Part shown: piece after piece, positions 1 to 64,000 of the stretch
How the letters are laid out: each line of letters begins with the position of its first letter
Numbering within the stretch: the stretch's first letter is position 1
NCBI RefSeq assembly: GCF_001194135.2
Contig: NC_068982.1
Span: forward strand, 188,418,611-188,482,610
Origin: Octopus bimaculoides
Taxonomy: Eukaryota
Direction: 5' to 3'
Length of the DNA: 64,000 nucleotides
Program-made: the position numbers and the translations under genes
The notes under the pieces: generated by a model
Seen by the model: only the letters and a program-made list of their open reading frames with translations
Told to the model about the DNA's origin: nothing
Database searches by the model: none

Positions 1-10
1 ATATATAGTA

Positions 11-365
11 TATGGCTGTGTGGTAAGTAGCTTGCTTACCAACCACAGGGTTCCGGGTTCAGTCCCACTGCGTGGCACCTTGGGCAAGTGTCTTCTACTA
101 TAGCCTTGGGCCGACCAAAGCCTTCTGAGTGGATTTGGTAGACGGAAACTGAAAGAAGCCCGTCGTATATATATATGTGTGTGTGTGTGTGTGCATGTAT
201 GTATATATGTTGTGTATCTGTGTTTGTCCCCCCCAACATCGCTTGACAACCGATGCTGGTGTGTTTAGGTCCCCGTAACTTAGCGGTTCGGCAAAAGCGA
301 CCGATAGAATAAGTACTAGGCTTACAAAGAATAAGTCCTGAATAAGTGACTGAAACAAGTAAAAT
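11..365 (+). mobile_element. tRNA-derived SINE family A (octopus-type), representative copy
   Basis: A/B-box-like head (ggctgtgtggtaag...gggttcagtccc), internal (TA/TG)n, tail gactgaaacaagtaaaa. Other copies at ~9165-9575(-), 14910-15310(+), 16497-16660(+), 16690-17120(-), 17695-18070(+), 20766-21115(+), 22800-23005(+), 30395-30965(-), 34165-34560(-), 38335-38880(-), 43225-43580(+), 53885-54220(+), 54770-55180(+), 56500-56705(+), 57420-57770(-). Confidence 0.9.
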
Positions 366-974
366 AATAAAAAAAAAGAAAAATACATAAAAATAGGGGT
401 GGGGAAGCTGAGGGTATTATGTGGCTAAGAGGGAGGCGGTGGCCCACAAAGTTTGAGAACCTCTGCTCTAAAGTAATTTTAATCTCGGACTTAACGTGGA
501 TGTTGTGTTAAAACACAAAATATTGTGTTATTTACTTTGAGAGGATCACTCGTATAGACTCGTGGTACACAGAAGCATTAAATATAGTGTTTTATTGAAG
601 TTTAAAAAAAAACTTCACAAATTGTTTTCGAAGTTTTTCAGCTTCACTAAAACAATTGAGAGAGAGAGAGCGGGGGAGGACCAAAACAATAGAATACTGA
701 ACAGCTGACAATTTGTTGTTATCTTATCGTTTTGTTTTAAGGACAAAATACTGTTTCACTCTCAACGGTCGGAGCCATGTAGAGTTCCGAAAAATCAATA
801 TTCCAACTGCATCATTTATGGAATCGGTAAATGTTTCTGTATAGGTAGAATTTGTACACCTCACTAAATATTTTGTAGTTCCGTCACTTGTACTTTTTAA
901 GCTTATATCATTAGAGTATTTAAGAATGAAAAAAAAATTTCGCCGGCACTGCATCTAAAACTGCAGCTAGTAAA

Positions 975-1390
975 GAGATATATTATGCCAAATGTCCTCA
1001 ATGGGGCAGAAACTTGAACAATGTACACAGTTATGGAGAAAAAAACAGAAGCCTTTCAAAGGTAGATCGTTCGCAGACTGGACAGAATAAGCTGGAGAGA
1101 CGGGTTAACTAATGCAATACTGAAAAAAACTAAACGTGCAAAGGTATCTATTATCGAGAATCAAGTGCACAAAGCTATCATGTTTTGGAAAGATAATGCA
1201 CCACGATTCACCTTTCTGTGTTGACGGGAAGAGCAAGAGGTTATCAAAGACTTTTGTTCACAGACGACATTGAAGAATGGACCGAAAAGAGGAGCCATGC
1301 TGTTTGTATGCATGCAGCAGAACAGAGGGAACTAGAAAGTAATTGGGTAAGCCACTCACTGGACACAGAAAGGGCACCTAGCTAAAGATG
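975..1390 (+). mobile_element. Degenerate RTE-clade LINE 3' fragment (in MAIP1 intron 1)
   Basis: Broken frames read NGAETW..EKKTEAFQ...RRLDRISWRD...KLSCFGKIMHHDS, typical of the RTE ORF C-terminus. Confidence 0.7.
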
Positions 1391-2240
1391 GCTAATCATT
1401 ACGGCATCATCGTTGGTTTTCATTCCCAAAGAGTTGATAAAATTAATAATATACTGACAGACGTTCAACTGAAGACATTTCCCCCTCACAGAAATTCGTG
1501 TTGTATGCAAGAAACTAACATTTGCCAATAATATTAACGAAATATCTCATAACATTTTAAATAGTTGCGAAAAGCTTCGATAAAACACTGATTGTTGGGG
1601 GAGGGGGGATTTTCATTCATTGATTCGTTAATGAGAGAGAAATTCTATAGGAGGAGGGCTGGGTTGAGCTAAGTTCATGCATTGTTTCTGACAAACTGAC
1701 TTATCTGAGAAATACTGGCAATGTTTGATATAATAATTAAATAACAGTTTTTCTCGAGTTTTTTAGTTGGTTACCGTGAGCGACCAGAGATTTCGACAAC
1801 CGAGTTAAGCTGAGACCAGTTGTTCTCTTTAGGGTCACAAAAAAAAATTTCACCCTCAACAGCTGCTAACAAGACCCAAAATGGAATATTGGTCCCTCAT
1901 TTGAGGCGGTGCAATTGCTATACATACAAACATCCTCGATGCATACCCCGTCTCCTCCTAAAAACACTCGAGTCTCCCACAAACACATTAATCCACAGAC
2001 AGTTTCTTCACTCAGTATTTTTTTAATTCTACGACAGTGGCTTCATCTCCTCCAACTTAGGTGCATCTATCTCACCTGTCTGGAAGGGCCTTGCAATAGC
2101 CACGGGCACAGTTCCCTTCCTTTCAGTTCAAACCATTGAAAAAGAAAATTAAATAAAATAAACAAACTTTAGAAAAGTATAATATGACTTGCTCAATGTT
2201 AAATCATATATATTTTTCCTTATTTTTCATAAGTACACAC

Positions 2241-2705
2241 CTGTTCTGAGCCAGTTAGGAAAGAATCTATGGAAAAGCTGTGATCATAATATCCTTGAAT
2301 TAATTTAGAAAACCACCAGTTTCGGAAGGATTTTATCGGACTCGGCCAGATTATTTCAGGAAAATCCATTAATTTCAAACAGGGTTTATCCGATTTGTCA
2401 TCGTGATATGATCTGTGTAAAAAAGTTCCAAGTCGAGCAGCAGTAGCATATCGCTGCTTGGAGAGAATTAAAGAATGTGTTGAATGAAATGACTTGTGTG
2501 AAGAGTGTCCCTGTAGAGGTCGATGCAAAGCTATCGGGTTTCTTTTAACATTGGCATGCGAAAAGTTTAGAAACCGAATCAGCTTAACCTTGTTGGCATG
2601 AAGATATTTCCTAGAAAGTAAGGACATTGAAAGAATAACGTTAGAAGCGGCGGAAAGACAGTGTCTGTGATAATTAAGGACATATCTCAGCCCTGAAGCT
2701 GCCAT
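2241..2705 (-). CDS. MAIP1: m-AAA protease-interacting protein 1 (C2orf47), coding exon 1 (155 codons); later exons not found in window
   Basis: ORF starts with a basic/hydroxylated mitochondrial-presequence-like region. It ends IIWPSPIKSFRNWWFSKLIQGYYDHSFSIDSFLTGSEQ, resembling human MAIP1 ...SNPINWVRTRIKAFLIWAYFDKEFSITEFSEGAKQ (from memory). Phase-0 donor CAG|GTGTGT at 2241. Lies head-to-head with TYW5 as in human. Confidence 0.85.
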
Positions 2706-2977
2706 GCTTAGGTTTGATGGTGGAACAAGGTCTTACACCGCTTAACGGTTGACTTTTATACAGATACGGTTGTTTAGTTCTCATTCTTTATTCAACAGAA
2801 AATTAAAAGACACCTTTAATTGATATTTATCATCTGAAATAATTTTTGAAATATAAATTACAATTTATAATATTTATTTGCACAATGTGTAAAGATGAAT
2901 GAAACCTCTGTTTCTGGTATAAAATATGAAGAGGGACTATTTAGGCACGACACCCATAGAAATACATTTCTTGTTGG
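2706..2977. promoter_or_regulatory. Putative bidirectional promoter/5' UTRs between MAIP1 and TYW5
   Basis: Only 272 bp separate the two divergent ATGs (2705 on -, 2978 on +). AT-rich and repeat-free. Confidence 0.7.
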
Positions 2978-3091
2978 ATGATGGAATTAATTTCTGGTTG
3001 TGAAAATTGTGATCGGAGGTCAAAGGTCAAACAACTGCAATATATTTCTGGAATTTCTTGCGAAGAATTTAAAAATGTGATATACCCGAAG
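2978..3091 (+). CDS. TYW5: TYW5 exon 1 (MMELISGCENCDRRSKVKQLQYISGISCEEFKNVIYPK)
   Basis: ATG preceded by in-frame TAG at 2957. GISCEEFKNVIYPK matches human GVSREQFMQHLYPQ. Phase-0 donor AAG|GTACC. Confidence 0.85.
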
Positions 3092-3676
3092 GTACCAATA
3101 TACTAAATCTTTATTTTCCTGCTTAACTTCAGTTTCGTAATGTGTGTTCTAAACACATTCCATGGAATAATAAATTTCTCCTCATCGCATTTCCAAATTG
3201 CATTTTCTCCGTTTTGACCGGGTTTTTTCAAATTATTTTACACCAAACACTTCAAAAGAATGTTGGACAGCCCTTTATGAAAAAAACCAAAATATCGACA
3301 CAAGTGTGCCCCCCCCCCCTACGCTCTAATTTGTCTTCACATAACTTCCAGAGAAATGGGTATTTTTAATTAATTTCTTTTTTTTTATAAATACAGATTC
3401 CAATTATATCGGAATTTGTTGTGGAATTTTGTTTTTTTCCGAGGATGGAGAGAATAGTTACAGAAAATTCACACCAGTTGCCTATGTTTCCTCGTACCTT
3501 CCAAAAAAATTGGGTATTTTTAAATGAAATTTTGGCACTATCATGCTATTAGCTGTCAGAAGTGAAAGTGCTCACTGCTAGTGAAGTATCTGTCTGTCTG
3601 TCTGCCTGCCTGTTGCTGGCCTGTCGATTCTTTGGCTACTGACAGCTAATACCATGACTGGCCGGAGCGAGCTATA

Positions 3677-3707
<31 letters not shown>

Positions 3708-3711
3708 ATCT

Positions 3712-4149
3712 NNNNNNNNNNNNNNNNNNNNNNNNNNNNNNNNNNNNNNNNNNNNNNNNNNNNNNNNNNNNNNNNNNNNNNNNNNNNNNNNNNNNNNNNN
3801 NNNNNNNNNNNNNNNNNNNNNNNNNNNNNNNNNNNNNNNNNNNNNNNNNNNNNNNNNNNNNNNNNNNNNNNNNNNNNNNNNNNNNNNNNNNNNNNNNNNN
3901 NNNNNNNNNNNNNNNNNNNNNNNNNNNNNNNNNNNNNNNNNNNNNNNNNNNNNNNNNNNNNNNNNNNNNNNNNNNNNNNNNNNNNNNNNNNNNNNNNNNN
4001 NNNNNNNNNNNNNNNNNNNNNNNNNNNNNNNNNNNNNNNNNNNNNNNNNNNNNNNNNNNNNNNNNNNNNNNNNNNNNNNNNNNNNNNNNNNNNNNNNNNN
4101 NNNNNNNNNNNNNNNNNNNNNNNNNNNNNNNNNNNNNNNNNNNNNNNNN
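3712..4149. other. Assembly gap (N); other gaps at ~8277-8928, 13360-13867, 18072-18340, 19739-20442, 21979-22289, 32508-32613, 41325-41333, 41991-42035, 42583-43204, 56005-56463
   Basis: Runs of N. Confidence 0.99.
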
Positions 4150-5084
4150 CCTGTCGATTCTTTGGCTACTGACAGCTAATAGTTATGAAGAAACAAAGTT
4201 GTGGGGAGGGACACACTTTTGTAGGTAACCCCAGAATTATTTTTAAAGTCTATCATTTTTCGTTCCCTCCTACTCCTACCCGGGGCACCCGAAAGATTTT
4301 CCAGTCGTTTTTACACCGTTGTACTTTAAAACAATGGGCGGTGGGGAAGCTTTTTTTAAAACTAAAATTTGAAATCCATGACCTTATGATTTTGGAATGT
4401 AACTCCTGCTCTGGCGTACGACGGTGATCATCTTTACAATTTTCCCCTCTTTTTTTTTAACACAAAATGAAACTTAAAAATCCATCGTAAGAACCCTGTG
4501 GATGAAGATGGGAATCATAGACTTTTAAAATGTTTTATATATATATAAAGGCCCCATCATCTTGAAGTGCGTGGTGGAAATAAAATATTGATAAACCCCC
4601 ATGAAAACGGAGAAAATCGAACATGTGGGTGAGCTATTCCAAAACTCCGCCGAAGGGTTAAATTATTTAAATATGACAAAATAAATGAGATGTGGTGTCG
4701 TTCATTCCTTTCCGTTCAAGGTATTAAATAAATAAACGAAAGGGACCCTAATTCAAAATAAACCACAAAATTTTTTGCCTGCATTTAATTTGAAACCGGT
4801 TAAATTTATATTGGAGAGGACAATGTTTGAGTAATTCAGTAATTAGATTTCTTGAAAAAATATCTTCTGCAATTATCTTCAGGAGCCCTGAAATATGGTT
4901 TATGGTGAAAAGACTAAAGTTTTACGGTAGGGGCTGATAATTGACTTAGAGAGAGAGAAAAAAAAAAACATTCACATGAGCAAGGGAAATAACTCCGAAC
5001 TAATTATAGCAGTCGCTAGAAACAGCAGTCAGATTTCTTTAATATTTCACCCTACCGTCTTTAATAATCCTTTCTGAAATTTAG

Positions 5085-5235
5085 TGGGAGAGGGCCAGTT
5101 GATTAGATCGACCCCAGTATGCAACTGGTACTTAATTTATTGACCCCGAAAGGATGAAAGGCAAATTCGACCTCGGCGGAATTTGAACTCGGAACGTAGA
5201 CAGACGAAATACCGCTAAGCATTTCGCCCAAACGT
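5085..5235 (-). mobile_element. SINE family E (ggcagaa-cgttagc...gagttcaaattcc head), representative copy
   Basis: Shared core gaccccgaaaggatgaaaggcaaagtcgacctcggcggaatttgaactc. Also at ~7010-7150, 12040-12250, 15430-15650, 15690-15890, 36570-36800, 47730-47945, 48000-48170, 48250-48470. Confidence 0.8.
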
Positions 5236-6410
5236 CTCAAATAATGGAGAGTATGGTTGTTGGTGTATTAAATTGTAGCATGGTCACGTGTAGGATGTCT
5301 TTGATGATAGGTTTGTTCAATCGGAACAGATAATTGGTACTTAACAACTCGAAGAGAATTTCGAGAAATAACGACCAAATCTCGCTCAAATTGCATCGTA
5401 CCAAATTAATAAAGAAGGAGCATCATCATCATCATCATCATCATCATTTGAAGTCGTTTTCCATGCTGGCATGGATCTGATGGTTTGAGAGGAGCTGGTC
5501 TGCCAGAGAGTTGTACTAGGCTCAATTTGTCTTTTTTTGGCATGGTTTCTACAGCCAGATGACCTTCTTAATGCCAGTCACTTTATAGAGTGGACAGGGT
5601 GCCTATTATGTGGCACACGCACCAATGGGGTCACCAAGTAGCTTACAAGAGAAAGACCTCTTAGCTGAAAGATGGCGTGGAAGTGAGGGAAGTAGTTGGG
5701 ATTAGAGTATGATAGAAGGACGGGGAGAGTTGTCGATACTATAGAGATTATGCTTGGCTACTTAAGTAGGAGAGGAAGAGGAGAGAGAATTAGAGAGACA
5801 GTGAGAGAGAGAGAGAAATAGATGGTTGGAGATGTATTAGGGCCTATCTACAGGGAACTGGGTTGTTGGGTGGGGGAGTATAAGTAAGATAGAGAGGGAT
5901 GCTCCATTAGAGTTTGTGGGGACATGTCTAGAAGAGATGGGGAAGACGTAGCTGAAGTGAGTGAGGGTGAGAGAAATTGGAGTGGCTGGGAAGGGGGCGG
6001 TGTGGTTGATATGCTGGAGCTTGGAGAGTATGTGGCTTGGCACGTGAGGGACTTGCCGTGGGATGTGGGAGGATGCTTGGAAGATGGGTTGTAGGGGTGT
6101 TTTGATAGAGGACAGATTATGTGGGAGTGGTGGGGGTGGCATGATTGTAAAGGACAAGTTTGTATGATAACACACAGTCTTTGGTGAGACAGGTGTAAAC
6201 TGTTATTGGCAGACTTCCAGAATAACTACCGTTACCTGACAGAGAAGGAAAGGGGCAAGGAATTGGGTCCTTGTTTGTTTCTGTGAAAGTAGTTGTTGTC
6301 AGGTAACTCAGTACGAGCCATTGACCTATCATGAAATCATTTTAAAAATCACAGAAAAGAGAAATTGAACCTAGTGCAACTCTCTGGTTGACCAGCTCCT
6401 CTCAAACCAC

Positions 6411-6564
6411 CTTGTGATGCTCCTTTGACCAGTTCTGAGAATGGTAAAGTAATAAAGGAAAACCAACAAGAAGAAATCATCATCATCATCATCACCATTT
6501 CCATGCTGGCATGGGTTGGACAATTTGACAGGAGCTGGCAAGGCTGGAGAGCTGCGCCAGGCTC
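6411..6564 (-). pseudogene. Inverted partial duplicate of TYW5 intron 2 end + first ~40 nt of exon 3
   Basis: Reverse complement matches 8929-9083 (TLPFSELVKGASQ visible in ORF track 6349..6693 -). The acceptor is altered. Confidence 0.9.
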
Positions 6565-7927
6565 CAATTGTCTGTTCTGGCATGGTTTTCTACAACTGGA
6601 TGTCCTTCCTAATGCCAACCACTTTACAAAGTGGACTCGGTGTATTTCATGTGACACCAAGTTTATTTCCCAGTTGTGATGGGTCAGCCACAAATTGCTG
6701 TTAATTTCTTGTAGATCCTAGTTGTATGTCTCTCCTGAGGTGTAACTGTCCCTGTGGAAAACGTCAAATGATGGTGATGTCGTTCCTTCACTATTAATTT
6801 GGTAGGATGCAATTTGAGTGAGATTTGGTTGTTATTTCTCGAAGTTCAAGCGACCGTGTAGGAGTTCTCTTGGAGTTGTTGTTAAGTACCAACTTCTACC
6901 TCACCTCATGATTATGACATGTATTGAAATATAATTAATTTGTTTCAATTAATCTTTTAAATGATGACAAATTTAGTAAAATAACTTTGTCATTATTATG
7001 CTGGTACATGGCAGTAAACTGACAGAATCATCATCATGCCAGACAAAATACTTAGTGGCATTTCATCTGTCTTTACATTCTGAGTTCAAATTCCACCAAG
7101 GTTGACTTGACCTTTCATCTTTCTCAGGTCAATAAAACAAATACCAGTTGTACATTATTTATATTTGAGAGATATTTGTCTTCATCTTGTTTGTTGTTAA
7201 CACAACGTTTCAGCTGATATACCCTCCAGCCTTCATCAGGTGTCTTGGAGAAATTTCGAACCTGGGTTCTCATTCCTAAGGTATTTTTTGATATTATTAT
7301 TATTATTCAGATCACTGCTTGGAATCGAACTCAGAATCTTAGGGTTAGTAGCCCATGGGCACTGAGGGTGATGTAATTGATTTACGCCTTCCCTGAAATT
7401 GCTGGCCTTGCACCAAAATTTAAAACTATTATTAAGCTAGTGTTTGGATCATAAACGAACACGAAATTTTGATGGTAAATTTTAAATAAAATCACTTTAA
7501 AACAGGAAGTTTGTATCCTAAAACAGTTGAGGTGGTGACAGGGCCAGATTTATGTAAGGCCCATGGCCCCCAACAGGCCCTAGGTGCTGGGAGGGCCCCT
7601 TTAACTCAGAGAGCCCTAAAAGCTTGGAGTTAAAAATTAAAAGAAATTATTTTAGGCTTCCACACAGTTTCTGTTCACCAAATTCATTTAAAGATCTGAT
7701 CATCTCAGGTCTATAGTAGAAGACACTTTATCCAAGTGACTGTGACGTGGGACTGAACCTGAAACCTCATTCATATCCCCAAACTTCTGAACCAGTCATG
7801 CCTCTGCCTTAAGCCATACCAATGCCATCTAGGAACTGAACTTTCATCAGGAACTTTCCCCTTTGTTCTTTCACAAACGCACTGTTTATATGAAATGTTC
7901 ACCCACCATTCTCTTCTTTAACAACAG

Positions 7928-8082
7928 CGAGTTCCAGTTGTGCTTAGAGGATTCGACCTTGGATCCTGTACGAGTAAATGGACCGTAGAGTATTTGATAT
8001 CACAGGCTGGAGGCCAAAATGTTACCACTCATGTCTCAGAAAACCCACAGATGGATTTTCTAAGTAAAAATTTTCTCTATCG
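7928..8082 (+). CDS. TYW5: TYW5 exon 2 (RVPVVLRGFDLGSCTSKWTVEYLISQAGGQNVTTHVSENPQMDFLSKNFLYR)
   Basis: ACAG| acceptor, CG|GTAAG donor, 155 nt. Strong match to human [23 protein letters not shown]...QMDFISKNFVYR. Confidence 0.95.
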
Positions 8083-9042
8083 GTAAGTTTTCACTTTCAT
8101 CATCATCATCATCATCATCATCATTTATTTTTTTAAGTCCACTTTTCCATCATCATCATCATCATCATCGTTTAACGTCCATTTTCCATGCTGGCATGGG
8201 TTGGGCGGTTTGACTGAGGTCTGGAGAGCCAGCAGCTGCACCAGGCTCCAATCTGATCTGTCAATGTTTCTACAGTNNNNNNNNNNNNNNNNNNNNNNNN
8301 NNNNNNNNNNNNNNNNNNNNNNNNNNNNNNNNNNNNNNNNNNNNNNNNNNNNNNNNNNNNNNNNNNNNNNNNNNNNNNNNNNNNNNNNNNNNNNNNNNNN
8401 NNNNNNNNNNNNNNNNNNNNNNNNNNNNNNNNNNNNNNNNNNNNNNNNNNNNNNNNNNNNNNNNNNNNNNNNNNNNNNNNNNNNNNNNNNNNNNNNNNNN
8501 NNNNNNNNNNNNNNNNNNNNNNNNNNNNNNNNNNNNNNNNNNNNNNNNNNNNNNNNNNNNNNNNNNNNNNNNNNNNNNNNNNNNNNNNNNNNNNNNNNNN
8601 NNNNNNNNNNNNNNNNNNNNNNNNNNNNNNNNNNNNNNNNNNNNNNNNNNNNNNNNNNNNNNNNNNNNNNNNNNNNNNNNNNNNNNNNNNNNNNNNNNNN
8701 NNNNNNNNNNNNNNNNNNNNNNNNNNNNNNNNNNNNNNNNNNNNNNNNNNNNNNNNNNNNNNNNNNNNNNNNNNNNNNNNNNNNNNNNNNNNNNNNNNNN
8801 NNNNNNNNNNNNNNNNNNNNNNNNNNNNNNNNNNNNNNNNNNNNNNNNNNNNNNNNNNNNNNNNNNNNNNNNNNNNNNNNNNNNNNNNNNNNNNNNNNNN
8901 NNNNNNNNNNNNNNNNNNNNNNNNNNNNGAGCCTGGCGCAGCTCTCCAGCCTTGCCAGCTCCTGTCAAATTGTCCAACCCATGCCAGCATGGAAATGGTG
9001 ATGATGATGATGATGATTTCTTCTTGTTGGTTTTCCTTGTAG

Positions 9043-9112
9043 GATTTTACCATTCTCAGAACTGGTCAAACGAGCATCACAAGATTCTAATGAAGAATTT
9101 TTCATTTGTCCG
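9043..9112 (+). CDS. TYW5: TYW5 exon 3 (ILPFSELVKRASQDSNEEFFICP)
   Basis: Pyrimidine tract + TGTAG| acceptor, CCG|GTCAG donor, 70 nt, phase compatible with exon 2. Matches human TLPFDQLVQRAAEEKHKEFFVSE. Confidence 0.92.
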
Positions 9113-9755
9113 GTCAGTTCATTTCTTTGATAATTTTCCTTCAAATTCTTTGTTTTTGCTTTTTTATTGCATTCCTTTTATTTTTTGCTTGTTTCAGTCA
9201 TTAGGCTGTGGCCATGCTGGGGCACCACCTACAAGAATGCTAGTCAAACGAATTGACCACACTACCATTTGTTTCAGCCTAGTACTTATTGTATCAATAT
9301 CTTTTGCTGAAATGCTAAGTTACAGGAATGTAAACAAACCAACATCAGTTCTGAAGTGATGGTGGGAGACAAACAGATGCAGAGACACACATGCACATTT
9401 ATATATACATACACTCACAACGGGCTTCCTTCAGTTTCCTTCTACCAAATCTACTCGCAAGGCTTTGGTCATCCCAAGGCTATTGCAGAACACACTTGCC
9501 CAAGGTGCCACAAAGTGGGACTGAACCCAGAACCATATGGTTGGAAAGCAAGCTGCTTACCCAACAGCCATGCCTCCACCTTTGTAAAGATTTTTTTTCT
9601 TAAATGGACTGAAACATTAAACATAACTTTTTTCAAAAAAAAGAAGAGATACATTTAAATACTTTTACTTGTGTCAGTCATTAGACAACAGCCATGCTGG
9701 AGCACCACCTTGAAAGGTTTATGTTTATTTATTTATCTAATTATTTATTCTTTAG

Positions 9756-9938
9756 GAGGAGAAATACTATCTGCGTTCCTTGGGAGGTGACCCACGAAAT
9801 ACAGTTGCAAACATCGAAGAACAGTTTCCACAAATAGCAAATGATTTGAACATTCCAGATCTTTTTCCTGCCAAATCCTTCTTCTCCAGTGTCTTTCGTA
9901 TTGCTTCAAAATCAACCCAACTCTGGACCCACTATGAT
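9756..9938 (+). CDS. TYW5: TYW5 exon 4 ([61 protein letters not shown])
   Basis: TTTAG| acceptor, GAT|GTAAGT donor, 183 nt. Contains [18 protein letters not shown] and the JmjC HxD motif LWTHYD. Confidence 0.97.
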
Positions 9939-10815
9939 GTAAGTAAGACCAGACCCTAACAACTCTGTAAGTAAGAGGTAACCATTCATTAGAATTCTTT
10001 TTTACCATCTAGGTGTCACAGAGGCAAAGTTTCCTTTCGAGTGTTGGGCCTCACAGAGGCAAAGTGGCTGAGTTCCTTTCAGATATTTTTGCCTCAGGAT
10101 TTTGGGCCATAGGAAAGTTTGCTGTATTGGAAATTTTTCTGCAAGACAATTTCACCAAAAAATATGAATTCCTCCCTTGGTATATAATTGTTTCAACCAA
10201 CATATATTATATTATTATAGCAAAGCTACAGGAGTAGGGGTCAGCAAAATGAAGCAATCTAAAACAGGATTATGTTTTCAAAAAAAAAAAATTAAATTTC
10301 TGCTTAAATAAAAAGTAATGCAAAATAAATATGATAACGTTTACAAAGAACAAAAAGAAAACAAAAAAACAATTAAATCTAAAACAGAATTATAAAAAGC
10401 ATATATATATATAAAAACTAATTTTTTTCAGAGCTGTAATTTCTCTAAATCAGGTTGCCTGCCATTATCTTCAAAATTTCCTATACGGCAAAGTTTCCTA
10501 CTCTCGGAGTGGTTGGCATGAGGAAGGGTATCCAGGTGTAGAAACTTTGCCAGATCAGATTGGAGCCTGGTGCAGCCGCTGGCTCTCCAGACCTCAGTCA
10601 AACTGTTCAACCCATGCTAGCATGGAAAGCAGACGTTAAACGATAATGATGATGATGGTATATAGAAATACACACACGCACATTCATACATACATGTGTG
10701 CATGGATGTATCTGTTTTTGCTGGTCCCAGCCATTAAACTGGAGAGCCATGATGCAGCACTGCCTTAATATACTTGAATTTATATACCTTTTTTTTTTTT
10801 AATTTTTTTAATTAG

Positions 10816-10903
10816 ATCATGGATAATATACTGATGCAAATCAAAGGCCGTAAACGAGTTGTGCTGTTTAGCCCCCAGGATGCTCACTACCTTTATCTCC
10901 AAG
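10816..10903 (+). CDS. TYW5: TYW5 exon 5 ([30 protein letters not shown])
   Basis: ATTAG| acceptor, AAG|GTACGT donor, 88 nt. Matches human [30 protein letters not shown]. Confidence 0.96.
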
Positions 10904-10979
10904 GTACGTAGTTTCTATCAGCGTTTACTTTACTTAAACAATGAATGGAAGTTTTTTCTTTTTGATTTGATTATTTTAT

Positions 10980-11460
10980 CTCATCATCATCATCATCATC
11001 ATCGTTTAATGTCTGCTTTCCATGCTAGCATGAGTTGGACGATTTGACTGAGGACTGGCAAACCAGCAGGCTACACCAGGCTCCAATCCAATCTGGCAAG
11101 GTTTCTACAGCTGGATGCCCTTCCTAACACCAACCACTTCGAGAGTGTAGTGGGTGCTTTTACGTGCCTCCGGCACGAGGGCCAGTCACACAGTACTGGC
11201 AATGGCCATGCTCAAAATGGTGTTTTTTAAGTGCCACCTGCACAGGAGCCAATCCAGTGGCACTGGCAACGACCTCGCTTGAATGTTTTCTAACATGCCA
11301 CTGGCACAAGTGCCAGTAAGGCGACGCTGGTAACGATAACACTCAAATGGTGCTATATACGTGCCACTGGCACAGAAACCAGACAGCTGCTCTGGCAATG
11401 ACCACACTCAGATGGTGCTGTTAGCACACCACTGGCACAGGTGCCAGTCATCGAATATGG
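10980..11460 (+). mobile_element. Repeat family B: (CAT)n-tttaacgtcc...catgctagcatgggttggac retroelement end with internal tandem ~55-70-bp subunits; representative copy
   Basis: Recurrent RTE-like 3' end with (GAT)n tail. Other copies at ~5420-5640, 6475-6660, 8150-8276, 10490-10655, 13990-14220, 15975-16270, 21660-21978, 30620-30780, 32350-32730, 37200-37645, 44155-44640, 48490-48890, 50720-51110, 61220-61480, 62425-62780. Confidence 0.85.
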
Positions 11461-11559
11461 TTCAATTATGATTTCGATTTCACTTGCATTATATGAATAT
11501 TGAGTTCTCACACCAGGCTATTAGAATCACTGAGCCTAAGCGAAATAATAATAATTATT

Positions 11560-12000
11560 ATTGAGCGAGAGCGCATTGCAAACCATGAAACTGACACTGG
11601 GGTAAAATATGCGAAGCCCATTATACCCATCATGACTACCCGTCTGATAAGGGTACACCAGGCACATGCATCACAACCATATGTGCACAACATGGTGATC
11701 TCATATCAAGATAAACAGTGCATGACCTTGCAGGTGGGGCCCAGTTAGAATTTTCTTCAGGTCAAATAGCGCATCCCACTCAAAAGGTCCCTAAATAAGG
11801 GTTGTTTAAGGAAGTTGAACGAAACACCCATGTTTCCAAAGGGGAATTATCCAAACCCCAAAGAATTCCTCCCCCACTACTTCTGCTCCTGATCAGAGAT
11901 GCACCTATCGTCAGCCACCAAGGGACATGCTCAACTAGTTAAGGTCAAACAACTGACAAGCAAATCTGTGGTATTGAGCAGAATATTTGCTGTAGCCCAT
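11560..12000 (+). mobile_element. Repeat family D copy (second copy at ~47230-47697, opposite strand)
   Basis: ~440-bp near-identical sequence present twice in opposite orientation, each next to an (AAT)n tail. Confidence 0.85.
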
Positions 12001-12662
12001 GATAACACTTCCGGTCAGTTAAGATCAGAAGCCATAAGGTGCCAAGCTGGCAGAACCATTAGCACACTAGGTGAAAAGCTTAGCAGTATTTCATCTGTTT
12101 TTATGTTCCGAGTTCAAATTCCACCAAGGTCGACTTTGGCTTTCATCCTTCCGGGGTCGATAAATTAAGTATCAGTTGCGTACTTGAGTCGATCTAATCG
12201 ACTGGACCCCCTCCCCCAAAATTTCGGGCCTTGTGCTTAGTGTAGAAAAGAAGATCAGAAGCCATGAGAGCCACTGCCTGGTATGGCAATCAAGGCATTA
12301 TTATTATTATTATATATTATTATTATTATTATTATTATATATGTTTCCGAGTGAAAAGCTCCAGTAATTTATTTATTTGATCTTTTGTGTGCCATAAGAG
12401 TCAAAAAGAGAATCCTGCCTGAGAGTGTGGCTTAAAGATATTTAGCTGCTACTTCTAACAGGTCGAACAACCACTTAGAAAATCCCTTGTTGTGTTTTTT
12501 GGGTTTTTTTTTTTTTTTACTTTGGAATAGAAGTTTAATGTAAGGGAAATAACTCTGTATAGCATGTTAGCAACTCGATAATTCCTTCGCTGCAAATAAA
12601 ATGAAATATAACAAAAATACAGGAGAGTATTGTAGTTCGCTTGAAGCATTGTGTATCGCTTG

Positions 12663-12989
12663 TAAAGAATAAAATGCTTTGAATGACACAACAATGCACT
12701 ATAATACAAAAAATGGACTATGAATAACTGTTGTAATTTAATCATCCATAGTTTGATACAATAATATTTTGGAATACAAAAATTCCTTCTTCAGATATTC
12801 CTAGGAATTGATGGAGTCGCTGCTAACCGATTCTAGCAGCGACTCCATCAATTCCTTGGAATATCTGAAGAAAGAATTTTTATATTCCGAAATATATCAG
12901 ACTATGAATGATTAAATTTCAACAGTTATTATAGTCCTTCGTTTGTATTATAATGCATTGTTGTGTCATTCAAAACATTTTATTCTTTA
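12663..12989. mobile_element. ~325-bp palindromic MITE-like element
   Basis: Arms are reverse complements around an 8-nt loop (12826-12833). Inner ~36-bp stem has one mismatch. Confidence 0.8.
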
Positions 12990-14851
12990 ATAACAAAAAT
13001 ATTTTTAATAATCGATGAGAATCGCGCAAAACAGCAGGAATCCAAACGATAATGTATTTATTCATTCTTAATTCTTTCTGGCAGGTTCGAACGTGAATCG
13101 CTGTTTGTTCGTCATTGGAAAACGTTTTCGTTCTTGAGACGATTTATATTTTCTCAACACACAGGATTCACCTGAATATTAAGAGGTTGTAGCATTAAGA
13201 AGCTCACTTTGCAACTGCTTGGCTTCGAGTTCAGTCCTAGCGCATGGTACCCTGGCCCTGGGCCATCAAAAACCTCCTAAATCGGATTAGTAGCTAGAAA
13301 ATGAAAGAGGCCCATTGTATTTATATATATGTGTGTATATCTGTGGTTTCCTTCTCTACNNNNNNNNNNNNNNNNNNNNNNNNNNNNNNNNNNNNNNNNN
13401 NNNNNNNNNNNNNNNNNNNNNNNNNNNNNNNNNNNNNNNNNNNNNNNNNNNNNNNNNNNNNNNNNNNNNNNNNNNNNNNNNNNNNNNNNNNNNNNNNNNN
13501 NNNNNNNNNNNNNNNNNNNNNNNNNNNNNNNNNNNNNNNNNNNNNNNNNNNNNNNNNNNNNNNNNNNNNNNNNNNNNNNNNNNNNNNNNNNNNNNNNNNN
13601 NNNNNNNNNNNNNNNNNNNNNNNNNNNNNNNNNNNNNNNNNNNNNNNNNNNNNNNNNNNNNNNNNNNNNNNNNNNNNNNNNNNNNNNNNNNNNNNNNNNN
13701 NNNNNNNNNNNNNNNNNNNNNNNNNNNNNNNNNNNNNNNNNNNNNNNNNNNNNNNNNNNNNNNNNNNNNNNNNNNNNNNNNNNNNNNNNNNNNNNNNNNN
13801 NNNNNNNNNNNNNNNNNNNNNNNNNNNNNNNNNNNNNNNNNNNNNNNNNNNNNNNNNNNNNNNNNNNGATGCTTTGTGCAGCTCCCTGGCTGGTCAGCTC
13901 CTATCAAACTGTCCACTCCATGCCAGAATAGAAAACGGACATTAAAAGATGGTGATGATGATGCTCTGCAGCTGTTTCCACAGTTCAAGAACAATCAGCA
14001 TCATCATCATCATCAATTAACATCCATTGTCCATGCTGGCATGGGTTGGACGGTTTGACCAGGGCTGGCAAGCTAGAAGGCTGCACCAGACTCCAATCTG
14101 ATTTGGCATGGTTTCTACAGCTGGATGCTCTTCCTAACACCAACCACTCCAAGAGTGTAATGGGTGCTTATATGTGCCACCAGCACAGGTGCCATTTGCC
14201 TGACACCAATATCTGCCACAACTGCAATGTTATTTGGCTTTATGTGTCTTCTCAAGCACGACATAGTGCCAAAGGTCTTGGTCATTGCCTCCATGTGGCG
14301 AATCATTCTGTGATTAATTTGAATAAGATGACTAAACCATTTCATCAGAAACTAACACTGAAATATTTCAATTTAGTTCTTGATGAAATACTTTATTTAT
14401 CTCATTTGAGTTAGGGTCATGACCCTCTTTGGTCATGAAGGACCATGGGATTGCACCTAGAAAGTTACCCTCCGAGGCACAAGTCTGGGCAAGGTTGTTT
14501 ATGCAAGACCAGCAGTCGCCCATGCATACCAGCCTCCTCTCTCCACACCACAAATGTTATCCAAGGCAAAGGCAAAGGGGCCGATACAGCTTGGCACCTG
14601 TAACGTCGCAACTCATTTCTACAGCTGAGTGAAGTGGAACAATGTGAAATAAAGTGTCTTGCTTGAGAACACAACACACAACTCAGTCCAGGAATCGAAC
14701 TCACTACCTCATGATTGTGAGCCCAATGCTGTAACCACTGAGCCATGGTACCTTCACTCATTCATGTTAATTTATTTTGTATCAAGCTTCATCATCATCA
14801 TCATTTAACATCTGCATTCCATGCTGGCATGGGTTAGACAGTTTGACTGCT

Positions 14852-14893
<42 letters not shown>

Positions 14894-16650
14894 TAAATGA
14901 TAAGCACAGGCTTAACTGTGTGATAAGAAGCTTGCTTACCAACCACATTGTTCTGGGTTCAGTCCCACTGCATGGCACCTTGGGCAAGTGTCTTCTACTA
15001 AAGCCTCGGGTTGACCAAAGCCTTCTGAGTGGATTTGGTAGACGGAAACTGAAAGAAGCCTGTCATATGTATATGTATGTATGTATGCATGCATGCTTGT
15101 ATGTATGTATTTGGGTGTCTGTGTTTGTCCCCTCACTATTGCTTGATATCCAATGCTGGTGTGTTTCCGTCCCTGTAACTTAGCAGTTCAGCAAAAGGGC
15201 CCAATAGAATAAGTACTAGGCTTACAAAGAATAAGTCCTAGCATCGATTTGTTCGACTAAAAGGCGCTGCTCCAGTATGGCCGCAGTCAAATGACTGAAA
15301 CAAGTAAAAGAATAATAATAATAATTATCAGCATAATGCTTATTATTATTATTATCATCATTATTATTATTATTATTATTATTTACAGAATCTTCAGTCA
15401 TCACTGCTTCATTTAGCACAGAATGACAATAATGGTTTCAAATTTTAACACGAGGCTGCCAGCAACTTCAGTGGCGGCATAAATCAATTACATCAACCTC
15501 CAGTACATAACTGGTACTTATTTTATCGACCCCGAACGAATGAAAGGCAAAGGTGACCCCAGCAGAGTTTGAACTCACAGCATAAAGACAGATAAAATGT
15601 CGCTAAGCATCTTGCCAGGTGCAGTAATGATTCTGCCAGCTTGATGCCCTTCTAGGTCCTAATGTCTATTTCTTCATTGCCCTCAAGGGGGCTAAACATA
15701 GAGGGGACAGACAAAGAGATTAAGTTGATTAGAACCACCCCAGTGCATAACTGGTACTTATTTAATCGACTCTGAAAGGATAAATGGCAAAGTCAACCTT
15801 GGCGGAATTTGAACTCAGAACATAACGGCAGACGAAATACTGCTTAGTATTTCGTCCAGCGCACTAACGTTTCTGCCAGCTCACCGCCTTAAGTCCCCAA
15901 TGTTGAGCAAGGGCTGCATCAAGCAGGGAATGCCCACATTAGCTTGATGATGATGATGATGATTATGATGGTGGAGGTCATTGCCAGTGATGCTGGACTG
16001 GCTCTTGTGCAGGTGGCACGTAAAATACACCATTTTGAGCGTGGCCGTTGCCAGTACCGCCTTACTGGCCCTCTTGCTGGTGGCACGTAAAAGCACCCTC
16101 TACACTCTCGGAGTGGTTGGCGTTAGGAAGGGCATCCAGCTGTAGAAACTCTGCCGAATCAGATTGGAGCCTGGTGTAACCATCTGGTCCACTAGTCCTC
16201 AATTAAATCGTCCAACTCATGCTAGCATGGAAAGCGGACGTTAAACGATGATGATGATGATGATGATGAGTGTGGTTAACGATGACGTCGGTGACGATTA
16301 CAAACGCTTATGAAGAATTCAAACAATGTTGAGTCAGCGTGAGAGCAACAAACCTGTCTAGGAATCTAAAGGAGTTCTCTTTTGTGCCATGACAAAGAGA
16401 AGGACTAACAGCACCCCACAACATTTTTCAGGATCTGAGTAGATTTGAACCAAATATTTCACTGGTTTTCATTTATTATCATCTACAAGGTGCAGCCATG
16501 GCTGTGTGGTGAGAAGCTTGCTTCCCAACCACATGGTTCCAGGTTCTCGTCCCACTGCATGGCACCTTGGGCAAGTGTCTTATACTACAGCCTCAGGCTG
16601 ACCAAAGCCTTATTAGTGGATTTGGTAGACAGAAATGGAAAGAAGCCCAT

Positions 16651-16687
<37 letters not shown>

Positions 16688-16884
16688 TCTTTTACTTGTT
16701 TAAGTCATTTGACTGCGGCCATGCTGCAGCACTGCCTTTAGTCAGACATATCAACCCCAGGACTTATTTTTTGTAAGCACAGTACTTATTCTTTTTGCCG
16801 AACTGCTAATTGACAGGGACGTAAACACACCAACATTGGTTGTCAAGCAATGGTGGGGAGACAAAAACAGACACACAAACATAG

Positions 16885-16960
<76 letters not shown>

Positions 16961-17141
16961 CAGGCTTCTTTCAGTTTCCGTCTACCAAATCCACTCACAA
17001 GGCTTTGGTCGGCTGAGAGGCTATAGTAGAAGACACTTGCCCAAGGCGCCACACAGTGAGACTGAACACAGAACCATGTGGTTGATAAGCAAACTTCTTA
17101 CCACACAACCACTCCTGCACCTATATATATATATATATATT

Positions 17142-17172
<31 letters not shown>

Positions 17173-18383
17173 ATTCATTTGACTAAAATCCTTCAAGGAA
17201 GTGCTCCAGCATGGCCATGGTCTGATGACTGAAACAAACAAAAGATATTCTGTGCCCTAAGGACAAAGAATATAAAATTTCCCTTGGCAGTATTTGAACT
17301 TAGAGACTACAGAGAGGAAACTAAACGCATTTAATTTGATAATCTGTATCAGCAGCCTCTACTGCTGTCAGAAACACACACACACACACACACACACATG
17401 TGCGTGTACATACACACAAATGCAGAAAGGCTATTTACATAATTATTATTGACCAAGTGACCTGATCTGCTTTTAATTTCCTTGGCCTAGTAAATTATTA
17501 AGAATGTAGGAAAGAGAATAATAGCATGTTGGATCAGCTTACCTCTCTATACAGGTATATCTACGTAATCTATCCATCCATATGGCTTCTCAACCCACCT
17601 CTCTCTCTCTCTCACTCTGTCTCTCTTTCTCTCTCTCTCTCACACACGCACTTTCTCTCTCTATATGTGTGTGTTTGTTGGCATGGTTACAAACACAGGT
17701 ATGGTTGTGTGGTAAGTAGCTTGCTTCCCAATCGTATGGTTCCAGGTTCTCATCCCACTGTGTGGCACCTTGGTCAAGTGTCTTCTACTATAGTCTCGGG
17801 CCAGCTAAAGCCTTATGAGTGGATTTAGTAGACAGAAACTGAAAGAAGCCCGTCATATATATATGTGCGTTTGTGTGTGTGTGTATGTGTTCCCTCCACT
17901 GCTTGTCAGCCAGTGATGGTGTTTTTACATCCCCATGACTTAGCAGTTTGGCAAAACAGACTGACAGAATATGTACCAGGCTTTAAAAAAGTGTCGGGGT
18001 CGATTTGCTCAACTAAAAATTCTTCAAGGCAGTACCCCAGCATGACCACAGACTAATGGCTCAAAACAAATNNNNNNNNNNNNNNNNNNNNNNNNNNNNN
18101 NNNNNNNNNNNNNNNNNNNNNNNNNNNNNNNNNNNNNNNNNNNNNNNNNNNNNNNNNNNNNNNNNNNNNNNNNNNNNNNNNNNNNNNNNNNNNNNNNNNN
18201 NNNNNNNNNNNNNNNNNNNNNNNNNNNNNNNNNNNNNNNNNNNNNNNNNNNNNNNNNNNNNNNNNNNNNNNNNNNNNNNNNNNNNNNNNNNNNNNNNNNN
18301 NNNNNNNNNNNNNNNNNNNNNNNNNNNNNNNNNNNNNNNNCAAACGTTTTAATGCCCTCTATTGCGATTTTGTTCCATTTTTA

Positions 18384-18429
<46 letters not shown>

Positions 18430-19169
18430 AACACATATACATACATACATACACACAAACCTCTGTTTAGTTTATTTAGCTCTCTGCTATCTAATTTATT
18501 ATTTATTATTGGTTGAGTTAATGTTGATATTAATTACTGACATTTTTACTATTGCAAGTCAACACTAGTTTGCATCATCATCATCTTCATCATCATCATC
18601 ACATCCATTTTTCTCCAGTCTAACAATGGCTGGGCAGCCCTTCCCCAACTCCTTACACATTGTCCTTTATCTTCTGATACACACAATTACAGAGATAGCA
18701 GGCCAACTGTTGTCATTATCATCATCATCATCATCATCATTTAACATCTGCTTTTCCATACCTGCATAGGTCGGACTAAAGTTGTTGGGATAGATTCTCA
18801 ACAGATGGATGCTCTCCCAGTCACCAACCATCACTTGTTTCCGAGTAATGTAATATTTCCCCACAACGGAGGGTTTGAAACAAGCAACAGTATAAGTAGT
18901 TTGGAGAAGATAGAGGGGGGTGTTCCGTAAGAGTGTTTGCGGAGATGTTTAGCGATGGGGAAGACACGGCTATAGCAAGTGATGCTGAGGGAAATTGGAG
19001 TGGCTGGGAGGTGGGAAAGGTGAGGAGATGTAAAGTGGATGGAAGGGGCCTGACGCAGGAAGATGGTGGGGGCATAACTGTAAAGGACACGCCTGTATGT
19101 GTTGATGGCCACAAGTTCCTTGATGCATCTTCTCAAGCACAGCATCCCCTGAAGTCTTGATCACTTGTC

Positions 19170-19450
19170 ATCTCCTTTATGAGGCTCAACATCAAAAGAT
19201 TATTTCTCACCACTTTGTCCCTCATCTTCCTGCTGCCATGCAGCATTGCTGTTCGTATACAGGCATCGTACATCTTGCCTTTCACTATGAGGGAGAAGCT
19301 CTTTGTTACCAACCTGTTCTTATTCTAACAGCTCTGCTTTCAGAACTGCCTCCTCCTCTGCTAACTTCATTGCCTAAGTAATGAAAGCTATCTGCTACTT
19401 CTAAAGATCTTCCTGGACATTTGAGGAAGTTTATGTTTTGTACCTCCACA
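19170..19450 (-). mobile_element. RTE LINE fragment
   Basis: Minus frame SLEVADSFHYLGNEVSRGGGSSESRAVRIRTGW, homologous to the copy at 52826-53206. Confidence 0.75.
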
Positions 19451-20594
19451 TCTGCCACACACAATGACTACCTTCTCTATTAGTCATCAAGGGTTCCAGT
19501 TGATCCGATCAATGGAACAGCCTGCTCATGAAATTAACATGCAAGTGGCTGAGCACTCCACAGACATGTGTACCCTTAACGTAGTTCTCGGGGATATTCA
19601 ACGTGACACAGAGTGTGACAAGGCTGGCCCCTTTGAATTACAGGTACAACAGAAACAGGAAGTAAGAGTGAGAGAAAGTTGTGGTGAAAGAGTACAGCAG
19701 GGTTCGTGGAACTTTGGAGCTTTGGGTGTTTTCGTTCANNNNNNNNNNNNNNNNNNNNNNNNNNNNNNNNNNNNNNNNNNNNNNNNNNNNNNNNNNNNNN
19801 NNNNNNNNNNNNNNNNNNNNNNNNNNNNNNNNNNNNNNNNNNNNNNNNNNNNNNNNNNNNNNNNNNNNNNNNNNNNNNNNNNNNNNNNNNNNNNNNNNNN
19901 NNNNNNNNNNNNNNNNNNNNNNNNNNNNNNNNNNNNNNNNNNNNNNNNNNNNNNNNNNNNNNNNNNNNNNNNNNNNNNNNNNNNNNNNNNNNNNNNNNNN
20001 NNNNNNNNNNNNNNNNNNNNNNNNNNNNNNNNNNNNNNNNNNNNNNNNNNNNNNNNNNNNNNNNNNNNNNNNNNNNNNNNNNNNNNNNNNNNNNNNNNNN
20101 NNNNNNNNNNNNNNNNNNNNNNNNNNNNNNNNNNNNNNNNNNNNNNNNNNNNNNNNNNNNNNNNNNNNNNNNNNNNNNNNNNNNNNNNNNNNNNNNNNNN
20201 NNNNNNNNNNNNNNNNNNNNNNNNNNNNNNNNNNNNNNNNNNNNNNNNNNNNNNNNNNNNNNNNNNNNNNNNNNNNNNNNNNNNNNNNNNNNNNNNNNNN
20301 NNNNNNNNNNNNNNNNNNNNNNNNNNNNNNNNNNNNNNNNNNNNNNNNNNNNNNNNNNNNNNNNNNNNNNNNNNNNNNNNNNNNNNNNNNNNNNNNNNNN
20401 NNNNNNNNNNNNNNNNNNNNNNNNNNNNNNNNNNNNNNNNNNATATATATGTGTATATATATACATATACATATATATATATATATCATCATCATCATCA
20501 TCATCATTGTTTAACGTCCGCTTTCCATGCTAGCATGGGTTGGACGATTTGACTGAGGACTGGTGGACCAGGAGGCGACACCAGGCTCCAATCT

Positions 20595-21207
20595 GCATAT
20601 ATTATGTCTGAGGAGAGTCACTCTCTTTTAGTGCCTTATTATTTAACACACTCACTGGTTCGATTTCCACTCATTTAGTTATTTTCTAAAATTTTTGTTG
20701 TGTCTTGCAATCTTTTCATTGATTATTGAAGAAGTTGCAAGACGCAACGAAAATTTTAGAAAAGAGTGGCTGTGTGGTAAGTAGCTTGCTTACCAACTAT
20801 ATGGTTATGGGTTCAGTCCCACTGCATGGCACCTTGGGCAAGTGTCTTCTACTATAGCCTCGGACCGACCAAAGCCTTTTGAGTGGATTTGGTAGACGGA
20901 AACTGAAAATAAGCCCATCATATGTGTGTGTGTGTTTGTCCCCCCAACATTGCTTGACAACTGATGTTTGTGTGCTTACGTCCCTGTAACTTAGCGGTTT
21001 GGCAAAGAGGCCGATAGAATAAGTACTAGACTTACAAAGTATGGGGTCAATTTATTCGACTAAGGTAGTGCTCCAGCATGGCCACAGTCAAATGACTGAA
21101 ACAAATAAAAGAATAAAAATTAAGTGAATGCAAACTAAACTGGTGAGTGTGTTAAATTATAAGGCACTAAAAGAGAATGACTCTCCCCAGACCACAACAG
21201 AATATGC
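20595..21207. mobile_element. Palindromic MITE-like element interrupted by a family A SINE in the right arm
   Basis: gcatatt...gagagtcactctcttttagtgcctta...aacacactcac mirrors gtgagtgtgtt...taaggcactaaaagagaatgactctcc...aatatgc. SINE occupies ~20766-21115. Confidence 0.75.
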
Positions 21208-21259
21208 TTCAATACACGAACTCACATAAAGAATCTTGAAAACCAAATCCATAAACGAA

Positions 21260-21307
<48 letters not shown>

Positions 21308-21389
21308 GAAATATAAAAGGAGCAACAATGCTGGAGAATCAGTATACACCATGTGGCAAAATTATGAAGTGAAAATATGTGGAAAACAT

Positions 21390-21609
21390 ATTACAAGGGG
21401 AAGAGAAATGCCTTCATTTCATATAGTTTTAATATCTTTTTATAAAAAAATTTAACATATTTTATGGATGGTAAAGATATTAAAACTATATGAAAGATAT
21501 CACTACATTTTATGAGGCTTTTACCATCCATAGAATATGTATATTTAAATTTTTTTATGGAAAGATATTAAAACTATATGAAATGGAGGCATTTCGCTTC
21601 CCCTTGTTA
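21390..21609. repeat. AT-rich ~220-bp inverted repeat
   Basis: caaggggaagagaaatgccttcatttcatatagttttaatatct... vs ...agatattaaaactatatgaaatggaggcatttcgcttccccttg. Confidence 0.8.
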
Positions 21610-22289
21610 TATATATATATGTGTATATATATATATACACACACACATACAAGCATAAATCATCATCATTTAACATCTGTTTTGCATGATGGCATGGGTT
21701 GGAGTGTTTGACAGGAGCTGGTAGTGCCAGAGGCTGTACCAGGCTCCAATTCTCTGTTTTGGCTTGGTTTCTACAGTTGGATATTCTTCCTAATACCAAC
21801 CACTTCACAGAGTGTACTGAGTGACTTTTACATGGCACCAGTACAGGTATATATATATATATATATATTCGAGCGAGATCGTTGCCAGTGCCCCTGGACT
21901 GGCTTGTGCGGGTGGCACATAAAAGACACCATTTCGAGCGTGGCCGTTTTCGTGCGGGTGACACGTAAAAGCACCCACNNNNNNNNNNNNNNNNNNNNNN
22001 NNNNNNNNNNNNNNNNNNNNNNNNNNNNNNNNNNNNNNNNNNNNNNNNNNNNNNNNNNNNNNNNNNNNNNNNNNNNNNNNNNNNNNNNNNNNNNNNNNNN
22101 NNNNNNNNNNNNNNNNNNNNNNNNNNNNNNNNNNNNNNNNNNNNNNNNNNNNNNNNNNNNNNNNNNNNNNNNNNNNNNNNNNNNNNNNNNNNNNNNNNNN
22201 NNNNNNNNNNNNNNNNNNNNNNNNNNNNNNNNNNNNNNNNNNNNNNNNNNNNNNNNNNNNNNNNNNNNNNNNNNNNNNNNNNNNNNNNN

Positions 22290-22321
<32 letters not shown>

Positions 22322-22999
22322 GGCAAATAAGAAAATGAAGAGGATACAAAATGACATCCATCATCCGATAGACAATTCCAGTGTGTCTATTTATTCCAAA
22401 GCATTAGAAAGTATTAGAAAAAAACATACACATGTAGTAAGTATGTGTTACACACACATGTATTAATATTACAGAAAAGAGCAAAAGATCAGTTCCTTAC
22501 GGCTGTTTCTGCCAAGAGGCAACAATATCCTCCATGCCATCTCCATCTCTTCAGTGTTCTGTAGGGATGGGCAGATACAGATTGGATGAATATTACACAT
22601 TAAATATTCTGACTTTATCAATAGAATGTTACTGAATGTATGCTGTTCATTATCAATTTCGTTAACTATTTTCATTAAATTTCTGTAAATATTTTTTATT
22701 AAAAAGTGATAATGTCACAAATGAATGAAGGACTTGTTTTTAATCAAAAAATCTTGAATTCAATTGTAATTTGTAAATTTTAATTTAGAAATTGACATGA
22801 TGGCTGGTTGTGTGGTAAGAAGCTTGCTTTCCAGCCACATGGTTCCTGGTTCAGTCCCACTGCATGGCACAGTGGGGTGCAAGTGTCTTCCACTATAGGC
22901 TGGGGCTGACCAAAACCTTGTGAGTGGATTTGGTAGACAGAAACAGAAAGGACCCATCATATGTGTGTGTGTGTGTCTTTGTTTATCACCAATCACTGC

Positions 23000-23290
23000 T
23001 TGACAACCAGGCTTTCTCCATGTCAACGAAAGCCAGGTACAGAGGTTTATCCTTGGCTAGGTATTTCTCCTGCAGCTGCCTTACCAGAAATATAGCATCA
23101 GTGGTGCTTTTCCCAGGCATGAACCCAAACTGCATCTCATCTAGACTGACCCGGTCCCTAAACTCTCATCTAAACTGACCCTCTCTATGACCTTCATCAC
23201 ATGATCCAGCAATTTGATATCCCTGTAGTTATTTCTATCTAAAGCATCATCTTTACCTTTGTAGCAGTTGACTATGGTGCTGCTACACCA
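23000..23290 (-). mobile_element. RTE LINE reverse-transcriptase fragment (frameshifted)
   Basis: NCYKGKDDALDRNNYRDIKLLDHVMKVIERV / SLDEMQFGFMPGKSTTDAIFLVRQLQEKYLAKDKPLYLAFVDMEKA. Confidence 0.9.
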
Positions 23291-24170
23291 GCCATTGTGT
23301 ATGACTCCTTCGTGAACTACCTGATTTACGAGTGGAGGTGCAATGGCCCAGTGGCTAGGGCAGCGGACTCGCAGTCATAGGATCATGGTTTCAATTCCCA
23401 GACTAGGCATTGCAAGTGTTTATTGAGCGAAAACACCTAAAGCTCCACGAGGCTCCCGCAGGGGATGGTGGCGAACCCTGTTGTACTCTTTCACTCTTTC
23501 TTCCTGTTTCTGCTGTACCTGCATTTCAAAGGGGTCAGCCTTGTCACACTCTGTATCATGCTGAATCTCCCCAAGAACTACGTTAAGGGAACACGTGTCT
23601 GTGGAGTGCTCAGGCACTTGCACGTTAATATCCCGAGCAGGCTGTTCCGTTGATCGGATCAACTGGAACCCTCGACATCATAGCCAATAGAAGGCCAATA
23701 GTAGTACCTGATTTACGATACGGGTGACTAGACCATAACACACACAACCAGATATGTTAAGCTGACTAGACCATTACGGTAAGGGTGTGTGAGTCTGCAG
23801 ATTCTCAGCCACTTGCACATTAATTTCATGAACGGATGAACTTTGACCCTCGTCATCATAAATGGTAGAATGCCAGCTTCACCTTGAATGCATTTAGATT
23901 TATGTATTCCTGAGTGTCTGTACACGTTTGCATACAAGTACACTTGTACAATAATCTTCTTCACCATCACCATCATCATCATCATTGTTGTCATCTGCGA
24001 AACATGTTCACCAAACTTGCATGACTATATCGATGAGGCAATTGTCTTTCTTGTAAGTCAGCTTAGCAAGAAAATCTGGTTTCATACACACAGACATACA
24101 CATATAGACATATACATACACACGTGGATATGTATATATCTACAAATGTATCTGTGTAATGTATGTTTAC

Positions 24171-24212
<42 letters not shown>

Positions 24213-26949
24213 CAATAACTAAACATATATATATATACTTATGTTTTATATATAATGTATATTATATACACATACAATTATATGCATGTGTATATATTAT
24301 ATGCACATACATATTCATATTGTGTATATACTTATATATGTGCGTGCACATTTAATAATTTTTGATGATCAAAGTAATTACCATATTTATAGACCAACTA
24401 ATACAGCTTAAAAGCTTTGAAGTTGAAATCATCATCAACAGTAAACAGACAACTTCCTCTCCTACTCACTATGTGTGTGTATGGATGTAAGATAGATAGA
24501 TAGACATAGATAGATAGATACATAGATAGATAGATAGACACACCATGACTCCTTCCATTGGCCAACTGCTGTCAGCTTCAAAGCTGTGGTGATAAAAGTT
24601 GTCTATTTTTTTTCCATGCCTCATTTGAACAAACATGCTAATATGTCACTAACCACACACACCTACACATTTAATGTACTACATGTGTACACATTACAGC
24701 TGGTCATTAACTCACTTGTGTTCATAAAACAGTGACAAACTGGTGTTGCAAGCTTTCTCATATGACAAGCTTTCTCAAAATGTATCTTGCAGTTTTGTGG
24801 TTCTCTTACAATATATCTACATTAAGCAAGATATACAGTATGCTATTCTGAACTAATACTGCTTTTGTCACTAATGATAATAATAATTGTATGTCTTACA
24901 GAGGAGATGATAAGGGACTGAAACATCTGGCAGTTTGTTGTACTTGAGGAGACATATGAAGTTAAGTAAAACCGTGGTCACCCATGAACACAGGTATGTC
25001 TTCTACATCTGTCTCAGGCAAGAGATCCCAGTTTTGTGGGCTTGTGGATGTTGGTGCCCTGTAAATACACCCATGTCGGTGCTGCGTAACAGTTTTTGTG
25101 CCTGTGTCACATAAAAGTGCCCATGCTGGTGCCACGTTATAAGTACCCTGTACACTCTGTGAATTGGTTAGCATTTACTAGGGGTCTCCAGTTGTAGAAA
25201 CCATACCAAATCAGAGAAATGGAACCTTTGAATGCTTTGACTGAAGAGGTTTAATAAAATTGAAATATGCCTGTTCCTTTCACCAGTTAGCTTTAAAGAC
25301 CAGATCCATTCCCATCTACATCGTCTTTATTTATTTATTTTATTTTTTTCAGTTTTTGGTTTATTTTCAAAACAAAAATTTAAAAAGGAAAACTTTTGTA
25401 TCTTATAACAGTTATCTCCCTTTTTTATTGCTTTTAGATTTCGAATCCTTTATAGCAAGGATCATCGAAGTGATCGATATTGATCACTGGGAGTGGTTGT
25501 GTGACTATTCAAGGAGTTATTAAAAACTTGAAACGATCTTCAGCATTAAGGGTGCTGAATTATTAGCAGACTTAATGTAAGAGAGTGCAATAATTCAAAG
25601 CTAAACGCACTAATTTCGAACCAAATATCTCTGCAATAATAAATAGTATTCACCACAACATTTAATTCACGTTAAATATTCACTCAATCAATCATTGAAT
25701 CTTTGTATTTTCATTAAATTTCTTTAGATATAATTTTTGTTGATCATACGTTTTATTTCGGGGCTCGATAAGTTAGTTATCAACGATTCCGTGAAGGGGT
25801 CAATAATATAAGAAGTTTGCCGACCCCTCATCTAAAGTGAGTTCTTGAATATCAGTTACATAGATAATCTCCTTTAATCGAAATAGCTTTCCTATTTATT
25901 ATATTGTATAGATGGATATGTATTAAGTATATTAAGTGGCTCTCCAGAGGGATTTATCATCAGTTATATGATTAAGTCTGATTAATAATTATAATTGACT
26001 ACGTCATAGTGAGAATTAAAAATGTAAGAAGTTTTAGCTCTAAGCACAATGTACACACTATTTTACGTATTGAATACTTGGTTGGCCACATTTGTAAACA
26101 CACCAATATCCGCCAACTGCCTACATACATCCTTCCTAATATCTGGTGAGACAGACGTGTCCAACGCACCCACGAAACATTAAGTCATGTGAATTTGACT
26201 CAAACTGTTACTATATATATATATATAACGTATGTATATGGATGAGTTAATCCAACTCAAGGTTACATAGGAAATCCTTTTCTGACCGAGTATAAGAAGC
26301 TGTGTTTGTTAAATCTGCCTAATCTCAGGTCTAAGCAGCCGCATCGCAATAATTCAACATCACAACTAACGCACTGTAAAGATAATACAGAACAAATTAG
26401 CGAGTGGAGCAGTTATTCTGATCGATGTTTAGATGTTATTTTCCCCAGACATGAAGAAGTCATCGACCTAACCAGAACTTTCCATTTAACATTAACAGAG
26501 CCGAGCCGAAGCATCAACATAGTCAAACTACGGGAAGAACGGGTAGCTAAAGTTAAACATCGTGTAGTATAGTATGATATATTTAATTCACTCTTTGGAG
26601 CAGATTAACGCCACGTCGACATAATTTGATTTTATATATATTGACAGATTATTTTATATCGTCGTAAACTATTTATTACTGCTTTTTTTCTCTTCGAAAT
26701 TTTGCCATTTTGTCCTTAATTCTCATTTGAGACGGATTTTGTCCTAAAATCAAGGATTACGAAACGAAACATCTGGATGTTCTGTTTCTTTTCTCGACAC
26801 TTTACAAGTTTCCTGATAAACGGCGCATTTATTATAATTGGTAAGCATCGACATCACCAGGTTGAGCCACACTAACCAAGAAATAAGAGAGACTGGAGAG
26901 AAGCGGACTCGATAGTTTGACCAACCTTGGTAACATTCGGTTGCCTTTG

Positions 26950-27330
26950 GAGAGAGAGTGAGGAAAGACAAGAAGGAGGAAGTAATAGAGAGAGGGGAAA
27001 ACGAGAGGATTTGAAGGAGAAAGAAGAAAACAACGTTATAGGGAGGGTGAGAGAGAAAGAGAGAGAGTTGTAAGGAGGGCGAGAGAGAAAGAGTAAGTCG
27101 GAGTGAAGGAGGGAGATATTTAAAGAGAGAGAAGAGTTGAGTGTCATTAAAAGAAAGGGTAGAAGGAAATAAGAAAGAAGAAAAAGGAAATCGACGAAGC
27201 ATTAAAAGCTGGAATATTTTAGGACAACAAGAAAATAATATTAGAATATTTGAGGCAAGAATATTTTGGTGAACGGTTGATAGTAAGAACGTTGTGAGGA
27301 GGAAAGAATAAAGAAGACTCTTCGATAAGA
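26950..27330 (+). other. Purine (GA)-rich leader, likely RCAN 5' UTR
   Basis: Unique, strongly A/G-biased sequence directly upstream of the RCAN ATGs. Confidence 0.45.
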
Positions 27331-27375
27331 ATGTGTATCAAAAGCTGTGAAGAAGCGAGGAGAAATTCACTGAAT

Positions 27376-27825
27376 ATGGCTGACAACGACATAAATGAGG
27401 AATCTCTTGGTGTCGGCGGTGGTGGTCACGGTGTAGGAGGAGGAGGAGGCGGCGGCGGCGGTGGTGGCGGCGGTGGTGGAATGAATCAAAATACACAACA
27501 GACTCTCACGAATGGCAACCCAACAGGGATTACTGGATACCATCATCACCCGATGAATAACAACAGTAACATGACGAGCCATAATAATTCCACAGCAACC
27601 AATGCTGCTGCTAATGCCTGTTCTAGCGCCGAAAGGAACGGCGGAGTCCAGTCGTTAAACGATGACCATCACAACAATCATCAACCTCACCAAATCGATT
27701 TCGATGAGGACGATATTGATGATGGCGTTGAAGATGATTCCGATGGGGACATGACGGCCTCACTGCCGAAAGCTCTTATCGTTACAGGGTTAGACACTGC
27801 CATTTTCGAAGATATAGACTGTAAG
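27376..27825 (+). CDS. RCAN: RCAN/calcipressin (regulator of calcineurin; sarah/DSCR1-like) first coding exon; alternative in-frame ATG at 27331
   Basis: Exon ends SLPKALIVTGLDTAIFEDIDCK|GTGAG. This resembles the RCAN RRM start (fly DLPTSIIVTNIHSEVF..., worm DLPNAIIVTQVPEDVF...), with the family-typical phase-0 intron position. Preceded by a poly-Gly/His/Asn/acidic extension. Downstream exons were not found in the window. Confidence 0.8.
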
Positions 27826-28228
27826 GTGAGTTCGGTTTATATTTTTGTAAATGACTTATTAAAAACTATTTCTAAAGAACCTAACACCATTGCTCCCTCT
27901 CACCCTCATCTAATAAATAATATTGGTACAGTAGCAGAGGTGGTTATAAAGCAGGTATACCACCAAGGCTCTCGGGTGAATTTACACCTTAATTACACCA
28001 CAATCTTCACAACAGGCATTGGAAGTTGATTACGCATTCAAATTGCTAAGAAATATGCTTTGCATTAACGAAACTATTGAATAATTTAATGATTGTTTTC
28101 ATATAAAGTCTGTAAGTGAATGCAAGAACTTGAAAACGAAAATATATTTGAATGGTTTGGACCAAACGCTTGCGCTTCTTCGGGTCTGGTGTCAAAAACT
28201 TGTAAGTTTGTGTGTGTATGAAAATATA

Positions 28229-28264
<36 letters not shown>

Positions 28265-28266
28265 CG

Positions 28267-28301
<35 letters not shown>

Positions 28302-29899
28302 TTGACTTTGGTTTGAAATATATATGTCTGTGTGTGGTGTTTGCGTGGGATAGTACCTGCTTTAGCATTCCACTTAGCGCAATATTTACTCTGCTAATCC
28401 ATATATATATCTATAGAAACGGTCGTGGTAATGTTTCGTTAGGAGGCGAGACTTCTTTTTATTTATCTATTTTTTTTAGAGGAGTGGCTGGCTATTTTAT
28501 TGGCAATTTATTTTTATTCACTCCTGAGGAATGAAAGGTAAAAGTTGAAGTAACACAGAGAAATTAGTGTTTGTTTTAATGCATCTAAGATGTATAAATA
28601 TGGATTGGTTCCGTTGTTAATCGTTTGTCAGCCAGCAGCTGACTGGTTTCGTATCGAAGTTGGCGAGGGGCGGGGGAGGAATCAATAATATATTAAAACG
28701 ATTCTACCCACATACATTGACGTTTGATTGAGTGTGTGTGTGTGTGTGTAATTGAAAGGAATAATTATTTCGTTTATATGTAATGCAAATATTTCTTCGT
28801 GCAAAGAGTTTTGCAAAGAGCTCAATGAAGTAGAAAAAGAATCACCTCGGAAGTGATCATACATACATACATTCATACACACGCGCACATGCACATAGTC
28901 ACACACAAACAAACAAACACGGTGTTGTACAATTTGTAAATAACAACACTGGGTGAAAATATCGACCAAGTCCTTAACATTTATGTGTGTGCTTGTATGT
29001 GCTGCTGATGCTGCTAATAATAATAATATGTTGAAAACGATAATGTTGACTACTTAATAATAATAATAATAACAATAATAATAATAATAATAATGATGTT
29101 GACTGATGATGATGATGATGGTAAATTGTCATGTCGCTATGTGAAACAGGTTTGTTTTCGTAAGATGACATTTCTCGCGACTCCGACTACAACAGATCTC
29201 AGTCTCTGGCTGCTAATTTTTTGGGTTCCATGTGTTTGACGAGAGCTGCTTTTTCCTCTTTTCTTCCTCTTTCATTCCTTGTTGCTATCTGTCGCTGTCC
29301 ATTCTTCCTCTTTCCGATCCGCCCATCGTTCTGTCCACCCACGCGCTTCTCTCGCGACTCTTGCCAACGTTTGTAGAGTTTAAATATCACACCTGATTGA
29401 AAACGATGTCCGTTCATTGACATATTCACGGGCGCATATACACACACACACATCGCATTGGTTTCATAGCAACGAGCCTCGGAGAAAAGCTTGTTATTGT
29501 GTTTAAATTTATTTGGTTGACCAAAACAAACAAACTCGAAACGAATGTTACTGACTCCCTTTTTCTCCCACAACTCTATACAGTTTGGATTTGTCTTTTT
29601 TTTCTAAGTATTTTTTTTTATTGTAACTTATCCGTAACTGCCACTTGTATGCAAATGTCGGTCGTATTGCAAGTTCAGTTCTTCTCTCTGTCGCAGCTGC
29701 AGATGATGTCAGATCTAAAATATTGTTTGGATAATAACCGAGTTTACTGCCCCTTGCCATACCGTCTTCAGCTTGGGTCCAGCAAATGCCATTTGTGTTA
29801 GTTATGTGAAGTAGGATGTCTTAGTAGCAGAAAGAACATTGAAGCCAAACTAAGGAACTATGCAGGAGTTTTTACATATTACCATCTGTGATATGTGAA

Positions 29900-30245
29900 A
29901 TTCAGAGCTGAAAAGGGACCCCAGTTTAAAATTTTGAAGTGGACTGTGACGGTGGAAGAATGTTGCAACATAATAGGGGTCCCAGATTTAAACTATAATT
30001 TCATATTTTCTATTATGATGTAGAGTATGATGGTAGAGGCATGTTCACAACATAGCAGGGGACTCCAATTTTAAACTCTCTCAATCTCCTTTTATCTCTG
30101 CTGTGAACCTGGACTGTGATGATGGGGGAATGCTTTAACATAACAACAGACCCCAGTTTTAAACTCCCACTCCTTATCTCAGCTGTGAACTTGGCCTATG
30201 ATGGTGGAGGTGTGTTGTAACATAGCAGGATTCTCAGATTTTAAC
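29900..30245. repeat. Degenerate ~60-70-bp tandem repeat, ~5 units
   Basis: Recurring gaccccag(t)tttaaact...gctgtgaac(c/t)tgg(a/c)ct(g/a)tgatg(a/g)tgg...aacatagcagg motif. Confidence 0.6.
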
Positions 30246-32734
30246 TTTGCCTTTATTTTTAGATGAGTAAGGGCCAGCTCTATAAAGACAAATAGCACAA
30301 CAAAATATTGAGTTACCCCTAAACCAAGGCCTGCTCTAAATGGTTGTAACAGAGTTGACCCGAGTAATGGTACATAACACCCAATAATCTCTTTTATTCT
30401 TTTACTTGTTTCAGTCATTTGACTGCGGCCATGATGGAGCACCGCCTTTTAGTCGAGTAAATCAACCCTAGGACTTATTCTTTGTTAACCTAGTACTTAT
30501 TCTATCGGTCTCCTTTTGCCGAACCGCTAAGTTATGGGGACGTAAACACACCAGCATCGGTTGTGAAGCGATGTTGTGGGGGACAAACACAGACACACAA
30601 ACATATACACATACATATATCATCATCATCATCATCATCGTTTAACGTCCGCTTTCCATGCTAGCATGGGTTGGACGATTTGACTGAGGACTGGTGAAAC
30701 CGGATGGCAACACCAGGCTCCAGTCTGATTTGGCAGAGTTTCTACAGCTGGATGCCCTTCCTAACGCCATGCCCTTCATATATATATATAGATAGATAGA
30801 TAGATACAACAGGCTTCTTTCAGTTTCCGTTTACCAAATCCACTCACAAGGCTTTGGTTAGCCCGAGGCTATAGTAGATGACACTTGCCCAAGGTGCCAC
30901 GCAGTGGGACTGAACCTGGAACCATGTGGTTGGTCAGCAAGCTACTTACCACACAGCCACTCCTGTGCCTAATGTTTCAACTAATCTATGGATTAAGTCA
31001 AACTGAACGGGAATATGCTGAAGATAACAACACATAACAATGGCTTCAGTGAACTATTACACAGTGTATGCATATATTTAGGGCCCCAAAAGAAAAGGAA
31101 TCACATAGAGTTTCTTCTGGTGTGAGTTTACCTTGGGGTAAATAATAAATTACAACAGTTTCTTGAAAATGAATTAAAATACATCATCATCATTTAATGT
31201 CCATTGTCCATACTGGCATGAGTTGGACAGTTTGACCAGGGTTGGCAAACCGGTAGGCTGCACCGGACTTCAGTCTGGTTTGGCATAGTTTCTTCAGCCG
31301 GATGTGCTTCCTAATGCCAACCACTAAAATATATAGAAATTTTATATTTTGTCCTATTTCAATAATTAGAGTCAAATGACTTGCTCATGTAGCTTATTGC
31401 TGATTCAGCATAATCACCATCATCATTATCATGATTCTAATGTCCACTTTTGTATGGGTCAGACAGAGTTTATTAAGACAGATTTTCTATGGTTGGATGC
31501 CCTTCCTGTCACCAACCCTCAACTGTTTCCAGTAATAATTTTACTCGCTGTGAAACTCATTTAGAACTATCATGCAATGGTGAGGCAAAGAGATTCAAAC
31601 ACACACACATATATCTATATATGTGTGTGGAGGCTTCCTTCAGTTTCTGTCTGTCAAATTCATTTACAAGGCTTTGGCCAGCTCCATTGAAGTCTAATGT
31701 CGGCTCCATACCGATGAGATAATACAGTTCAATATTTAAGAGATGAGGAGTTGTGTACATTATTTACATTTGACGGAAAAATATCCATCAAATGTAAATA
31801 ATGAACATCACTAGTGTTGCTGTCATGATTAAATGCCCTCCATACATAATATAAAGTGATTGATGATAAATGATTGATGATAAGAAGGGCATCCTCTGCT
31901 AGTAACATCAATACGACTGAGTGATCTTCATTGTCTGTTAAGACATCTCCAGACTAGAAAGGTTTCAAGTTTCAGCATAAGGCCAGTGATTGTAGGAAAA
32001 GATGATTAATCAATTATATTGACCCCCACCCCCGGCTTGTTTTATCAACCCTAAAAGAATTAAGTCAATGTTGGCGGAAATTGAATTCAGACGATTAAGA
32101 GCCAGAAGAAATACTGCTAAACTTTGTCCAATGCTCTCACGTCTCTCCCAGCTCACCACTTTTGACATACCCAAAATATAATATCTGATATTGCCCATTG
32201 GTCAGCCCAATAGCAGTAACCAGCAAAGCCTTCCCAGATGAGTAACAACAATAGAGGTAGGCAGGCTGGGCTAGGCTGGGGCATTCCCTCAGTTATGGCT
32301 AGTGTACCAATCTGGTCAATGGGACAGCTTGCTCATGAAATTAACATGCAGTGCTGCTGGCATGTAAAAAGTACCATCTGAACGTGGCCGACGCCAGCAC
32401 TGCCTTGACTGGTTTCCATGCCGGTGGCACGTAAAGCGCACCAAACGATTGTGGCCGTTGCCAGCCCCCTCTGGCCCCTGTGCCAGTGGCACATAAAAAG
32501 CAGCCACNNNNNNNNNNNNNNNNNNNNNNNNNNNNNNNNNNNNNNNNNNNNNNNNNNNNNNNNNNNNNNNNNNNNNNNNNNNNNNNNNNNNNNNNNNNNN
32601 NNNNNNNNNNNNNTGCCAGATCAGATTGGAGCCTGGTGCAGCCTTCTGGCTTCCCGACCCCAGTCGAACCGTCCAACCCATGCCAGCATGGAAAGCAGAC
32701 GTTAAACGGTGATGATGATGATGATGATGGCTGA

Positions 32735-33249
32735 GTGTCTCATTGAAGATGAGGAAAGACCTATAGGAGTTGTATGAGCTGCAATGCTGTATGGGAGTGA
32801 GACATGGTGTTTGAGGGAGAGAGAGATGGCAATTTTGAGAAGGACTGAGAGAGAGCAATAATGAGAGAAATGTGTGGTGTGAGGCTGTTTGATAAGAGGA
32901 GGACTGAGGACTTGATGGGGATGCTGGGGTTGGCGGAATCAGAGGAACGACTGGCAAGGGTGAATGGAGTGAGGTGGTATGGGCATGTGTTGAGGAAGGA
33001 TGAAGAGCATGTTCTGAAGAGGGGTGCTAGAGTTTGAGGTAAATGGACAGCAAAAGCTAGGTAGACCAAGAAAAATGTGGAGGGGGCAGGTGGAGGAGGA
33101 GGAGATTGGGAGGGTTGGCTTGAGGAGGGAGGATGCCCAAAACTGGGTGAGATGGTGTGTGAGGGCAGTTGCTATGGCATTGAGGTAGATCCGGCCACCC
33201 CCCGTTAACGTGGACAAAACCCGGATTTAAAATGATGGATGATGATGAA
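32735..33249 (+). mobile_element. RTE LINE 3' end with (GAT)n tail
   Basis: MLYGSETWCLREREMAILRRTER...MCGVRLFDKRRTEDLMGMLGL...RWYGHVLRKDEEHVLKR...GRPRKMWR. Confidence 0.9.
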
Positions 33250-33639
33250 GTGGCTGAGCGTTCCACAAACACATTTACCTTAATGTAGTTCTCAGGTAGA
33301 TTCAGCGTGACACAGAGTGTGACAAGGCTGGCCCTTTGAATTACAGGTACAACTCGTTTTTGCCAGATGAGTGAACTGGAGCAATGTGAAATGAAGTGTC
33401 TTGCTCAAAGACACAACACACCACCAGGAATTGAACTAACAACCAAATGATTTTGAGCTGAATACACTAACCCCTAAGCCATGGACCTTCATTAGGGAGA
33501 GATAAGTAGAATGTGTCCATAAATCTCCTCTTTACTCTTATGCTCACGGCACAAGATGTTTTGAGCCCTCACAAAAAGCCTGATGTATGTATTATCTGTG
33601 TGATCTTGATGTTCTTCCTTTGTAGTTCAGGTTTCAACT

Positions 33640-34130
33640 CCGTAGAAAAGAATGCTCTCAACACATGCGCCCTGAAGAGAAACTAATCTTGTTGACCTTA
33701 AAGCACCTAATTTGCCAGATGTTTTGAAGGTTGTTACAGATACTCCTGGCTAAGCCCTTGCATATCCGGGAGTCTTTCTTACTGTCACCAATATAAGACT
33801 CAAGGTACTTGAAGTCTCCAACCTCCTCATGTTGTATTCCATCAAGAAAACAAATTACCGGGTGACATTCCTCTTCATTGGTGATGTGTTCATTGGTCTC
33901 CTTTGCAGTGAGAAATGGACCAATTTTAGCTGCAGCATTCTCACAGAATGTTAACAAGTCTTATACGTCACACAGTTGATGAGTTGTGAGCACAACATCC
34001 TCAACATAATCAAGATCAGAGAGATACAGGATCTGAAGATGTCTTGATTGCTTCTGCTTGATGATGAGGCCTTTATTGTGAATGGTGGCCAAGACCTTGC
34101 TTAAGGATATCATTCACAACATTCATGAAG
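33640..34130 (-). mobile_element. Degenerate RTE-like LINE RT fragment
   Basis: LSDLDYVEDVVL (degenerate YADD) followed by DFKYLESYIGDSKKD..ICKGLA. Confidence 0.7.
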
Positions 34131-35593
34131 AGAAATAGAACTAGGGTGTCTCTCTGAAGGGTTACTCTTTTACTTGTTTCAGTCATTTGACTGTGGCCAT
34201 GCTGGAGCACTGCCTTTAGCCGAGCAAATTGACCCTAGGACTTATTCTTTGTAAGCCTAGTACTTATTCTATCGGTCTCTTTTGCCAAACTGCTAAGTTA
34301 CGGGGACATAAACACACCAGCATCGGTTGTGAAGCAATGCTAGGGGGACAAACACAGACACACAAACATATACACACACATATATGTATATACATATATA
34401 TGACGGGCTTCTTTCAGTTTCCGTCTACCAAATCCACTCACAAGGCTTTGGTCGGCCCGAGGCTATAGTAGAAGATACTTGCCTAAGGTGCCACGCAGTG
34501 GGACTGAACCCGGAACCATGTGGTTGGTAAGCAAGCTACTTACCACACAGCCACTCCTACGCCTATATGTTGATGCAAACTCTTTAGCTGGAGCACCAGG
34601 GCTCAACACAAAGAATGGTGATGACGCTGGCTTTGACAATCTCATCTGGGATGGTACTTATAGTTCAATAGGATATGTTCCATCGCTTTTTTGTTGTCTT
34701 GGAAAAATCCACAGAAGCACTGCCTATATTTCTTCTTGTTTGTTTTGTAAACCTTGAAAGAATAGGTCAAAGATGTTGAGATTAAGGTAACAGTAGGTAT
34801 TATGGTCGACCATTTACGTGGCACACTTAACACCATGGATAGGGACCAGATAATCTGGAGAGGTTTCCTGAAATAGACTGGCACCCTATCCAGGAGCAGC
34901 TTTAACTCTCATCTACTGAAGGCCTTGAAACTTAAGCTCAGGGTTTATGAGTTTATATACCAAGCAACAGAGCAGGAGAAAAAGATTGACATTTTAAAGG
35001 AATAAATAATAAATTAGAAATGGATAATTGGTTTGCTTGTGTACATTGCCAATATCAAATTGTTTTCATACAACAATAAATAGAACCATTTCTACACAAT
35101 ATTGAGGTGAGAGGGCGTTGGGGAGTGGGGGAGATGTGCTTTAGACAGTTTCATGTCACTGGGTGCTTATCTCTCTTATCTCTTGTGCATCTTTTACAGA
35201 TGCAAGGCTTTCCATAGGTCTTGTTTAGTTATATGCTGCTTGGCACTTGAACAACTAGCTGGGCCACTGGGTACAACTGACACACACCGGTTCACGGCTT
35301 GTTATAGCAACTCACTTCCTCAATACTTGTAGTATTTGACCTCAAAAGAATGAAAAAAATGTTGGCATTAATAAGATGCTTATTTCCTTTAGACCAATGG
35401 TTCTCAACCATTTTATTACCCATGAACTTTTTTGATTCCTATTTTACTCCACCAGACCTTCACATCCATTTAATGTTTAAAAAATCCTTTTTCATTTTTA
35501 GTATTGAATATTATTAGAAATTGTATACAAAATTTATAGAGACGTACTTGCATAGCAAGTGACCTGATCTGAAATCGTGTGCTGAAACAAAAA

Positions 35594-36312
35594 CAGTTGC
35601 TGCGTGGAAGGTGTTTATAGTTGGCACTCCATCGCTTACGACGTCGAGGGTTCCAGTTGATCCAATCAACGGAACAGCCTGTTCGTGAAATTAACGTGCA
35701 AGTGGCTGAGCACTCCACAGACACGTGTACCCTTAACGCAGTTCTCGAGGGAGATTCAGCGTGACACATAATGTGACAAGGCTGACCCTTTGAATTACAG
35801 GTACAACAGAAGCAGGAAGAAAGAGTGAGAGAAAGTTATGGTGAAAGAGTACAGCAGGGTTCGCCACCATCCCCTGCCAGAGCCTCGTGGAGCTTTTAGG
35901 TGTTTTCGCTCAATAAACACTGACAACACCCGGTCTGGGAATCGAAACCGCGATCCTATGACCGCGAGTTCGCTGCTCTAACCACTGGGCCATTGCGCCT
36001 CCACTGGAAGGTGTTTATAAGCCATTTAAAAAACACACAAAAACCATTAGATTCACTTCAACATTTAAATTTTATTTGCCAAAATATTTTCGTCACTTTG
36101 AGACCACGACCTGTTCACTGACAAAATTCTGTGATGCATCTCTTATATGCACACATACATACATACGTATGTACGGAATTTTGTCAGTGAACAGGTCGTG
36201 GTCTCAAAGTGACGAAAATATTTTGACACAAATTAGATTTAAATGTTGAAATGAATCTAACAGTTTTTGTGTGGTTTTAAATGGCTTATAAACACCTTCC
36301 ACGCTGCAATTG
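35594..36312. mobile_element. Palindromic MITE-like host element of the SINE above
   Basis: ~125-bp arms 36005-36129 and 36176-36301, extended by cagttgctgcg (35594) / cgctgcaattg (36312). Confidence 0.8.
35620..36004 (-). mobile_element. Full-length tRNA-derived SINE family C with 15-bp target-site duplication
   Basis: Head gtggaggcgcaatggcccagtggttagagcagcg...gtttcgattccc. TSD tggaaggtgtttata at 35605-35619 and 36005-36019. Other family C copies at ~19490-19737, 23330-23680, 33250-33480, 36900-37140, 39835-40140, 58010-58280. Confidence 0.92.
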
Positions 36313-38506
36313 TATAAAAAAAATATTGTTAAAATATTTTAGCAAGAAAATCTTATGTGAACCTCCCCACCACCACTATCAAGGGCCATGTGGACCCCAG
36401 TTGATAACCACTAATCTGGACCTTGGAGATTCTACCAATCTTATGTTAATGGTTCAAACAGGTTTCGAACTCATGACATTCGGGTTAGCAGTACTGGGGA
36501 TTAACCTCTCTGTTTCTACTCCTACACTCTTATCACTGCTGTTGTTGTTGTTTAACTCCAAGCCTGCCCTTATCCAGAAAACCTATTGTTCTTTTCTACT
36601 TTAGGCACAAGGCCTGAAATTTTTGGAGAGGGAGTCATTCAATTAGATTGATCCCAGTATGCAACTGGTACCTAATTTATAGACCCCAAGAGGATGAAAG
36701 GCAAATTCGAACTTGGCGGAATTTGAACTCAGAACATAAAGACAGATGAAATACCACTAAGCACTTCACCTGGTGTGCTAACGTTTCTGCCAGCTCGCTG
36801 ACCTATTATCAAAGCCATTCAAGCCATGACCATCCCAATGCTTTATTTATCACAGTCTGCATTGTCAACTCCAGTCAACTGGTGCTCCAGCGCTTTTGAC
36901 AAGTATTCCACTTGATCCAATTAACAGAACAGTCTGCTCATAAAATTAACATGCAGCCAGCTGAATACTCCACAGATATGCATACTCTTAACACAGTTTT
37001 AAGGAGATTTAGCGTGACACAAAGTGTGACAAGGCCGGCCCTTTGAATTACAAGTACTATTCGTTTTTGCTAGCAGGGACAACTGGAACAACATGAAAAA
37101 GGCGTCTTGTTCAAGGCCACAGCATGCTGCTAGGAATTGAATGACCTCATTATTGTGAACCATATACCATTTGTCCAATGCGAAGACCTATTGAAGCAAG
37201 TAGAAACAAATCAAAATTGCTGACATGACCAATGACAGTACCACCTGATTGGCACTCATGCCAGTGGGACGTTGAAAGCACTATCTGAGCGTGATTGTTA
37301 ACCAGGGCCACAGATTGGCTCTCATGCCGGTGACACGTGAAAAGCACCATTCATGCATGATCGTTGCCAGCGTCGCCTTACTGGCACATGAAAAACAACA
37401 CTCGAGCATGGTCATTGCCAGAACCGTCTGACTGGCCCTCGTGCCGGTGGCACGTAAAAGCACTCTAGTAAAAAAACCATTCTCGGAGTGGTTGGTGTTA
37501 GGAAGGGCATCCAGCTGTAGAAACTTTGCCAGATCAGATTGAGCCTGGTGCAGCCTTCTGGCTCACTAGCCCTCAGTCAAACCGTCCAACCCATGCCAGC
37601 ATGGAAAGCAGACATTAAACGACAATGATGATGATGGTGATGATGTTGTTCTTAACTTTCATAGAAGTTGCATTTCTGGTTTCACTAATCCTTCAACTCC
37701 TGCCCTCTCTCCTGTTTGTTTGGTTAAGGTGTTGTGCATAGGGTTAAAATAAACCCATTAGAAATTGGTAACAAAAAAAAAAAAAAATGAAAAAAAGCCC
37801 AGTAAATTTCTTGTGTAAAACAAACCAAAACTGGAATTGTTACATTCCATAGCTGACCTTTAATAACAGACGGAATAGATTTTTAGATAATTTCTTTTTG
37901 ATCAGCCTGCACACCCTGCATTGTAGCGCAGTATTTAACTGGTACTTTATTTCATCACTCCATCAAACCCATACAATAAATTCTCAATTTGGCTCACAAA
38001 AGACAACCAATTTGCAAGAGGTGGAGAGGTGAAGTGTTGGGCAAGGGTAATTGTAATCTAGTGCCCAGAAATGCTATTAAGCTTGGACTAATTAGTGCTC
38101 AACCTGTCAAACTACACCATTCAAATGTCTTCACTTTGTAAACAATTGTAAACTCACATGTTTGCACTTTTGCTTCTTTGTTCTTTTCTTTTTTGTTTGT
38201 TTTTGTTCTGTTTCTGGTTTTGCTTCTTAAGATGTTTAACAGATTTCTGATAAAGTTGCTTCATTAACAATTTGCTCTCAGTCACTCTCCACTTCGCAAA
38301 TTAAATTGATTTTTGCTTTTTTTTAAGTACCTTTTATCTCTTACTTGTTCCAATCATTAGATTGTGGCCATGCTGGGGCACCACCTTGAATGTTTAGTCA
38401 AATGAATCGACCCCAGTACTTACTTTCTTCTTCTTCAGCCTGCTACTTATTTTATCAGTCACTTTTTGCCAAGCCACTAAGTTGTCAAGTGGTGTTGGGG
38501 AACAAA

Positions 38507-38548
<42 letters not shown>

Positions 38549-40649
38549 ATGGGCTTGTTCCAGTTTCTGTCTACCAAATCTATTCATGAGGCCTTGGTCA
38601 GCCTGAGTTTATAGTAGAAAGAACTTGCTTGTTGTCAGCCCAGAACCAAGTGATTGGGAAGTAAGCTTCTAACCACACACCCATACTTGCGCCAAGGATT
38701 ATTTCAAAATAATTAAAAAATAGAACACACACACACACATAATGGGCTTATTCCAGTTTCTGTCTACCAAATTTACTAACAAGGCTTTGGCCAGCCTGAG
38801 GTTATTAGAAGAAGGCACTTGGTCAGTGCCAACCCAGAACCATGTGGCTGGGAAGCAAGCTTCTCACCACACAACCACGCCTACACCTATGACTGGAAAT
38901 TGTAAGATCCTTGTAATGAATAAGCAAAACTAATGTTAAATATATTCTATGCATCTCCTTCCTTGGTCATCAGTTAAGAAATCAGATTTCTAATCCAGCC
39001 AAGAGCTCACCAGAAGTGATTATCTCCCTTACGATAACTCTCCACCAAGGCATACCATGTCTCTTCAGAGGACTTTCTATTGTAAACTTCTCTGTTTCTT
39101 AGAGTTACCATTACATTACATTGAAAATAAACTGGACAGTCATGGCTGGAACACTTAAATACCACAATGATTAAGTCACCTTGCTACAATACCCTCTGCC
39201 CTCCCCCCATCTCCATCTGTACACACTGTATCCAGTCTCCACCTCTTGCATCCATGCCCACCCCCTTACAATACCCCTCCCTTATTCTCTTCTGCTTCAC
39301 CCATTTACCCAGTTCTTCCTCATCTCTAACTGGAAACCTCTAATGTTCACTTTCCACGCTGGCATGGGTTGGACGGTTTGACAGGAAACCAGTGAGCTAC
39401 AGGGCTGTGTCAGGCTCCTGTTTCATCTTTGATATGCCTTCTATGGCTGGATGCCCATCCTAATGCCAGTGTGTAGAGGGTGCCCTTTTTTTTGTGCCAC
39501 CAGCACTAGTGAGGTTGCCAAGTAACTTGCAACACAGAGAAGGTGAAAGAGGAAAGTGGGGCAGGGAACTCCCACTATGAAGAAGTATTTGAGAGGGGAA
39601 GGTGGAGGTGGACCGATGTGTATCAGATGTTGAAAGGCTAAGGTATGATAGAGGGACATGCACAGGTGTCTCGTTACAGAGAAGATAAGAGGAAGGTAAT
39701 GGTGGGGGGTGGAAGAGCAAGATCTCAAGGAACATAATGGAGGACGAGGGCAGTGAGTCATGGGAGGGAATGAGAGAGTGGATGCTTTTATAGGAATGTG
39801 AGGAGGGAATAAACAGGTGGAGAAAGAGTTTAGTACCTGGCACTCCATCAGTTACAACGACAAGTGTTCCAGTTGATCTGAGCAATGGAACAACCTCCTC
39901 ATGGAATTAATATGTAAGTGGCTGAGTATTCCACAGACTTGCACACCCTTAATGTAGTTCTCAAGGAGATTCACTATGACACAGAATGGCCCTTTGAATT
40001 ACAAGTACGACTGATTTTTGTCAGCTGAGTGGACTGGAGCAACATGAAATAAAGTGTTTTGCTGAAGGACACAATGTTTCACCGGGAATTGAACTCATGG
40101 CCTAATGATTGTGAGCTGAATATGCTAACCACTAAGACATGTGCCATCATGGTGGTTAGTGCAGTGAGGGAAAAAACAAGGGTGGGAGTGCAGATGAAGA
40201 GAAATAGCAGTATGCAGAGGGGTCAGGCAGGAGATACAGGAGAGGAGAATAGAAGAACAAGGTGTAAAGTGTAGGAGTTGTGGAGAGGGAGAGATACATA
40301 AGGGGGTGAAGTGGGTATTGAGAAGGGATAAGAGAGGTTCTGTATTTTTGAGATGAGGAATTCTGTACATTATTTACATTGGACGGATATTTGTCCTCAT
40401 CTTGTTTGTTGTTACCACAACGTTTCGGCTGATTTACCCTCCAGCCTTCTTCAGGTGTCCTGTTTGAATTTTGAACCCAACCAAGGGTTCGCGTTTGCAT
40501 TCAAGCCAGTGGGTTATTAGCTTTGAGTCTCTACATTTACACAGCAAGGTTAGATAGTTTGAAAGATGAGCTAGTTTCTCATGGAATTTCTCTGTAGGTC
40601 ACCATTGAAGTCTAATGTCGGCTCCGTACCAATTAGATAATATTGTTCT

Positions 40650-40826
40650 ATATTTTAGAGATGAGGAATTATTTACATTATTTACATTGGATGGATGTGT
40701 GTCCTCATCTTGTTTCTTGTTACCACAACGTTTCAGCTGATTTACTCTCCAACCTTCATCAGGTGTCCTGGTGGAATTTTGAATCCAACCCTAAGTTCTC
40801 ATTCATAAGGTATTTTTTTGCTGATG

Positions 40827-40870
<44 letters not shown>

Positions 40871-40950
40871 TATTCAAGGTACTGCCTGGAATTGAACTCA
40901 CAATCTTGGGGTTACTAGACTGTGCTCTTAACCATTACACTATATGCCTG
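40650..40950 (-). mobile_element. SINE family F (tRNA-like head, (AAT)n spacer, acgtttcggctgat...ccagccttcatcaggtg end)
   Basis: Similar copies at ~7160-7360, 40340-40500, 44905-45175, and a partial at 31685-31790. Confidence 0.7.
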
Positions 40951-41926
40951 TGGGCATAATAGATAAGAGAGGTGTTTAGAATGCAGAATAGCAGAGATGG
41001 AAAAGGGGATTGGTTGAAATTGTGTAAGAGGGATAATGAGGAATGGAAGTAGTTTGAGGCAGGGGACTGTTTGGGAGGGTGTGTGGTGAATACAGCAGCC
41101 ACATAGTGCTATAGATGAGGGGGGGGGGTGCTTGGGAGTGCTCAAGCTTACCTAGTCGTTGGATGGTGCCTTGGGTAAAGTTCATCTTGTTGCAAACACT
41201 GTGACCAGTTTGAGGAAAATTGGTTCTCTGTCTGCTGCAAGTCCCTTGAAAAACATAAAATGTCATCACGAAATCTGGCCCTCTTTGATGAAACAAAGTA
41301 CAGAGAGAGAGAGAGAGAGGGAGGNNNNNNNNNNGGGGGGGGGGGGCTGTTGACCATTGATAGTTCAAATAATGAGATTTTGTGAAAACCACATCTCTTC
41401 AGATTAGGTCGAATGGTGATGAGGATGGCGGAGAGAGTACAACAGAAATATTTCAAGATTTGGAATGTTGTTAAAATGTTTCCTAAACTATTTTTTGTCT
41501 CATTAAATGAACAACTGAAGCAGAATTAAGTTTGTCTTGTTGCAGACATCTTTCTAATTAGATTAGACATTCGTTTTAGTTCAGCTATAATTTATTCATG
41601 AACACCGACACACTGACACACATACACGTGCATGCATGCACATACATACATCCTCAAACTGAAGTCGTTTTGTTGGTGGCACATTGCACCACTCTTTCAC
41701 TTTGAAACATACACACACACACATATGTATGCACATTTTCGTGTGTGTATGTATGTGTATATATATATACTATATATTATGTATGTGGGTGTGTATGTGC
41801 ATGCACGTGCTTTATAACATCTCTCATTTTTTTAATTTTTCTCAACTTTTTTGTTTTTCATCACCATTTTCTTTGTTATATTTTCACTTCATGTTTAAGT
41901 ACAATTCTGAGAATATTTTTTTCTTT

Positions 41927-42150
<224 letters not shown>

Positions 42151-42219
42151 TAAGCACATCCATAGACATGCATTTACATGGATCTGTATGACCTGTTGTT
42201 TGTTTCTAGAGTTGTCTTG

Positions 42220-42582
42220 ACCAAGGTCGTACTTGAACGTTTGGTCCAGTCAATATGAGAAAACATCACACCAGAGACACTTTGTGATTTCTGCAGGGAT
42301 CCTAAAGAGGAGAAGGGCTGTCATTTCCAAGATCAGAAATGACATGAGCACTATGAGAACTTGTTGTTTGCCATTTTGGTTCTGTCAAAGACTTTCAACC
42401 CTGAAAATAAGGGACTACTGTTGGATGTTCTTGAAAAGTTTGGTTGTGTTCCCAAATTCACATATTTTCTCCTCTGATTCCATGCATGATACCTCAAGTT
42501 CTTGGAAGCTACAAATCTGAGGTCACCAGTGTAAGAATGAGAGTCATGCATGGATGGTCTTTTGACTCCAGTATTGTTTAAC
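42220..42582 (+). mobile_element. Highly degenerate RTE/BovB-like RT fragment
   Basis: KVVLERLVQSI*ENITPETLCDF...LSKTFNPENKGLLLDVLEKFGCVPKF resembles ...ENTLPESQCGF...LTKAFDTVSREGLW.IL.RLGCPPKF. Confidence 0.6.
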
Positions 42583-43589
42583 NNNNNNNNNNNNNNNNNN
42601 NNNNNNNNNNNNNNNNNNNNNNNNNNNNNNNNNNNNNNNNNNNNNNNNNNNNNNNNNNNNNNNNNNNNNNNNNNNNNNNNNNNNNNNNNNNNNNNNNNNN
42701 NNNNNNNNNNNNNNNNNNNNNNNNNNNNNNNNNNNNNNNNNNNNNNNNNNNNNNNNNNNNNNNNNNNNNNNNNNNNNNNNNNNNNNNNNNNNNNNNNNNN
42801 NNNNNNNNNNNNNNNNNNNNNNNNNNNNNNNNNNNNNNNNNNNNNNNNNNNNNNNNNNNNNNNNNNNNNNNNNNNNNNNNNNNNNNNNNNNNNNNNNNNN
42901 NNNNNNNNNNNNNNNNNNNNNNNNNNNNNNNNNNNNNNNNNNNNNNNNNNNNNNNNNNNNNNNNNNNNNNNNNNNNNNNNNNNNNNNNNNNNNNNNNNNN
43001 NNNNNNNNNNNNNNNNNNNNNNNNNNNNNNNNNNNNNNNNNNNNNNNNNNNNNNNNNNNNNNNNNNNNNNNNNNNNNNNNNNNNNNNNNNNNNNNNNNNN
43101 NNNNNNNNNNNNNNNNNNNNNNNNNNNNNNNNNNNNNNNNNNNNNNNNNNNNNNNNNNNNNNNNNNNNNNNNNNNNNNNNNNNNNNNNNNNNNNNNNNNN
43201 NNNNCCCCTGCCCCCGCAGACACAGGACTGGCTGTGTGGTAAGTAGCTTGCTTACCAACCACATGGTTCCAGGTTCAGTCCCACTGCGTGGTACCTTGGG
43301 CAAGTGTCTTCCACTATAGCCTCGGGCCGACCAAAGCCTTGTGAGTGGATTTGGTAGAAGGAAACTGAAAGAAGCCCGTTGTGTATATGTATATATATGT
43401 ATGTGTGTTTTTGTGTCTGTGTTTGTCCCCCCATCATCACTTGACAACCGATGCTGGTGTGTTTACGTCCCCGTAACTTAGTGGTTCGGCAAAAAGAGAC
43501 CGATAGAATAAGTACTAGACTAAAGGCGGTGCTCCAGCATGGCCGCAGTCAACTGACTAAAACAAGTAAAAGAGTAAAGAATACATTTA

Positions 43590-44048
43590 GAGCTTTAACG
43601 GGTTTCACAGTTTCCACTGATTTTCAAAAAGATCAAATAGAAAGACATGGCTTATGTTGCAGCTGTCTTGCTTCTGACTCGTGTTTGAAGTTTGCCCTGT
43701 TTTTATAGGGAGTTCAAGGCTCAAATTAGTGTGTTTTGAATAGGATTTGATTGGTAGAGGATAGTCCCATTTTTGTATGTTCCCTGCTACATCCATGTGT
43801 TAGTATCAAGTGACAAAGTTAAGGCTGATATGGTTGACTGAACATGTCATAGAGAATGAACGCATGATTAAGTTTAAAACCTTTTGTACATTTCCCTGCT
43901 ACGTCTGTGTGTTAGTGTCACACACTTCCTATAAAAACAGGGCAAACTCTAAACGCTAATCAGAAGTGAGACAGCTGCGACATAAGCCACGTCTTTCTAT
44001 TTGAACTTTTTGAAAATCAGTGTAAAACTGTGAAACTGGTTAAAGCTT
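43590..44048. mobile_element. Non-autonomous TIR element/MITE with ~120-bp terminal inverted repeats
   Basis: 43590-43710 is the reverse complement of 43928-44048. Internal ~38-bp direct repeat (43771, 43882). Confidence 0.8.
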
Positions 44049-45299
44049 CAAATATTTTAAGAAAAAGTATTTTAACTATTCTCAGTGCATTTTCAACTTC
44101 TATTTTTCCTATATTTCTACCCGTGTGGAATAAAATATCTTTGCTTTATATATATCATCATCATCGTTTAACGTACGTTTTCCACGCTGGCATGGGTTGG
44201 ATGGTTTGACTGAAGTCTGGCAAGCCAGCAGCTACACCAGATCTGGCAGCTACATCTGATCTGGCAAGGTTTCTACAGCTGGATGCCCTTCCTAATGCCA
44301 ACCAGAGTGTAGTGGGTGCTTTTTATGTGCCGCTGGCATGGGGGCAGTCAGGAGGGCCCAGCATTGATCACATTCAGATGGTGCTTTTTACATGCCATCG
44401 GCACAGGAGCCAGTCAGGCAGTTCTGGTATCAATCACATTCAGATAGTGTTTTTTACGTGCCACCAGTGTGGGAGCCAGTCGGGGGCACTGGCATCGGCC
44501 ACATTCAGATGGTGCTTTTTACGTGCCACCAGCACGGGAGCCAGTCAGGGGGCACTGGTATTGACCACGTTCAGATGATGTATTTTACATGCCCCCAGAA
44601 TGGGAGCCAGTCAAGGGGCACTGGCCACAGCTACATGCTGAATTTAATACAGTTTCCCTTTAACATATTTCCTTATCCAGCATTGATTAGGGCAGTGAAA
44701 AAATAGACACTTGCTCGAGGTGGGATTGAACCTGAAACTACACAATTGAAAAACTAATTTCTTAACTGACAGTTGTGTCTGTTCCTAGCAATGCCCATGT
44801 CTTATGCTGTCTACCCCTTGCTATGCATGTGCCTAGTTATGCCTCCACCTAGTGATACTTATATATATAAGAGTGACTATACATTGCTGCTTACTACAGT
44901 TCTATATGAAGAAATGAGGAATTATGTTCATTATTTACTTTATTTACATTAGACGGATATTTGTTCTCATCTTGTTTGTTGTTAACACTATGTTTCGGCT
45001 GATATACCCTCCAGCCTTCATCAAGTGTCTTGGGGAAATTTCGAACCTGGGTTCTCATTCCTAAGCTATTTTCAATGTTATTATTATTGATCAGGTCACT
45101 GCTTGGAATCAAACTTGGAATCTTGGGGTTAGTAGCCTGCACTCTTAACTACTACATCATATGCTTGTGGGCAATTATGGAGTGAAATTTAGGGCTTTTA
45201 AATCTAATATTTTCCTATCCTTCCTTGCTGCTTATTACCTAAGCATTTCTCTTTCTATGGAGCTTTTCTCTTGACTCAGGGATGTCTTTTCAGCATCTC

Positions 45300-45640
45300 C
45301 CTAGTTGGGTCCCTGCTTCCTTGCAGTTTCTTTTTGCATTCTGCTGTACCACATCATATGTTTCTCTGAAGGAAAATCCTTCCTCTCCTTGTTGGTTCAG
45401 AAATGCCATCAATGCTTCTGTCACTTAGCTTTTTTTCTAGATAGGATTGGTACTCCTATACAAACTGCATTTTACCTCTGGGAAGAAGAAGTCCATATTG
45501 GTCTGACCTGTATTGTTTGACCTGTATTGTTTGACCTGTCCAGTATGAGAGGCCCTACTGGGGGCTTCTGCTCCACTGGCATAGCTTTCGGGCTCATTGA
45601 GACTCATAGGCCACCACAAGGACTGGAACTTGGGGTAGAT
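45300..45640 (-). mobile_element. Probable RTE LINE 5' UTR relic
   Basis: Minus strand agctatgccagtggagc...gcccccagtagggcctctcatactggacaggtc...accaatcctatctagaaaaaa resembles a 5' UTR motif I recall from RTE-clade elements. Contains a 14-bp tandem duplication. Confidence 0.45.
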
Positions 45641-46151
45641 ATATAGCTGTTGAGTTTTTGTTTTTCTGGGAGACACACCTCTAAATAAAACACCTCTTCT
45701 CCTGGTGGGGATTCATCTCTCATCAATTTAGTAATGCAGGAATTGTAAATACTTTATGAATTAAACTGGTTGGCATTGCTTAACCCCAGGTCAACTCTGA
45801 TCAAGCAGACCCTAACCATCTGCGTCCCCAATTATTTTGTTTTTTTCTACAAGCATAATGTCTCTCGGAATATATCATCTAAAGCATTGTCTGCCATTCC
45901 CTTTATTTGTAAAATACTAAGGTATGATTAGAATTAGAATTGACTGCTATATCTAGCAGGTCAAGCAATGAGGTACAGCCTCTTGACTGTTTGGTTCCTG
46001 AACTCTGTAGTTTCATGAGATGAGTAAACACAAATGAATAATGATTGATTGAGTTAAAAACTAATGATTCCAGTAACATAGTTTCACTCACTGACTTAAT
46101 TGAATGCATCCAACTGTGAAACACTTCCTCACTTCAAATTATTTGAAAATA

Positions 46152-46184
<33 letters not shown>

Positions 46185-47695
46185 TGATAATAATAGCAAT
46201 TTAACTAATGTTAATGTACCTTGAAACCTGCAGCAGCATTGAGGCTGGTGGTGGGTGGAAAAGATGAAATTCAAAAGAAAGACATTTTATCTTTTGTTTT
46301 TAATAGAAGAATATTTTTGTTTAATAATCTAAAGATGTTTTTAGCATCCAACAGAACTGATCTCTAACAGGACGGTGGCTGTTTGTTTCTCTAACACTCA
46401 CAGACAATGTAAACATTTTGATTGCCAATAATCTTCCCTTCTCTCATATTCTTTCTTTCTTTCTTTCCTATCTCTTTCTTCTTTTTTTTTCTGTCTCTTT
46501 CCTCTTTTTCTTTCTCATTCATTTTCTTCATCGCCATCATCATCATCATCTAATTTCTTTTGCATTATCCTCAACAACAACAAGAAGCATTTATTTCCTC
46601 TTCAATATTTCGACAAAATAAAAACGGAAAGAAAGGCCACAACAGCCGACCATCACCTCCGGACAGCCTCTCTGTATTTACTGTACATCTTACATATCTG
46701 CTGTCCATACAGAAATCTCAATGCGTGTGCAACATACAACCGACAGCAGTTACATCCCTTGTACAATAGAATCCACTAGAAATGCTTTTCTTTGCCGAAA
46801 GCAACAAAAATGCGCAAAAAAAAAAATTGAGGAAAAGATAAAAACAAAAACAACAAAAACACGGAAAATTTGTCTCCAAAGCATGGAATAAAAACAACTC
46901 ACATCAGTTGTTAGATGTGAAGGGACTGGATCTTTCAAGAATTCTCTGTTTCCTCTGAAATTCACCCACACTACTCTTAACATACCTAAGCACCTTTTCT
47001 TCTTCATCGCTCGTTTACTCTTCGCTTTTCTCTCTTTTTCTGCTTCATTCTGTTCTCTTCATACGCTTTTATCTTTCATTGCAGCCTTTCTTTACTTGAC
47101 TTATGCTCTCTGTCTCCTCTTTTCAACTTTTCCTGCAAGTTGTACTTGTGGGCACTGTATACAATAAACTCATTCTTCTTCTTGTTCTCACCAATAATAA
47201 TAACAATAATAATAATAACAATAATAATAATAAGTGTTGGCTACAGCAAATATTCCACTCAATACCACAGATATGCTTGTCAGTTGTTTGACCTTAACCA
47301 ATTGAGCATGTCCCTTGGTGACTGACGATATGTGCATCTCTGATCATGAGCAGAAGTAGTCAGGGAGCATCATAGCCATGTGTTGAGAGGAATTCTTTGG
47401 GGTTTGAATAATTCACCTTTGGAAACATGGGTGTGTCATTCAACATCCTTAAACAACCCTTATTCAGGGGCCTTTTGAGCGGGATGGGTTACTCGACCGG
47501 AAGAAAATTCTAACTGGGCCTCACCTGCGAGGTCATGCGCTGTTTATCTTAATATGAGATCACCATGTCGCACACATATGGTTATGATGCATATGCCTTG
47601 TGTACCCTTATCAGACGGGTAGTCATGATGGGTATAATGGGCTTCGTATATTTTACCCCAGTGTCACTTTGATGGCATGCACTGCTCTCTCACTC

Positions 47696-47731
<36 letters not shown>

Positions 47732-48989
47732 GGTTTCAAATTTTGGCACAAGCCCAGCAGTTTCGGAAAGGGATAAGTCAATTATATTAACCCCAGTGCT
47801 CAACTGGTACTCATCTTATCAACCTCGAAAGAATAAAAGACAAAGGTGACCTTGGCAGAATTGGAACTCAGAATGTAAAGACAGACGAAATGCCTCTAAG
47901 CATTTTGCTTGGCATGCTGATGAGTTTGCTAGTTCATCACCTTAATAATAATAATTATAATAATAACAATAATAATAATAATAATCCTTTCTTCAAAGCT
48001 TGAAATTTAGGGGGAAGGAACTAGTTGATTACACTAACCCCAGTACTCAACTGGTCCTTATTTCATTGACCTCGAAAGGATGAAAGGCAAAGTTGAACTC
48101 AGAACATAGACAGATGAAATGCCACTAAGCATTTAGGCCAGCACATTAACAACTCTGCCACTTCACCCCCTCACATATATTTTACTTAAATTCCTTTCCC
48201 TGCAAATAAAATCTTACTCATTCAGTTTTATTATTTTATAACGAGATAAAGCAATGAGCTGGCAGAATCATTAGCTTGCTGGGCAAACTGCTTGACAGCA
48301 TTTCATCTGTCTGTATGTTCTGAGTTCAAACTTCGCCAAAATCAGCTTTGCTTTTCATCTTTTCAGGGTTGATAAATTAAGTACCAGTCAAGTACTGGAG
48401 TCGGTGTGACTGACTATACCCCTCCCCACAAAATTCCAGGCCTTGTATCTATTGTAGAAAGGATTGTTTTATAATGAGATGTTTCCAACACAGACCTCCT
48501 GTGCCGGTGGCACGTAAAAAGCACCATTCGAGCATGATCGTTGTCAGCGTCGCCTTACTGGCACATGACCCAGTGGCACGTAAAAAACAACATTCGAGCA
48601 TGTTCGTTGCCAGTGCCGCCGGACTGGCTCCCATGCAAGTGGCACATAAAAAAACACCTTTTGAGCGTGGTCATTGCCAGTACCGCCTGACTGGCCCTCA
48701 TACCAGTGGCACATAAGAGCATCCACTACACTCTCAGAGTGGTTGGCATTAGGAAGGGCATCCAGCTGTAGAAACTTTGCCAGATCAGATTGGAGCCTGG
48801 TACAGCCTTCTGGCTCACCAGTCCTCAGTCAAACCATCCAATCCATGCCAGCAGGGAAAGCGGACATTAAACAACGACGACAATGATGATCAGATTTTTC
48901 AATTGTGTGGCATTTCACCTGTTTGCATCTTCTGAGACAAAAATTTGTTGTCCTTTGATGTCTTTTATTGAGACTTGAGTGTAGTTTGT

Positions 48990-50262
48990 ACAAATTAAGG
49001 CAAAGACAAAATACAAACTTGTACCCAGTTCAAATATGCTTGAGGCATATTTGGAAGCCATTTGCTGTATATTGTGAGAGAGAAAATTTCTCACCGTAGA
49101 CAAATAAGTGGAAATAGACTAAGTCAGTTCACAGCATTCTCTAACCAGACTTGTAGATGCATGCATTTCAGAGTGGTTATTTCCTCTTCAGCAGCAGAGA
49201 CCAGAAAGGCATACACTACGAGCTGACATGAGACACAGGTCCAGCTTATGATATTCCTGTCATCGTTCAGTGACTGATTGTGTTTATGCAGTGGCTTGCT
49301 GTAAATAACATGCGGGGTGACAACGCTAAGCAGTGATGTGTAGAAATACAAACTTGTTACCAGTTCAAATACGCTTGAGGTATATTCAGATCTGAATGAA
49401 AGCCACCCAGTGTAGTTTGTCATGGAGAACATTTCTCATTGTAGACAAATAGGTGTCTCACAGTGCACCCTGTGAGAAATTTTCTCCATGACAAAATTGA
49501 GTAAAGTTCAAATATACCTCAAGCATTAGAAAATTACTATTTTTAAATCTCACGATGAGAGATATTCAACAAAAGTACTTTGGAGTAAAGATTGTTTGTC
49601 AACATAACATGGCAGTCCTGGTTTAGGACGAATGTTACTGTAATTTAGCCCCAAGAAACATCGTCTCCAGCTGGCTATACGACACAATCTATGTCCTTAT
49701 ATTTTAGAACAAGGGAATCTAGCACCCCCACTCAGCTCTGAACAATATCTATGTATCGCTATTTCCGGGTCATTTCTCTTCATCAGCACAGAATAATTGT
49801 TTGGCTAGAGGTGGCGCTGCCAAATTCCCGTTCAAAATATATAGTTTTCAAAGTGACAACTAGTCACTGATTTATAAATTAGAAAATTATTATTTTTAAA
49901 TCTCACAACGAGAGATATTCAACAACAGTACTTTGGAGTAGAGATTATTTGCCAACATAACATGGCAGACCTGGTTTAGAATGAATGTTGCTGTAATTTA
50001 GCCCCAAAAGACATCGTATATAGCTGGCTATACGACACAATCTGTATCCTTATATTTTCGAAGTGTTTTGAGCTGAGTGGGGGGTGCTAGATTCCCTTGT
50101 TTGAAAATATAAGGACACAGATTGTGTTGTATAGCCTGCAGGAGACGATGTCTCCTGGGGCTAAATTACAGCAACATTAGTCCTAAACCAGGACTGCCAT
50201 GTTATGTTGGCAAACAATCTCTACCTCAAGCATATTTAACTGGTAACAAGTTTGTATTTATA
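48990..50262. repeat. Modular fold-back element (direct + inverted subrepeats)
   Basis: Unit X at ~49008 and ~49344 (direct) and ~49507, 50222 (inverted). Unit A at 49528-49740 and 49880-50060 (direct) and 50066-50224 (inverted). Confidence 0.8.
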
Positions 50263-52439
50263 AAATATATACTTGTGTGTGTGTGTAATTCATTCATAAT
50301 TCTATTCGTAATTAGTATAATTGATAGGATTCACAATAGCCTCTTTAATTACTTGTGTAATTCACCTACAAACTATAAAGTCTGGAAATTACTAGAAAAA
50401 TACTTATACAAATATTTGTTAACCTGTTTACAGGTGTTGCAAATGTACCCCATTTCAAGAACAATCCCATAAGCAAACTCGTACTTGAGTGGTACATGTT
50501 TTATTGGTTCTTGAAGAATAAAAGACAAAACCAGCCTTGGCTGCAACCATGCAATTGCCAGCACTAATTAGCAGATCACCTTCGTAACAGAAAGTTTTAA
50601 TGATGACTAGTGAGTTGTCTGAGTAGTTCATAAATCTCATGTGATGGGTGCTCTATTGCTTATTAACTATTGCTAATTAATTATTGCTACACATCATCAT
50701 CATGTGTGTGCGTGTGTGTGTGTGTGTAATCATCATTTAATGTCCATTTACCCTGCTGGCCTGGGCTGGAGAGTCGGACAAGAGCTGGCAAACAAGAGAA
50801 CTGCATCAGGCTCTAGTTGTTTGTTTTGGCAGGATTTCTATGGCTAGGTCCCCTTCTTAATGCCAACCAATTTATATGGTGTACTGGGTGCTTGTTACAT
50901 GGTGCCAACACAGGTGCTTTTTACATGGCACCAGGATGAGTGCTTTTTACATAGCACCAGGATGCATACTTTTTACATGGTGCCAGCATGGGTGCTTCTT
51001 AGGTGACTCCAGCATGGGTACATTTTATGTGGTGTCAGTACGTGTGCTCCTTATGTGGTGCCACCACCTGTAGGGTCACCATGTAGCTTGCAAGACAAGT
51101 TCGTCTCAACTGAGAGAGGGAGTGTAACTTAGATTAGCACAGAAGAGATACATAGCTACCCCAGTAGGACAATGAAGAGAAGGAAAGTATATATGTATGT
51201 ATATATTTGTGTGCTTGTGTTTGTCTCTTACCATCACTTGACACCTGTCTCCCTAGTCTAGCAGTTTGGCAAAAGAGACTGATTGAATAAGTACTAGACT
51301 TACAGAGAATAAGTCCTGGGATCGATTTGTTTGACTAAAGGCGGTGCTCCAACATGGCCACATTCAAATGACTGTAATACGTAAAACCATAAACCTCTTC
51401 TTCAGAGCTACTCAATGACTTTCATTTCATTTCCTTCCTTCAATCTCATGATAAATGCTGACACCTTAGGTTTCATATGGATGCACCTTCCTACTGTCAG
51501 ATTCTTGAAGTGGCTTTCACCTTATAATAATCAACTAAATACCAGTAACTTATGTATATACACACACACACACACATAGGTATGTGTGTGTGTGTAGCAT
51601 TTATTGGTAATATGTATGTATACAGTGTATATACAGCTGTGTTTATGTGTGTGGTGTGTGTGGTGTGGTGTGGTGTGGTGTGTAGTTCTGTATACTTGCA
51701 GTGAGTTTGGTATAATTAGTAACAGTTGTTGGTTTCACTGAAAATCTCTATGAAACACTTCAGAAGAAGCTATCAAGATTCTAAGAACAAGGTGAAAATG
51801 TCAGCACTCGTGTGTGTGTGTGTGCGCACACGCACACACATACACAACGTAAACATTTATATCTGCATATTTACACCTACACATATTGATTAGATTGGTT
51901 CTAACCATTGGCATATAGATCAGCTTTGAGTGTTTATCAAACCACGAGGCAGGGAGGGTCTTTATGGTGTTTACTCAGAGTACTAGAAATAGCAGCCAAA
52001 TTACGCTTGAGTCACATTGTACTGTCTTAAAGAAGGAGCAACACACTGGATAATGTGAATGTCTTTCTTTACTCAGCAATGCATGGGTGTGGCTGTGTAG
52101 TTATGAAGCATGCTTTCCAACCATGTGGGTTCTCGGTTCAGTCCCTCTGCATGGCACCCTGGGCTTGTGTCTTTTCCAATAACCCCAAACCAACCGAAGC
52201 CTTGTGAGTGGATTAGGTAAGAGAAAACTGAAAGAAGTCCATCATTCATATATATATATTTCTTTTATTCTTTTATTTGTTTCAGTCAGTTGACTGTGGC
52301 AATACTGGAGCACCGCCTTGTCAAACAATTCAACCTCAAGACTTAGTTTTTTTAAGCCTAACACTTATTCTGTCAGTCTCTTTGCTGAACTGCTAAATTT
52401 GTTTTCTTGGGGTTGGCTCTGTGAAAATTTTCTTGTTAC

Positions 52440-53835
52440 ATGTAGATGGGACACAGCACTTCTAGCACTCAGTTTTGCTGACTTGGGTGGATCTTCTCTG
52501 GAACCTCATATCACCATACATTTCAGTCCATTGTCATTTCCTCTGTGATCCCTAACACTCTGAGATCAATCCTCACCACTTCATCCCACTTCTTCCTGGG
52601 TCTCCCTCTTCCAAAGGTACCATCTATTTTCAGTGACAGGCCCTTCTTTATGCAGCTGTCTTCACTCATAAGCATCACATGTCCAAACCAACACATTCTC
52701 CTCCCCTGCATACCTTATTTAATTCCTCTTATGCCTGACTTTTCTCTCAACACAGTTGCACTTCGCCATTCATGCACATTGACGCTTCACATCCAACAGA
52801 GCACACTACCTTCATTCCTTTGCAGTCAACGCATGTCCTTTGCATTCAGAGCCCATGTCTCACTACCATGGAATATAGCCATTCTCACACAAGCATCATA
52901 CAATCTACCTTTCACTCTGAGAAGAAGTTCTTTGGCTGCCAACAGAGGTAGCTGTTCTCTGAACTTCCTCCATCCTATTCTTATTCTAGAAAAAATACTA
53001 TCAGAGCATCCACCACCATTACTAATTTGGTCACCTAAGTAGCAGAAACTACTTACTACCTCAAGAGAGCCCCCTGCACATTTGAGAGAGCCTACGTTCT
53101 GTGTGCTCTTAGCGCTTATTGTTCCTGCACATCTGCTACACATGAAAGCGATCTTATCTGTTAATCTATCTGTGATTTCACTGCATCTCCTCTGTGTCCT
53201 GTCCATAGCTTACACTGGGTGCAGAGAATGGAATTACTTTCCACTTCTTTCCAACATCCTGAGCAGGGCCATTTACCTGACAGAAAGAGAACCCTGTCTG
53301 CTTTCTTGCTAGCAACAACTTTAGTCTTTGCTAGGTTAACTTTAAGGCTTTTTGATTCCAGGTTTTGCTTCAATACCTGGAACTTATTATCCAATTCTGC
53401 TTCAGATTCTGCAATAAGAACAAGGTTGTCAGCATATAGCTGCACCCATGGGCATCCAGTCTTGAATTCCTCTGTTATGGCCTGGAGGACTATGATGAAT
53501 AAGAGTGGACTGAGAACTGATCCTTGGTGAACCCTCAACTTATACATTCGTGTCATCATTGTATTCAAGGTCGACTCTCACCTTACTGACAGCATCACTG
53601 TACATGGCTTGTATGGATTCTAAAAAGCCACTGCTCTACTCCCAGCTTCCTTAGAGACCACCAGATAAGAGAGCAGGAAACCCAGTCAAAAGCTTTCTCC
53701 GGGTCAACAAAAGCTAAGGACAATGGTTTACTTTTGGCCAAATACTTTTCTTGTCTCATTAGGAAGATGGCATCTGTGGTTCTCCTCCCAGAAACAAAAC
53801 CAAACTTCATCTCATCTAGTTTTAATTCCATTCCT
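52440..53835 (-). mobile_element. 5'-truncated, frameshifted RTE-clade LINE (RT to C-terminus)
   Basis: DEMKFGFVSGRRTTDAIFL..AFVDPEKAFD; VHQGSVLSPLLF..LYADNLVL; FCYLGDQIS..RIRIGWRKF..FHGSETWAL; WFGHVM..GRGRPRKKW. Confidence 0.95.
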
Positions 53836-54224
53836 AATCAATTGAGCTATAACTCTCTCTGTAATTTTCATGGCCTGGTCCATATATAGGTGTAGCTGTG
53901 GTAAGAAGTTTGCTTCCCAACCACAGGGTTTTCAGTTCAGTCCCATTGCATGGCATCTTGGGAGTAGATTTGGTAGAGAGAAACTGAAAGAAGCCCATCA
54001 TATTTGTGCGTACTTGTGTATCATTGTATGGCCTCCCCCACTGCTTGACAACTGGTGTTGGCGTTTTTATGACCTCATAACTTAGTGGTTCATCAAAAGA
54101 GACTAATAGAATAAGTACCAGCCTTAAATAAAAAAAAAAGTAATGAGGTCAATTTGTTCAACTAAAATTCTTTAAGGTGGTGTCGCACCATTGCCAGATT
54201 CTAATGACTGAAACAAGGAAACGA

Positions 54225-54261
<37 letters not shown>

Positions 54262-54724
54262 TTAAATTGTTGTAATATCCCAAGTCAGCCCCTGATCAGT
54301 TAGGCCTAAGGCATTCTAGCCATGACTATCTCTCCTTTCTCTCTTTCAGATATAATGTATTGAGGACAATAACACTGATTATTTCCTTGTTTTATTTTCA
54401 AGGCTGGTCTTTTAAGCAGATGGCAATTTCTCTGCTATTTCTAGCAGACTGCCACATGCAGGCCTCCTAATTGGCTCCCTTAATTAATGCAGATGTCAGG
54501 AGAGTCCTGTCTTATCATTAAGATTTTATTTCATTGAACTCAAATACCACCCCTCTCTAATTGCTCGCACCACCACCATCTCAGTTCTTCACCACCACCC
54601 CGTTTCTCTTCCTCCACCCACACACCCCAGTCATTCAGTACTTCCTCTTTCACTTGACTTTTAAATTCTTTCTTTGGTTCCATACCATTTCTATTCTTGT
54701 TCCTTTAATTGTTTTCTCAATTTC

Positions 54725-54760
<36 letters not shown>

Positions 54761-55248
54761 GGGCACAGGCATGGCCATGTGGTAAGTAGCTTGCTTCCCA
54801 ACCACATGGTTCCGGGTTCATTCCCACTGCATGGCACCTTGGGCAAGTGTCTTCTACTATAGCTTTGGACTGACCAAAGCCTTGTGAGTGGATTTGGTAG
54901 ACGGAAACTGAAAGAAGCCCGCCGTATATATGTATATATGTATGTGTGTGTGTGTGTGTGTGTGTGTATTTGTGTATATGTTTGTGTGTCTGTATTTGTC
55001 CCCCCACCATCACTTGACAACTAATGTTGGTGTGTTTATGTCCCCGTAAATTAGCGGTTCGGCAAAAGAGAGCGTTAGGATAAATACTAGGCTTACAAAG
55101 AATAAGCCATGGGGTCGATTTATTCAACTAAAGACAGTGCTGCAGCATGGCCGCAGTCAAGTGATTGAAACAAGTTAAAGAACAAAACAAAAAAACAAAA
55201 GAATACAACTACACTCTATCTTCTAACAAATACACACACACTTTTACA

Positions 55249-55296
<48 letters not shown>

Positions 55297-56463
55297 TTCT
55301 CACTCCCTGCCATTACATTGACCCCAGTGCACCACTGGTACTTATTTCATCGACCACCAAAAGGATGAAAGTTTCCATAAACCAAACCCCCTCACAAAGC
55401 TTCGGTCAGTCCGAGTCTATAGAAGACGACATTTGCCCAAAGTGCCGTGCCGTGGGATTGAACCTGGAACCATGTGGTTGGGAAACAAAGTTTCTACCAC
55501 TCAGCCACACCTGGCCCTATGTACTTCATATTTATTCTTTAGCTAATACTAAATTACATTATACCATACATGATTACAACAGCAACAATCTTTTAATCAG
55601 GCCTTTGTGCTTTTATACAGGTGTGGCAGCATTTCCATTCCATTGTTTTGATGCCTTTGTCTTTAATTGACATTAATGGAAATCGTTTTCTTAAGCAAAG
55701 ATCCATTCACCAGTGTTCAATAATCACTATATTGATTGCTTACATCTACACAAAAGTTTCCGATCCAATCAACTAGTACCAGTGTATTACTGGTACTAGT
55801 TTGTGAAGGGTGGATTGGGGGGGACAGGTGCTTCAGTGGAAATGAATAATCACCCAAAACTCTACCTCCTTGGGCCTCACGGAGGCAACGGCCAAGACCT
55901 TTGGCATTACGTCAATTCATAACTATATAGATAGATAGATAGATAGATATGTGTGTGTGCATGCATATATATACATATATATATGTGTGTATGTATATAT
56001 ATATNNNNNNNNNNNNNNNNNNNNNNNNNNNNNNNNNNNNNNNNNNNNNNNNNNNNNNNNNNNNNNNNNNNNNNNNNNNNNNNNNNNNNNNNNNNNNNNN
56101 NNNNNNNNNNNNNNNNNNNNNNNNNNNNNNNNNNNNNNNNNNNNNNNNNNNNNNNNNNNNNNNNNNNNNNNNNNNNNNNNNNNNNNNNNNNNNNNNNNNN
56201 NNNNNNNNNNNNNNNNNNNNNNNNNNNNNNNNNNNNNNNNNNNNNNNNNNNNNNNNNNNNNNNNNNNNNNNNNNNNNNNNNNNNNNNNNNNNNNNNNNNN
56301 NNNNNNNNNNNNNNNNNNNNNNNNNNNNNNNNNNNNNNNNNNNNNNNNNNNNNNNNNNNNNNNNNNNNNNNNNNNNNNNNNNNNNNNNNNNNNNNNNNNN
56401 NNNNNNNNNNNNNNNNNNNNNNNNNNNNNNNNNNNNNNNNNNNNNNNNNNNNNNNNNNNNNNN

Positions 56464-56496
<33 letters not shown>

Positions 56497-56717
56497 CTTT
56501 GTGTGTCTGTGTTTGTCCTTCTGCCATCGCTTGACAACCGATGCTGGTTTGTTTATGTCCCTGTAACTTAGCAGTTCAGCAAAAGTTAACTCATTGAATG
56601 AGTACTAGGCTTACAAAGAATAAGTCCTGGGATCGATTTGGTTGACTAAAGGTGGTGCTCCAGCATGGCCGCAGTCAAATGACTAAAACAAATTAAAGAA
56701 TAAAAGAATATATATAA

Positions 56718-56748
<31 letters not shown>

Positions 56749-57092
56749 GATACACATATATGTGTGTGCATGGTCGCATCTCAGTCATAAGTTTCCTTTT
56801 GGTCTTGGTTCCTTTGGCAAGATGCCTTTCCTATCACTAAACCACTTAACAGTGTGTGTGTGTGTGTGTGTGTGTAGGTAGATATATCTGCTATCAAAAG
56901 TGCAACTGTGGCCTCCTTAATAGATTCTCATCCCTCTATAGGATGGGAGGTGATTAAAATGAACTCCATCGCTATCTCAGCTTCTACGTGCACATTACGT
57001 CACTGCAATTTATATACATTGGGTTATATATGAAGACTCATATACACACACAATGAGTACAGAATTTAAAACAAGACTGTCATTAAAAATAG

Positions 57093-57159
<67 letters not shown>

Positions 57160-58340
57160 CTCTCTCTCTTTTATTTCAGTATCACTAATTGCTCCCCCTC
57201 CTCTTTCTTTCTCTTTTCATAGCCTTCCTCTTTCTTTTTTTTTCTTTCTGTTTCTTGTCTCCTCGTTAGTAACTTCCAGAATGTCTTTCTTACATCTACC
57301 CTCGTTATCTTATTTCATTATCAACAATGCCTTTTATTTCAATATCCTACACTGAATGTCTCCATTACAAATGACACCAATCATGTTTTGTTTCATCTTT
57401 TCTAGTCTTTAACTCATTCCATTCACTGGACTGTGGCCATGCTGGGGCAGCACCTTGAAGGGTTTTATCCAACAACTTGATCTCAGGACTTATAATTTTC
57501 TTTTTTTTTTTTTAAGTCTCGTGGTACTTATCCTACCAGACTCTTTGGCTGAACCAGTAAGTTACAGGGACGTAAACAAACAGTCCCCCAACAGCGGAGG
57601 ACAAACTCAGGCACACACGCACACACATGCAACCGCACACATATGTACATAATGGCTTCCACACAGTTTTCTCTGACCCAAATCCACTCATAAGGCATAG
57701 GCTGGCCTAGGGCTGTAGAAGAAGACACTTGCCCCAAAGTGCCATGTGGTGGGATTGACCTCAAAAGCACTTGGCATGTGTGCGTGTGTTTTATGAAGAA
57801 TTGAACTTTTGAAATCCTGCTAAGGTGGACTTAGCCATTCATCCCTTTAAATATGAAGGAGTTTTTAAGCTCTTATATGTTCTGCAGCAATTCTAAGTGC
57901 TACAGCTGGCTTTGCTCTGTTTTCATGATGTAAAGTGAAGTGAGATATGTCCTCCCCTGGTTAAAACCAGTCTATCACAGTGATTAGAGTATTTGGCTCA
58001 CGATCATAAGGTCCTGAGTTCAATTCCTGGCAACGCATTGTCTCCTTGAGCAAGACACTTTATTTCACGTTGCTCCAGTCCACTCAGCTGGCAAAACTGA
58101 TTTGTACCTGTAATTCAAATCGACCAGCCTTGTCACATTCAGTGTGTCGCTGACTCTCCTTGAGACCTATGTTAAGGGTATATGTGCCTGTGGAGTGCTC
58201 AGCCATTTGCACGTTAATTTCACAAGCAGGCTGTTCCAGTGATCGGATCAACTGGAACACTCGTCGCCATAACCAACGTAGTGCCAACTTTTTGTTTTTA
58301 CACATATATACATATATATACATGTGTGTGTGTAGATATA

Positions 58341-59345
58341 TACAGGATGTGATGGGTAAATTGTCGCCATTTTATATTTTTAATTTCGTGCATATGTATT
58401 GTTTGTTTTTGCTCTTGTCAACTACACAGTATAGTAGGGTCAGTTGGTCACTGTCTGTGAGAAAAACAGCACCATGATGCAATTCACTCTGCCAGATATT
58501 TGGAAACAACATACTGTACTGCTTGGAATTCATGTCAGAAGCTCCAACATGAACATTTCAAAGTGTTTGGCTGTCAATCTGAGGACAGTGCAATCTGAGG
58601 ACAGTGCAATCTGAGGACAGTGCAATCTGAGGACAGTGCAACCTGAGGACAGTGCAACCTGAGGACAGTGCAATCTGAGGACAGTGCAATCTGAGGACAG
58701 TGCAATCTGAGGACAGTGCAATCTGAGGACAGTGCAATCTGAGGACATGTACTGAGACTGATAAAATCAGACATCCAGTCAACATCATGGTGTTTGGAGT
58801 GATCACTGGTGATGGCGACGTTATGCCTCCATTCATCTTCCAACATGGCCTCAGAATGGAGGCCTACATCAAGTGCCTGGAGGTAGTGCTGCCTTGGATC
58901 AAAAGGATGGCTGCTGGAAGACCCTATGTCTGGCAACAGGACTCTGCACCAGGCCACAGAAGCAGGAGAACCCAGTCATGGCTGTCAGACAATGTCTGTG
59001 ACCATGTCACCCCTAACATCTGGCCACATAACTCCCCAGACTGCAACCCCCTTTGTCATTATGCATGGGGCACAGTTGAATGAGGGACCAACAAAACACC
59101 TTGTAACACCAAAGATGAACTGAAGGCAAGGATTATGGCAGCATTCACCAACTTAAACAAGGAGATTCCAAAGTTGCCTGGAGGCCGTCGTTGAGGCCAA
59201 TGGCGATTTTATTGAATAAATTTACTCTTTAGTATTTCAGGATGTTTTTATGTAATTTTGGTAAATATATCTTAAAATTCGACGTCAGTGTTATTTTCAT
59301 TTTTGCATAATTTAGACGACGGTTTATTCACTGCACCAAATGTAC
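58341..59345 (+). mobile_element. Decayed Tc1/mariner-superfamily transposon, maT (DD37D)-type
   Basis: HPVNIMVFGVITGDGDVMPPFIF...YVWQQDSAPGH...IWPHNSPDCNPL(C)HYAWG...NTKDELKARIMAAF. 37 residues lie between the QQD Asp and the third catalytic position (now Cys). Internal deletion and degenerate TIRs. Confidence 0.85.
58574..58747 (+). repeat. 16-bp minisatellite (ctgaggacagtgcaat) x ~11
   Basis: gaggacag recurs every 16 nt from 58581 to 58741; two units carry aac instead of aat. Confidence 0.95.
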
Positions 59346-59499
59346 ATATTAGTCCCACCCCTCCTTTCTTCGTACACTTACTTAAAGCTGTATTTATGTT
59401 TTGACGTCATTAAATGACATTGACATTTTCACCATACACATTAATGTCCTTCTTAAGCCTGAATCTTCTATTAATAAAATTGCTTGTTTGACCAAGACT

Positions 59500-59548
59500 T
59501 TGATGATGATGGTGATGGTGGTGGTGGTGGTGATGATGATGATAGTGG

Positions 59549-59585
<37 letters not shown>

Positions 59586-59710
59586 AGTGGTGATGGTGAT
59601 GATGATGATGATGATAGTGGTGGTGATGATGATAGTGGTGATGATAGTGGTGATGATAGTGGTGATGGTGATGGTGATGGTGATGATGATGGTGGTGGTG
59701 GTGGTGATTT
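59500..59710. repeat. (GAT/GGT)n compound trinucleotide microsatellite
   Basis: Direct reading. Confidence 0.95.
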
Positions 59711-60140
59711 AAAGGAGATTGATGCTGATAACAGTATCTTTACTGATGATCTTTCAGTGTCTCAGTCTCGGTGGTCCTTAATCGCCTACTTTGGGTCATT
59801 TGCAATAAAAGCTGCGATTATTGACATGGAAACCAGCCATCTCAACAGGTACATGCAATATTTGAAATTAAAACCTACACTAACGACCACAAATAATCAT
59901 TACCTGAGGAAATTAACAAATTTCCTGTAATTACAATTTTATAAATATCCATCTAAATTAAGACGAATCATTTCACTCATTCTACCATTCCGTATTCAGT
60001 TTTGAAGGATTTGCTTTGTTGATTTGGTTAGAACTTAACCTCTGTCCAAAAATGTGCTGCTGCTGCTGCCGCTGCTACAGTTCCTGTGAAAATTTTCATG
60101 TGTGTCTGTGTGTGTCTGTGTGTGTCTTAGTTTTTGCTGT

Positions 60141-60403
60141 GTTTCAGTCATTAGACTGCGACCAAGCTGGGGCACATCCTTGAAAAAGCCTTAGTCAAAT
60201 GAATTGACCCCCCCCCCCACCTGGTACCTATTTTGTTTTCAAGCCTGTTAATGTGGTTCAACAAAGGAAGCTGATAGAATAAAGTAACAGGCTTGAAAGC
60301 AAAATAGGTACCAGGTTGGGATTGGGGGGAGGGGGTCAATTTCATTTGACTAAGGCTTTTTCAAAGATGTGCCCCAGCATGGTCACAGTCTAACGACTGA
60401 AAC
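60141..60403. repeat. Fold-back of a family A SINE 3' end (~260-bp hairpin)
   Basis: The two arms are reverse complements sharing private variants (ggggcacatc, gaaaaagccttag, ggtacctatttt). Confidence 0.85.
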
Positions 60404-60572
60404 AAAGTAGAAAGTAAGGCACATACATACACATTGAGACACACAGGCACATACATACACTCGTGTGAAAATTTTCACAGGAGCTGTAGCAGCAGCAGCT
60501 ACTATTGGGGACATAAATACTCCAACACCGGTTGTCAAGCAGCAGTAGAGGCCTCACTCAGGTACAAAGGCA

Positions 60573-60614
<42 letters not shown>

Positions 60615-61718
60615 ATGGGCTTCTTTTCAGTTTCCATCTACCAAGTTTACTCAGAAGGCTTTGGTCGGCCCCACAGGATATGATTGAAGACACTTGCTCA
60701 AGGTACCACACAGAGGAAATGATCCAGGAACCATGTGGTTGGGAAGTAAATTTCTGCAGCATACCTGTCATGCCTGCTTGGATTATCTCAGGGCTAAACA
60801 TAAACGGCCCAGAAAGGATGAAGCAAGCAGCCATGATGCATGCGCAAAACACAGCAGCCCTAACTGAAAGTCATGAAAGGCATAGAAGGAGCCCGACTCT
60901 TCCTCTTCCCTTTTGGGCAGTCAGTTCACCAACTGCCCACTGCTAGGACTTCTAGCTCCCTTTCTTTTCCTCGGTGTCCTACATGTGGTGTTGTGATGCC
61001 TCTCTCACACTTGTCTTGTCTTAATGCTGTCTCAGAGTTTTATGGCCTTTATTTTGCATGTATATTCACACAAACTCCTTGTGCCTTCTTTGTTTTCGTC
61101 ACCATTCTTTATGTTCACTCATTTATTCCTAACAGCTTTTTGCTGTTGATGCCATCAAAATTAACATCAACATCAAAATCAAATCAAATCAAATCACAAT
61201 CAAAAATGGAAATTGTAGTTGTGATTCCCATGCTGGTGTCACATAAAAAGCACCATTTGAACGTGGCTGATGCCAGCCCCTTCTGGCCCCTGTGCCGGTG
61301 GCACGTAAAAAGGACCCACTACACTCTTGGAGTGTTTGGTGTTAGGAAGGGCATTCATCTGTAGAAACCTTGCCAGATCAGACTGGAGCCTGGTGCAGCC
61401 TCCTGACTTCCCAGACCCCAGTCAAACCGTCCAACCCATGCCAGCATGGAAAACGGACGTTAAACGATGATGATGATGATTATTGTTAAAGGTATGAAAT
61501 TGTTAGATTTTCAGACAATAGCTGACAAAGAAAAAGCTTGTCTACATCTTGTGTGTGAATTTCTTGCGTTCCTTTCCCTATATGTGTGTGTAAGTGTGTG
61601 TTTGTGTATAAAGGCAAACTTAATACATTCTTTGTGCATGTCCTCTTGTTGTCTGTCAATTTTATTATTTGTTTATTTGAATTGACTATATATATACATA
61701 TGTATATGTATATATATA

Positions 61719-61751
<33 letters not shown>

Positions 61752-62364
61752 TTTTTTTTTTTTTTCTCTTTATATTATAACGTCATATATCAAAATATAA
61801 AACCAGCTGGTGCGTCTCATTTATGGAAGTTTTAGCCTTTGTAATATTAGTTTACAGTATCAAATGCTTGTGCCTCTCTGCAAATAACACCCAGTAACTT
61901 AACCCTTCATTGTGGTTGATGTTTAGGTGTTTGATTTTCTAGATTACTCTCTGAAAATGAGGGCAAGGTTGAAATTTTGCACATCTGACCTGACACATGA
62001 CACCCTCAGGCATTGTGATTGGCTTTCATGTTGTGACATCAATACTAGCATTTCCTTATATTCCATACACTTATTTTGGGTTTTCCTGTCAAAATTAGGG
62101 TGTTTAGTTGCTTTTCATTTCTAATTGTTGAGATGTTAGCGTCTGGCTATCAAAACAGAGAAGAAGGAAGACCGAGCTAATTGTTGTTTCAAAAACCCTC
62201 CAGTCCTCTGTGTAAAACATGTGCAATTTCTAGGTCAATGGGGGAAGAGCAGAGATACAAAAGAAGGAACAGCACAGGCATGACCGTGTAGTTAAGACGT
62301 TTACTTCACAACCACATGGTACTGAGTTCAGTCACACTGCAGCACACTTTGGGTTTCTTCTATA

Positions 62365-62426
62365 ACTATGGGCCAACCAAAACCTTGTGAGTGAATCCAC
62401 TCACAAGGTTTTAGTTGGCCCATAGT
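62365..62426. repeat. 62-nt near-perfect hairpin at a SINE A / family B junction
   Basis: actatgggccaaccaaaaccttgtgagtg-aatc-cactcacaaggttttagttggcccatagt: 29-bp stem, 1 mismatch. Confidence 0.9.
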
Positions 62427-63329
62427 GGGTGCTTTTTACGTACCACCAGCACAAGGGCCAGTCAGGTGGTTCTGGCAACTACCACACTCAAAAAGTGTTT
62501 TTTTACGTGCAGCCTGCATGGGAGCCAGTCTGGCAGCACTGGCAACAACCATGCTCGAATGTTGTTTTTTACGTGCCGGTAAGGCGACACTGGCAATGAT
62601 CATGCTCGAATGGTGTTTTTCACATGTCACCGATACAGGAGCCAATCCATGGCCCTGGCAACGATCACGTTTGGATGATGCTTTTAACTTTCCATTGGTA
62701 TGAGTGCCAATCAGGCGGTACTGTCATCGGCCACATCAGCGATTTTGATTTTGATTTCACTTGCCTCAATAGGTCTTTGGAAGCAAACTTTATTGTCTAA
62801 TGAATGAGGGGTATTCATAAATGGGCTGGTTACACCCACTGGCATAGGCCACGGGCTATGGTCTTACTTGGTTTGTCGAGTCTCCTCAAGCACAGCATAT
62901 CTCCAAAGGTCTCAGTCATAACAGTTGTAAACGAGTGTCACTGTCATAGATGCAGTGCCGTTTATTTCCAATCTTCTGCAAAAACATGTCTGGCCATGAG
63001 GAAATATTACCATTCTTGGAAACGGGTGAGAGTTGGTGACAGGAAAAGCATCCAGCCTTTGAAAATCTGCCTCAATAAACTCAGTATGACCCATATGAGC
63101 ATGGAAAAAGTGGACATTAAAATGGTGATGATGATGAAAATGGAATAAGAAATATGTGAAAATATAAAAATCCTGTCTCCTCAGACCATTAAGTTTTTTT
63201 TTTTTTTTTTATTTGAAATGTCCCAGCAATTCATTTGTTGACATCTTCTGCTAATCATGCTGATTGCCATTATATGTTCCAAGTCATGACTCCATATTTT
63301 ATGGTTGTTGTTGTCCTCGTCGTATATCG

Positions 63330-63590
63330 TCATTACGACTACCACCACTGTCCTCCACCTCCTCCTCTTCATCATCATCATCATCATCATCATCCTAATC
63401 ATTGTCAGTACGAGCAGTATTCATTGTCAGTATCATTTTCATCATTGCTGTCATCACCACCACCACCACCACCACCACCATTATCATCACCACCCCCATC
63501 ATCATTATCATCATCACTGCCCCCCCCCCTTATCAGCATTACTACCGCGACCATCACCGCCAGCTATTTTACCATGAATATCATCATTAT
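63330..63590. repeat. (CAT/CAC)n low-complexity tract
   Basis: Direct reading. Confidence 0.9.
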
Positions 63591-64000
63591 TTGCCTAACT
63601 CCATCAGTTGAAAGGTTCATTAATTTAATGCAGTATCTAATTGAACTCGTTAATTCCCAATCATGTTCAATATACTTCAGCTAATGGTTTACCTTCCATC
63701 ATCAGCTCATAGCTCTTGGGGCAGATTGCATAACAAAACACACCCTGAGCATGAAGCAGTGAACAGTATGACCCCACAGTACACCAAAGTCCAACATGTC
63801 TGCCGCGAACAACTTGTCAGCTGTCCAAAAACTCAGTTTGCTACTCCCATGCTATAAGATGGCTTATGTAGAGGTAACTGGAAGTTATTTGATAGTCTTA
63901 AAAGGGTAGGGTTTTATATACATAATATAATGAGACGGGTGACATGATATGCTTGAGAAGACCTGTTCAGTCAAGTAAAACCGATATCATAGCTGTGACC

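What the first reader, a model, noticed from the sequence alone, without database searches (positions are those of the whole stretch)
6411..9083. Inverted copy of the TYW5 exon-3 splice-acceptor region in intron 1, mismatched exactly at the AG
Seen: 6411-6564 is the reverse complement of 8929-9083. By my reading it is identical for ~110 nt, including SINE sequence, a (GAT)6 tract and the whole polypyrimidine tract. It then differs in a cluster (gtaggatttt -> tattacttt) covering the acceptor AG and first exon bases, and matches ~40 nt of exon 3 with one substitution. Inference: in the pre-mRNA the two could pair into a ~150-bp duplex looping out exon 2 and masking the polypyrimidine tract, with an internal loop over the AG. 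This could act as a splicing modulator or an editing-complementary sequence for ADAR recoding of exon 3, which is relevant in coleoids with extensive A-to-I editing. An antisense copy needs no acceptor inactivation, so the position of the mismatches is curious, though it may be chance.
Basis: partly seen in the sequence, partly recalled or inferred. Interest (0 to 1): 0.75.

Follow-up and report, generated by a model that had tools for sequence, protein, structure and literature searches.

The report
Young inverted copy of splice acceptor
A recent inverted duplication of about 0.36 kb put an antisense copy of the TYW5 exon-3 splice acceptor and its upstream SINE into intron 1, where it should pair with the original as a ~150-bp RNA duplex; it is most likely a neutral by-product of DNA replication or repair, and it needs read-level confirmation because one arm touches an assembly gap.

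Summary
6411-6564 is the reverse complement of 8929-9083: 110 nt are exact, and the other 45 nt carry 4 substitutions and 1 indel. It is the highest-identity interspersed repeat in the window. The gene model (TYW5 exons 1-3) is also right.

New here: the intron-1 arm is the start of a ~358-nt block (6410-6767) that interrupts an older SINE fragment. A paralogue of that fragment (reverse complement of 5334-5535) serves as an "empty site". The block has no target-site duplication and no tail, and it lies 2.4 kb from its source. All five differences lie within 45 nt of its left junction. This fits a local, error-prone, DNA-level inverted templated insertion. On that reading the position of the mismatches at the AG is incidental.

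The predicted duplex is -297 kcal/mol and persists in a 3.3-kb fold. It buries the whole polypyrimidine tract. Only G9039, G9042, G9043 and C9071 are unpaired, and the A of the AG stays paired.

The splicing and editing roles are plausible but untested. No orthologue, read or RNA-seq data could be reached. The exon-3 arm starts at the first base after the gap, so an assembly artefact remains possible (~20%). Interest is modest.

The parts
2978..3091 (+). TYW5 exon 1 (ATG ... YPK, donor gtacc)
   Evidence: It joins exon 2 in frame, giving YPK|RVPVVLRG, which matches amphioxus IYPKRVPAVLRG.
5334..5535 (-). Older paralogue (SINE 3' half plus ~100 nt of unique flank), used as the 'empty site' reference
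   Evidence: 88-91% identical to 6355-6409 plus 6768-6892 in inverted orientation. The flank is not repeated elsewhere in the window.
6355..6409 (+). Left half of the older 5'-truncated SINE copy that the young block interrupts
   Evidence: 91% identical to the reverse complement of 5481-5535.
6410..6767 (-). Young inserted block of ~358 nt. The right boundary lies somewhere between ~6730 and 6767.
   Evidence: the older element's collinearity with its paralogue is broken between 6409 and 6768. No direct repeat of 6 nt or more flanks the block, and there is no tail at 6411.
6411..6564 (-). Arm 1: inverted copy of the exon-3 acceptor region. It comprises pseudo-exon 6411-6451, the antisense of the polyY tract 6455-6475, (ATC)6 6476-6493, and the SINE body.
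   Evidence: tblastn detects the pseudo-exon ITLPFSELVKGASQ at 6462-6412 on the minus strand.
6449..6454 (.). Mismatch cluster in arm 1 (G6449, A6451, A6452, and a 1-nt deletion after 6454). A separate single mismatch lies at C6423.
   Evidence: The Arg codon cga at 9071-9073 is conserved in orthologues, so the intron-1 copy is the derived one.
6476..6700 (-). SINE carried by the young block (sense on the minus strand, tail at 6476-6493). The position of its head is approximate.
6768..6892 (+). Right half of the older interrupted element (SINE tail plus unique flank)
   Evidence: 87.5% identical to the reverse complement of 5356-5435, continuing to 5334.
7927..8082 (+). TYW5 exon 2 (156 nt, in frame), enclosed by the two arms
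8152..8276 (-). SINE copy at the left edge of the gap, in the opposite orientation to the SINE in arm 2. It is the closest competing pairing partner.
   Evidence: I4; -130 kcal/mol with arm 2.
8277..8928 (.). Assembly gap inside intron 2. It should hold the source of 6565-6767 if the block is a faithful copy.
   Evidence: 6660-6767 has no other match in the window.
8929..9083 (+). Arm 2 (the source): SINE 3' part, (GAT)6 9000-9017, polyY tract 9018-9038, AG 9041-9042, and the first 41 nt of exon 3
9043..9112 (+). TYW5 exon 3 (70 nt; skipping it would shift the frame)

Best explanation
This is a young, local, DNA-level inverted duplication.

Origin:
- A segment of at least 155 nt, probably ~330-360 nt, was copied in reverse orientation. 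It ran from inside intron 2, through a sense-oriented SINE and its (GAT)n tail and the exon-3 polypyrimidine tract and AG, to 41 nt into TYW5 exon 3.
- The copy was inserted 2.4 kb upstream, into an older SINE fragment in intron 1.
- The most likely route is a replicative template switch or break-repair synthesis (FoSTeS/MMBIR-type templated insertion) in a region already rich in inverted repeats.
- Its few differences from the source were probably introduced by low-fidelity synthesis just after the switch. That would explain why they sit at the junction-proximal end and, incidentally, over the AG.

Shown: the nesting, the boundaries, the identities, and the predicted duplex.

Inferred consequence: in the pre-mRNA the two arms pair into a near-perfect duplex of 150 bp or more. 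The duplex encloses exon 2 and buries the exon-3 polypyrimidine tract. In a tissue with high ADAR activity it would be promiscuously A-to-I edited. It could lower use of the exon-3 acceptor, or favour exon-2 back-splicing or exon-3 skipping.

I judge the element a neutral or slightly deleterious newcomer, not an evolved regulator.
For: - The arms match at 96.8% over 155 nt with 110 nt exact. Family copies are 72-80% alike, and every other repeat pair is 92.7% or lower.
- The shared sequence continues 65 nt past the SINE tail into unique intron and exon sequence, so the arms are not two independent SINE insertions.
- 6410-6767 interrupts an older element. The two halves of that element (6355-6409 and 6768-6892) are collinear with the reverse complement of 5334-5535.
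- The intron-1 copy is the derived one. It has lost the AG and changed a conserved Arg codon.
- The copy contains unspliced intron plus exon. It has no target-site duplication of 6 nt or more and no tail at the 6411 end, and its left junction is blunt with one filler base.
- The source lies only 2.4 kb away. A second, older inverted 'SINE plus flank' duplication lies within 1 kb, which points to a local DNA mechanism.
- All five differences lie within 45 nt of the junction. P is ~0.002 if they are five independent events and ~0.08 if they are two events.
- BIR/MMBIR is reported to be error-prone, and inverted repeats are described as crucibles of rearrangement (PMC4352052).
- Duplex: -296.6 kcal/mol, z = -38. 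Arm 2 pairs with arm 1 at 151 of 155 positions in a 3.35-kb global fold.
- No other contig end in the window carries a near-exact duplicate.
- The diverged part of the copy lies about 1.8 kb or more from any gap, inside a contig.
Against: - The exon-3 arm starts at the first base after a gap, so the exact 110 nt could owe something to assembly or gap filling.
- The source of 6565-6767 is unseen. The right junction therefore cannot be placed to the base, and microhomology there cannot be scored.
- Treated as two events, the clustering of differences near the junction is only marginally significant (P ~0.08).
- No reads, no second assembly and no sister species were available. Neither the reality nor the age of the insertion is independently confirmed.
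- Neutrality is assumed from youth and anatomy. It was not measured.
Confidence: 0.55

Rival explanations
1. Assembly artefact. The perfect 110 nt at the contig end, or the placement of the block in intron 1, might come from a mis-extension at the gap edge or a mis-fill. It might also come from a structural variant on one haplotype that was threaded into the consensus. In that case the genome would not carry both arms in cis as written.
For: - Arm 2 begins exactly at the gap edge.
- The window has 11 gaps, and contigs commonly end in repeats.
- The identity pattern is step-like: 0 differences in 110 nt, then 5 in 45 nt.
Against: - The diverged part of the copy (6411-6454) and both junctions lie inside a contig, about 1.8 kb or more from any gap. 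That part differs from the source by a complex cluster, so a second distinct sequence must exist in the reads.
- The sequences around the left junction share no long k-mer that could cause a false join.
- None of the other 21 contig ends has a duplicate at 95% or above elsewhere in the window.
- An exact repeat longer than a read is itself a sufficient cause for the gap.
Confidence: 0.2
2. Retrotransposition with 3' transduction. A read-through transcript of the SINE next to exon 3 carried 65 nt of downstream flank, was reverse-transcribed, and was inserted into intron 1.
For: - The SINE's sense orientation puts the (GAT)n tail directly upstream of the shared flank. The copy therefore has the layout 'SINE plus 3' flank'.
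- The older neighbouring duplicate has the same layout and is 5'-truncated.
Against: - No target-site duplication of 6 nt or more, and no A-rich or simple-repeat tail at the 6411 end.
- The transduced stretch runs through two T4 runs (9031-9034 and 9045-9048). From general knowledge, these should stop Pol III.
- By my rough estimate, a daughter landing 2.4 kb from its parent in a gigabase-scale genome has a chance of about 1e-6. It would have had to happen twice at this spot.
Confidence: 0.1
3. Selected cis-regulatory RNA element. The inverted copy is maintained because the duplex serves one of three roles: an editing-complementary sequence for exon 3, a mask of the exon-3 acceptor, or a promoter of exon-2 circularisation. 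On this reading the loop at the AG is tuned by selection.
For: - The duplex is strongly predicted and survives competition from other SINEs.
- Inverted repeats of 30-40 nt in flanking introns suffice for circularisation (PMC4201285). Reverse-complementary matches promote back-splicing and exon skipping (PMC8330042 title and abstract).
- Long, nearly perfect dsRNA from neighbouring inverted repeats is the main hyper-editing substrate, and such dsRNA is unusually frequent in octopus (PMC5625713).
- 14 adenosines of exon 3 lie in the duplex, and editing 5 of them would recode the protein.
- A 7-nt cluster hitting the AG by chance has P ~0.05.
Against: - The element is extremely young (110 nt exact), so there is no time-tested conservation.
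- The mismatches leave the polypyrimidine tract (21 of 21 nt) and the A of the AG paired. They would not rescue acceptor recognition.
- A perfect long helix gives non-selective editing, unlike known ECS structures.
- TYW5 does not appear in the one coleoid recoding supplement that could be searched (a weak negative).
- The position of the mismatches is explained by their closeness to the insertion junction.
Confidence: 0.05

Closest known systems
Intronic inverted-repeat dsRNA (the inverted-Alu type) as an ADAR hyper-editing substrate
   Same: Two oppositely oriented copies of a SINE lie in one pre-mRNA, a few kb apart, and are predicted to form a long near-perfect duplex. This is described as the dominant editing substrate across Metazoa and as especially frequent in octopus (PMC5625713; operational criterion in PMC9989829).
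   Different: The arms are not independent SINE insertions. They are a segmental copy that also carries unique sequence: a polypyrimidine tract, a 3' splice site and 41 nt of coding exon. Identity is ~97-100%, against ~75% for ordinary pairs of this family in the window.
Complementary flanking-intron repeats that drive exon circularisation and exon skipping
   Same: Reverse-complementary matches sit in the introns on both sides of exon 2. They are far longer than the 30-40 nt shown to be sufficient (PMC4201285; PMC8330042).
   Different: The downstream arm runs across the next exon's acceptor and into that exon. The arms lie 1.36 kb and ~0.85 kb from the exon-2 splice sites. No back-splice evidence is available.
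Editing-complementary sequence (ECS) of site-selectively edited exons, for example the GluA2 Q/R site (from memory)
   Same: An intronic sequence is complementary to coding-exon sequence and so places exon adenosines in dsRNA.
   Different: Known ECS helices are short, imperfect and conserved, and they usually lie in the adjacent intron. This helix is long, nearly perfect and very young, and it lies one intron upstream. No editing is documented.
Templated inverted insertions and local inverted duplications by template switching (FoSTeS, MMBIR, break-repair synthesis)
   Same: An inverted copy of a nearby template is inserted at a break in a recognisable pre-existing sequence. There is no target-site duplication, the junction is blunt with 1 nt of filler, the mutations lie next to the junction, and the region is rich in inverted repeats (PMC4352052; PMC7954356 and PMC11724301).
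   Different: The size (~0.36 kb copied from 2.4 kb away) falls between the short-range events (tens of bp) and the kb-to-Mb rearrangements mostly described. One junction is hidden in the gap, so microhomology cannot be scored.
3' transduction by retrotransposons (L1 and SVA; from memory)
   Same: The layout is 'element plus downstream flank'.
   Different: There is no target-site duplication and no tail, the insertion is local, and the transduced stretch crosses Pol III terminator-like T runs.

Membership tests
Templated inverted insertion (replicative template switch or break-repair synthesis) | The inserted DNA is a copy of a nearby template in inverted orientation | tested here: met
   6411-6564 is the reverse complement of 8929-9083, 2.4 kb away.
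Templated inverted insertion (replicative template switch or break-repair synthesis) | The insertion interrupts an otherwise collinear pre-existing sequence (an empty site can be recognised) | tested here: met
   6355-6409 and 6768-6892 are collinear with the reverse complement of 5334-5535. 6410-6767 is the extra sequence.
Templated inverted insertion (replicative template switch or break-repair synthesis) | Junctions show microhomology, are blunt, or carry short filler, with no target-site duplication | tested here: inconclusive
   The left junction is blunt with 1 nt of filler (C6410), and there is no direct repeat of 6 nt or more. The right junction cannot be placed because its source lies in the gap.
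Templated inverted insertion (replicative template switch or break-repair synthesis) | Point mutations are concentrated near the junction | tested here: met
   All five differences lie within 45 nt of 6410 and none in the next 110 nt. P is 0.002 (five events) to 0.08 (two events).
Retrotransposed SINE with 3' transduction | Target-site duplication flanking the insert | tested here: not met
   By reading the flanks 6385-6410 and 6700-6780, I found no shared direct repeat of 6 nt or more.
Retrotransposed SINE with 3' transduction | A-rich or simple-repeat tail at the 3' end of the transduced segment | tested here: not met
   On the minus strand the copy ends ...CATCACAAG and is followed directly by old SINE sequence.
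Editing-complementary sequence (ECS) | Base-pairing between an intronic element and the edited exon | tested here: met
   Exon positions 9044-9083 pair with 6411-6450, except C9071.
Editing-complementary sequence (ECS) | Documented A-to-I editing of the exon | not testable with these tools
   No RNA-seq was available. TYW5 is absent from the one searchable coleoid recoding supplement.
Editing-complementary sequence (ECS) | Conservation of the element and of its pairing across species | not testable with these tools
   No cephalopod orthologue or locus could be retrieved. The near-identity of the arms argues that the element is very young.
circRNA-promoting flanking inverted repeats | A reverse-complementary match of at least ~30-40 nt in both introns that flank the circularised exon | tested here: met
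   Arm 1 lies in intron 1 and arm 2 in intron 2, around exon 2. The threshold is from PMC4201285.
circRNA-promoting flanking inverted repeats | Back-splice junction reads (8082 joined to 7927) | not testable with these tools
   No transcriptome data were available.
Assembly artefact | The same signature (a near-exact duplicate at a contig end) recurs at other gaps | tested here: not met
   None of the other 21 contig ends has a match at 95% or above elsewhere in the window.
Assembly artefact | The junctions are not supported by independent reads or assemblies | not testable with these tools
   Exact-ORF look-ups and a metagenome scan found nothing.

The most novel reading that the evidence does not exclude
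A newborn cis-acting dsRNA switch. A single local inverted duplication created, in one step, a helix of 150 bp or more. The helix sequesters the exon-3 polypyrimidine tract of TYW5, encloses exon 2, and places 14 exon adenosines (5 of them recoding) in an ADAR substrate. The small loop at the AG would be retained by selection. On this reading the locus shows how an editing-complementary or splice-masking element is born, and it would let TYW5 output be tuned by ADAR activity or by temperature.
Probability: 0.05. Interest if true: 0.6.

Novelty: new member of a known kind. Interest (0 to 1): 0.3.

Why it matters
If real, this is a clean natural example of how one replication or repair accident can wrap a splice acceptor and coding sequence into a long intramolecular dsRNA. 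Such dsRNA is the raw material from which editing-complementary sequences, splice-masking helices and circRNA-promoting repeats could later evolve.

The example is datable, because it is nested inside an older element that has an empty-site paralogue. It also makes concrete, cheap predictions:
- A-to-G clusters in both arms.
- Specific recoding positions in exon 3.
- An 8082>7927 back-splice junction.
- Frameshifting skipping of exon 3.

It is a single young locus with no evidence of selection, in a genome type already reported to be rich in such duplexes. It is therefore an instructive case, not a new principle.

Tried and rejected
- **Orthologous or independent loci.** The protein search returned TYW5 from many animals, but nothing above 62% identity over the full query and no cephalopod. 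Four exact-ORF look-ups, which spanned the left junction, each arm and exon 2, were all 'not on record'. A metagenome scan for a 24-mer of exon 3 gave 0 hits. A full-length TYW5 could not be rebuilt, because exons after 10908 are not detectable in the window.
- **Editing data.** No paper links TYW5 with octopus editing. TYW5 and 'wybutosine' are absent from the supplements of PMC8382921.
- **Secondary short-range template switch as the source of the mismatch cluster.** No direct or inverted match of 7 nt or more that covers the cluster exists within 5900-7000. Rejected for lack of support.
- **Target-site duplication.** I first considered 'TTGTGATG' (6412-6419 and 6676-6683). I dropped it because the second copy lies inside the 5' region of the SINE.
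- **Two independent SINE insertions.** Rejected, because identity continues 65 nt beyond the tail into unique sequence, and ordinary family copies are ~75% alike.
- **Known RNA families and tRNA-like genes.** Rfam at E <= 0.1 and ARAGORN found nothing in 2500-11500.
- **A-to-I editing as the source of the differences** (that is, an RNA-derived copy). Rejected, because none of the differences is an A-to-G change.
Full report
**1. Observation**

The claimed inverted repeat is real.
- The repeat finder reports 6455-6564 and 8929-9038 as 110 nt, 100% complementary. It reports a second segment, 6411-6462 against 9032-9083, at 87%.
- A gapped alignment joins them into one 154/155-nt match with four substitutions and one indel. 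BLAST gives 96.8% identity over 155 columns, E = 1e-69.
- In source orientation the cluster is CCTTGTAGGATTTTACC against CCTT-TATTACTTTACC. The isolated change is C9071 against the complement of C6423.
- The pair table places the differences at G6449 (opposite U9045), A6451 and A6452 (opposite G9043 and G9042), a missing base opposite G9039, and C6423 opposite C9071.

**2. Gene context and the gap**

- The protein encoded by exons 2-5 is TYW5. The best named hits are 'tRNA wybutosine-synthesizing protein 5', with Pfam PF13621.
- tblastn with real orthologues places exon 2 at 7927-8082, exon 3 at 9043-9112, exon 4 at about 9756-9941 and exon 5 at about 10816-10905.
- Exon 1 is 2978-3091. It ends ...IYPK|gtacc and joins exon 2 in frame.
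- Arm 1 therefore lies in intron 1.
- The gap 8277-8928 lies inside intron 2. Exons 2 and 3 are adjacent in every orthologue alignment with no residues missing (YR|ILPF), and the phase (CG|G) fits. The order and orientation of the two contigs are supported.
- The gap's length is only an estimate, and so is the 2364-nt spacing of the arms.
- The match starts at the first base after the gap, so its true length is unknown.

**3. More than chance, and not a routine artefact**

- Most of each arm belongs to a SINE family with about 20 copies in the window. Those copies are 72-80% identical to one another.
- In the sense orientation the SINE ends ...CCAACCCATGCCAGCATGGAAA...(GAT)n.
- The two arms are 100% identical across the SINE part. 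They share a private 12-nt deletion before the tail, and they go on matching for 65 nt of non-SINE sequence.
- A self-comparison of the window shows no other interspersed pair above 92.7%. None of the other 21 contig ends has a near-exact duplicate elsewhere.

**4. What it is: a nested insertion**

- Immediately left of arm 1, 6355-6409 is a fragment of another SINE copy in the opposite orientation. It is 91% identical to the reverse complement of 5481-5535.
- That paralogue's tail and ~100 nt of unique flank (5435-5334) reappear at 6768-6892 at 87.5%. The flank occurs nowhere else in the window.
- So 6355-6409 and 6768-6892 are one older element, and 6410-6767 (~358 nt) is extra sequence inserted into it.
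- The inserted block reads, on the minus strand: about 70-100 nt of unknown sequence, then the SINE body, the tail, the polypyrimidine tract, the mutated AG, and 41 nt of exon 3.
- The intron-1 copy is the derived one. It has lost the AG and changed an Arg codon that is conserved in orthologues.
- If the source of 6565-6767 exists, it must lie in the gap. At 203 nt it fits within the 652-nt estimate.

**5. How it arose**

- The copy contains unspliced intron plus exon. It has no A-rich or simple-repeat tail at its 6411 end and no flanking direct repeat of 6 nt or more. Its left junction is blunt with one filler base.
- Its source is 2.4 kb away. A second, older inverted duplication with the same 'SINE plus flank' layout lies within 1 kb. 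By my rough estimate, a retrotransposed daughter landing this close to its parent in a gigabase-scale genome has a chance of about 1e-6, and it would have had to happen twice.
- I therefore favour a local DNA-level event: a replicative template switch or break-repair synthesis that copied the opposite strand nearby.
- The literature describes inverted repeats as crucibles of such rearrangements, and describes BIR/MMBIR as error-prone with reduced processivity (PMC4352052, which cites Carvalho et al. 2013).
- That fits the one odd feature. All five differences lie within 45 nt of the left junction, and none lie in the following 110 nt. P is 0.002 if they are five independent events and 0.08 if the cluster counts as one event.
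- The AG lies 41-42 nt from the junction, so its being hit follows from position. The chance that a 7-nt cluster placed at random overlaps the AG is about 0.05.
- A later short-range template switch as the source of the cluster was tested and found no template.

**6. What it should do in RNA (inferred)**

- The isolated arms give -296.6 kcal/mol. As a hairpin they give -297.4 kcal/mol, z = -38 against shuffles.
- Competing SINE partners in the same pre-mRNA reach only -53 to -130 kcal/mol.
- I folded 5300-9300 with the gap letters removed. Arm 2 still pairs with arm 1 at 151 of 155 positions. The older inverted pair forms a helix that abuts it, with only nucleotide 6410 between the two helices.
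- Unpaired bases are G9039, G9042, G9043 and C9071. The A of the AG and all 21 nt of the polypyrimidine tract are paired.
- The mismatches would therefore not keep the acceptor accessible. From general knowledge, U2AF binding requires a single-stranded tract.
- Expected consequences follow from published work. Long, nearly perfect dsRNA from neighbouring inverted repeats is the main hyper-editing substrate, and octopus is reported as unusually rich in such loci (PMC5625713). Inverted repeats of 30-40 nt in flanking introns suffice for exon circularisation (PMC4201285), and such matches also promote exon skipping (PMC8330042).
- At this locus, exon 2 (156 nt) is the enclosed exon. Exon 3 (70 nt) would shift the frame if skipped.
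- Fourteen adenosines of exon 3 lie in the helix. Editing would recode at 9044 (I>V), 9060 (E>G), 9068 (K>E), 9069 (K>R) and 9081 (Q>R).
- None of this could be tested.

**7. Comparison with known systems and novelty**

- By architecture this is an inverted-repeat dsRNA locus of the common kind. It also meets the structural criterion for circRNA-promoting flanking repeats.
- It resembles an ECS only in that an intronic element pairs with an exon. It lacks the short, imperfect, conserved helix of known ECSs, and no editing is documented.
- By origin it fits templated inverted insertion better than 3' transduction. Two defining features of 3' transduction, the target-site duplication and the tail, were tested and not met.
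- What is unusual is the cargo: a functional 3' splice site and coding sequence.
- I class it as a new member of a known kind.

**8. Caveats**

- The organism could not be verified. No near-identical or cephalopod protein was returned. From memory, the SINE families look like those of Octopus genomes, but that was not tested.
- The coleoid-specific relevance of ADAR depends on that identification.
- An assembly artefact or a haplotype-specific variant remains possible (about 0.2). The argument against it is that the diverged part of the copy and both junctions sit well inside a contig.

**9. Verdict**

The most likely reading is a young, local, probably neutral inverted duplication whose mismatch position is a by-product of how it was made. 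Interest is 0.3.

Noticed in passing
window 5334-5535 (-) and 6355-6409 plus 6768-6892 (+): There is an older local inverted duplication (88-91% identity) with the same layout as the young one: the 3' half of a SINE plus ~100 nt of unique downstream flank, with about 0.8 kb between the arms. The young block is inserted into one arm of it. This suggests a recurrent local mechanism at this spot.
   Followed up: partly
window 8152-8276 and 8929-9017 (the two edges of gap 8277-8928): The gap is bracketed by SINE copies in opposite orientation (32 nt at 91% complementary; -130 kcal/mol predicted). This inverted pair, together with the exact repeat shared with intron 1, is a likely reason the assembler broke here.
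   Followed up: partly
window 5481-5535/6355-6409 and 6411-6564/8929-9083: In the global fold the older helix and the young helix abut, with only nucleotide 6410 unpaired between them. They could stack into one long composite dsRNA.
   Followed up: no
window 10908-64000: No TYW5 exon downstream of exon 5 was detectable with four orthologue probes. The C-terminal half of the JmjC/cupin domain, for example the FIPALWFHN region, is missing. Those exons may lie in the gaps (13360-13867, 18072-18340, 19739-20442, 21979-22289 and others) or beyond the window.
   Followed up: partly
window ~7040-7160 and 7290-7340: A second, different SINE-like family (...GAGTTCAAATTCCACCAAGGTTGACTT...GGTCAATAAA...ACCAGTTG) occurs with a partial inverted copy nearby (22-nt arms at 7077-7098 and 7316-7337, 77% complementary). 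ARAGORN and Rfam do not call it tRNA-like.
   Followed up: no
window 58575-58747: A tandem duplication with a 64-nt period (109 nt at 96%, 45 nt exact). Apart from the finding, it is the only repeat above 95% identity in the window.
   Followed up: no
window 6443-6450 (+): On the pre-mRNA strand, arm 1 carries a 5'-splice-site-like ATG|GTAAAG. The reverse complement of the unmutated source would read ATG|GTAAAA. It was not scored or tested as a cryptic donor.
   Followed up: no
whole window / protein database: The protein collection returned no cephalopod TYW5 and nothing above 62% identity over the full query. Exact-ORF look-ups also failed. The source genome and its close relatives appear to be absent from the searchable collections, so the organism is unverified.
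   Followed up: partly
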